From assembly GCA_964016885.1 (NCBI GenBank), contig OZ024740.1:121582001-121646000 (forward strand): a stretch of 64,000 nucleotides of DNA, written 5' to 3'. Below are positions 1 to 64,000 of this stretch, piece after piece (within the stretch, counting starts at the first letter, position 1; each line of letters opens with the position of its first letter). The position numbers were made by a program, and so were the translations under genes. The notes below the pieces were generated by a model that worked only from the letters and a program-made list of their open reading frames with translations, ran no database searches and was not told the DNA's origin. The stretch is from Eledone cirrhosa. Lineage: Eukaryota.

Positions 1-1130
1 TTAGTCCATGTTGGTTCTGGCCCCTTTCCTTCTTCTTCTTCCTCCAACATCAGCAGTATTTGGTTGACAGTCAGGTTCCTGCTGCTGAGCCAGGGGGCAC
101 CTGTTGGGTGAGAGTCTGTCACATGACGTTCTAGTCTCCATTTCACCGTTATTCGAACTGTTTATGTTCGATATTTAAACACTCTTATCGAGGATTGGCG
201 AATGTATGGTTACATAACCATCTGTGGATTCGCCGTTCCACTTGGCCCTTGTGTGGCATTATCACCCCGCTGTATACGAACACACATAAACAAACAAACA
301 CACAAGCAGAAAGGGCCCCAAAAATGAATAAGCATCAGTTTCATTGTAATGTAGTGTTCGAATGTCTGACTTAGTTTTTGTTTTTTTAGTTTTAGTTTTT
401 CCCCCCCTCTTCTCTGTCCGTCCGCCTGCTTCTCTCTTCATTCTTATTTTCTTTACGTTTTTTTTGTTTTTTTTTGTTTTTGTTTTTGTTTTTGTTTTTC
501 TCTGTTTGTTTTTCTCGTTTTTTGCTGTTGTTGCTGTGCTGCTTTGGTTTTGTTGTTTGTTTTTTCTTTTTCCTTTTGAGTCTATCTATATATTTTGATG
601 CCTTCCTCTTTTTTAGTAGTAGGAATTCTATAATGTGGTGGCAGCAGCCAGCTGGGAAAAGTGGGTGACCGGCGGCGGTAGCGATACTGAGACAGTGGTG
701 GTGGTGATGTCGATACCGAGGCAGCGGTGGTGTTGATGTGATCGTATTACTGTAGTGATGGTGTTGTAGCGGTGGTAGCAGTGAAGGAGTGAAGGAGTGG
801 TGGCGGCGGTGATGGGATAGTGGTGGTAATGATGGCAGTAGTGAGCGGTGGTGGTGAAATTGCCGTTATCTGGCTGTTGTGTTTAGTGTACACAGGTGAT
901 GAGGTGGGTGGTGTATCTAGTTTCTGGTGTTGGTGAGTTTGGCTGTTCTATATAGTGTAGACAGAGGATAGGAGGGGGGGGGGTTCTTCTTCCATTTATA
1001 GCCATTTTCTTTTTTGGATATACAGTGTACAATACAAAGTTGAATATTTGAATATTTGAGCCTTATAACAATATATTTTGGGTCCGAATTTTTTGGGGCT
1101 CAAGCCGGGTACTTTACGTAGCATTTGTAC
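1..1130 (-). mobile_element. Probable 5'UTR/ORF1 remnant of an L1/Tx1-like element, running off the window start
   Basis: Minus strand has aaagaaaATGGCT near 1006, like the aaaaaaATGGCT starts of Tx1 copies 2 and 3. It is followed by A/C-rich low-complexity sequence (ACC/AAC runs) like the other ORF1s. No diagnostic domain is visible. Confidence 0.35.
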
Positions 1131-1245
1131 TAAGAGTTGCTATTTCACAAATGATTTAAATATGTTAAAAATTCAAAACTTACGGGAGCGATTTCATGAC
1201 CCCCGCCACCTCGTGCGTCTTCTTCCCTTTATTATTATTATTGTT

Positions 1246-1343
1246 GTTATTCCTTGAATCTCAGTCATTGATGTTGGTTAACTGGAAAGTCCGTTGGATT
1301 GAATATCAAGCCATTACCTGCAGCCTCAGATATTCAGGACGTA

Positions 1344-1344
<1 letters not shown>
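1246..1344 (-). mobile_element. ~100-bp 3'-end-only copy of R4/Dong family A, between (TAA)n tracts
   Basis: Near-identical to 1388-1484 (tctcagtcattgatgtt...cagcctcagatattcaggacgtat) and flanked on both sides by (tta)n. Confidence 0.75.
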
Positions 1345-1387
<43 letters not shown>

Positions 1388-1389
<2 letters not shown>

Positions 1390-2336
1390 GTTCTTTGAGT
1401 CTCAGTCATTGATGTTATTTAACTGGAAAGTTTGTTGAAATGAATATCAAGTCGCTACCTGCAGCCTCAGATATTCAGGACGTATCTGGAGGTTCTTGCT
1501 GTTTCCAGCAAGCATGACTGTTGAAGTGTTCCAAAATGCGGGCTAGACTAATCTTCTTTAACCATCCTTGGAAACTCTTTGAGATAGTAGGCCTATGACA
1601 ATCGGGCCGACCTTGATTTCCTGGCACTTCCAAATCCTTTTTAACTCACACTTTAAGTCCTGGTATCGGTTAATTTTCTCACTCTCCTTTTCTTGCTCTA
1701 TCGTGTCAAATGGGCAGGCTACGTCTACAATCAGGGGCGATCTTGTTTCTTTGTCCAAAACCACCAAGTAAGGTCTATTGTGTCCTAATGTCTTGTCCGT
1801 CTGTATCCTAAAATCCCATAGCACCTTCCCCTGATTGTTTTCTATCAACGACTCTGGCTTATGCTCATACCACTTCTCAGAATGTGCTAAATTGTTTACT
1901 TTGCATAGATACCAGTGGATCCTATCACATCATGTCGCCAGCCTTTATAGTGAGTCTGGGCTAGGTGTTTACACTCGGATACAAAGTGAGCCCCAGTCTC
2001 CTCTCTCTTCACAGATCCTACACAGTGAGCTAGCCCCCTCCTTGTAAATATCGTGTTTCACCCACTTCGTTCTGAGGGCCTGCTCTTGAGCAGCCATTAG
2101 CTTTCCTTCAGTAGCTTTTTTAAGGTCTCCTCTTTTTAACCAGTTCCGTGTCTCTGGATCTCTAAGTTCAGTTTTCTTAAAGAAGGGATTGTTCATGAAG
2201 GTAGCTCCTCCTCCTTGTTTTTATTTCCTCCTTGGACATCCCTTGGTCTATTGTCTTCTACTTCAGTACAATTTTGAGCATTGGCTCCCTACTGCCAGTC
2301 ACGTATTTGTGCAGGTTGTTTTTCTCCATCTGAACT
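1388..2336 (-). mobile_element. 5'-truncated R4/Dong-clade RLE non-LTR retrotransposon (family A), C-terminal zinc knuckle + restriction-like endonuclease
   Basis: ORFs 1969-2196 (AAQEQALRT..CRIC) and 1558-1848 (VLWDFRIQTD..HNRPYLVV..IVDVACP..EKINRYQDL) match the R4/Dong RLE motif order. (tta)n lies at both junctions. Confidence 0.85.
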
Positions 2337-2570
2337 CATTATTATTATATAAATTATTTATATATATTTCTATATGCATTATATATGTGTGTATCTACGC
2401 TTGTATCTATACCTTCTTTAAAACTTACTTTAGTTCTGCGTACATGCATGTTACTAACGAGATGAGAACGTTTCTTTGTTTGAGTCCTAACAATTCCAAG
2501 AATTTGTGTTTATATATGTCAGCATATATGAAACTACTGTCATGCATATAATATGCGTTCAGTGAATTTT

Positions 2571-2744
2571 CAGTATCGGTAAAGGGTCGGACATGCTTTC
2601 CCGCATAGTTACGTCTCTTTACGGTCTGAGTTCAAATCCCGCCGAGGTTAACTTTGCCTATCATCATTAGGGGGTCGATAAAATAAAGTACCTGTAATGT
2701 ACTGGTTAATTGATGGCCTTGTGCCAAAAGTAGAAACAATTATT
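2571..2744 (+). mobile_element. tRNA-derived SINE (family 1)
   Basis: B-box-like GAGTTCAAATCCC, conserved core gccgaggttaactttgcc..ggggtcgataaaataaagtacc and tail gaaacaattatt. Seven copies in the window. Confidence 0.8.
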
Positions 2745-3927
2745 TTACTACACGAGTGTGGGATTACATTTTATGTAAATATATATATATATATGGGTGG
2801 GATATTTGTGCATTTCTTTTTATTACCAACATAACGAAGCATTATTTTTTGTAATTTCCAAATATATAATTATATTGTCTTTTCTTTGATTCCATAAAAA
2901 ATCTAGATTTTGCAAAGAGACATAATGCGCCATTTATGGCCACAGAAGTTTATTGTATTCTGCGGTTTATTCTTTAAGTATTTTTGATTATTTCTCTTTT
3001 TAAAAATATTCCTCCTGAAAGCTTGTTTCCATGCGACTTGTCAATTCTTCACATTTATGTATGCACGCAAGAATTAATTCGAACGAACATGTATCCACTG
3101 TGTACTCGAAAGAAATAATATTTGCCTATATATGTAATGTAAGATATTGTTCTATTTCAATTGTCAGATATAAAGTTCATTTGTCTTCTCTAGACTTATG
3201 TTGCTCATAATTGGTTGTATATATTATTTTCAATCGTTATGTAGATATGCCTATTGTAATAGATCATTAAACATTGCTTGAATATCTAGCTTTTTTAATC
3301 TATTTTACGCATATTTAATCTATTTCACGACGGTTACGTAATCTATTGAATCCTTGCGCAAGTGTTTTCTTTTGTTCCTTTATCATCCTTTGTTATTTGG
3401 GAATTTGCATAGCTTCATCTATAATTATTGTTTTCATGCTAGCTTGAGTGTAATTGAATGTAATTTTATCATTGCGCCAGTGATTGAAAACTGTATGGGA
3501 TTGTTACGAATCCGAAATATGTAAATGTAATAAAACACGGAAATATTTGCATATTCGATTAAAATTGAACCTGATTAATGATAAGAAAATATTAGGTTCC
3601 TTACTGAAAATGTTGTATCACACACAAGTTAATATAGTTGCCTTTATCTATTGGTAGAAAACTACAGATATATAATCGAGTGAAACGTATTGCCTGTAAG
3701 AATGTTTTTCACGAATATCATCACCATGTGATTAAAAAGAGTTAATTAGGAAATTGAAACCATATTTCGGGTTCAGTTTAATGACAAAAAGACGTTGTGT
3801 ACGCGTAGAATAAGAGGAAAAAAAAGTTATAATATAATATTGTCTTCAAAATGTTCATAGAATATATTTGAAAAACAAATTGTTCACACCAATATTTGAA
3901 TGGCACATCTTAAATGTAAAAATTATT

Positions 3928-4132
3928 TGGATTGACGGTATCTGTAGAGCATCGGACGCCATGCAGCATAGAGTTACGGCCGTTTATGAACTGAGTTCAA
4001 ATCGCGCCGAGATTAAATTTGCCTTTCATCTTAATGGGGTCGATAAAATAATGTACCAGTCACGAACTGGGGTCGATTTAATCGACATTACCCTCCTCCC
4101 AAATTGCTGGCCTTGTGCCTATATAAGAAACC
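3928..4132 (+). mobile_element. SINE family 1 (longer variant)
   Basis: Same core. ATTATTTGGAT occurs at both ends (3922, 4133) as a candidate TSD. Confidence 0.75.
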
Positions 4133-4499
4133 ATTATTTGGATAACGGTGTGAATCATGTGTGTGTGTATCAGTTTCATTTCCATCTCATTGTTCATGGT
4201 CAATAGAGAATGTAACATATATAACAATAATATTTTGTCTGGTGCATTGTATAATTATTGATTTCTTATAATCATGCAACCCGTAACGTTTATAAGGATG
4301 GGCTAAAGGTGTTTATCTCAAACTAAAAATTACCCTTATTTTGACAATCCCAGGAAGTTGATGAATTATAAAGTACGTCACAGCTAGTATTAAGCTGAGA
4401 ATGAAAATAATAAAAAGAAGAAATGGAACCTAGGACTATAAGGTTAGTTCATGTATCCATTTAACCCACCCCTTTCTTATGGTGCAACATTAATGGGCG

Positions 4500-4856
4500 C
4501 GTATGCCTCTAGATTGTGAGATTCTTCTTCGAGTCTGACAATGAATAATCAGTCGTTCGATCAGCTGAACGTCTGACTCGCAATCTAAATGTTAGTGGTT
4601 ATATATACTACAGAGCCATGATTCTGAACCAGAATCAGCGTTTCACACTACGTAACGAGCTTAGTTCTTTACTTTAAAGATATACTCCATCTGATCGTCT
4701 TTCGCACAGTTTGTTTTATACTCTGTATCACTTCTATAGTTTTGATCTACTCGAGGCTACGGTAAAGCAATTAGCCCAAGTTTCTACGCATTGCCATTGA
4801 ACCTGTGACCTGATGATTGCTTAATAAATCTTTTAAATGATCAGTCATGCTTGCGT
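4500..4856 (-). mobile_element. Degraded tRNA-derived SINE (another family)
   Basis: gcccaag...ttgaacc...tgatgattgc reads as the reverse complement of a tRNA-like SINE head. Heavily diverged. Confidence 0.4.
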
Positions 4857-5545
4857 TCATGTAGATAGACATATGTACAATGCACATCTTTCCTCGAAGT
4901 CTCACAGAAATCCCTGCTGCAATATATACTCATAGTGTGTGATATCATATTCTTGTTGCTATTTTGCTATTTTGAACCTGTGTAATATTTTCTTTTAACT
5001 CTAGACGCAAGTATTTAGAATAAATGCAACACAACACGACCATCGATCTAATGATTTCGCCTAATCCTCGAAAGAATGAAAGCCAAATTTGAATTCTCAG
5101 AGGATTTTAACAGAATGCAAAATGCCGCCCATTGCTAAAGGGATTGTGCAATTTGAAAACGTATTAATTTTATATATAGTAAAAAGCATGTGGTTGCATG
5201 AATAGTTAAAAGGAATTATATGCATAACATTGAAAGCCTCATATTTTGTTTTAATGATTGGTTAGATTGCAAACTCCTTAAGCCTGATTGTTCTGATTCA
5301 GATTTTGATTAATAAATATATGCCTAAATGCCACTTGAGCTATCTCTCGCTGATAGTAGACGTGTGTTACTTCAGCTGCAGCCTTTTGGGATTTGTATTA
5401 CGTTTTTGACTGTGAGTTTGTTTTTCATTTGCTTTATTTGTGTGACCTAACCTCCCGCCTGGCCTTGCAGACGAGTGGTTATATTATTTTTACCCCTTTT
5501 TGTGGGTAAAAACTACTTTGAAAATTTGTATACTAATTTACAATA

Positions 5546-6706
5546 ATGGACACCATGCATGAAAACAAAACTGCCACGCCCCCCAGGGAAAGTGATAAAG
5601 AGGAACAAGTAACTCAACCTACTGAAGCTTCCTTTCTCTCGCTTTTGCATGCGAGTATGGAAGTGGATTTGGTGAACAATTCTAAAAACTTGGGTAATAA
5701 CACCAAATTGAAAGAATGTATAAATTACACTGACACCAACAACACCAACACAAATAACAAAGAAAATAACAAAAACACACACAAAAGCCAAAACAGCAGC
5801 AACAATGACAAAGAAAACAACATAAATATGAACTCAAAACCCGAAAAAATGGGTGAAAACCCCAAAAACTGTACCGCAAACGACAACAACCAAACCGCAA
5901 ACACCCGGGAAAACAAGAACAACAGCAACGAAACACAAAAAAAAAACCCACTACACGAATATCCTTTGCCCAGGTCGTTAAGGAGACCGAAACTTTCACC
6001 CCAGTTGACATCAATACTGCAGCGGCATTGCTAAAAGAGGGGAGAAAACAGGTGAGCTTTGGGGAAAACGGTGAATTCACCATAATCTCCCCTAAGGATA
6101 TTAAAAGAGACACGGTCCTAAGGACAATTAATTTTAGAACTATATCAAACTCCAACAATATACAAAACAAAACCCCAAAATATACCCTTCCTCTCCAACA
6201 TGGAAGATGATCCCTTAACGTCAGAAGACGAGGGGGAATCTATCCAAAAAATTAAACGAAAAAAAAAGAAAACACACCGCACCCACACAAAGGAAAATAA
6301 CCCCTCCCCAAAACAAATGTAAAAAAAATACAGAACAAAAACCAACAACAATTACACAGACACAGCTATACACATACTTCAACACAAAAAATATAAAACT
6401 TGTAAACAAAATTGAACAAAACCCTTCGGTGCAAACCGTAGGGCCAACTTTCACGAGGGCCAGAGAGAACCCCTCGTTAAAAATGATTAAAACTCCGATA
6501 GACATTTATATAGAACTAAAAGACAATTTTCCTGAGGACGTGAGCCACTCCTGTGTAAAACCAATAAATTGACGAATTGAGTCGTCTTGACACCCCCCCC
6601 CCCCCCACCCAATACCCCCCCCCCCATCAGCCCCACCTCACCCAACAACACCTCCACCACTCCCGTGGAAATTGTGCGGCCTGGTCCCCGGGACGCAGAG
6701 CGGTAG
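5546..6706 (+). pseudogene. Tx1 ORF1 (gag-like), frameshifted, central region deleted
   Basis: Asn/Thr-rich N-terminus. The motif FGENGEFTIISP..RDTVLRTINFRTISN is shared with copy 2. The zinc-knuckle region present in copies 2 and 3 is missing. Confidence 0.65.
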
Positions 6707-6734
6707 GTGCCTCCTTATTCTCTTTACCACCAGC

Positions 6735-9725
6735 ATGGCTGTATTGAGAGTGGCTTGTCTAAATGCACGTGGCCTGGCCTCATATTGGAAGCAAGCAAAA
6801 CTTCTAAATGACCTCAGGTCACGCTGTATAAATGTGATGGTTATTTGCGAGGCCCGGATCAGCAGCGTGCGCCAGCTAGACCCCACCTTTCACGACTTTG
6901 AGATGCACGCATCTCTCTGTCAGCTCGGAGGTGGGAGTGGGGTTGTCGTACTGCTGCAAAGACATCTGGGTCTCGCTACACAGACGGTACACCTGGACCC
7001 GGAGGGTCGACTGGGGGTTTTAGAGGTTGGCAGTGGTGAAGGCGGAGCCTTTATGCTGGTCGCCGCCTACGCCCATTTTGGGTCTGCGCGGCCGGACTTC
7101 TTCCAACGTCTGGAGACTTTTCTAGGGACGTCCCGCTCCTTGCTTTTAGTGGGGGACTAGAATGGTATCCTAGATGCACGTTAGGACTATGTAGGGGCAT
7201 GTCCTGATAGAGGGGTTGTAACAGCCTCAAGGGGTTAATCGGCCGATTCGACGTGGCCGATAGATATCGACTAGATTTTCCGACTGTGCCAATCTGGACT
7301 TGGACAAAACATAGCGGTCAATCTAGATCGTACCTAGATAGGTTCTTAGTTAGAAATAAGGATAGGGACTTTACAAGTTATCCAGAAATGCCTATGGTTG
7401 GCTATTCAGACCACAAGTTAGTGACCTCCATGGTCAACCTTGATAGAACGCATAGACAGGGACATGGTTACTGGAAGCTCAACTTGTCCTTACCGGCAAG
7501 TAAAGCTTACAGGGACCGGATTAGTACTTTAGTTAAGGAGCGGTTGACGGGCGCCATAGTCAACAGCAGGTGGTGGGGCTCTCTCAAAAGAGAGATTAGA
7601 GTAGCTTCAATAGGAGTTGGTAAGGAGTTAGCCTCAGATAGAAATAGGAAGGAAAGGGAGTTGGTAGATAGTGTAGAAGAGGCAATTAGAAGCGGCGACG
7701 TAGCCAGAGTGCTAGCGTTGAGAACGGCCTTGGGCCAGTTCTTCGAGGCGAAACACGAAGGCTGAGTTGTCCGAAGCAAAATACGTGCTCTGGGAAACGA
7801 GGGGACCAAAGCTGTTAGCTGGGCCCGTGTGAGAGAAGCCAAAAGTGCGATTACATCCACTATCCGGTCTTTGCGAGACCAGGATGGACGGGTGATCCTT
7901 GAACCAAAACAGATGTGCGAGGCCTTTCAAAGGCACTTTGCCCGATTGTTCGGAAGGGGCGAGGGGCCGGATGGGGATTTGGACCTCGGTCCATACCTCG
8001 ACGGCCTGACGCGTCTTTCCGACGAGGAGGCGAAGTCCTGCGAGAGGCCGATCTCAACTGCTGAAATAGGGGATGTGCTGAGCCCATGCGGCAGACGCAA
8101 ATCTCCGGGCCTCGATGGTCTTCCATACGAACTGTATTTAAGTATGCCGGACTTGTTCTTCGATCTCCTCGAGGCGGTCTACTGCAACTGGCAACAGAAC
8201 GGGAGAATTCCCTGTTCTGTGACCAAGGGCGTAGTCTGGCTAGTGAGGAAGGACGAGAACAAGGGGGATGAAATAAGTAATGTTAGGCCTATAATTCTGC
8301 TAAATGCAGAGCTAAAGATTTTGTCCAAGGTGTTAACAAAGAGGTTGGCGCTTGTCGTGGGCAACCTGGTGGGAGATGCACAGACATGCGCCATCCCGTC
8401 CAGGTCAATTCACGACAAGCTCCACCTCTTGCGATACATCATAGAGAGGGTTTGGGAACGAACCCGGCTTTGGTGAGGCCCTTGATCAACTTGGATCAAT
8501 CTAAGGCGTTCCATAGGGTCGACCATCGTTACCTGGATGCGGTGCTAGTGGCGGCAGGTTTCGGACCCGTTTTCAGGGGCTGGATCACTGCCATGCACAG
8601 CAGCCGCATCTGCTCTAGGGTTAGGTTGAACGGCTACCTTTCGGAGCCGTTCGAAATCACGCGGTCCATCCGACAGGGATGCCCTCTCTCCTCCCTTCTC
8701 TATGTATTGACCCTAGAGCCACTACTGCTGCAGTTGGAGTTGTTACAGGGCATCCCTTTGGAACCGGGATTGCGGAAAGCGGTGGCGGCCTCCGCCGATG
8801 ACGTGACAGTAATTGTGTCAACCGCCTCGGAAATCGGGGTGATCGGCACCTTACCAGGGGAATACGAAAAGTTTACGGGGCTAAGCTGAACCGGGACAGG
8901 TCAGTCAGTTTGTAACTCGGCGAGTGGAGGGGAAAACTGATGGCCTTCAACGGGTCGTCGGACGTTGGACGGAGGGCCCGGTGAAGTTGCTCGGGGTCTG
9001 GTTCGGGCCAGACATCCAGGTGGAGAAGAACTGGGCTGAGGTATCGAACAGGCGGACATTGCTATCGGTGGAGACTCCACCCCGTCATTCTATAGAGGGC
9101 CAGTGGTTAGTAGGTGCGACGACGCTCTCGGACAAGCCCTAGGCATGGAAGAAGACGAACTGGCCAGCCTATTCGGGAGGACATTTGGCACGGGACCTAT
9201 GGACAACTTCGAGAGGTCCCTGGCCTGGCAGTGCTACCTAGGGGGGCTGCCCGTTCGAGAAAATTCTACAGAAACAGGCGCCCGTGTAGGGACCCCTCGA
9301 AAAAGATCTGTACCAGATGCGTGCGCGACGAGGAAACCGTTGCGCACGCATTGGTACACTACTCGGGTGTTGCCGATCTGTGGGGCTATGTCGAACGACT
9401 GTTGTCATGGGTGGGACCAATCCGGTTGACCACCGAGTCCATTGTAACGATCAAGCTGCTTCCCCCCTTCAAAAATGAAGGAGAGTCGGTCTTCCTCTGT
9501 GTAATAGCCATGGTGAAAGTGGTGGTATGGTGGACACGTTTGAAAGGTCTGATGTCAGATACCCCTCTCTCCGGCCAACAACTGTTCCTTTTCTTTAAAT
9601 ACCATTTTAAGAGAAGGATCAATATGGAGAGAGAGGTGCTCCCACCCAGCAAGTTTTATGAAAGGTGGATGAAAGTAGCGAGAATGGCCCGTGTGAATGG
9701 GTCTTCTATCTTTATCAGCCTGTAG
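6735..9725 (+). pseudogene. Tx1 ORF2: AP endonuclease + reverse transcriptase + C-terminal Cys motif
   Basis: Motifs CLNARGL, VGD*N, YLDRFLV, SDHKLV, YWKLN, KSPGLDGLP, RPIILLN, LDQSKAFHRV, RQGCPLS, SADD and CTRC..ETVAHAL. Multiple stops and frameshifts; about 450 bp deleted near 9050. Confidence 0.9.
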
Positions 9726-9984
9726 GTGGAAAAGTGGAAGTTCAAAGCAGCACCCCCTCTCTGTGCTCCTAAGGAAAAGGGTTGCACACTTTTTCGGGGG
9801 CGTGTGTAACCCACAAAACGCCTCTTTCCTATTGAGGACTGTTAATTTTATATTTGTTATTTGTTTTTTTACTAGTTTCTTTATGTAAACCCCCCCTTGT
9901 ATTTGTCCCTTCTTTTGTGCCCTCGTGGCAAATAAATATAAACTTATCTATCTATATATCTATCCCTTTTCTCGCTTCATAAAG

Positions 9985-10400
9985 CGGGAGTATTTTAATG
10001 GTTTCTTCACATATAAGAACAGCTAGAATCTGAAGAGTTTAAGTCTGGGGTGTAAGGAGGCTATCGAATGAGCGCAAAATCCTTTATTGCCAAGAATCAC
10101 ATGGATAAGCTGTGATGAATGAACCAGGGCGTTCTCAAAATACTGCCCTCAGTTTTGCGAGGCTCATAGTTTCGGCCAAATACATCGAATGAGTAATGAA
10201 TATGTGGGATGACTTCCTGAGAGTAGTCCCTTGTTTTTACTTTGTGTGTGTATTCACGAGGCCCAACCTTTCGCTAGTCGAAGTAAACAGTCCGCAACAT
10301 ATGCTGTTCTTTGTCATGAGGACGATTGGTTCTTCCACTGTTATGACTGATCAGAGATTTCCGAGTTATTTGTAGGAGAAACATGCATCCGGGAAAAATA
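9985..10400 (-). mobile_element. Tc1/mariner transposase relic
   Basis: Reverse complement of about 10020-10062 reads PPYTPDLNSSD, similar to the PYSPDLxPxD motif. The rest is degraded. Confidence 0.4.
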
Positions 10401-10679
10401 AAATCGGATACCTTTCTGACACATCTCACATATATAATTTTCTGTGTGCAAGATTATTCGTGTTGTTATCTGCGAATATATATATACGTAATATCAGCTA
10501 ATCTTTTTATCTTGCTGAAATCCATAAATATATGTTGGATTTATATTTGCGTATTCTAACATAAATGTATACGCATTCAAATCGATATATACGTAAACGT
10601 GTAGCGCACAAACAAAAATACTTTCATATAAAAAACGCAAATACATGCTTAAAATACAGCAACGCTCCCTCAAACACTC

Positions 10680-10967
10680 TTTCTCTAACTCCCTCTCTCT
10701 ATCTATCCATCAGTCAATATCTCCGTTCTATTAATTTAGGTAATATTATATCAATCTGTCACTACATGTACCTCTCTATCAATTACCCCCCCCCCCCCTC
10801 TCTCTATCTATCTATCTATCTCTCTCTCTCTCTTTCTCCCTCTCTCTCTATTTCTCTCTCTCTCTCTATCTATCTATATATCTATCTATCTATATATCTA
10901 AAGAAAGATATCTATCTATATATATATTTATTTATCTATCTATATATTTATCTATCTATCTATATCT
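10680..10967. repeat. Compound (TC)n/(TATC)n microsatellite preceding Tx1 copy 2
   Basis: Directly visible tatctatc/tctc runs. Confidence 0.9.
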
Positions 10968-11173
10968 GGGATAGACACACGCGTGAAACTTGCTGGGTAA
11001 GTTCTGCCTAAATTTCTATAGAAATTCCTAACTGTAAACCTTCATTTTTATACCAATTTGTAGAGGGACTGCCAGGTCAAATTTTGATCTGGTCAGTCTC
11101 TCAAAATATTCTACACCTTTAGGCGAAATAGTACATGAAAAGTTTTTTCGGGAAAAGTTAACATTTTAAAAAA

Positions 11174-13018
11174 ATGGCTGAAGCTTCTTCAACATTCGAA
11201 GGAGGAAAGGGGAAGATATGCTTACAACTTCCCCTGCCACTGTCATAGTAGCAGATGTCAAAGACAAAGGTCAGCCAGAGGAAGGATTTTCTCCACCTGC
11301 TGACTGACAACTTGACGTTGCTATGGAAACAAACCAAAACAACACAACCAGCGGCAACAACAATAACAAAAATGCTATGAACGAACACACAACTTCACAA
11401 ATGAATTCCGCAACAATGACAACAACAACAACAGTAACAATGATGACAACAACACCAACAGCAGCAACAATAATGACAACAACACCAACAAGAACAACTC
11501 CACAAACAAGGAAAAAAGGTTTCGTTTGCACAAACTGTCCAAAAGTCAGAACTATATACACAGATTGACATCTCTAATGTCGGAGAATTGCTAGGGGATG
11601 CCAAGCAATATATAACTTTTGGGGAGGATGGCGCTTTTAGCATCACTTCTCCCCACTAATTGCGTAGAGACACTGTCCTGAAAACCATAGTTTTTAGGAC
11701 AATCTCAAATACCACCAGAAAACCAGCTCAATTAACTCAAAACGAAATTGATTGGTTCTAAGAAACTCCATGAATGACATTACCTCCATACAGAAGGGAA
11801 AACTCTTCGGGAGTTTATCAATAATAATGAAGACCAATTGACAGCACAGAAATATTCTGTGTCGCCAATTGTGTGTCCCCCCCCACTCTACACCGTTTTC
11901 CCCACATATATGGGAAAAAAGACCTAAAAAATTAAAGTAACAAATATCACACAAAATGTAAACATCTGGTGGATATTAGCTGGTTTCATCAATTTTCATG
12001 AAGATACAGTCATTTCGGTAGGAAAGTCCTCCAGGGGCATATTCAACGGTACAAGCTTAGAAGTTCTGGTCCAAATGAGACCAGGACGGATAGCTAGAAT
12101 ACCACAACGTGTGCCTCTGGATGGAAATTCCTACATAAACATTTCTGTTGAGGGTAGGCGGCCTTCATGTTACCACTGTTTAAGCAGTGGTCACCTGAGG
12201 GCTTCCTGTCTCAATTAACTGCATTAAAAAAAATGCACTATTGTCGACACCCAACACAACAACACAACCACCACCACCACAGCAACAACACACAAAAACA
12301 AACCAATCTGCAAACACAGTCCCACCCACCCCTCCCCACCTAAAACAACCCCAGAAACACTCACACACATAACAACTCCCAAAAATGTACCCCTCCCCAA
12401 CAACACGGATGAGGCCTCGTCATCGTCACCCAGTAACGATGAGGGAGAGCCTTTCTGACCAGTAAAAAGAAAAAAAGAAAAGACATAACACAAACAAAAA
12501 TGCAACAAACGCACAAACACCAATACAAGCGACGCAAACAGCACGAACAAAAACACCCCCTCCTGAAAACAAAACACCTACTAGAAAAACGTAAACACAC
12601 ACAAGAACCACTGAAAAAAAGCAACACAACACAACAAAAATGTTACATCTACATAAATACTAACAATAAAACTTTACCAGACACAATATATAAAAACCCT
12701 TCGGTGGAGACCGAAGGGAAAACTTTTACACACTCGTCGGAGAATCCTAATCTTAAAATGATAGGATCTCCATGGACACACATAAAGAGTTAAAAGGAAC
12801 ATTTCCTAACGACGTAGGTAACCTCTGCGTCAAACCCTATAACCGCGTCCTTTTAAATGTTTCCCCACCCCAACCCCATACACCCACACCCCACCTGGCA
12901 CACCACCCCACCAAACACCTCTGTACCCACACCGCCAGTGACAAACGCCCAACCAGACAACCCCTCCAACATCCCCATGGAAATTGTGCAGCCTGGTCCC
13001 CAAGAGACGAAGAGGTGA
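11174..13018 (+). pseudogene. Tx1 ORF1 with CCHC zinc knuckle
   Basis: aaaaATGGCT start. 12168-12210 encodes CYHCLSSGHLRASC. Homologous to the copy 3 ORF1 (VNIWWIL, EVLVQMRP). Contains stops. Confidence 0.8.
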
Positions 13019-13058
13019 GTGATTTCTTTTCCTCTTCTTTTAACTTTTCAGCACCAAC

Positions 13059-16000
13059 ATGGCCAATATAAGAGTTGGGTGTGTGAATGTACGCGGCCTG
13101 GGGATGCTCTGGAAACAGGGCAAACTCTTAAATGATCTCAGATCGAACAGTAGAGATGTAGTAGCCATTTGCCGGTCCAGGATCCACAGCGAGCGACAAC
13201 TGGCCCGCATCTTCGACGACTTTGAGATCTACGCATCTCTCTGTCAGCGGAGAGGTGGGGATGGGGTAGCCGTTTTGCTGCGGAAACACATGGATTTCGT
13301 AACACAGACGGTACATATGGACGCGGAGGGTCGACTGGTGGTCATAGACGTTGACGGTAGTGAAGGTGAAGCCTTCAGGCTGGTGATCGCATACGCCCCA
13401 TCTTTGAAACCGCGGCCAGACTTCTTCAAACTTCTAGAAACTTTTCTGGGAACGTCCCGCTCCCTGCTGTTAGTGGAGGACTGGAATGGAACCCTAGATG
13501 CACGTTGGGACTATGTGGGAGCATGTCCCGATAGAGGGGGGGGGGGGGTGTAACAACCTCAAGGGGTTAATCGGCCGATTTGACCTGGCCGATAGATATC
13601 GACTAGATTTTCCGACTGTGCCACTGTGGGTGTTGACTAATCGCAGCGGAACATCTAGATCGTACCTAGATAGGGTTCTAGTTAGAAAGAAGGATAGGGA
13701 CATGTTAAGCTGTCCACAAATGTTCATGGTTGCCTATTCAGATCACAAATTAGTGACCTGCTTAATCAACCTTGAGAAAACCCATAGACAGGTACCCGGC
13801 TACTGGAAGCTGAACTTGTCGTTACCGATATGCAAAGCCTACAGTAGACGGATTAGCACTTTAGTTAAGCAGCACTTTACGTGGGCCATTGTTAACAACA
13901 GATGGTGGTACTCTCTCAAGAGGGCAATTAGATTAAACTCGATAGGTTTTAGTAAATAATTAGTGTTAGATAGAAATAAGACCGAAAAGGAACTGGTAGA
14001 TAAAGTAGAAGAGGCACTTAGGAGTGGCAACGTAGCCAGCGTGCTAGCGACAAGAAAGACCTTGGAGCAGTTCTTCGACGCAAAGCATGAAGGATGCGTT
14101 GTCAGACGCAAAATACGTGCTCTGGGAAACGAGGGAGCCAAAGTTGTTAGCTGGGCCCGATGACGGAGGCGAAAAGTGGCAACAAGTCCACGATGCACCA
14201 AGACGGACGCGTGATACGTGACCCGAAGAAAATGTGCGTGGCCTTTCAGCGGCACTTTGCTCAATTGTTCGGACAGGGCGGCGCGCCGGGAGGGGCTATA
14301 GATTTCGGTCCATACCTCGACGGCTTATCGCGACTCTCGGACAGCGAGGCGAAGTTCTGTAAAAGGACGATTTCGGCCGCTGAGATAGGGGACGCGTTGA
14401 GCCAATGCGGCAAACGCAAATCTCCAGGTCTCGACGGTCTACCCTCCGAATGTTACGTAGCAATGCCGGACTTGTTCTCCGGTCTCCTGGAAGAGGTCTA
14501 CTGCAACTGGCAGCAGAACGGGAGAATTCCCATTTCTGTGACCAAGAATGCGTAATCACGTTAGTCAGGAAGGACGAGAATAAGGGGGATGACATAGGCA
14601 ACTTCCGGCCCATATCTCTGTTCAACAGAGTTACAGATGTTGGTCAGGGTGTTGGCAAAGAGGCTGGCGCTTGTCGTCGAAAACTGGTGAGAGAAGGGCA
14701 GACATGCGCAATCCCGACCAGGTCCATACACGACAACTTCCACCTCATGCGATATATCATAGAGAGTGTAGGGTGTAAACCCTGCTTCGGTGAGGCTCTG
14801 ATCAACTATATCAGTCTAAGACTTCGATAGGATTGATCATCATTACCTGGATGCGGTGCTCGAGGCGGCAGGCTTCAGACCCGTGTTCAGGAGCTGGATT
14901 GCTGCAATGCACAGCAGCAACATCTGCTCAAGGGTCAAGGTGAACGGCTACCTCTCGGAGCCGTTCCATATCACGCGATCCATCCGACAGGGATACCCTC
15001 TCTCCTCCCTTCTGTACGTACTGACTCTCGAGCCACTACAGCGGAAGTTGGAGCTATTGCAGGGCATCCCTTTGAAACCGGGACTGCGAAAAGCGGCGTC
15101 GGCCAACGCCGACGACGTGACAGTAATGGTATCGAGCACCTCGCAAATCGGGGAGGTCGGCACCTTACTGGAGGAATACGAATGATTCACAGCAGCGAAG
15201 CTGAACCGGGGCAAATCCGCTGGTTTGCAACTCGGAACGTGGAAAGGCAAACCGATGCCTTCCGATGGCGTCGTCGGACGCTGGACGGAAGGACCAGTAA
15301 AGCTGCTCCGGGTCTGGTTTGGTCCGGACCTCCAGGTGGAGAAGAACTGGAACGAGGTGACGCCCAAGGTGTTTGCGCTCACCCAGAAGTGGGCCGAGTG
15401 CAAATTATCCTTGAAAGGTGTAGCGGAGGTGGCGTACACTTTTATAGCGTCCGTCATCTCAATACCGCTTGACCGTCGTGCTTTGTCCAGCCAAAACGCT
15501 CACCAAAATGGAGCGCGCGCTCTTCCAATCCTTTGGAAGAAACGGGCTCCTTTGGTGAGAAGAATCATCTGCTACCAACACCCTTCAAACGGAGGGCTGG
15601 GTATGCCGTGGCTAACGATGCGCAAACACGCGCTCAGGCTGCGGCACCTCCACGTATTCCTCAACAGACAACCGATGTGGGCCTCGTTCGTGAAGAGAGC
15701 CTTCCAACGACTAGTCTCGCTGACCGAGCTGCAGTCCTGTGTCAAGCAAATACCGAGGAAACTGGGCGACTGGCACATCGAATGTACTCAGGCGCTCACA
15801 GTCCTCTGGCAAACGGACCCGGCGATCAGTGGAGACTCCACTTCGACATTCTATAGAGGGTTGGTCCGCAGCAAGTGCGACGACATGCTAGGAGAAACTC
15901 TAGGCGTAGAGGAGGACGAACTGGTCAGTCTGTTCGGTAGCACCTTCCGCCCGAGACCAATGGACAACTTCCAAATGTCTCTGGCTTGGCAGTGCTACCG

Positions 16001-16492
16001 AGGAGCTCTACCAGTTCGAGACAAGCTCTACAAACACGGGCGCCCGGGTAGCGACCCTTCGAAAAAGATCTGTCCGAGATGCGTGCGCGACGAGGAAACC
16101 GTCGCGCACACATTTGTACACTGCCTGGGCGTTACCGACCTGTGGGTCTATGTAGGACGGCTATTGTCGCGGGTGGGACCAATCCAGTTACCCACTGAGT
16201 GAATTGTCATTATCAAACCGCCATCCTCCTTCAAAAACGAGGGAGAGGCGGTTTTCCTATGTGTTATGGCTATGGTGAAAGAGGTTATATGGTGGACGAG
16301 GTTGAAAGGGCTGAGATCAGATACCTTTCTCTCCGGCGATCAACTGATTCGTTTTTTCAAATATCATTTTGGAAGAAGAATCAGGGTGGAGTGGAGAGAG
16401 AGGTGCTGTACCCCAGCAAATTTTATAAAAGGTGGGTTAATGTGGCAAATATGGCCCGAGTGGTTGTGCCTTCTCTCTATATAAGCCTGTAG
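13059..16492 (+). pseudogene. Tx1 ORF2 (APE-RT-zinc finger)
   Basis: Motifs CVNVRGL, EDWN, YLDRVLV, SDHKLV, KSPGLDGLP, RQGYPLS, NADD, NGGLGMP and CPRC..ETVAHTFVHC. Confidence 0.92.
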
Positions 16493-16987
16493 GTTGAGGA
16501 AAAAGAGGAAGAGAGGAAGGGAGTACTCACTCTTGGTGCTCCTGGAGATGAGGGTTGTACATTTTTTCGGGGTGTGTACAACCCCTGTTTAACGCCTCCC
16601 CCCTATTAGGGATATCAATTGTTATTTGTTATTTTATTAATATTTTTATTTTCATATACCTGTATGTAAACTCCCCATTTGTACTTTTCCCCTTCTTTTG
16701 TGCCCTTGTGACTAATAAAGAAATTTATCTATCTATCTATCTATCTATCTGATCACATTATCTAAATATCTCTGGAATGGACACATGTGTTAAACTAGCT
16801 CGGTAAGTTCTGTTTAAATTTCTTTAGAAATTCGTCATTGGGAACTTTTATTGTTATACCAATTTGTAGAGGGACTGACAGGTCAAATTTTGCTCTGGTT
16901 AGTCTCCCAATATATCGTGCCTCTCAGGGCAAAAACATCCAAAATATTTTCGAAAAATCTTTTGCAAAGAACTTCAAATTTAAAAAA

Positions 16988-18857
16988 ATGGCTGAAACAA
17001 AGCACCTACTTCTTTGTCAATACAAGAAGATGGGAAGGGGAAAGCCATGCCTACTTGACCAGCAGGTAGTTGCAGACATTGACAAAGGAATGCCAACATT
17101 ATCGCCTGAACATTTAGTAGAGGAACAAGCTTCAGCTGCTTGTAAGCAACTGAACACGCCTGACGTCACAAAGGTCACATGTATCCACACACAGAAGGAA
17201 CTATATGTATCAAACATTAATACCACCACGCCCAACAACAACACAATAAATGAGAACAACAACACAACAAAAGGAATCAGTGGCAACACAACGAATGAGA
17301 CCATCATCACCAACAACAACAACAATAACAACATTTCATTTGCAGCAAGAGTTGCTAAGCAACAGGATTTTAAATACTATTCCATGGACATTTCCCAAAA
17401 GTCCCAATATTTGGAAGAAGCTTCCAACTATGTGACGTTTGAGGGAGTCACACCACACATACACATACCCCCACAAGTAAGAGAAATGACACAGAAAAAG
17501 AAGCTAATTTATAGAACAGTTGACATCACTACCAAAAAACCCATAACGCTCCCAACAAGCACTATCGAAGCTGCACTAAAAGACATCAAGCCAGACGTGG
17601 CATACCTCCAAAGAGTTAAACAGTATGGAAGTGTGTCAGTGCTCTTTAAGAGCGAAACTTTGGCACAAAAACACTCTGTTCACCCAATAAAAACGGATCA
17701 ATACATCTTCCCCACATACATGGGAAGAAGATCCTACAAAATAAAAATAACCAGCATCCCAGCAGAGGTCAACATATGGTGGATCCTACGCTGCATCCTG
17801 AAGAAGCATGAGGACACCTTCCTATCTGTAGACAGGACAGACCGGCATAACTGGTTTGGAACCTGCATCGAGGTTCTGGTACAAATGAGGCCAGAGAGAG
17901 TTGATAAAATAGCAGTCAGGATCGTCCTTGAGGAAGATATCATCTCCATTTTAGTGGAGGGGAAAATACCTCAGTGCCATAAGTGTGGGAAAACCACACA
18001 CTTAAAGGCCTTTTGTCCTCTCTTAAACAAACCGAGGACAAAAAAGGTGTTATTACCAACACCAAAACCCCAACATCAACACTCCAAACCAAACACAACA
18101 CAAACACCTGCAACATCCACTCCCACAGACCAGAGAAAACCACACACACAAAATCCCACTGAAAAACCCTTCATTGCCTCTTCCCCTCCCTGTCAAATAC
18201 TTCCACAAACACCTGCACAAACACTCCACCACACAATATACCCTTCCCATCTACCCCTGATTCAGAAGTCTTAGATACGGGAACGTCTACATCTCCAAGT
18301 GAGAATGAAGAGGAACCCCAAAAATCCAAAAAACAAAAAAAACACACAAAAAACACACAAAAACATCTACAGAAAACACGCACACGCCCAACCCCACTAT
18401 AAACACACCGCCACAAACGACAAACACACCAACAACACAATCACCACCAACACAACCAAACACTTCACCAACAAAACAAACACCCACACCACCACAATCA
18501 CAAACCCCAACCACAAAAAGAAAACTACAAACAGAAACAGTACTAATAAAAAACAAAACACACTACACATACATAAAAAAAAAGAAACAAAGAACTGGTG
18601 GAAACTGTCCGAAAGGATCCCACAATACAAACAGAAGGGAAAACTTTCCCCACCAACGACCCACCCCCAAACCTCAAACTTATCAGGGTAGCAACTCTAC
18701 AGTATGAAACTTTAAAAGAGAACTTCCCACATGATGTGGGCCAATTTTCCAAAAGCCCCTTAACCGTGTCCTGCTAAAAGGATTCCCTCCCTCCCCAAAC
18801 ACCACCAATCTGGACATGGAGATCGAACAACCCGACCTTCAGGAAACAAAAAGTTAA
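16988..18857 (+). pseudogene. Tx1 ORF1 (gag-like, CCHC knuckle)
   Basis: Long ORF 16838-18274 contains SFAARVA and CHKCGKTTHLKAFC. The C-terminal part is frameshifted. Confidence 0.85.
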
Positions 18858-18897
18858 ATGTTCCTGCTTTGTCTCTCCTTAACTCTTCTTCACCAAC

Positions 18898-21800
18898 ATG
18901 GCGACTATATAAGCTGGATGTTTGAATGTACGTGGCCTGGGCATGTCCTGGAAACAGGGCCAGCTTTTAAATGATCTCAGGTCACATTGTATAGATGTGA
19001 TAGCCATCACCGAGTCCAGAATTCACGACAAGCAGCAGCTAACTCCCATGTTCGATCATTTTGACATCTACGCATCCCTCTGTCAGCAAGGTGGTGGAGG
19101 GGGACTTGCTGTTCTGTTTCGAAAAAACTTGGATCTCAAAATACAGACGATTCACTTGGACCCGGAGGGCAGCCTGGTGGTCCTGGATGTAAATGGTAGT
19201 GAAGGTGGATTTCAGACTGGTGGCCGTATATGCCCCGACTGGGACATCGCGACCAGAGATCTTCAAGCGTCTGGAGCCATTCCTGGGAACGTCTCGCTCC
19301 TTAGTGTTAGCGGAGGACTGGAATGGCATCTTAGACGCACCATTGGGACTATGTAGGAGTTGTGATAATGGAGGGTGGTGTAATAGCCTCAACATTCTCA
19401 TTAGCCAATTCCAACTGGCTGATAGATATCGACTAGTCTTCCCAAATGCACCACTGTGGTCGTGGAGAAACCGCACTGGGTCTTTTAGATCGTATTTTAA
19501 AAGATTTTTAATTAGACAGAATGATACAGAAACATTAAGCTGTCCACAAATGCAAATAGTTGCCCATTCAGACCACAAATTAGTCACCTGCCTAGTCAAC
19601 CTTGGTAGAACACACAGACAGGGACCCGGATACTGGAAGCTAAACTTGTAGCTCCCGGCGCGTAAAGGCCTACATTTTAAGGATTAGCCCCTTAGTTAAG
19701 TGCCTGTTGACGGGGGCGATCCTCAACAAGAGGTGGTGGAGCTTTCTCAAGAGAGCAATTAGAATATAATCAATAGCATTTAGCAAGGAAGTAGCTTTGG
19801 AAAAAAAAAACTGAAAAGGAACTGGTAGCTAAAATAGAAGAGGCACTTAGGAATGACTGTACAGCTGACGTGCTAGCGGCTAGAACGGCACTAGACCAGT
19901 TCTTCAACGTGAAACACGAAGGTTGTGTTGTCAGAAGTAGAAGACGTGCTCTAAGAAACGAGGGTGCTAAAGCTGTTACGTGGGCCCAAGTGGCAGAAGC
20001 GAAAGGTGGCAACAAATCCACAATTCGGTCTTTGCAAGACAAATATGGACGCATTATACTTGAATCCAAGCAGTTGTGCACGGCCTTCCAGCAGCATTTT
20101 GCACAACTGTTTGGGGAAAGAGGTAAATCGAGCGAGGTGATGGACTTCCGCTCCTACCTCGACGGCGTACCGCGACTCTCGAGCACGGATGCAGAGAACT
20201 GCGAAAGGCCGATCATAGCGGGTGAATAAGAAGATGCGGGAAACGCAAATCACCCGGTTTAGATGGTCTACTCTATGAGTTTTACATAGGCATGCCAGAG
20301 TTGTTCTCTGGCGTCCTCGAAGCGGTCTACTGCAACTGGCAGCAGAACGGGAGTATTCCCACTCCTGTAGGCAGTGGCGTAGTAACGCTGATCAGGAAAG
20401 ATGAGAACAAGGGGGATGAGATAAGCAATTTCAGGCCTTTAACTCTGCTCAACACAGAGTTAAAGATTTTGGCCAAGGTGTTAGCAGCAGCGCTGGCCCT
20501 TGTCGTCGAGAACCTGGTAGGGGAATTTCAAACGTGTGCAATCGCGACCAGGCCCATACACGACAACCTCCACCTCATGCGATACATCATAGAGAGGTTA
20601 GGGTGTAAACCTGGCTTTGGGGAATCTCTGATTAATTTAGATCAGTCTAAGGCATTTGATAGGGTCGACCATGAATAATTGGAAGCAGTTCTCAAGGCGG
20701 CCGGCTTCGGTCCCGTCTTCAGAGGCTGGTTCGCTGCCATGCACACCAGCATCTGCTCGGCAGTCAAGGTGAATGCCTACCTATCAGAACCATTCTAAAT
20801 CATGCGTTTCATCCGTCAAGGATGCTCTTTCTCCTCCATTCTGTATGTACTGACTCTCGAGCCCTTACTGCGGTAATTGGAGCTGCTGCAGGGCATCCAG
20901 ATTGAATCAGGACTGCGGAGAGCAGCGTCAGCCTATGCCGACGACATAACCGTAATGGTGTCGAAAACCTCGGAAATCAGGGTAATCGGCAACCTATTAC
21001 AAGAATACGAAACTTTTACAGGAGCAAGAATAAACCCAAACAAGTCTGTCGGTCTGCAACTCGGCACATGGAGAGGCAAACCCTTGCCTTCCGACAGTGA
21101 CGTTGGACGCTGGACGGAAGGACCGGTGAAATTGCTCGGAGTCTGGTTCGGTCCAGACCTCCAGGTGGAGCAGAACTGGAACGAGGTTACGGAGAAGGTG
21201 TTTGCACTTACCCAGAAGTGGGCTGATTGCAAACACTCCTTGAAAGGTCGAGCGGAGGTGGCGAACACTTACATAGCGTCCGTCATCTACTACCGCTTGA
21301 CAGTCATGCCTTGCCCCTGCGAATACCTTACCAAAATGGATCGCCTACTCTTCAAGTTCCTCTGGAAGAAACAGGCTCCATTGATGAGGAGATCCATCTG
21401 CTGTCAACACCCTTCTAACGGATGGCTGGGCATGCCGTGGCTGATGATGCGCAAACATGCACTGAGGCTACGCCATCTCTAGGTATTCCTGACCGGTGAA
21501 CCGGTGTGGCTGTCGTTTGTGATACAAGCTCTTCCACAATTAGTCTTACTAACAGAGCTGCAGTCCTGTGTCTAGCGAAGACAGAAAATGGGTGCCTGGC
21601 ACCTCGAGTCCCTACAGGCGCTCACAGCCCTCTACCAAGCGTAAACGGCAATCAGCAGAGACTCTACTTCGACATTCTATAGGGGATTAGTGGAGGATAA
21701 GCGCGACAACGTTCTCGGGGAAACTCTAGGCATCGAGGTGGGCGAACTGAACAGTCTGTTCGGGAGGACTCTCCGTCCAGGGCCTATGGATAACTTCCGG

Positions 21801-22316
21801 AGGTCTCTGGCCTGGCAGTGCTACCGAGGAACTCTACCAGTTCGAGATGAAATCTACAGGCACGGACGCCCTGGCAGTGATCCTGCCAAAAAGACCTGTC
21901 CAAGATGCGAGCAAGACATCGAAACCGTTCTGCACACAATTGTTCAGTGCCCAGGGGTGACCGACTTGTGGAATTATGTCGAAGAGCTGCTGTCACATTT
22001 GGGACGCATCCAGTTGTCAGCCGAGTCCATCGTGAGGATCACCACGCCGCCTTCATCTACAAACGAAGCAGAGGCTGTTTTCCTCTGTCTGGTGGCTATG
22101 GCGAAAGAGGTAATATGGTGGACGAGGTTAAAAGGACTGAAGGCAAACCCCTTTCTCTCCGGACAACAACTTATCCCCTTCTTTAAGTATTACTTCAGAA
22201 GGAAGGTGAGAGTGGAGAGACAGGTGCTACACCCCAGTAAATTCGCTGAAATGTGGGTGAATGTGGCCAGTATGGCCCGGATGAATATAAATAATACTCT
22301 GTATATAAACCTGTAG
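18898..22316 (+). pseudogene. Tx1 ORF2 (APE-RT-zinc finger)
   Basis: Motifs LNVRGL, SDHKLV, NFRPLTLLNTELKILAK, LDQSKAFDRV, YADD and CPRC..ETVLHTIVQC. Contains stops and frameshifts. Confidence 0.92.
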
Positions 22317-22980
22317 TTTGAGGGAGATAAACAGAGGGAAGACTGGAACACCTACAAAACGTGTTCCTGGTGTTGAGGGTCGTTCTATCCACGGGGGTGT
22401 TTAAACAACCCTGCAGTAACTTTCCCTCCTATTGGGGATTTCAATTGTTATTTTATTATATATAGTTTATTGTTATTTATTAATGTTAAAGTTATTTTTA
22501 TGTAAAACCCCCGCCGTCACGTCTTGTAATGTCCCATTTGTGTACGCCCCTGTGGCATATAAAGAAAGATATCTATCTGATTACCTATCTGTCTGTCTTT
22601 ATAAACGAACTGATCAAGTAATAATATTAGTCAAAATTACTTCATGTGTATGAGATATTTCGGATTGAAAAGAGGAAAGTGTATGGCTATACGATCTTTA
22701 AGCATTCTATTGCACAACGTGAAGTATTTACGTAAGCTTATTACAGTTAAATTCGATATTAGTCTTTATCTACGTAAATGTCTTCACGAGTTATGCGTAA
22801 AATCCATAAATGTTTTTGCATGTACAAATACGAGTAAGCTTATTCAATATAAACTTCCAAAAAAATCTAATTCCGTATAGAAGCAGTGCAAAATTAAGTT
22901 TTACATTAACGTATGATAATTTATATATCGTTCTCTCTCTCTCTCATACTCTCTCTCTCACTATATATATATATATATAT

Positions 22981-23869
22981 AAATACAATATCGGAGAAAG
23001 CTTTTTAGCGATACTCCGGCCAAATTCCAACTCACTCAACAAACATTAGGAAATAAGTGATTTTATTCCCAATTATGTGTTCGGGGTGCTAACTAAAAGT
23101 ATTGCGTGTAAAATTGGCTGTATTATTTCAAATGAGACATATCTAATATATCTCTTCCCAGACGGACGTCTCGTTTCATTATAGGATTCCTACAATTTGG
23201 GTGAAATTATACCAATTTATGTAGGAGCTTGTATACCATCAATAGATATATATTCAAGTGGCCTCCTATAATTCATCAGTGGGTGCCCCAATAATACTAA
23301 TATTGATAATCTAACCGACATCAGCATTTAGCGATAATCACTTTCTGTGCCTGAGGTATCTGTCAGGTTGCCAGTCCAGCAGTTCTAAAGAAGTGCTCGA
23401 ACTGATTCCAAAAATGAGGAAGTGAATTACCGCCAAAAAAAACAATACATGCGCGTGACAATGAACTCTGAAAGGAATTTAGGTCACGTGCTAAGAACTC
23501 AATTGGAAATTGAAAAAATATCTATGTGTGTACAACATTTGATGACACACACAGATATTTTCTCGGGCAAAATAACAGAATGTGATATAAGGAACAATCA
23601 ATATTCATATATAAAAAATAAACAAAGAAATGCTAACCTTATTCCGGGAATTTTTTTCAAATGTGCTGCGCCAAGAGTAAATAAATAAATACAATATCGG
23701 AGAAAGCTTTTTAGCGATACTCCGGCCAAATTCCAACTCACTCAACAAACATTAGGGAATAAGTGATTATATTCCCAATTATGTGTTCGGGGTGCTAACT
23801 AAAAGTATTGCGTGGAAAATTGGCTGTATTATTTCAAATGAGACATATCTAATATATCTCTTCCCAGAC
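22981..23869 (-). mobile_element. Non-coding hammerhead-bearing element (retrozyme/PLE-pLTR type), 706-bp monomer plus 183-bp terminal redundancy
   Basis: Direct repeat 22981-23163 = 23687-23869, an internal HHR, and (TA)n at the left boundary. Confidence 0.75.
23157..23283 (-). ncRNA. Type I hammerhead ribozyme with large stem II insertion
   Basis: Reverse complement reads ccca-CTGATGA-attatagga..(~80 nt)..tcctataat-GAAA-cg agacgtc cg-TC-tggg. Confidence 0.8.
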
Positions 23870-23963
23870 AGTTAAACAAGATTCAATGAGTACATCAAAG
23901 AATAAGTTTTACAGTAGATTGGAAGCACTCTATAGTAAAAATATTTTCCAGAGTTATTAATAT

Positions 23964-24198
23964 TAAAATATAAATATTAATAAAATAGATGCTCTTTTGA
24001 TCAATTAAATTGAATTATACATATTTCAGAGGTACAATAGTACGTCTTCATCAGACACTCTTAACCATTTAACATCTCAGGTTATGTCATGCATCATTAT
24101 ATTTTGTCTGATGAGGACGTACTGTTGTACCTCTGAAATATGTATAATTCAATTTAATTGATCAAAAGAACATCTATTTTATTAATATTCATATTTTA
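23964..24198. repeat. Foldback (arms 23964-24057 / 24105-24198), each arm with a minimal hammerhead
   Basis: CTGATGA-(a/g)ga c gtac tntt gtac c tct-GAAA-tatgta-TA at 24108-24146 (+) and 24016-24054 (-). Stem I is weak. Confidence 0.7.
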
Positions 24199-24244
24199 TA
24201 ATATATATATATATAAATATATATATGTGTGTGTGTGTATATAT

Positions 24245-24728
24245 GTACAGCCACCGGAAATAACATCTGTGAAATAAACAGCTCTATCTATCTGCTTAGC
24301 TAGCTACCTCACCGTGAAACAAACACATCTTAAAGCCACCAAAATAAAACGCCTACGCAGCGGCTAAACATCAAACGATTATTTTTGTATAAATAGAGTG
24401 ATTTCAAACATTTGGCCAGTCGAATTTGGCAGTGTCAACTCGCGTATCGCTGTGCCTCTCCTCTGCCACGCTTGTCACTCACACCCGCCTTGTACCTCTG
24501 TATCGTTGCTTCATGTATGAAAATAAATAGCTGACCGAAACTACATCTCTCGCCTTGCTCGTCCTTTAAAATTGTGCTTTCTTCTGTTCATCCTTACCGT
24601 ATGTAACAACAGTCCTTTTAAGGGCTATCCTCAGATGCGATCAGACTGTAGGCGATAACAGTCCTTTTAAGGGCTATTCTCGGATCCGAACAGAAGTAGT
24701 GAGCAGACAGACTGACCACATCGCTACA
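24245..24728 (+). mobile_element. Probable solo LTR
   Basis: TGT...ACA termini within TA context, TATAAAT at about 24388, AATAAA at about 24522 and an internal short direct repeat at 24607-24690. Confidence 0.45.
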
Positions 24729-24787
24729 TATATATATATGTCAACAGAGAGAGAGAAAGAAGTAAAGAAATACTTAAACACACACAC

Positions 24788-24882
<95 letters not shown>

Positions 24883-24883
<1 letters not shown>

Positions 24884-25778
24884 TAAAATAACAGATTAAG
24901 GTTTAACCAAAGAATCGCTGCTTTCACCCTTAACGTTTATACCATTACTTATTTGTATAGGTAAGTATATGTTACCTGTATGTTTTGTGAAGGTACGTAT
25001 ACTTTCTCGTACGTATATTTGCTTATATATGTTATAGGCGTATATATTATATTATATTATATATAGTGGTACATGTGCATATGGTTATGTGTATACGGGA
25101 GTTTTGCGTCTGTGTGAGTATGCGTGTTCGTACGTATGTAGCGTGTGTGTATATGTTTACTTTGCGTTTTGCTTGACGTACGTTTAGCGAACATATGTGC
25201 ATACACACGTATATATATATATTTTTTTATATATATTTTTATGTGTATTTGATGTATACGTTCGTATGTGTGCGGGTACAGGCGTTGTGTGTGTTCTGTA
25301 TGTGCGTGCGTGTTTTTTTGTGTACGTGCTTGTATTTGCTTACCGATGGCGTGTGTTTTCGCGTATGCATGTGTATGTACGTATATGGATGCGTGCATGT
25401 ATATATTTAATTTTTGTTTATTTCAATTATCTCTGTAATTTATTTACATTATTCTTAACTCTGAAGCCGAGATTCATTCGGTTTTCTAAATAGAATTTTA
25501 GTGTACTACTTCAGTTATACCATTAACGTGGTTTTGTCTTTGCGTGTAATTGTTTTCACTGCTCCGAATAATGACGTATTATTTTCGTTTTTTTCCATTC
25601 TTTGCCAGGGAACGTTTCCACGAACCAAAGTATCGCCTTCCTGTCTTCCTTCGGTCGCAACGTTTTTCGAAATATTTACTTCTGCGTTCAAAGATTGACT
25701 TTTTTTAGTTTCAGAAGATCCGTTAAGGGTGAAAGCAGCGATTCTTTGCTTAAACATTAATCTGTTATTTTAATAAAT
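24883..25778. repeat. Dispersed repeat family forming inverted pairs (other copies 32205-32465, 34578-34665)
   Basis: ttaaaataacagatta..aagaatcgctgctttcacccttaa at 24883 is inverted at about 25720-25775. 25500-25778 is the reverse complement of 32205-32465. Confidence 0.7.
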
Positions 25779-25792
25779 ATTATTATTATTAT

Positions 25793-25835
<43 letters not shown>

Positions 25836-25840
<5 letters not shown>

Positions 25841-26245
25841 ATATTAAATAAATGGAAACTATACTTATAAAACCATATTTATTTTATTATATATATTTCA
25901 AAGGCAGCCAAGACAACATTGGTACGCTTTCATCAGATAAAATACAAAGTGTGTTTTATAAATAGAGACATACCCATGACAATCATACCTTATCGGTTGG
26001 AAATTCACTGGATATGTCTCTATTTATAAAACAAACTTTGTATTTTATCTGATGAAAGCGTACCAATGTTGTCATGGTTGCCCTTGAAATATATATAATA
26101 AAATAAATATTGTTTTATAAATATAGTTTCCATTTATTTAATATCATTGAATATTTACTCCAGTAAACTGTTGAGTGCTCTAACTCAGTTCTAAATACTT
26201 ATATTTCTCGGGCTTCCAACAAATTAAATACGTCTTCTACTACTT
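25836..26245. mobile_element. PLE-pLTR-like foldback (arms 25836-25975 / 26008-26149) in (TA)n
   Basis: Visible inverted repeat with a hammerhead in each arm. A related copy is at 56060-56395. Confidence 0.75.
26041..26105 (+). ncRNA. Minimal type I hammerhead ribozyme (inverted copy ~25878-25945)
   Basis: tattttat-CTGATGA-aag..ctt-GAAA-tatata-TA-ataaaata, with a perfect 8-bp stem I and palindromic stem III. Confidence 0.85.
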
Positions 26246-26261
26246 ATATATATATATATAT

Positions 26262-26542
26262 AGAAAGTAGTTAGAGGGCTGGATTACTAATCGAGAGGTT
26301 GAGAGGCAATTCCCGGAAAGGGCGATGTATTCTCTTCTTGAATAAGATACTTTATTTCACGGTGCCACTGGTGCCAATTAATATTGGCCTTTGCCGTTCC
26401 CTTGGAAACATCTGAGGCATGGATAGAGGAGACTGGCATGCATAGGCAACTGCTGCTCGTTCTTTTGTGAACACATTTGCGCGAACTTGTGTTTGTGGGT
26501 GAGGGGGATTATGCAGGTGCACATTTCATGGCCATTCGTGAA
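26262..26542 (+). mobile_element. Degraded tRNA-derived SINE (third family)
   Basis: tRNA-like head (tagttagagggctggattactaatcgagaggtt..attcccgg) followed by a GC-richer body. Confidence 0.45.
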
Positions 26543-26805
26543 TAAAGTGGATCTTTACCCTTTACATATATATATATATCAATAAAGAAAAAGCGAGTGA
26601 GCATGAGAGATATATAGAGATAGATAGTGATAGATAGGTAGAGAGAGAGAGATAAAGAGAGAGAGGGGGAGGGAGGGAGAGAGAGAGAGATGGTTTGCGG
26701 TGCTGAGACCGGGGAAAACCACTATTCGTGGATGTACTCCATGCATGGAGAGGTCTAGAGTGAGGACAGGTAAAATTTCCGTCCATGCATATATATGTGT
26801 GCATA

Positions 26806-26855
<50 letters not shown>

Positions 26856-26862
26856 CGAATAT

Positions 26863-27087
26863 ATAATCGAATATATCCACATAAAATTGTTATGATGAAT
26901 ACATATTCGCATTGCTAAATGTGGCGAAGGCTTTGCTAAATAGAATATGATTTAACAAACGGTCATCCACACTCTAGTATAGTACTTGCGTATGAGTATG
27001 GTCTCTATATGTATACAGCATATAGTTATAGTAGCACACACATACACACATGCATATTTAAATATATACATGTATGCATATATATTT

Positions 27088-27136
<49 letters not shown>

Positions 27137-27143
27137 CAACACT

Positions 27144-27189
<46 letters not shown>

Positions 27190-27199
27190 ACACTCACAA

Positions 27200-27256
<57 letters not shown>

Positions 27257-27261
27257 CGTGT

Positions 27262-27300
<39 letters not shown>

Positions 27301-27527
27301 ATAAATATATATGCATACAGGTATATATTTAAATATGCATGTGTGTATGTGTGTGCTACTATAACTATATGTTGTATACATATAGAGACCATACTCACAC
27401 GCAAGTACTATACTAGAGTGTGAATGACCTTTTGTTAAATCATATTCTATTTAGCAAAGCCTTCACCACATTTAGCAATGCGAATATGTATTCATCATAA
27501 CAATTTTATGTGGCTATATTCGATTAT
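26863..27527. repeat. Long near-perfect inverted repeat centred on TA/CA microsatellites
   Basis: 26863-27090 is the reverse complement of about 27295-27527. Confidence 0.9.
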
Positions 27528-27720
27528 TATGTTTATCCAAATGTACACTAAAGATGCGGTTGTTATGAAATGGCAGTTTTACATGATGTTCGTATATTAG
27601 GTTTTGTATTTTTTCATGTCACTTTTCGTAAAAAACATTACAGATATATTACTACACTTTACACAATGGTTTTACTTATTTCCAGAACAAAACTGGTTTT
27701 GCTTAACTAGAGGTGATATT

Positions 27721-27779
<59 letters not shown>

Positions 27780-28146
27780 GGTTGTTTACCGACACCTCAC
27801 TATGCAGATTGGAGCAGCGACGAAGTACACAGGTTGGTTTGCTTACTCCGGATAATGTAAAATACGTAGGTCAAACATGTAAAATTTGGCTTCGTTTATT
27901 AGAAATTCTCTGCTATATATATTTCGGTGACAGCTATTATTGGCTGTGACCTCTTTAGGCAGTACGAATTAATGTGGAAAAGAGAGGTTAACATGTTGTT
28001 GAAATGTATTCCACCCCATCGATATGTCCAGCACCTGGGTGTGTTGTTAGTCCTCTGAGGAACTGGAATCATATATATATATATATATATAGGAACGAGT
28101 AGGACGCCGACGGCTGAGCTCAAGCCGTTTCGACGGCTAATTCTGG

Positions 28147-28214
28147 ACCGTATTACTTTAGAAATACGCAATTTCTATACATATTTGTATAAAGCTATGC
28201 TTGAAGCGAAATCT

Positions 28215-28250
<36 letters not shown>

Positions 28251-28648
28251 AGATTTCGCTTCAAGCATAGCTTTATGGAAATATGTATAGAAATTGCGTA
28301 TTTCTAAAGTAATACGGTTTTAGGAAGCCGTAGATATGCAAGCACCTGGTCTTAGGCCCTCTTGTGGTGTCCTGCAGAAGCACGGGGGACAACCGTCTAT
28401 TCATTTCAGGTTGACTGGCGTTCGTCAGGACGGTCCCTCCCACCGATTGCAACTGCAGGACTTGAAAACGGCCGAGAAAACTATATATTCTCGACTGTTT
28501 TCAAGTCCAGTATCTGCAAGCTGTGGACGGAACCGTCCTGACGAAGGCCAGTCAAGCCTGAAATGCATAGACAGTTGTCCCCCTGCTTCTGATGGACACC
28601 ACCAGAGGGCGTTAGCCCCGGTGTTTGCATAGCTACAGCTTCCTAAAA
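28147..28648. mobile_element. Nested foldbacks (28147-28218/28246-28318 and 28318-28480/28487-28648), hammerhead-bearing element
   Basis: Visible inverted repeats with an HHR in both arms of the second foldback. Confidence 0.75.
28531..28576 (+). ncRNA. Minimal type I hammerhead ribozyme (inverted copy 28392-28434)
   Basis: aaccgtc-CTGACGA-aggc cagtcaa gcct-GAAA-tgca-TA-gacagtt. The minus-strand copy has a perfect accgtc/gacggt stem I. Confidence 0.85.
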
Positions 28649-28662
28649 TCTACACACACACA

Positions 28663-28802
<140 letters not shown>

Positions 28803-28901
28803 ATAAATCTGAATGGAATCTGTTTGGAACTGGTTAGACTATTATTCAACAGAGTGCTGGATACTTGCCGTAGTAGAGAATCGTTACATTATATATATAT
28901 A

Positions 28902-29085
28902 AGGCGGTGGATTGGCAGTATCGGTAGAGGGTCGGACGCCATGCTTTCCAGCATAGTTACGTCCCTTTACGATCTGAGTTCAAATCCCGCCGAGGTTGAC
29001 TTTGCCTTTCATCCTTACGGGGTCGATAAAATATAGTACCAGTAATGCACTGGGTTATTGCTGGCCTTGTGCCAAAAGTAGAAAC

Positions 29086-29090
<5 letters not shown>
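28902..29090 (+). mobile_element. SINE family 1, full-length
   Basis: ggcggtggattggcagtatcggtagag head, B box and conserved core. Confidence 0.85.
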
Positions 29091-29123
<33 letters not shown>

Positions 29124-29263
29124 GTTAAAATACTGGAGCGTGTTGGTGTTAAACACCCTCTTCGTATTATAGAAATGACAGTAAAAGGTATAGCTCAATG
29201 TAATTAAACAGAGCCGAAGAATTATGAAAGTAAAACAAAGAAGCCTTCAATATATCAAAAGTC

Positions 29264-29316
29264 TTTATTAGCCAACAATGTTTCGTCCTATTAGGGACTG
29301 ATCAGTGCAATTAAAA
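29264..29316 (-). ncRNA. Degenerate hammerhead (C8 mismatch)
   Basis: Reverse complement reads CTGATCA-gtcc ctaata ggac-GAAA-cattg-TT-ggctaataaa. The 3' half resembles 49818-49839. Confidence 0.55.
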
Positions 29317-31154
29317 CAACAAGAAGTATTATCGGCTAATACAAGCCAGAAACTCAGAAGAATATGGTGTGTACATACACTAAAGTATTGCAAGATTATG
29401 GGTAAAAATATATAATAAAAATCACTAAGGAGGTGTATAACATTTAGAACCATATTACAAATATAGTCAAAAGCAAAAAAGGCCTAGAGCTAAACAAAGG
29501 TGGTTATATAGAGCAGGAATTATATATAATACAATATAATATAATATAATATACTTTTACCAATATTAAAGTTACAATAAAAATCAAAAGGTACAATATA
29601 CATATGTATATATGTACGCACACGTATGCACACATACACATACATCAATACACATATCCATCTTCAACAACACAAATTAAACCTTATTAAGAGTTTAAAT
29701 GTAAATAAGCATGATAGGTATAAAAATAATAATAATAATAAAAATACATATACCCAATATACATGAGGTAATAATATGATATTATTATAAGTAGCACATA
29801 TAATATATAATAAAGTATACAATTATATACTATATAATATAATATAATAGAATAGATAATCTCCGGTTAATTTACACAAACAATATAGATGTCACAATAA
29901 TACTATAATAATAATATAATAACATATATAATATACAATATATAATGGCATTCAGGTTAACAAATCAATTCATATAGAGTTACAGAGTAGGTGAGGAAAA
30001 ACAATACCCAAAATTATGATGGTACAAAAATTATGATGGTACAAAAATACAAACATCGTGCATGATATATAAAGTTTAACATATCACAATGTTACATATA
30101 ATCAACGGTAAGTCATAAGGATCGATAGTACAATAACAAAATACAATGTAAAATATAATTAACATAATATAATATATAATTACTTATAATTACAAGGTTG
30201 GTAAACAGACATATATGTGGATGAGTGAGTAAGGGCCAGACAGTAAATAGAATGCACAGTAGTATTACAAATAAAATAAAATAAATAAATAGAATCAACC
30301 GGAAATTAAAAAAACAAAAATAAAAGTATACATTTAGGTCTCACATGCCGTTAAGTAAAAACTTAGGAAATAACCCCGTTAAATGACTCGAAAACCCTAT
30401 TTGATAAATTAATATTAGAAATATTTAAAATATCCAATAAGGCAATACAATATTAGCTATGGTTTAAGTAATCATAGTTTATAAACGTTAATATTTCAAT
30501 ACAAATATTTACAAAAAGGAATGAAATTTTCTACTATCATATACATAACGATATCTAAAAAACTGACTTAAGCAGAATTATGGTAGGCTAATAGGGACAG
30601 AAATAAAGAAATATATGGAGGATACAAAGGGGCATAAAATCATAGTCAATATACTATATTAAATAAAGGAGCGTAAAAGAGGGGGAGATTAAATATCATC
30701 ATAATCTATTTGGAGGGGTTGGCAACAAGTTTATGTGCGCATGGGGGTGGGGGGGGGTATCCCAAAAAGAATCCAAATAAAAATAAAATAAAATAAAATA
30801 AAATGAAATAAAATAAAATAATGTAAAATATATAATCAGATATATACTCATAAGGAGTTAATAGTGAACATTTAATGCGTAAGAAGATAGATATAGTATA
30901 GTAGCCAAAAGATTATGAGAGCTAGAATAAAGAGTTGTCAGAAACCAATGATTATAATGATGATAATAATGGTGGTAAACAAAGAACAAAAAGAACCTAA
31001 AGTAAAAAATAAGTAATGGAATATATCAGCTAATGGATACAATTTATACTACTAGAACCTTTAGGTTTATAATAAAAGTAAGAATAAATATATATATATA
31101 TATATATATAAGAATAAATATAAGAATAAATATATATATATATATATATATATT

Positions 31155-32080
31155 TAGAAACACACAGATACATGCGGACACACACATATATACATGAATG
31201 CATCCGCACCCAACTGTGAGTTAAGGGTGCCAACTTCACCGATGTTGCTCAATGAATGACTGGGACAGACCAATTCAGTTGAACTAGACTGAACCAGTAT
31301 CAGAGTGAGACTAGTAAAATGAGGTATCCTCTTGATAAGTCGGCAGACCTCGCAAGGACCCTATATCTTTATGATATATTGTTTTTGTTTATGCCACGAA
31401 ACTACGTAGTCGAGGAATTTAGGAGCAGTTTAGGTATCATACATTTTATTACTAATTATATCTAAATGTTTCTTCTCTCTTCATAATGTATTTTTAACTC
31501 TGATACTGGTTCAGTCTAGTTCAACTGAATTGGTCTGTCCCAGTCATTCATTGAGCAACATCGGTGAAGTTGGCACCCTTAACTCACAGTTGGGTGCGGA
31601 TGCATTCATGTATATATGTGTGTGTCCGCATGTATCTGTGTGTTTCTAAATATATTGTTAATAACTCCCTCTGGTCGAGCAATCTTTGAAGTGTGGGGAC
31701 AGCTGGAAAGCTTCCATTACTCATACTTCTCGCCTTCTTCACCACCTCTTCTACGGCCTCGATATAAATACCCCCTCCGCCTCCGTGGTATTTTCTTCGG
31801 GGTTATAAGAGGCTTAGCTCTGTTTCTCGACCGTTATATCGCGTGACTATCTCCCCCTCCGCCTTTTGGGATTCTTTCTCACGTCGTGTAGACGCGTTCT
31901 TGAGACTAGTAAAATGAGGTATCCTCTTGATAAGTCGGCAGACCTCGCAAGGACCCTATATCTTTATGATATATTGTTTTTGTTTATGCCACGAAACTAC
32001 GTAGTCGAGGAATTTAGGAGCAGTTTAGGTATGATACATTTTATTACTAATTATATCTAAATGTTTCTTCTCTCTTCATA

Positions 32081-32085
<5 letters not shown>
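31155..32085 (+). mobile_element. Hammerhead element: inverted leader + 595-bp monomer + partial second copy, flanked by (TA)n
   Basis: 31155-31305 is inverted relative to 31497-31650. 31306-31490 is repeated directly at 31901-32085. Confidence 0.8.
31327..31416 (+). ncRNA. Type I hammerhead, U3-A8 core variant (second copy 31922-32011)
   Basis: tcctc-TTGATAA-gt(c)ggca..tgccac-GAAA-ctacgtag-TC-gagga. Confidence 0.8.
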
Positions 32086-32119
<34 letters not shown>

Positions 32120-32945
32120 AATAATAATAAATTTGAAGACTAAAATCCAAGAGTGCTGGATAAAGATAAATATATATCGAATATATAAGAACCGTAGAGC
32201 AAATATTTATTAAAATAACAGATTAATGTTTAAGCAAAGAATCGCTGCTTTCACCCTTAATGGGATCTTCTGAAACTAGAGAAATCAATCTGTGAACGCA
32301 GAAGTAAATATTTCGAAAAACGTTGCAGCCGAAGGAAGACAAGAAGACAATACTTTGGTTCGTGGAAACGGTCCCTGGTAAAGAACGGAAAAAGCGAAGA
32401 TAATACGTCATTATTTGGAGTGGTGAAAACAATTACACGCAAAGACAAAACCACGTTTATGGTATTATTATGGTATAATTATGGGTCTGCTAATTTGCAG
32501 ATCTGGATGATCAGGCAGTCTGCTAATATGCACATCAGGTCACTCTATCACTGTATATTCCAGAAAATATCATGTTTTCACTTGCTCTCTCAGTTGGCAT
32601 GTAAACAATAGAAGGTACAAATGAGGGGTAATAACCCAGAAACATTAGTGCTTGCTCTTCTGTTTATATGGCAACACAGGAGCAATAATGGCGGTGTCAT
32701 TGTACTGACAAGGCTAAGAGGCTGTTTGCCTAATTATAGTATTAATATTCGAAAAACCTATATTCATTAAATGCATACATTTTTTTATTTCGTGCGTCTC
32801 TCCTTTGTTCTATCCTACACCATATTTGACAATATATAAACAATCTTCAGGTTATCGAACCAACTGACCAGAAATTTATAATAAATTGAATAGAAAACCA
32901 ACAGGTTAGTTAGTTTTTATTGGCAAAATGACCCTCCTGAAGTAT

Positions 32946-33009
<64 letters not shown>

Positions 33010-33015
<6 letters not shown>

Positions 33016-33601
33016 GACGTAAAATAAGAAAATATATTTTTTTTTAAATTTTTAAAAAATTTTTTACTTACTTAAATTTTCACTCCAACTAATTAGTTTC
33101 TGCAATGGGATAAAGACAGTTACGTAATCCAACTGTCGAGAATTCATTGCGTCATCAGGGAGTCTATTCTCAGTTAAGTCTCCAGGCAATGCGCGGACAC
33201 TGGCGGCTCATATAAAAATAATAATAATTCGGTAGATCGAACAGCTTGCGAGGACTGGATTCTATGTGCCGAAATTCTCACTGCTTCAAGTCAAATGGCC
33301 GATTCTAAAGAATCAATCACGTGACACAGAGGCTAGTTAGAAGGAATGGGATGGTAAGATGACTGACGCCTACTAACACCCCAAAAAAAATTTTTTTAGA
33401 AGTGGTTTTGACAAGTTTGCTCGACAAATCAGTGATTTGGAGATAAATATAGATAATTTAATATATCAACTAACATAAGCGCACAGATGCACGCCCATGC
33501 CAGCAAATACACAGGTTATGTCATAGTACCTAGGTGGTTCAATGCAGGAGAATGCAGAACAATAATATAAAGGACGTAAAATAAGAAAATATTTTTTTAA
33601 A

Positions 33602-33605
<4 letters not shown>
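33010..33605 (-). mobile_element. Hammerhead element, 557-bp monomer with short terminal direct repeat, in (TA)n
   Basis: aaaggacgtaaaataagaaaatat occurs at 33012 and 33569, with (TA)n on both sides. Confidence 0.7.
33082..33163 (-). ncRNA. Type I hammerhead ribozyme with extended stem II
   Basis: Reverse complement reads actcc-CTGATGA-c gcaatg..gacagtt..aactgtc..cattgc a-GAAA-ctaattag-TT-ggagt. Confidence 0.8.
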
Positions 33606-33634
<29 letters not shown>

Positions 33635-33638
<4 letters not shown>

Positions 33639-33735
33639 AGTAAGTAAGACCCCGACGGCTGAGCTCAAGCCGTTTCGACGGCTAATTCCGTCGAAACGGC
33701 TTGAGCTCAGCCGTCGGGGTCTTACTTACGCCTAT
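33635..33735. repeat. Perfect ~90-bp palindrome made of two 3'-half hammerheads (related sequence at 28095-28143)
   Basis: ccgtc-GAAA-cggct tgagctc agccg-TC-ggggtc on both strands around a ctaatt loop. Confidence 0.7.
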
Positions 33736-33811
33736 TACCCACTCTACTACCCTAAGTATTGAGTACTTTGGTGCGTTATGGTCCACCTAGTTCCTTACCA
33801 CTTTTCCTCCG

Positions 33812-33849
<38 letters not shown>

Positions 33850-34705
33850 ATACTTGGGGCGGGTCATATTGTTGTAATACTATTGACAGAAATAATAACA
33901 GAACACACTCACTGTTTGGTTGGTTTTCGCTTCTGTATCTTATATATCTCCACAGTTAATTTATTTGGTCTTCAATGTTTATCATTGATTGAACAACTCA
34001 CACAAATACAGATATAATATAGATATAAACACATATATATAGTCTACCAAATTCTTTCATTGAACATCTGCAACATCATCAGTGGTACTATTATGTTCCT
34101 CCTGTTGTATTGTATTTGTACGCCATTTTTATTTTATTCGTTTATTTATTTTTTGTCCTTTTCTCTGCGCATCTGTTTGCGTGTGTGTATAGTGTTTGGT
34201 GTGTGTTCCGGTTTGGGTGACTGCGTTTTAGTTATTGTATTCTATCTTAGTTTACTAGTGTGTGTTTATATGTGTTTGTTGTTATTATGCTTGTGTATAC
34301 ATTTATTTATTTATTTATTTATTCAGTTATATTTCTCTTAAGTCAGAATCATTTGTTTGGGTGTTATCGTTATTCCATTCATTTTTTTCTGTCTAGCTTT
34401 GTCCTTCTACGCTCTCTTTCGCTTGCTTCTCTGATTTGCCTATTGCTTGGTCATTTCTATGTTTAGATATTATTTTAATTTCTACGTTGTGTATGTTACC
34501 GTCATGTTGTTGTCTGGCGTGTTCGTATAATACTGAGCCGTTTTTTCGTCCTTTTAATATATATGTATATATATATTTCTTAAATTAACAGATTAAAGTT
34601 TAAGGGTGAACACAGCGATTCTTTGCTTAAACTTTAATCTGTTATTTTAATAAATATTTGATATAAATTTATCCTTAACGAGCCCTCTTTGGATTTCAGT
34701 CTTAT

Positions 34706-34815
<110 letters not shown>

Positions 34816-34826
34816 ATATATATATA

Positions 34827-37800
34827 CTTAGGGTAAACATTGATCCAATTCAATTCAAGCACTCAACGTACTTATTCCACATAGAAGTGGCGGAGTAATT
34901 ATCGAATAAGGAAAAATGAAGTAGTTTCAGATGTCCAAGTCTTTTAATAATAATGCTGTGATATATATTTCAATGGCGAAAGTGGCCACACTGTTCGGTG
35001 CGCCAGTTTCGCGACATCGTCAGACAGCTTGTTACATAATAAGGTTATGTTTCCTAGGCAATCCAAATTGAATCGACATGGGAACGGACGAAGTATGTGC
35101 TTTTGGGTTCTTCATCCGTTCCCCCGTGAGTACCAATTCACCTCGACTGGTCTGCGCAAGCGCAGGTCCAGGGGCAAGTTGACCATTAGCTACCACAGAT
35201 TTCAACGAAATTCGCTTAGTCAGTTCCCCCTCTCAGCCAAACAATGACCCATTCAAGCCTGCACCATAGTTTACTGCTACCCATCCCTTCTGTGGCAGTC
35301 AGCCGAAGGCCAGTGGAGATAGGAGAGTTTTAGTATTTACAGCTCTCTTTACTACCTCTCACTAAGCATGGACAGTATAACTGACCATCAACCCCTAAGA
35401 GAATATATTAAATTATATGCATCATGGTTTCATATTGGAAGTTATAAGTGAAATTAGAACTAAACTTATAATTTGAAATCGAAAATCCTAAATCAAGTAT
35501 CAGAAATTAAAAATTAAAAAATTAACAATTAGAAATTAAACAATTAAAAATGTTTCAAGTGAGAATCCGGATTGAGGTGAGTAAAAAAAAATATAGATTT
35601 AAGTGAATAAATAATATGCAGAGAGACGTTTATGTAAGAAGTTCTGAAAGGTGTCCTAATGTTACAGTTACACTATCTACATACTGAACGATGGTACCGT
35701 ACAGTAGAACTGAGGGTAAATTACAGTATTACGGGTAGTAGTCAATCGGGTACATAGTCGTAATTTCCATCACATGGAACAAAACCAATAAAAACATATA
35801 TAAAGTACACAAAAGAAAAGAACCAATGAATGAATAAATGAATGAATGAATGAATGAATGAATGAATGAATGAATGAATGAATGAATGAATGCAAAAACA
35901 CATAGAGTACATATATGCAAAATCATCCATATTATTGTCAATTTGTTCATGGATAGATTGAATTAAGGAGGCTTCAGTTCAAATGGGATTTGGTGCAGAA
36001 AAATAGGGGTTTATCTTTGTTTTTGTTTCCGTGTATTTATCCTGCCGAAAGTTATTATTATGTCCGCCCGGTGTCAGGGGTTTCCATCCCATGGTAGAGG
36101 GAATTTCCAGGTGTAGCTCGTGGTTGGTTCGCCTCCTCTCCACCATATCGGTTACATAACATAGCGCTCAACTAATTGGATCTAAATTCTTAGGGTAAAG
36201 TTTTATGCAATTCAATTCAAGCACTCAACGTACTTATTCCACATAGGAGTGACGGAGTAATTATCGAATAAGGAAAAACGAAGTAGTTTTTTAGATGTTC
36301 AAGTATTTTAATAATAATGCTGTGATATATATTTCAATGGCGAAAGTGGCCACACTGTTCTGTGCACCAGTTTCGCGACATCGTCAGACATCTTGTTACA
36401 AAATAAGGTTATGTTTCCGAGCCAATCCAAATTGAATCGACATGGGAACGGACGAAGTATGTGCTTTTGGGTTCTTCATCCGTTCCCCTCTGAGTACCAA
36501 TTCACCCCCACTGGTCTGCGCAAGCGCAGGTCTAGGGGCAAGTTGACCATTAGCTACCACAGATTTCAACGAAATTCGCTTAGTCAGTTCCCCCTCTCAA
36601 ACAAGCAATGACCCATTCAAGCCTGCACCATAGTTTACTGCTACCCATCCCTTCTGTGGCAGTCAGCCGAAGGCCAGTGGAGATGGGATAGTCTTAGTAT
36701 TTACAGCTCTCTTTACTACCTCTCACTAAGCATGGACAGTATAACTGACCATCAACCCCTAAGAGAATGTATTTAATTTGATGTATCATGGTTTCATATT
36801 GGAAGTTATAAGTGAAATTAGAACTAAAATTATAATTTGAAATCGAAAATCCTAAATCAATTATCAGAAATTAGAAATGTATATATATATATATAGAATA
36901 TGGATCATCATATTGATCATCTTGCACATATGTACTCTATGTGTTTTTCTTTTGTGTACTTTATATCTGTTTTATTTTTGTTTTGTTCCATGTGATGGAC
37001 ATTATGACTATGTACCCGGTTGACTGCTACCTTTCATACTGTAATTTACCCTCCGTTCTACTGTACGGTGCTATCGTTCAGTATGTAGATAATATAACTA
37101 TAACATTAGGACCCCTTTCAGAACTTCTTACTTAAACATCTCTCTGTATATTGTTTACTCACTTCAATCTATATTTTTTTTTACTCACCTCAATCCGGAT
37201 TCTCACTTGAAACATTTTTTAATTTCTAATTGTTAATTTTTTAATTTCTGATATTTGATATAGGATTTTCGATTTAGAATTTTAATTTTTAGACATAATT
37301 TCCAACTCTCACTCATAACATCCAATGTGAAACCATGATACCTAGAATTAAGTATATGTTCTCTTGGAGGTTGATGGTCAATTATACTGTCCATGCTTGG
37401 TGAGACGTAGTATTGGGACATGTAAATACTAACACTCTCCCATCCCCACTGGCTTACGGCTGACTGCCACAGACGGGATGGTAGCAGTAAACTATGGTAC
37501 AGCCCTGAATGGGTCATTGTTTGGCTGAGAGGGAGAACTGCCTAAGCGAATTACATTGAAATCTGCGGTAGCTAATGGCCAAATTCCTTCAAAACTGCGC
37601 CTGCGCAGACCGGTAGGGGTGAATTGGTAGTCACATGGGAACGGAGGAATATCCCAAAAGCACACACTTCGTCCGTTCCCATGTCGATTCAATTTGGATT
37701 GCCTCGGAAACATAACCTTATTATGTAACAAGCTATCTGACGATGTCGCGACACTGGCGCACAGAACAGTGTGGCCACTGTTGCTATTTGAAATATATAT

Positions 37801-38124
37801 CACAGCATTATTATTAAGTGGATTGGCAGTATCGGTAGAGGGTCGGACGCCATGCTCTCCAGCATAGTTACGTCCCATTACTATCTGAGTTCAAATCCCG
37901 CCGAGGTAGACTTTGCCATTCATCGTTACGGGGTCGATAAAATAAAGTACCAGTAATGCACTGGGTAATTGCTGACCTTGGGCCTAACGTAGAAACAATT
38001 ATTATTAAAAGATTTGAACATCTGAAACTACTTCGCTTTTCCTTATTCGATATTTACTCCGTCAATCCTATTAAGAATAAGGACGTTGAGTGCTTGAATT
38101 GAATTGCATCAATATTTACCCTAA

Positions 38125-38125
<1 letters not shown>
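34827..38125. mobile_element. PLE-like non-coding repeat: two direct copies (34827-35935, 36189-36878) and one inverted copy (36915-38125)
   Basis: Shared cttagggtaaa terminus, duplicated sequence (seen in the matching spurious ORFs at 35029, 36393, 37492) and (TA)n at the ends. Confidence 0.75.
37818..37997 (+). mobile_element. SINE family 1 with 11-bp TSD
   Basis: ATTATTATTAA at 37807 and 37998. Absent from the two sister copies of the host repeat. Confidence 0.85.
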
Positions 38126-38164
<39 letters not shown>

Positions 38165-39399
38165 CAAGAAAAAATAGTGACATGGTTTGCTATACAATAA
38201 GGGTTCTATTCACATCGCTGACAATTGTTTCTTTGATCTGGTACGTCTAGAGTTCGCTACCCGCCTGAGTTTGTGTCAATCGATCTCCAATACTTTTTTT
38301 ATAAGCAGTCGTTTTCATCAGAGCACAGGAAATGAAGTAGATACACAAGGCATGGCTTTTATATAGGGTGGTATTAAATCAGAACAATAATATCAATAAT
38401 AAAATAAAATAACTAGATAGGAAATAGTTAAAATAATAACATCAATATAAGTAAGAAATAGAGTATAATGATGAATCTAGCATGTTAAACGAACTGATAT
38501 GATACAGATGTATGAAATTGACATGTGAAAACTGCTATAGGGTACATTAGATATAGTGTTAAGGTGGCGAAGAGATAACAGTAACAACTAAAATGTACTT
38601 GGAGACATTATTTATGAGGTATCTGCTTTGCTGTAGGTATGCTGGCAATAAAACAGAGATTTACTTATTGTTTGAGAGATAAACATTTTCGTTGTATTAA
38701 TTTAGTGAGAATGATAGTTTTTATGTGGTGTTAAGTGGAGTTGTAGATTCGTTACTTAAGTGTCCTATACTAAAGGTAGGGATTGTTAGTTCGAATCATG
38801 GGGGTTTAGTTTTCACAGCATCAATAACAAATTGTGTATAAATAAGACAATAATAACAACAATAATAGAATCAATAAAGGTAATAAAATAGTAAAATATG
38901 CATGGTAGATATAGAGAACATGATGAATAATATTAGGGATACATTGAGATGTTCATAATAATAATGAGACTAATAAGAGGAAAGTAAGATTTCAAGGAAT
39001 GTAGGAGTAATAAGATAATGTACTTAGAGATCATGAGTGCTAATGTGAGATATAATTGTTTGGTCCGAAGGAGTGAACAATAGCAAAGATGGGATTGATT
39101 TATGGACTGATAAGATAGTTGTAGACATTACTTCCACATCCCAGTGGTATAGAATTAGGGAGGCTAGCAGGGGCTTATAGAAGATTATGGTTCTGTAGTG
39201 GGATGTGTGAGAATGCGGATTTCCTATGTTAAATGCTAAGTGATGTTGGTTCGAATCACGGTGGTTTAAATCTCGCGAATTTTGTAGCAATCCTATGTCT
39301 GCAGAAAATTAACCTTTCTATTTTGCTGTTGAATAGTATTTTATTGTTCCTTAAGATATGCAGCAATTCAAAGTTACAGAGCCCGCAGTAGGACATATC

Positions 39400-39835
39400 G
39401 AACGATTCAGCTCAAATAACTGATGTTGTGGGGATATTTATAGCACACAAACACCTACATAAATAATTTCATAACCTCCAAGGAGGAATTTATAGAGATG
39501 ACACGCACCTTGTAGGTAGGAACTTAAATAACCAGTGCATGGAAAGATTACGAAAAAATATTAGAACATTCTTCAAAAAACTAGGCCTAGATATTAACTA
39601 CGAACTGAATTCTAAAAAAGCAAACTTTGTAGACGTAACTCCCAACCCAAGCACGCGATTAATAGAACCGTTCCACAAAAATAATGAGAATCTAGCCTAC
39701 ATTAGTTATAACTCAAACCACCCCCGATCCATAATTAAATCCATAGCACGTATTTTATCCCTTAGAATATCCCGCTTATCCTGAAAGCAGGACATTTTTA
39801 AAGATCATGCTAACTAATATGACGCAGCATTACAT
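39400..39835 (+). pseudogene. Penelope-like reverse transcriptase fragment (YRDD and thumb)
   Basis: ggaggaatttatagagatgac encodes GGIYRDD. ORF 39539-39784 reads FFKKLGLDI..NFVDVT..EPFHKNN..YISYNSNHPRSIIKSI..RISRLS. Confidence 0.8.
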
Positions 39836-40526
39836 AAACACAATCCCATCTTTGCTGTTATTCACTCCTTCGGACCAAACAATTATATCTCACATTAGCA
39901 CTCATGATCTCTAACAGATGAACTTAATTCTAAGTACATTATCTTATTACTCCTACACTCCTTGAAATCTTACATTCCTCTTATTATTCTTATTATTATT
40001 ATGAACATCTCAATGTATCCCTAATATTATACATCATGTTCTCTACCATGCATATTTTACTGTTTTATTATAATTATTGATTCTATTATTGTTGTTATTA
40101 TTGTCTTTTTTATACACGACTTGTTATTGATGCTGTGAAAACTAAACCCTCATGATTCGAACTAACAATCCCCACCTTTAGTATAGGACACTTAAGTAAC
40201 GAATCTACAACTCCACTTAACACCACATAAAAACTATCATTCTCACTAAATTAATCCAACGAAAATGTGTATCTGTCAAACAATAAGTAAATCTCTGGTT
40301 TATTGCCAGAATACCTACAGCAAAGCAGATACCTCATAAATCCTATCTCCAAGTACATTTTAGTTGTTACTGTTATCTCTTCGCCACCTTAACACTATAT
40401 CTAATGTACCCTATAGCAGTTTTCACATGTCAATTTCATACATATGTATCATATCAGCTCGTTTAACATGCTAGATTCATCATTATACTCTAGTTCTTAC
40501 TTATATTGATGTTATTATTTTAACTA

Positions 40527-40714
40527 AGGGCGGTGGATTGGCAGTATAGGTAGAGGGTCTGATGCCATGCTTTACAGCATAGAGTTACGGCCCTTTATGA
40601 TCTGAGTTCAAATCCCGCCGAGGTTAACTTTGTCTTTCATCATTACGAGGTCGATAAAATGAAGTACCAGTAATGTACTGAGTAATTGCTGGCCTTGTGC
40701 CAAAGGTAGAAACA
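40527..40714 (+). mobile_element. SINE family 1 with 13-bp TSD
   Basis: ATTATTTTAACTA at 40514 and 40715. Present only in the right arm. Confidence 0.88.
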
Positions 40715-40822
40715 ATTATTTTAACTATTTACTATCTAGTTATTTTATTATTGATATTATTGTTCTGGTATAATACCACCCCTATATAAAAGCCATGCCT
40801 TGTGTCTCTTCTTTATTTCACG

Positions 40823-40931
40823 TGCTCTGATGAAAACGACTGTTATAAACAAAGTATTGGAGATCGATTGACGCAAAATCAGGCGGGTTGCGAACTCTAG
40901 ACCTACCAGATCAAAGAAACAATTGTCAGCA
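40823..40931 (+). ncRNA. Hammerhead-like motif with 82-nt domain II (inverted copy 38217-38325)
   Basis: tgct-CTGATGA-(82 nt)-GAAA-caattg-TC-agca. The base of stem II does not pair. Confidence 0.6.
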
Positions 40932-41155
40932 ATATGAATAAAGTCCTTATTGTATAGCGAACCACGTCACTCTTCTTTCTTGAATTATTATTACTCCAAG
41001 TATAAACTACATAGAAATCACCGCGAACTCGCAACATCACTATGGAAACGTCTTGTTGAGTCAAACTAAGCCACACGTTTATACTATCCACTACACGGAG
41101 TACTCTAACTGGACTACATCTAAGTGGACGGCATATAACGATAACCTGTTATCCC

Positions 41156-41203
<48 letters not shown>

Positions 41204-41204
41204 G

Positions 41205-41290
<86 letters not shown>

Positions 41291-44200
41291 GAGAGAGACA
41301 GTAAGACAGTATGCGTAGCGGAGACCGGGATATCACTAATAAATGGAATACTTGAAGCAATTAGACACTGCAAATTATCCCTAAATATAAAATCATTCAA
41401 AAATACCAATACACAAATAAAAATCGTGAAACGCTTATACTTTGCACTAGGAAGAGTATCTACTCTATTTATTAAATCAAACACAAACATGCATGCACAC
41501 CCAGACATTTCTAGTTTACTTTAAGCTTGATAGGTCTATCTGGAGAGCACTATATTTATCGATACTATTCAATATATCGAGCAATTACCTACAGGCAACA
41601 GCTTTTCTCAATCAGGGCTGAATTAATATATGCTACAGCAGATGCTTTTTGAAACACCTTATTTCCTAATCCGCATTTCACTATGATATATCTCGATTTA
41701 TTGTCAACATCCATGCTGGAAGTTATGCGTCCATCACCTTTTGGAGGGACTTGCAGATAAGCGGATGCGAATGAATTCATCCCTACCTCGATATCCTGTT
41801 CCGAATGCTTGTAACAGTGTCCAATTTTCTAAAGGCTCCAAGAAGAAGGGGATGGTTTCAATCTAAAGCATTTAATTTACCACCAAAAGCAGAGATTGTC
41901 AATCTCATCCGACGGGCCTCCACAAGGTATCCAGCATGTTTTCTCTATGCTTACGTGCAGTAAACCAATTATGGTCTTCTTACATACCAGTCGTACCGTG
42001 CACAGACTTGAGGTTTCCAGAGCTCACTCTTACACACATATTTTTCCATTCACCTGAATATTTAAATCTGGATTTCCTTCATATTTTATTCATTACCATC
42101 TATATATTCAGACAATAAATTAACACATTATAACCACATATCCATCTGATACAACAAACAGTAATTTATGTCTTTCAATATAATTCTTTCTTTCTCTAAC
42201 CTCTCCAAATTATTGTCACTTTATATGGCAATATTATAGAATTTAGAAATCTTGCAAAATTCCACGGCGGCACATAGAATATATATTTCATGATGATGTT
42301 CATAGCACAATAACATATCATTCTAATCTAGTTGAGAATATTCATTTATTAGGTACTACACTGAATAAGTGCATTAGGCACTACACAGGTTAACTGCATT
42401 AAACACTACATAGGATAAGTGCATGTCTCCTTTCATATCTGGCCTGGAACGTTACGATAAAAGTACTTCTGAGAACCTATTTGATAACTGAAGATAATCT
42501 ATAACAAAAATAGATATTTTGAGATTTCTGCTTCCATAAGTTTAAAGTAAATATAGAACACATTCCTTCACTTAGATCCGCCTTTGAAAATATATTCGGA
42601 TTAAAAGAAAATTTATAACGTGAATAGGATAAAGAACGTTAGACACTATCTCCCACTCGATGTTATAACAATTTGATTGCGTATTAAAACATAGAACTTG
42701 TATGCCTATAGCCTATTTGTCTACGAACTACTTCAATTCTTTAACATTCTTTTGAAGTTATCTTTTGATTGATAAACGTTTATAATATTAAAGCAAAATA
42801 CACTTTTCTAAAAGAATTCACACACGTTGGGAACAAAAGTGAATTGAAGTATTGTCTGGCAGTTAGATTCAGTGCAATATAGATGACGTTCATTTCAAAT
42901 AGAAGAAGTGAAATAAAATATGATAATGCATGTCTGAAAACCATTTTGCCAAGTCATTAAACGCTCGAAAAACGGCGAACTAAATAAACAAAATCAGCAT
43001 AAGTTGAATATAAATCTCTTTTCGTGTAAACACATTGTTCGCTAAAGGAAGCGATGCGAAAATTCTGATCGTCATGACAAATCGACTAATTTGTATATGG
43101 GTAATTAATTGCTAACCAAAACATAAAAACATAAACTGGTAATCACAGGAGAAGAAATCAAGTGAAACACCACAAGAGTGAATTCAGCGAAGGTAGTGAT
43201 TACAAATTCAGATGACATGAAGTTTAATAGCAAGCTACCTATGGCTGGTTACTTCACGCACCATACAATAAAACATTTTGCTTTACTTGTTTGTTATGTG
43301 ATAATAGCTGGAAACACACCAATCGCATCAATGGTTTTACATACGTAAGTACTATACTAAAGAAAATCTCAGATAAGTGAAACCAATGAGAATATTTCGG
43401 CGTTGCGATTTATTGGATAACTTAATATACGACCATGTTAAAACAATAGCAGAAAGAAAGCACATGAATAAAAATAAAATAAAATAAAACTACAATAAGA
43501 GCAGTAGAATCTTATTTAGTTCAGTGATAAAACATGAATGTGCGCACAGGTAATATTGTTCTTTATTAACGAAAAAAATCCCAGCAGGAAAATATTCTGA
43601 GATATTAAAAAACTGTTGAAGCATCTAAAGGTTGCTGATATTGTTGCACAAGATCTAAGTTTGGCAATATATTAAATATGATGTTTAACAATATATCAAA
43701 GTCCAGTGTATACGTTTGAAGCTTTTAAAATTTAAATCATAAAAAAACAAAGTAAAATATATAAATAAATATTAAACATCAAATGATTAAAGTAAACATT
43801 GTAAGGTTGGTAAGTTGATAACTAAACGTAAAATAAGTAAAAAGGAATAAGTAGTTAATATATTTATTTCGGTAGGAAGTTTTCTGTATTGAAAAGTTTC
43901 TATTATATCCTTAAAAGGAAATACGAAGCTTACAGAAACAAGAATGCAATTCTTTAGATCTTATATTTGAAACAGTATCAACTTAATTTTCTAAACGATA
44001 TAAAGAGAAAAATAAATTAAAAATAAAATTAATCTGTAATACTCACTCTGTATTTTAGCAATATTTTGCAAATCAATGCGCATATTAGCTAATTACATTC
44101 AGCCTTATGAATATAACTAATTATGTGCTACACTACATCGATAGCAATATGCAATGTAACTCCTGAAGTAGGAAATCAACAAATGTCTGAATACCGACTA

Positions 44201-44498
44201 CGTTCATGCTTGCGTAATGAGTTTAAGTGACGGTTTTACTACTTGGATTTCCCTGTAAATGATAATCCTAAATGAGCCACGAGGCTGAAATTGCATTTGA
44301 TGTGAAACATTTCTTTTGAAATAAAATGTTTTGAATAAACGTAATGTTTTACAATTTATATTCCGCACACAAGAAATACAAACACATACACTCACACACT
44401 CTCAAATAGCGTGAGAGAGAGGGGGGACGGAGAAAAGTGGGACGGAAAGGGAGAGAAGGGGGCAGGGGGATAGGTGTGTTTTCCAGTATGGTTTAGTT

Positions 44499-47486
44499 CA
44501 GGGGTAGGCAACCTTTTGGAGAGAGTGGACCAAACATCTATGCAGTGTCATGGAGGAGGGCCAAGTTATTAAATATGTAAATACATTTTCTGGAGGTTTA
44601 AAGCAAAACAAGGAATTTAATATAATTTTATTTTAACAAGGCCCCTTATTTTACTGCAGGAATAACAAAAGAAAAAAAAGAAAATTAAAACTACAAACAC
44701 ATTCAACAAAAAAAAAAGCAAATTCCTTATTTTACTGCAGGAATAACAGAAAAACAGCTACTATCACAATCAACAACAAAAAAAGCAAATTCCTTGCTAC
44801 AAACGAAATACAGTTAGAAATGATAAATGATTTAATGAGACACTTGTTTTTGCTTATTGTGCGATAACTTCTCCACATCAGGTGAAGTATTTATCGATGA
44901 GAGGAGAAAAACATCATCCAGGTGGCCGTTACGCAACCTTGTTCTTAAATGACTTTTAGTATATTTTATTTTAGAAAAAAGTTGTTCACAAGCATATGCA
45001 CTTCCAAATAATGATAACAGTTTCGCATTAGTCAAGATGTTTTTATATTTTCCGCTTGGCAATATATATTTCTCGTTGAAGTCAGCAGTGGATTCGAACT
45101 GAAATTTCGATTTCAAAAATTCGTCGCACTGTAAGTCAATTAACTCCAACTGATATTCTTCTGCTACTTTCACCACATCTTTTTCGTAAGGGGTACCAAA
45201 TACCTCAAATAGAGTTCCATATTGCCGGAAGTCAGCAAAACGAGAGGAAAACTCACTTCTCAAATCCTTAATAGAGCTGACAAAGATGTCTAATATTATA
45301 TATCTCTTGTGATTTTGGAGACTTGGAAAATGAGAGTAATTTCCTTTTTCAAGTTGTGATTCCCGGAGTCGAAGTTTTCTCTCAAAAGCAGTAATTTGAC
45401 CAAACATCTGAAATACAACCTTGTTCTTTCCTTGAAGCTCTAGATTCAAAGTGTTCATGTGGGTCGTGATGTCCACTAAAAAATCTAACTTGACAACCCA
45501 CTATGGATCCTGAAAATAACAATTATCTTGGTATTTTCTCTCTCAAAATATAGAAATCTCTTCTCTCAATACTCGGTCTATCAATTTTCTTCGGCTAAGC
45601 CATCGAACATTTGAAAAATATATAAGGTCAGCATACTCTGCCTCAATTTGTTTTAGAAATTCTTGAAACTGGCGATGATTTAGTCCTCTTGACAGTTTAA
45701 AATTCACTGTTTTGACGACCACTGCCATGTTGTCCTTAACATTCAGTGACTTGGCACATATTGCTTCCTGATGAATAATGCAATGTAGTTTGATTAGTTT
45801 TTAATCAATACCGATGAGGTTATTGAGCAATGTAACAAACCACTTTTTCTTTCCAACCATTGCTGGTGCTCCATCTGTGATTACTCCGGAGAGCTTTCAT
45901 AAATCCCAATTCATTTCGGTAATCCATTTTATTGTGCTTTCCAAATATCTGCTCCAGAGTTAGTGTCCTTCATAGGAATCAATTGTACAAACTCTTCCAC
46001 AATATCAAATGTTGGTGTTACAACCCTCACAAACACTTCAAGTTGACAAGTATCCTTGATATCTGTGGTTTCATCGATAGCAATGGAATAATACTCCAGA
46101 TTATTTAAAATGCCCTCCAAGCCACTTCTGACATTTGCTGCCAGCTCTTCAATTCGCCTTGTTACTGTTCTTGCCGATAAACTGATCGCAGAAAATAATT
46201 CCCTTTTTTCTGGACAAACAACATCTGCTACCTTCAACAATAATTCTTTAAAGAAATCTCCATCAGTAAAAGGTTTCATCCTTTCTGCAATTTGTTTGAC
46301 ACCTCGTAGCTAGCACGAGTGTTTTAGTCACTTTCTTCAACTTTTCTAGTGAAAAAGGATGATTGCTTTGTTACATTATTTCTCAGCCGTGCAACTTCGT
46401 TTACTCGTGCTTCTCCAGTAAAACTGTCGTAATGATTATGACGAGTTTCATAGTGCCGTTTAATATTTGAAACTTTCTTTACGGCAATGGTTTCTTGACA
46501 AATTAAGCAAACACACTTTCCAAAGTGCTCAATTAAAAAATAGATAACTGTCCAGCCATCGTTAAAAGATCAGCACTCCAAATCCATTTTTCGTCTATTA
46601 GCTTCCATGGGCTTGTTTTTGTCCAAACAAAAAAGATTTATGGAAAGGAAAAGGAACAAAAAGTATAATAATCAGAATGAAGAAATAAGAAACAATGAAA
46701 ACAAATGTAAATGCAAATACAGTAATGTGATAAAATATGATAATTGTGAATAAATTATATAAAACCAGGTTTCTAACGACGTTGTTCAGGGTTGCCATTT
46801 GTTTTTTTAACCACTTTTGACCTAATTCTAATAATAATAATTCACAGAATTTATCACAAATAATTAAATAAACGTTATTATCGAATAAAAATACCTACTG
46901 TATAGTTGTTACACCACCAGACAACAAACACCAATGAAAATACTCTGGAGGGGAGGGAACGAAGTAATTTTTCCAAGGACAGCTTTACCCTGTGCCGGGG
47001 GGGGGGGGGCACAGGTAAGGTCAGGCAAACGAAGACGACAATAATTCACGAGTGATTTTATTGAATGCCAATATGAGTATAAAAGCGAGTCATGCGAACC
47101 GTAAGGTAGTATACATTTCAGTCGCTGACGAAAATGTATACTTCCAGCCAACGTTTGTGTTTGTTGACTGGAACAAAAACACATACATTAAATCTCAGGA
47201 AATAATAATACAGGTGATATAATGCTTGGCGGAAAGCCCAGAAAACGATGGATAAGAGGAAGTAATAATAAATGGAAAATATAATAAGGTTACAAAGGTA
47301 TCTGTAAATATATAGGGTATGAGCAGCGATTTGTGATGGGCATCAGGTCGGCACAACATTCAAGAGAACTACTGTATCTGTATTCAATACTAATTAGATA
47401 ATTAGTGCCCAGTGTAAGATGGCGGGCCGGAGAAAAATCATTCGGGGGCCGGATGTGGCCCGCGGGCCGGGGGTTGCCGAACCCTG
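44499..47486 (-). mobile_element. hAT DNA transposon (Buster/SPIN type), complete ends
   Basis: TIRs CAGGGGTAGGCAACC / GGTTGCCGAACCCTG. 8-bp TSD GTTTAGTT at 44491-44498 and 47487-47494, with the central TA typical of Busters. Confidence 0.95.
44832..46608 (-). pseudogene. hAT transposase (GTF2IRD2/EPM2AIP1/SPIN-like), disrupted
   Basis: Motifs CVCLIC..KRHYETRH, SIAIDETTD, TDGAPAMVG, HCIIHQE, VRWLSR, LNLELQGK and FGSAYACEQLFS. Contains stops and frameshifts. Confidence 0.9.
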
Positions 47487-47716
47487 GTTTAGTTGATTGA
47501 GGAAACGAATTTGATAATTTTAACGGTCAGAATAAAGCAAAATACTTACGTATATTAGTGTTTCACATTCGGATTACCAAGATTTATATAATGATCCATA
47601 TCATTCTAGTATCTTCTTTTCCTTCTTTATCTTTTTATCCTTCTTAATTTGCTCAACTCAATTGAAATAATTTTCTCCCTCTCTCTTCTCTCTCTCTCTC
47701 TCTCTCCTTCTTTATT

Positions 47717-47805
<89 letters not shown>

Positions 47806-48186
47806 AGATCAAAAGATGGTTTAAAGAGTTCCATGTATTTTATTATGCGCATTTCAAAAACAAATATCATCATGCAATAACATTTGCGTTTTCGTCAGAT
47901 AAAATAGGGAGACATGATATGAAGGTTAAAACACACTTGTGAATAGTGCAGTTTTAAATCAATATATCAACATATAAATATACACGAGTTGGAATAGAAC
48001 TGTGCCTGTAAATAATATTATTTCTTTCCCATTACCTTATCATGTTACACATCACCCCCTTTTTTTTTTTTTTTTTTTTACTTCAAAAACCTTGTTTGTA
48101 AATAATAATATTCTTTCTTTACCTTTTCCTTATCATCTTCAACACCACATTATTTTCTCTCCAACATTTTATACCAATACAAATTC

Positions 48187-48226
48187 CCCCATTTGATAAT
48201 ACATAAACTGCTGAAACCGGTAATAG
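48187..48226 (+). ncRNA. Degenerate minimal hammerhead, U3-A8 variant
   Basis: ccat-TTGATAA-tacataaactgct-GAAA-ccgg-TA-atag. Stem II is poor. Confidence 0.45.
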
Positions 48227-48390
48227 ACAATTATTAAATTCATAAATAAATAAATAAATGCCCTTGTTAATCAATAAATAAATTAACTAATACCTGAACA
48301 CTTCACACAAAGTAAAATATTTTGTTTTAAACATTTTCTAACCCAGAAAAAAGAGAAACAAATAAAAGTAAAATAATCGTCTTTTTGTCC

Positions 48391-48494
<104 letters not shown>

Positions 48495-49064
48495 CTGTGT
48501 GTGTGTGTGTGTGAATATATAAACATGTATGAAAAATGGCGTGCTGCGTATTTGCAAATGGGTTACATATGAATAACATTAGTCCTTCAACAGTGAGCTT
48601 CCAACATTCATTGGTATTTCTTCGTTTTAAAGATCATATGCCTCTGGTTTGTGCGAGCAATAATAGGGTGAAGCTAGCGAGACATGTAAACAAACTTAGA
48701 TGGTAATGCAACGGAAAGAGAGGAAAAGGAAAAATAAGTCCATTATATCTATGAACTTAAGTACGGTGCAATCATAGACGAGAGATAAAGCCCATCCGAC
48801 CTGGGTGAGATGTCAGCGAGAAAAGGATTTCACACAGGTCAAACGAGACGAGGTAAGAGAGGGGGAGTAGCAGAGAGTGAGTGAGTAAAAGTGTGAGGAA
48901 GAGGCCAGCTGAGAGAGAGTGACTGACTATACCTCTAGTTGGTGAGAGCAATAACTAAAAAAAAGATATTGGGACACATAAAATAGGGAGAGAAGGGGAG
49001 TAACAGGGAGTGAGTGAGTGAAAATGTATATATATATATGTGTGTGTGTCTTTGTGTGTGAGAC

Positions 49065-49105
<41 letters not shown>

Positions 49106-49182
49106 ATGTGTGAGTATGTAAATATATGTATATGTCTGTATATATGTATATATATATACATATGCCAGAGCATAGCCTCAGC

Positions 49183-49270
<88 letters not shown>

Positions 49271-49779
49271 ACAGCATAGCCTCAGCCAGATTAAAAGAGT
49301 AATACATATACATATATATATATATATAAATATATGTGTGTAAATTATGTATGTAGGTATATATATGTATGTGTATGTCTGTATATTTTACCTTATTCTT
49401 ACTTTTATACCTTATTATAGTGTAATTTTCCCCATGCCTTATTATACATTATTAATTATAGATTATTATTATTACTCTTATTCCATTTCTGATTACCTCA
49501 TGTACTTTCTCCTCCGTTATATATATATATTGTATGCCCTTTGTGTGTGTGTAGCCTCTGCACACCCTCTGCACCCTACTATCGACGCCACCCCATCTAT
49601 GGCTCCAGTAACCACTCGACTTCCGGGAATGAGTATGACCACGGCTACTAAACAAGGACCCACACCACACCCTCCAGCACCAAAATTAGACTTATCGACC
49701 CCTGCTTTTGCTCTTTACTCTCTTTACTCTTTGTTCTTGAATGTTTAGTTGGTAGAGTCCATAACACCAATCAAACCCC

Positions 49780-49839
49780 TTTTATAGCTCTGAAGAATCC
49801 TATGGTTACGTAAGGAAGAAACATTGTAAGCCAATAAAA
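49780..49839 (+). ncRNA. Minimal type I hammerhead ribozyme in a TA-flanked element (~49330-49875)
   Basis: ttttatagct-CTGAAGA-a tcct..agga a-GAAA-cattg-TA-agccaataaaa. Confidence 0.7.
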
Positions 49840-49873
49840 ATATTTTGATGTTGTAGACGCTCTTGTGTTCTTT

Positions 49874-49919
<46 letters not shown>

Positions 49920-49969
49920 TACATATATATATATACACGTTTTGTCACATCTCGTGTTCATTATTTCCT

Positions 49970-50141
49970 ATCGGTAGAGGGTCGGACGCCATGCTTTCCA
50001 GCATAGTTACGTCCCTTTACAATCTGAGTTCAAATCCCGCCGAGGTTGACTTTGCCTTTCAGCCTTACGGGTTCGATAAAATAAAGTACCAGCAATGCAC
50101 TGTGTAATTGCTGGTCTTGTGCCTAAAGTAGAAACAATTAT
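49970..50141 (+). mobile_element. SINE family 1
   Basis: Conserved core and tail. Confidence 0.85.
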
Positions 50142-50149
50142 TTCCTTGT

Positions 50150-50630
50150 ACACGATTGACATGCGCAGCCGGGTTGGAGGTGGTATCATGACTGGTAGGT
50201 GTATAATCAGTCGTGACATGGTATTATTGAACACGACAGAAGGCGATCCCCATTCGCGTTTGATAGGTTTGATGCCGAGTGGTGAATGGCTGGAAGGAAA
50301 ATATGTGCAACAAAATGAGAAACACTCGTCCTCTTAAGGAATCCTCCACAGCGTTGTCTACTGGTGAACGGATTATCACTGAAGCAGGTGGAAGAGGTCA
50401 AGTATTTCGAAGCTGTGTTCACAATGGGCATATGAATAGTATGTCACAGGCAAGGGTCACTAAGCAGATATCTACGGGAAAATCGAACAGCAGCAGAATC
50501 AGGGGTTGACCGCAAGTAAATCATTTAATAACATTCATGATCTCCGGCTGCATCGTTTGTGAACATATCCGGATATGTTGGAAACAGTTGCTCCTGTCAG
50601 GAGCCGCTGGAAGGATTCTGTCTGCCAGGA
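50150..50630 (-). mobile_element. Possible Gypsy integrase relic
   Basis: Minus-strand HIHMPIV..KYLT..CFSDNPFTS..FLKRTS..VAHIFL loosely follows the rve pattern HxDIVGP..YLLT.xDxFT. Confidence 0.3.
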
Positions 50631-50646
50631 TTAAGTAGGTAATGAA

Positions 50647-50716
<70 letters not shown>

Positions 50717-50769
50717 ATATATACATGTCTCTGTGTGTGTATGTGTGTTTGAGTGTGTGTATGTATGTG

Positions 50770-50820
<51 letters not shown>

Positions 50821-50959
50821 GGTGTTACATAATTATGACGAATGTCTTATTCGTGGGATATCTTTTTTATATCAATAGCGCCGTGAATCCATTTTACAAC
50901 TATGCCGCACAGGCGAAAATACAAGAAAATACAAATATATTTAGGTGTTGCACAATATC

Positions 50960-52860
50960 GTGAGTTGTAAACGGTATGCCAAATATTTGCAATAGGTTAG
51001 TGTAATATTAGTTGCAGTTTTGGTTTGTTTTCATTTGTGTACAAGGTCCTCAATGAATTTAAACTAAATGTGGAGAAATAATGTTACATCGCTGAATTGT
51101 TTTAATTATTCGTATATAGCTGAAGTATTTGCCATTACTTTTATGAGGCGAGCTTTTCGATATTTGTTTTGATTTAACAAGATAATGAAGACCATTGCAC
51201 TGTTGCTTCCGTGCTGGTTTTGTTGGCGAGTGATAAACAAGCTGATTCTTTTCAATTCCATCTCTTGTTATGATGTTACAAATTATTTTTCTTCTCTTTT
51301 GATTTCGTAACCGGAATTGATTCAAGAATTGTGTGAACCAAAAGGCTCCTTAAAAGTAAGTTGATTGATTTATTTTGCTCTTCATCTATCACAATGTATA
51401 AGAAAATGGTTCGCAGAGAGGACACTTAGTGCATGAGAAAAACTCCGATGGGCAGTTACCACAGACTCAACTCTCCTCCAAACATCACGTGGGATTATGC
51501 TTTTCTTACCATCACGTCGAAGTCGGGGAATCAATTTCAGTTACCGTAAAATCACTAGCCAGAAGATCCGGGATGTGTGGGTGGAAGCAAATTTCCCTTC
51601 CAAACGGGAAAATGAAATATCCGCACTTCAATCAGAAAATTATATAATGAGTCTGAAGAGCGGAAATACAAGATGTCAAGGATGGTTGACAAACAATTGC
51701 AGATCCGGAGATTTAGAAAAGTGATCTTGAGAAAAGGTTTGATATTGCAAGCCAGAACATTCTCGAACAAAAGGATGTCTCATCTGAAGACAACGTTTTT
51801 GTTGAGACATAGCGGGAAGATCGGATATCTCCATTCCTGGCTGTGGTTGATGCAGGACATATGAGAAACATCCAGATGAGTGAAACGAATATTTATTATA
51901 TGAAAAGAAAACAAGGTGCAGAAATCAAGGTTTTGTGTGAAAAAGTAGCTCTTGAAAGTTCGTCATCCAGGTCTGTTATTAATGATTAACGATGGGATCT
52001 TCATGTAAGAACCACCCCCAAAATCACCATTAATAAAGCCGGATCTCGGTGCCATCTTTGTTGCCCCAATAGAACGGGAGAAACTGTCGGTATGACAAGC
52101 AAGTACTTTTTACATCACAATTGTGAAGAGTGTTGGTTATGATATGTTAGAAGTCTCGGTTTCCCCGTCAATTGTTTATCGAACAAGAAAACGTCACCAT
52201 GAGGAAACTTCTCAGGATCCTGTGTTATCTACAGATTCTGGCTAGTCCTCCACTGGGATGAAGAATCATTACCATCGGCTTCACCATGCCGCATACTCGA
52301 GAACTGATTGCAGTTATAATTATGAGAAAAGGGAATTAGGAGCTATACGGCGTTCTGATGGCAAGGGAAGGATCCGGATAGCAAAATGCTGAAGTCGTTT
52401 TGAAGGAAATTCAACGTAACAAATTGAGTATAGAATAATTGACATGTTCAGCAACACTACCACCACTAACAACGGCATGCAATAAGGAGCTTATGCAAAA
52501 ATTGAAGCGGTTCTGAAAAAAGTTTAGAAGAAAGTCTTCCAGATATGTTTCCCATCATCAGACTTGTTTCCCAATATTCAAAATGTTCCATGTATGAGAT
52601 TTATTATCATACTATCCCGAAAGTTGAAACGCCCATGGAAGTATTTTCCAAACAAAAATGGGGGAAATGAATATCTACTGCATGCAATGCTTTCTGGATA
52701 TCATCCACGAAAAGACAATGGCGAGATCACTATCCTGGTGGTTGGCTGTCTCCCTAGTTCGCTCTCTCTGTCACATGAGCTTACCAGTAGGCTCGTTTGA
52801 TGGCTTAGACCATATATGTGATCAAGATAGTTATCTTCAAAAACATCTTTAGCTTACACT
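50960..52860 (-). mobile_element. Possible highly degraded DNA transposon (piggyBac-like) relic
   Basis: Minus-strand fragments FHGRFNFR, KSHTWNILN and SSMRH resemble piggyBac motifs. No clear TIRs. Confidence 0.25.
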
Positions 52861-53154
52861 ACGGGAGTCGAAAAAGATAAAAAAAAACAATATTATTGTG
52901 TATTGCGAACCCCTTCTTTCTGCATATTTTTATTTCATTTGTCTGTTTATTATCATCTCAACAAGTCCCTCAAAGTGCAAAGGGAGCTGTATTTGGTAGT
53001 AAATTTCATCCATAGAAAGCAATTCGATATTTAACTCCTAAATATTATTCTATTAAAATATAATTCGGCATACCCCATTATTTTATCAATTCGAACACGT
53101 GCGTAATCGGCATGATAACATAAGATGAATGTCAAACAGTTTGCAATCATTACT

Positions 53155-53491
53155 CCAATACACATGTCCTTGGTTTCAATGGCTGCTGCGCTTGAATCTG
53201 GCTTTGAAATGGTTGATCAACGTCCCTATTCTTCTGACTTTTATCTGTTTCCCAACATGAAAAAACACTTGGCTTGGAACCAGTGTCGCAGTGATTATGA
53301 CATCATATCTGCTTTTCAGGACTTAGTTTGACAAAAGGATAAAATATTCGCCAATCGAATCCAAGCACTGCAAAACTGAGGGAAGGAATGTGTAGCCTAG
53401 AACAGGAACCGTGTTGAAAAATAAACCCCATTTGGTCACATTTTATGAGAGTATTTCGATCAGCCTACGAACTTTGCAGCCGGCCTTCGTA
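53155..53491 (+). mobile_element. mariner 3' relic
   Basis: GFEMVDQRPYSSDFYLFPNMKKHL resembles HPPYSPDLAPSDFxLF. Ends in a TIR-like gaactttgcagccggccttcgTA. Confidence 0.7.
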
Positions 53492-54669
53492 GAATGTTTT
53501 TGTTGCAGGGAGTAAGTTTACAAATCAAGGAACTATGTTTTGCATGTTTGTTACAACGTACATAAAGTGAAGAGTCAGAATACCAACACGGATCTCAGTC
53601 GTTACAATTTGGTTTTCATAAGTATTTCAATATTTTCAAGAGAATGATTGTTGAAAAATACTAGACATACTATTGGAATTTTAACGTGTCACTATATATA
53701 CTTACATATATAAATAGCGAGAAAGAAGGAGAAAAAGATATACAGACAAAGAGAGCATAACAGATGTATGCGTGTGTGGGTGTGCGCACTGATGGATCGG
53801 TGGACATTTTGATATATAATTATACAACTTAATGAATAATTTCTTGCAGTGGTTTAGAAATAAGACATGTACGACTGTGACTGTCAGAAAGAAATCATTC
53901 TACAGCTGATTTTTCGACATAAGACCCAGTCATTTTATTCAAATATTTGAAAGTATTCAGTATCATACATTAATATATCATGCGGCGTATATTCAATTAC
54001 AGACACCAAGTATATTCATTTGCTTATATCTTACTTCGTATTCTCGACGATTATATTTTTTTGTGTTATTTATATTTTTCTATCTATAATTCTCCACCGG
54101 AGAAGACTTTATGAATCATCAATTTAGTATCTTTTCCATTTGCTTGTTCAGCTGAATGAATAGTTTCATAAGTTATCGTTACTAAAATGCACACATCCTT
54201 AACTTCAACTGAAGGGTTTTACTCAGTATCTTATCGACAATACCATAAACTTTAGTGCGATATAAATCGTAGTGGGTATTACAAATTTTTGACCACTAGT
54301 TTCACCTCTCTTGATATTAACAGATGAAACCATATATGGACAAACAGAAACGAATAGAATAGTTTGCAAATAATTGGTGATTAGTCTCAGCGACAAAGAT
54401 ATGGTGTGAGGTTGTAGCTATTTAATGCAATCCGCAACATTTACTTAAAATTCTCCGTCATCTACAATCAGTAGACCTGATCACCGTGTGATAACACATG
54501 GTCAGACTTTAGAACAACACTAGAATATAAAGAAATGTGTCTGTAAAAGTTTTGATGGCAATAGAAAAATCGAATAATTGTAGATATGTAAATTCGATTT
54601 TTTTTCTGGAAATAATAGATAAAGATACGGTATTAATAGAGGAAGATATGTCCAAGTCTATTATTTCCG

Positions 54670-54807
54670 GAGTTACGTCCCTTTACAGTCTGAGTTCAAA
54701 TCCCGCCGAGGTTAACTTTGCCTTTCATCCTTACGGGGTCGATAAAATAAAGTACCAGTAATGTACTGGGTAATTGCTGGCCTTGTGCCTAAAGTACAAC
54801 AATTATT
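54670..54807 (+). mobile_element. SINE family 1 (5'-eroded)
   Basis: Conserved core. Confidence 0.8.
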
Positions 54808-55118
54808 TCTGAAAGAGCAATACATCACGTTCTAACGTAAACACCGAAGCAGACAAAAATGCAAACACGCACATGCAACACCCAACACATACTGCGTAGA
54901 CTGTCAGCAACAACGTCAGGATTCTGATGTGAAGTGGCACATTAACTTAACAAATCTCAGTTAATATGAACATTCCAAATACATAACAACATAGTTAAAT
55001 TTCCTAAGAAAAATAATGCCCTCATACTCTAAGACGGGCACATTACGTAATACAAGAATAGTATATGGGAAAAATATGGGATGCTCATAGATACATTAAT
55101 TTATATATATATATATAT

Positions 55119-55910
55119 AAATGTATCTGAGTTTTTCGAATATTAACAATGACATTCGATTCGTTTGCAATTATGCAAACAAGCCTCATTGTTATAGCCA
55201 TGTCAGTGGAATGAACCCTTCATTTTTCTTCTTGTGTTGGCATGTAAACAGAACTGCAGACATTAATGTTTCTGGGTATTACCCTTCACCAGTACAACAT
55301 TTTCACTAGCGCTGACAGATGGCAGGTGACCAATGAGCTGTACTAATAAAGGGTGATATCCAGAAACATTAGTGTCTTATAGATCTGTTTACATGCCAAC
55401 ACAAGAGCAAGAATGAAGGGTTCATTCTACTGACATAGCATTAAAAATGAGGCTTGTTTGCATGTCTGCAAACGAATCGAATGGTATTATTAATATTCGA
55501 AGAACTCAGATTACATTTATTGTATTCAGCCATGTAGAGCGAAATTTGTTTTAATTATTTGAATGTGGCAAAGCCGACCATTCATTGCTCATATACAGGA
55601 AATTGACTGGCCAGTCTGCTGCTATGCAAATCTGGCTGATCAGCAGGTATGCTAATATGCAAATCAAGTCGATCAGTCACTATATTTTAGAAAATAGCAT
55701 GTATTTTCACTAGCTCTGACAGTTGGGAGCTGTACTGATGAAGGGGTATGCCCAGAAATATTAGTGTCTGCAGTTCGATTTACTTGCCAACAGAAGAGCA
55801 AGAATGAAGGGTTCATTCTACTGACATGATTTTAAAAATGAGGCTTGTTTGCATAATTGCAAACGAATCGAATGTTGTTATTAATATTTAAAAAACTCAG
55901 ATTAGATTTA
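55119..55910 (+). mobile_element. Hammerhead element: inverted leader (55119-55298) + two tandem ~392-bp units; diverged relative at 32480-32770
   Basis: Visible inverted and direct repeats, with an HHR position in each unit. Confidence 0.78.
55728..55775 (+). ncRNA. Type I hammerhead ribozyme (sister copies 55252-55298 minus, 55336-55385 degenerate)
   Basis: agctgta-CTGATGA-a ggg gtatg ccc a-GAAA-tattagtg-TC-tgcagtt. Confidence 0.8.
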
Positions 55911-56201
55911 TTCATTTCATCTCAATTGTTAAGTTAACTCAACAAGATATGACTTAGAGTTTTTCGTTCTCTCATTTTCTCTGTCTACTCTCTCTATATA
56001 TATTTCTCTCTCTGTTGTTCTGTTCTTTCTCTCTTTTTCTTTCTCTATCTTTCTCTTTCTCCGTAACCCAACCGATTATTTTAAATATCCAATACTAATA
56101 ATATAATTAAGCTACAACTCCACTATCCGGGAGCTTCCAACAGTAATGGTTGCATTCTTTAAGTGTATGTCAATATTTATTTATAAAACTGATCTATATT
56201 A

Positions 56202-56266
56202 TATTTTATCTGATGAAAGCACACCATAATTTAACTTGGTGTCCTTGAAATATGTATAATTAAATA
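56202..56266 (+). ncRNA. Minimal hammerhead, diverged member of the 26041 family
   Basis: tattttat-CTGATGA-aag c acacca..tggtgt c ctt-GAAA-tatgta-TA-attaaata. Confidence 0.75.
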
Positions 56267-56390
56267 AATATGGTTTTATAAATATAGTTTCCATTTGTTA
56301 ATATCGTATTTTTACTCCAAATATTTGTTGAGTGCTTTATATCAGTTATAAAATTATTGGCTTGTTGTATCCCAACAATTTAAATAGAAC

Positions 56391-56427
<37 letters not shown>

Positions 56428-56435
<8 letters not shown>

Positions 56436-57022
56436 GAATTGGTGCACTGAAATAGCAATATATATCTATGAATGTATATACAGTGTATTTTGCAATACAC
56501 TGTATGCTTAGAGTAGTGACAGTCTCACTTACTTTAAATGTTCAGCAAACAGGGGAGATAAAGCTGACAGAGTTCTGTTTCGTACTTTTTGGTACTTATC
56601 AAAACTAACTACTCCACCTGTTTGCTGAAAATCATGAATGTTTGATTCCTATAGAATTCTAGTAATAATCAGTAACTGGTTATACAGAGCGGTTGCCGGT
56701 CAAGCAGAAATTGAAAATTAGAATTGGTGCTCTGACATAGCGATATATTTATGAATATATGTATAGTGTATTTTGCAATACACTGTATGCTTAATTAAAA
56801 GCATTTCGAAGACATTTCATGAATTTCAGCAAACAGGTGGAGTAGTTAGCTTTGATAAGTACCAACAAGTACGAAACAGAGCTCTGTCAGCTTTGTTTCC
56901 TCTGTTTGCTGAAAATTTAAAGTAAGTGAGACTGTTACTCTAAAACAAATAGCGTAAGGTCTTCGGAATGCTTTTAATTGAGCATACAGTGTATTGCAAA
57001 AGACACTGTATGTACATTCATA
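56428..57022. repeat. Rearranged direct + inverted repeat unit in (TA)n
   Basis: aaattagaattggtgc at 56429 and 56716. 56820-57020 is inverted relative to 56465-56638. Confidence 0.75.
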
Positions 57023-57099
57023 TATATATATATATATATACACGTATTAATTGGACCATGTGTTGGTTAATTACCGACACTCAGTAGTATATATATAAA

Positions 57100-57362
57100 C
57101 AAGACGTGTAAGTCAACAGGTTTAATCTGACTTCGTTGCTGTTATATACATGTTATATGCTATAAAACAACATCACATATCTGCACGGAACATATATAAA
57201 ATAATCGAGATAACAGAAGTAAATGTGTTCTTCTGAATTTTCTGTTCAAATTCTAGATGTCCGATGAGATCGTATCTGTCGCATCATAGTTATCACAGAC
57301 ATATATAAAACAGTGACTATCAATAAACAAAGTTAATTTTAACCTGTCAACTTACATCTTTT
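57100..57362. mobile_element. MITE-like element with imperfect ~35-bp TIRs
   Basis: aagacgtgtaagtcaacaggttt... pairs with ...aacctgtcaacttacatctt. Confidence 0.4.
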
Positions 57363-57413
<51 letters not shown>

Positions 57414-57440
57414 TGTATATATATATATATATATATATAT

Positions 57441-57535
<95 letters not shown>

Positions 57536-57539
57536 CGTA

Positions 57540-58340
57540 TATGGAAAAAATGAAATTTCATTTCTCACTCTTAGTACGGTTGATACTTAAATATAAGTAT
57601 TATACGCACATACATATATGTATACAGACATACAGTAGTATTTATATTCATACATACATACACACATATATATATATATGTACGTATAGATTTACCGAAT
57701 ATTTATTATAATGCTCGGTTTGTTTGTAAACAAACAGCCCGAAATTATTAGCCGTACAGTGTTCGGCAACCATCTTTGCCCCTTTGTTCAACACTGACAA
57801 AGGAACGATGAACTAGTTTCTAGCGTATTAACTGTCATCAGCACCGTATACCTTTCTGTCAGTCGATTGAACGTTTGAAAGTATTTACTTTCGTTATGCA
57901 TATTAACGGGTGAGCAGCCTAATTTGAATATCAAGGGAGTTAGTCGGCCGGGTGTACCGAAAACGATAAATGGAAAAAATGAAATTTCATTTCTCACTCT
58001 TAGGACGGCTGATACTTAAATATAAGTATTATACGTACATACACATTGTATACAGACTTACAGTAGTATGTATATACATACATACATGCACACATATATA
58101 TATATATGTACGTATCGGTTTACCGAACATTTATTATAATGCTCGGTTTGTTTGTAAACAAACAGCCCTAAATTACTAGCAGAACAGTGTTCGGCAACCA
58201 TCGTTTCCCTTTTGTTCAACACCGACAAAGGAACAATAAACTAGTATCTAGCGTATTGGCTGTCATCAGCACCGTATACCCTCCTGTCAGTCGATTGAAC
58301 GTTTGATAGTATTTACTTTCCGTATACATATTAACGACAG
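57540..58340 (-). mobile_element. Tandem ~428-bp hammerhead monomers (subfamily 1)
   Basis: Direct repeat starting at 57541 and 57970. HHRs at 57805-57847 and 58233-58275 (the latter with GAAA>GATA). Confidence 0.85.
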
Positions 58341-58651
58341 ACAGGAAGATATACGATGGTTGATATCAGTTGATGCTGGCCTTTTGAGTATGATTTATTT
58401 TTTTCGAAAAGTGGATGATTGAGGGTGTCTACCTGAAATGGAAAAAGCCGTTTTGTAAAATGTATTATACTTGTGCGCGTGCGTATTCATTTGTGTATTT
58501 GCGTTACACATCCGTACGAAGCTAAGTATAAATGTGTGTGTATATAAAAGTAAAAGAGTGGGTGTGCATATTTCGGTCTGTATTAGTTGTAAGAGAATAT
58601 CTTTCTGATCATAAGAGAGCAATAGGAATCTAGGGGTGATGGTACATATAA

Positions 58652-58696
<45 letters not shown>

Positions 58697-58704
58697 TCTC
58701 TCTC

Positions 58705-58799
<95 letters not shown>

Positions 58800-58801
<2 letters not shown>

Positions 58802-60160
58802 GGAAAAAATGAAACGACGAAATTTCATTTCCCACTCTTAGTACGGCTGTTACTTAAATATAAGTATGTACACGTACATACATATATGTATACCGACGTA
58901 CAGTAGTATGTATATATATATACATACATGCACACATATATATATGTACGTATGGATTCACCGAACATTTATTATAATGTTTGGTGTGTTTGTAAACAAA
59001 CATCCCGTATTAAGCCGTAGAGTCTAGCAACCATCGTTGCTCGTTTGTTCAACACTGACAAACTAGCTTGAAACTAGTACAGCGTTCCTTTGTCAGTGTT
59101 GAACAAACGAGCAACGATGGTTGCTAGATATTACGGCTTAATACGGGATGTTTGTTTACAAACACACCGAGCATTATAATAAATGTTCGGTGAATCCATA
59201 CGTACATATATATATATATATATGTGAGCATGTATGTATATATATATACTTAGAACTGTACGTCGGTATACATATATGTATGTACGTGTACATACTTATA
59301 TTTAAGTAACAGGCGTACTAAGAGTTGTAAAAGAAATTTCGTTTCATTTTTCCGTTTATCATTTTCGGTGCACCCGGCCGATTAACGCACTCGTTATGAA
59401 AATTGGGCTACTCAGCCGTTAATATGCGTAAGGAAAGCATATGCTTTCAGACGTTCAACAATCTGGCAGGAAGGTATACGTTGCTGACGATAGCTTATAA
59501 GCTAGAAACTAGTACAGCGTTCCTTTGTCAGTGTTGAACAAACGAGCAACGATGGTTGCTAGACACTACGGCTTAATACGGGATGTTTATTTACAAACAC
59601 ACTGAGCATTATAAAAAATGTTCGGTGACTCCATACGTACAGATATATATGTGTGCATGTATGTATATATATATATACATACTACTGTACGTCGGTATAT
59701 ATATATGTAAGTACGTGTACATACTTATATTTAAGTAACAGCCGTACTAAGAGTGGGAACTTAAATTTCGTTTCATTTTTTCCGTTTATCTTTTTCGGTG
59801 CACCCGGCCGATTAACCTCCTCGATATGCAAATTGTTGGGCTACTCAGCCGTTAATATGCATAAGGAAACCATATGCTTTCAGACGTTCAACAATCTGGC
59901 AGGAAGGTATACGTTGCTGATGATAGCTGATAAGCTTGAAACTAGTACAGCGTTCCTTTGTCAGTGTTGAATAAACGAACAACGATGGTTGCTAGACACT
60001 ACGGCTTAATACGGGATGTTTGTCTACAAACACACCGAGCATTATAATAAATGTTCGGTGAATCCATACGTACATATATATATGTGTGTGCATGTATGTA
60101 TATATATATATATACATACTACTGTACGTCGGTATACATATATGTATGTACGTGTACATA

Positions 60161-60165
<5 letters not shown>
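58800..60165 (+). mobile_element. Inverted leader (58800-59061) + ~2.5 tandem 433-435-bp hammerhead monomers (subfamily 2)
   Basis: Repeat period 59085/59520/59953, with (TA)n at both ends. Confidence 0.88.
59478..59520 (+). ncRNA. Minimal type I hammerhead ribozyme (next copy 59911-59953; 3' half at 59065-59085)
   Basis: acgttg-CTGACGA-tagctt at aagcta-GAAA-ctag-TA-cagcgt. All three stems pair and the core is intact. Confidence 0.92.
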
Positions 60166-60212
<47 letters not shown>

Positions 60213-60984
60213 TTACGTTCACTTAAGAATATTTTTTTAAATCATGTTCACTTAAAAATGATTTTTAAATAATACACAGACATGTATATAATGTAAAATG
60301 AAATTGGAAGATCCATTTCTCTACTATTTTTCTTTCTTTCTATTTATGAAGGTACTCGGAGAAATCTTATATCACGTGAATCCGTGTTTCTATTTAGGCA
60401 AAACTTGTGTTATTCGGTTTGTATTCCCATTTCAGGTGCAAATCTACTTTCGAAGTATTTTCCCATCATTCGCCGTTATGGGTGTATTACATTATAGACA
60501 AGCACACGTGCACACATACATCCTTAATAATTCGCGTGCCCATGCAAGTATGCACATGAATACCGGTGAACATACACCGCATTTCCGCCCCATAAATCAC
60601 ACATGGATATACACATACGCATACGCACCAAAAATAGGGCCAATGCCTATATATATATACATTCTCAGTCCACAAACCACAACAAAACATTTTCTTTCGT
60701 CGCATCACCAGTCTAAGTACCAGATCGAAACTTGAGACGTGTCCATAACTCCTATGGGTCACCATGAGCCAATCCTCTGGGAAACGCGCGTAGCAGGTCG
60801 ATACGCAATAAATATTTTTCATATATAAAAGAAACTTCCTCGTTTTTTCTATGATATATTTATATGTATATATATATATATATATAAGTTAATATATATA
60901 TAAGTTAGTTTTTAAATTTTCTTATTATACGTCATCCATATATATATATATATATATTATTATTATTATTATTATTATTATTGT

Positions 60985-62900
60985 TATTTTCATTTTCTTT
61001 CATTATTGTCTCTGAGATATATGCCGAGTGTCTTCCTGACACCTAGGGCAAATACATTCACAGTGTGCATTGGCAAGCCAGTTAATACAGCACATTGATT
61101 ATAATTAAAAAAACAAAAAACGGTATACATATATACACATGTGCATATGCATATGTAAATAAAAGGAGGGATAGAAATCTTACAGAGATAGTGCTCTTCT
61201 CAATACGTGTGCAGTACCAGTCAAAACAATTTTTTACACCTCGTGCAGAGAGGGTAAACCAGAAATAATTCGCAAATATTGTTCTGTTCCTTTCATGATC
61301 ATTCCCAGTCCTCCTACAATCACTGGTATTGTAACGGCCTTGAGGTGCCACATTTTCTCAATTTCAAAAAAGCAGATCTTTATATTTTCGTAGCTTGTCA
61401 AATTCTTTTGCCGCGATATTGTGATCACATGGGATGCTCATATCTATCAGCAAACAGACATTGTTATGTTGATCTTTTATAATGATGTGAGCTCTATTTG
61501 CTTTTAGGGTCCTGTCAGTATATGCAGGAAAGTCCCAGAGAATTGTTACTTTTTCTCCTTCAGTTACAGCCTCAGGGTGATGATTGTACCACATGTCTTC
61601 AGTTTGATTTTGTAATGCCGGCATATTACCCAGTGTAGATATTGGCCAACTCTGTCATGTCTATATTTGTATTCTACTGGTGCTAAAACTTTACATCCAG
61701 AGAGTATGTGATCCAGTGTTTCAACCCCAGCATTGCAGAATCGGCACTTTGGGTTTATTCCGTTTCTCATCACATTGGCCTAGTAATTACGAGTCAATAA
61801 GCTTTGATCTTGGGCAGCTAAGATGAAGCCTTAACTCCCCGCCTTTAGCCCTTAACTACGTAGCCACTGATAGGTTTGCTTTTGGTCAACATCAGCTTGT
61901 TTGCTACGGGCCATACATTTGCCATGCAGAGGTTTCTGCTCCCAATTTGATGCTAATTGGTCCTAGCCCTTTTGCTTTAGCCAGTGATTTTATGTGCCTA
62001 GCAGCATCCGTGTCAACAGTTTCTTTAGTCTCTCCATCCTGGGTATCAAGAATGAGATCAGTAGCATATTGTTTGCCCTCCTTCAATATAGATGAAATCT
62101 TCTTACTTCTCTCATGCTTTTCAACAAGTTTCAGCATACAGTCGTTAGTTGTTTCAAGGTATTTGGCCAGTCCAAATGGCGGTCTTGTAAGCAAGTTCAA
62201 ATTGGATCAGGCCACGGCCACCTTGAGTTCTAGGTAGGTAAAGACGATCCACATCTGCTTTTGGGTGGTACATCTTAATACAGGTCAGTAGCTTACGGAC
62301 TTTGGTGTCGATTCTTTTGATTTCACTCACGTTCCAGTTCAACACACCGAAGCTATGACTTACAAATGGCACTTCCAAAGAATTTATGGTAAGTACACTG
62401 TTACGAGCGTTTAGTTATGATCTCAGAACTGCACGTACTCTCCTGCAACATTATTTCCTTATCCTCTCTTTCATACTTGCATGCTGTATGCCAGAGCCCT
62501 TATTAATCCTGCAGTATTTATAGTTTTGTTCCTGCTCAAGTTCCTTTATGATTGTTTCAGCATCCAATTCAACTGAGTCTGAGTTGACAAGCTTCCTCTT
62601 CTTGAAAGTGGCTTTTGCACGCTTGTTAAGTCCAAACTCCATCCTCGTGTGATCGCTAAAGGTTTTTACTGTCCGCAAAAAGCCTTCCAGTTCCTCATTA
62701 TCTTTTCAATATAGCTTCAAATCATCCATATAAAATAGGTGGCTTATTTGTTGTTGTCAATTCTATAACCGTACCCTGTTCTATTAAGCTCGGATGTAAG
62801 GGATATTAAAGCTATGCAGAAAAGCAACGGTGAAAGTGAGTCACCCTGGAATATACCACCGATGATGTTTATATTCCTAGAGCACAGTACCCAGTGGAAT
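60985..62900 (-). mobile_element. R4/Dong-clade RLE retrotransposon family B, 5'-truncated, decayed RT + zinc knuckle + RLE
   Basis: Motifs GIFQGDSLSPLLFCIAL, HLFYMDDLK, RMEFGLNK, RLYLPRTQGGRGL, CRFC..HILSGC, ILWDF, LIDMSIP and KIVLTGTAHVLRRALSL*. (tta)n at the 3' end. Confidence 0.9.
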
Positions 62901-62988
62901 GAGACAATTGGATATTTGTGTTCCATAATGACATATTGTACTTCAGGAACTTTGAGATCACAGGTCAGATTTTATTATTATTATTATT

Positions 62989-64000
62989 ATTGTTCTTTGA
63001 GTCTCAGTCATTGATGTTAGTTAACTGGAAAGTTTATTGCAATGAATATCAAGCCACTACCTGCAGCCTCAGATATTCAGGATGTATCGGAGGTTTCTTG
63101 CTGTTCCCAGCAAGCATGCCTTTTGAAGCGTTCCAAAAAGCGTGGCTCGGCTAATTTTCTTCAACCATCCCTGGAAACTTTTTGAGATAGTACCTAGTGC
63201 GCCTATGACAATCGGGACCACTTTGAGTTTATGGTAGTTCCAAATCCTTTTATACCTCCCACTTTAAGTCCTGGTATCGGTTAATTTTCTCCCTCTCCTT
63301 CTCTTGTACTCTCGTGTCGAATGGGCAGGCCACATCCTCAATCAGGCACGATCTTTTTTCTTAGTCCAAAACCACCAGGTCAGGTCTATTGTGTTCCAGT
63401 TTCTTGTCCGTCTGTATCCTAAAATCCCACAGCACCTTCACCTGGTCGTTTTCTATCAGCGACTCTGGCTTATACTCATACCGCTTCTCAGAATGTGGTA
63501 AATTGTTTACTTTGCATAGGTGCCAGTGGATCACCCTGCCCATCACATCATGTCTCCAGCCCTTATAGTTAGTCTGGGATTGGTGTTTACACTCGGATAC
63601 AATGTGAGCCACAGTCTCCTCTCTCTCTCCACAGATCCTGCACAGTGGGCTAGCCTCCTCCTTGTAAATATGGTGTTTCAACCACTTCGTTTTGAGGGCC
63701 TGCTCTTGTGCAGCCATTAACATTCCTTCTGTAGCCTTTTTAAGGTCTCCTCTTTTCAACCAGTTCCATGTCTGTGGATGTCTGAATTCCGTTTTCTCAA
63801 AGAAGGTACTATGAAGGGATTATTCCTGAAGGCTGCTCTTTCTCCTTGTTGTTATTTCCTCCTTGGACATCCCCTGGTCTATTGTCCTCTCCTTCAGTAC
63901 AGTTCTGAACATTGGCTCCTTACTATCAATCACGTATTTGTGTAGGTTGTTTTTCTCCATCTGAACACAGTCCTCTATGCTGATAAGACCTCTTCCACCC
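62989..64000 (-). mobile_element. R4/Dong family A 3' portion (continues beyond the window)
   Basis: Homologous to 1388-2336, with CRICGEREETVAHIVSEC and HNRPDLVV. The 3' end abuts (tta)n at 62971-62989. Confidence 0.9.

Follow-up and report, generated by a model that had tools for sequence, protein, structure and literature searches.

A hammerhead-bearing retrozyme family in the Eledone cirrhosa genome with Penelope-like insertion ends and shared A-to-G changes

Retrozymes with circular RNAs have already been described in metazoans (PMC7229834). These non-LTR retrozymes are short AT-rich tandem repeats without an ORF that occur in thousands of copies and carry one type I hammerhead per unit – a description that also fits the repeat family reported here, whose units of 420-540 nt lie slightly above the 150-450 bp of that study. 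Axolotl motifs from the same work act as dimers, and the family likewise combines a short stem III with a palindrome. The RNAs are demonstrated there and mobilisation from circles by Penelope-like elements (PLEs) is proposed, whereas our family, known from DNA alone, retains genomic traces of both steps. Vertebrate retrozymes (10.64898/2026.07.22.740005) resemble the family in occurring as monomers, dimers and multimers and in co-occurring with PLEs. Their link to PLEs is sequence kinship with PLE terminal repeats (pLTRs), and later satellite-like amplification is stressed; in contrast, the link in our family is an integration signature, with no homologous pLTR found among 50 GIY-YIG loci. In the available text of both papers, the copying of retrozyme circles into the genome by PLEs is proposed rather than demonstrated (PMC7229834, 10.64898/2026.07.22.740005), and one of the two names editing as a possible cause of RNA heterogeneity.

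Endonuclease-bearing PLEs share further features with the family: tandem and inverted 5'-truncated copies, a tail at one end, microsatellite or AT-rich targets, two internal start sites and a hammerhead in the terminal repeat (10.1101/2021.04.23.441226, PMC11167929). The family differs from them in having no ORF and in its tail of ~56 nt, compared with 30-40 bp in the PLEs described by these sources. Our literature search, which covered few subscription papers, found no report of end-pairing or of edited genomic arrays; related families may be listed in the supplements of PMC7229834 and 10.64898/2026.07.22.740005.

We analyzed a window of 64,000 nucleotides from E. cirrhosa (contig OZ024740.1 of assembly GCA_964016885.1), which contains three broken-up copies of an abundant non-coding repeat. 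An earlier note on this DNA had described a single tandem array with one intact hammerhead per unit. The repeat instead forms two separate insertions on opposite strands with five hammerhead positions, comprising two intact motifs, a weakened one, one whose core is broken and a truncated one:

57466..57535, no strand: target site of block B, a (TA)n tract bordering its 3' end
57543..58336, minus: block B, an older subfamily with a partial, a full and a partial unit, running to the long ('tail') end at about unit position 274
57803..57849, minus: hammerhead B2, core intact, GUU site, stem II of just 3 bp (weakened)
58231..58277, minus: hammerhead B1, broken core (GAUA replacing GAAA) and mutated stem I
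58337..58640, minus: piece of another high-copy repeat that abuts the 5' end of block B
58757..58798, no strand: (TA)n tract where the inverted arm ends
58796..59062, minus: inverted arm, unit positions 10-275, with the long ('tail') end and without a hammerhead
59065..60165, plus: main arm, with a truncated hammerhead, full units of 435 and 433 nt and a partial unit to the short end at about unit position 219
59065..59086, plus: truncated hammerhead A0, 3' half only, palindrome and GUA site retained
59476..59522, plus: hammerhead A1, type I and intact, with cleavage predicted after 59514
59515..59947, plus: the sole unit between two intact hammerheads, 433 nt, the predicted monomer
59909..59955, plus: hammerhead A2, type I and intact, with cleavage predicted after 59947
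60163..60209, no strand: target site of the main arm, a (TA)n tract bordering its 3' end

The second insertion consists of the inverted arm (58796-59062) and the plus-strand arm (59065-60165) set back to back. The inverted arm and the PLE-type insertion ends had both been overlooked by the note, while its hammerhead spacing of 428-435 nt was recovered (435, 433 and 428 nt), as was its statement that no meaningful ORF is present: the longest ATG frame in a circularised unit is 51 aa, and the only nearby frame of at least 150 aa (58395-58853) scores below all Pfam cut-offs. Block B is 81% identical to the plus-strand unit. Between the two insertions, 58337-58795 holds microsatellites and the other repeat fragment; the repeat at 58337-58640 is likely a PLE 3' region, fuller copies of which end in a microsatellite and have a hammerhead of their own.

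A comparison of the two full units on the plus strand shows 30 differences over 427 positions, indicating that the window copy is old, and no A-to-G cluster is present in the plus-strand units of the window. The predicted fold of the unit at 59515-59947 is strong (z -5.5), partly owing to an internal AT-rich hairpin. The locus itself is one ageing, unremarkable copy of a known kind of element – a non-LTR retrozyme family. The family matters more, as it makes the proposed circle-to-genome step testable.

The motif in the window is composed of stem I, CUGANGA, stem II, GAAA, an ACUAGU palindrome and a NUH site. A1 and A2 possess every type I element (CUGANGA, GAAA, NUH, stems I and II), B2 has them in weakened form, and B1 and A0 lack the full set, with stem I of B1 containing three G-U pairs. 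The two consecutive intact motifs lie on the plus strand only, and the plus-strand arm shows the consecutive complete hammerheads by which vertebrate retrozymes are recognized (10.64898/2026.07.22.740005). Cleavage at each GUA, as the note had put it, agrees with the plus-strand sites and departs from the minus strand, where B2 has GUU. The U-G/G-U flip in stem I and the differing stem II sequences that it gave for two subfamilies are confirmed.

The exact 34-letter core pattern has 23,085 copies in the 3.0 Gb genome, compared with none for a reversed control, so the motif is not a product of chance. We drew 109 motifs with intact cores from 55 stretches, namely all those behind the first 100 core matches in order of position. 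One stem I position pairs in 107 of these 109 motifs through five pair types (U-G 53, G-U 39, A-U 11, C-G 3 and U-A 1); because the motifs were selected by intact core and represent subfamilies, not independent events, this covariation shows structure, not selection on every copy. ACUAGU is retained in 106 of the 109, a set biased towards intact cores. An Rfam scan returned no hammerhead at gathering score or at E-values up to 10; its E-value matches were hairpins or microsatellites only, all below gathering score. Isolated motifs folded no better than shuffled sequences (z -0.5 to -1.1). Given these two null results, the hammerhead call is founded on the core motif together with the covariation. 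The window hammerheads are thus real as motifs, with self-cleavage a prediction. The short stem III cannot form within a monomer, and dimeric action through the ACUAGU palindrome, as envisaged in the note, is plausible. A 2014 paper reportedly found that minimal PLE hammerheads act as dimers.

Genome-wide, the retrozyme assignment made in the note is upheld: the repeat lacks coding capacity, is built of 420-540 nt units in tandem that each carry a type I hammerhead, and is dispersed throughout the genome. Within the sample, the shortest units measure about 420 nt and the longest 538 nt. The insertions are high-copy and of retrotransposition type, with fixed 3' ends and variable 5' ends, and the upstream neighbour of each unit is another unit – up to 36 consecutively – and not an ORF. 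The family is a new member among non-LTR retrozymes and displays their testable features. Two long arrays, in stretches L162-L163 and L142-L143, comprise ~36 and 17 full units with higher-order structure and are still bounded by a PLE-type end.

We observed that the 3' ends of the insertions fall at two fixed sites ~56 nt apart, at about unit positions 219 (short) and 275 (long). Among 98 arm ends in the 55 stretches, 38 were short, 41 long and 19 other; 73 of the 79 ends at the two canonical sites run into (TA)4 or more. Two-arm junctions numbered 28; ten of them had a non-canonical end, and the other 18 could be scored at both ends, all pairing a long end with a short one. A second set of 41 stretches, partly picked by hand, gave 15 long-short, two long-long and no short-short pairings, with eight unscorable. 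The two-arm insertion of the window obeys the same rule. PLE inversions have a tail on one end only (10.1101/2021.04.23.441226), and a purified PLE, which nicks AT-rich DNA on both strands, has two internal reverse-transcription start sites by which the tail is defined (PMC11167929). Consistent with the match between the long/short pattern and the PLE tail with its two start sites, the family was likely mobilised by a PLE enzyme.

Some retrozyme 5' ends are fused, inverted or in the same sense, to other PLE-type 3' regions (L109:2400-2790, L114:2640-2790, L005:900-1334 and window 58337-58640), possibly through template switching between different RNAs in one insertion. These hybrid junctions follow no single rule – L109 combines short and long, L114 long and long – and are thus excluded as evidence.

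To characterize the template, we lengthened an exact search pattern by the ten bases 3' of the cut site and then by the next ten across it. Counts went from 7,542 to 5,882 (78%) to 5,078 (86%). As no extra copies are lost at the cut site, the template was continuous there, whether it was a circle or a multimer left uncut; by the same counts, we reject run-off on a linear monomer produced by cleavage as the main route. In stretch L161, seven full 422-nt units spread over both arms have one substitution among them all. One variant that they share occurs at 13 places, eight of them within L161 and five in single copies on other backgrounds, and a second is common, with 100 places; a genome-wide search for a parent array through these two variants found other copies of the rarer one only as single copies.

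A different kind of array is also present. Stretches L141 (1290-5077) and L144 (2054-3737) contain strictly alternating A and B units that are 13-16 substitutions apart, and L098, L146 and the L142-L143 array contain mixed, mosaic units. An old dimer that was duplicated at the DNA level is the best reading of the alternating arrays, and both kinds of array show growth at the DNA level. A dimer circle behind the alternating arrays was considered and rejected; A and B are as divergent as units of unrelated loci, and they are private to each locus.

We next examined rare copies with A-to-G changes, using a strand-symmetric control in which A-to-G in the palindrome was compared with the mirror T-to-C and adjacent matches were merged into loci. 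Palindrome A-to-G gave 65 matches at 51 loci, compared with 30 matches at 27 loci for the mirror change (p 0.009). Other rare changes were skewed in the same direction at the A-to-G loci (75 A-to-G versus 37 T-to-C, p 0.0004; 50 of 51 stretches scored), with 39 versus 53 at the control loci (29 stretches) and a non-significant 41 versus 32 in the stretches not selected for change (61 of 73). Clusters passing the cut-off were found in four of the 50 A-to-G stretches, in none of the 29 control stretches and in none of the 61 unselected ones, and no mirror T-to-C cluster occurred among the scored stretches. Putatively edited copies are rare.

The sequence context of the changed sites was also skewed. 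At nine loci picked for high A-to-G, a 5' G preceded one of 55 sites, compared with 15 of 95 background adenosines; at the 20 unique shared sites, it preceded none, compared with 15 of 76 (p 0.035). Enrichment of 5' U at the unique sites was not significant (p 0.07), and paired regions of the predicted circle held no excess of changed sites (9/20 versus 45/76). A depleted upstream G is a known preference of ADAR (PMC5625713), and the clusters suggest ADAR-like A-to-I editing of RNA.

A search for double changes returned 11 matches, which fall at five loci; each locus has its own change set, so that none of the five looks like the parent of another. At L191, nine A-to-G changes are common to five full units, one of which has a single further substitution, and the partial units at both ends carry those of the nine changes that lie within their range. 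At L284, L293 and L294, A-to-G sets are likewise common to successive copies while most other changes are private, so four of the five double-change loci have shared sets; L284 also shows a later DNA duplication. The exception is L220, where the sets differ between successive copies, indicating that not every template was a monomer circle. At L256, six full units share three A-to-G changes and one T-to-C. At L191, L293 and L294, the end copies and the inner copies have their A-to-G sets in common; since unequal crossover is unable to replace the outermost copies, the shared sets point to a single molecule that was read repeatedly. Shared sets could also have arisen by gene conversion, from a parent locus since lost or through an error of assembly, and the loci are few.

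From the observed repeat anatomy, copy number, end pattern, read-through and shared A-to-G sets, we infer that an autonomous PLE likely supplied the reverse transcriptase and endonuclease that spread the retrozyme, and likely copied it at least sometimes from circular unit-length RNA. Tandem copies would give rise to read-through transcripts that are cut at the hammerheads, probably as dimers via the ACUAGU palindrome, and the cut units would be ligated into circles of about 420-435 nt. Some templates may undergo A-to-I editing by a putative editing enzyme before they are copied. The PLE protein would nick both strands of a (TA)n tract, and reverse transcription would begin within the RNA, for each strand at its own fixed site, the two lying ~56 nt apart. 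Copying would then cross the cleavage junction for a variable number of rounds and produce tandem arms, often two back to back. Uncut multimeric transcripts are probably used too, and some arrays grew later at the DNA level. We lean somewhat towards a more specific form of this proposal, in which the arrays with shared sets are fossils of single edited circles that a PLE copied for up to six or more rounds, priming on both strands at two internal sites. The circular intermediate suggested in the note gains genomic support at the level of the family, not at the window locus, and its interpretation overall is partly supported.

The alternative that fares best is that the repeat is a non-autonomous PLE passenger copied only from uncut linear multimers, with the hammerhead a leftover or minor processing signal and the uniform arrays a result of later DNA-level amplification or gene conversion. 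Uncut RNA explains read-through at the cut site equally well, the differing changes in successive units of L220 and the alternating and mosaic arrays fit it, and in vitro a PLE uses unprocessed RNA and has no need of hammerhead cleavage (PMC11167929). Among dimers of Xenopus retrozymes, eight of nine did not cleave (10.64898/2026.07.22.740005). We nevertheless regard this alternative as unlikely: the end copies of L191, L293 and L294 match the inner A-to-G sets and lie beyond the reach of crossover, the five double-change loci have five sets and no apparent parent, and stem I covaries across subfamilies.

Copying from circles by a PLE, our preferred reading, is addressed by two independent genomic signatures that bear on the circle-to-genome step. 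One is the long/short end rule, which connects the repeat with PLE integration; the other is the shared A-to-G sets, which serve as molecular barcodes of single RNA templates. If the more specific form, with fossils of single edited circles, is true, the family would be the first to prove at sequence level that rolling-circle reverse transcription of circles is how animal retrozymes move; PLEs would drive retrozyme movement without pLTR homology, and RNA editing would be written back into the germline through reverse transcription of circles. Both analyses are applicable to any retrozyme-bearing genome, and a reconstitution assay could draw on the exact start sites, editing hot spots and candidate enzymes that they identify.

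At first look the genome contains 10,596 GIY-YIG endonuclease candidates, of which 150 were scored, and intact frames of 844-1096 aa with reverse transcriptase and GIY-YIG are present, among them PLE proteins of 938 aa in L061 and 1096 aa in L063. Several have a CX4CXXC linker, a feature tied to Neptune/Nematis elements (10.1101/2021.04.23.441226), and by this linker motif, not by a tree, these PLEs appear to be of Neptune/Nematis type. We searched 50 GIY-YIG loci with blastn and a profile of 58 units and found no PLE with a terminal repeat like the unit among these 50 of the 10,596 candidates. A copy of the repeat lies inside three of the 50 loci, each time as a separate insertion. A tblastn search of 40 of the 55 position-ordered stretches found none with a PLE ORF that has the repeat as its own terminal repeat; the constant attachment to a PLE ORF that the note held to speak for mere pLTR fragments was not observed within the sample examined. 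PLE hammerheads in this genome have other palindromes in the place of ACUAGU.

These searches bear on a second alternative, that the copies are merely 5'-truncated pLTRs of an autonomous PLE. The ends do behave exactly as PLE ends, vertebrate retrozymes are kin to pLTRs (10.64898/2026.07.22.740005), and the endonuclease candidates examined were only 50 of 10,596. Set against this, units are preceded by up to 36 other units in a row and not by an ORF, none of the 40 stretches has a PLE ORF that owns the repeat, and the copies in the three GIY-YIG loci are all separate insertions, so we consider pLTR origin very improbable. An ordinary satellite or MITE-like repeat that spread at the DNA level with a chance hammerhead-like motif would agree with the Rfam and shuffling results and with the DNA-level amplification that does occur, and is hardly credible given the full core motif with covariation, the fixed 3' ends with variable 5' truncation and the strand-specific A-to-G clusters, which need an RNA step.

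Several other hammerhead-like motifs were observed in PLE contexts. PLE terminal repeats downstream of an ORF carry one in L061, L062, L066-L069, L076, L077 and L079; its core departs from CUGANGA and an ACCGGU palindrome is kept. The palindrome is AGUACU in the L064 type and AACGUU in the family of the 58337-58640 fragment. In the window, a minus-strand motif at 34090-34042 lies in an apparent PLE 3' region, and similar sequence follows GIY-YIG remnants in L111 and L120. A type I hammerhead with a 7-bp stem I is present at 28436-28390 on the minus strand, with an inverted partial partner at ~28520-28550; it sits in a short element ending in (TA)n and represents a second hammerhead repeat family.

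Three further observations concern the window. A read-through transcript of 58796-59360 is predicted to fold into a long hairpin in which 257 of the 267 inverted-arm bases are paired, and such a hairpin could possibly be a substrate for editing or small-RNA pathways. At 56430-57020, a short repeat lies in inverted arrangement between (TA)n tracts, and kin sequence flanks retrozyme copies in L119 and L027. Several broken copies of LINE-type reverse transcriptases, with zf-RVT and weak RVT_1 matches, are found at ~8000-22300.
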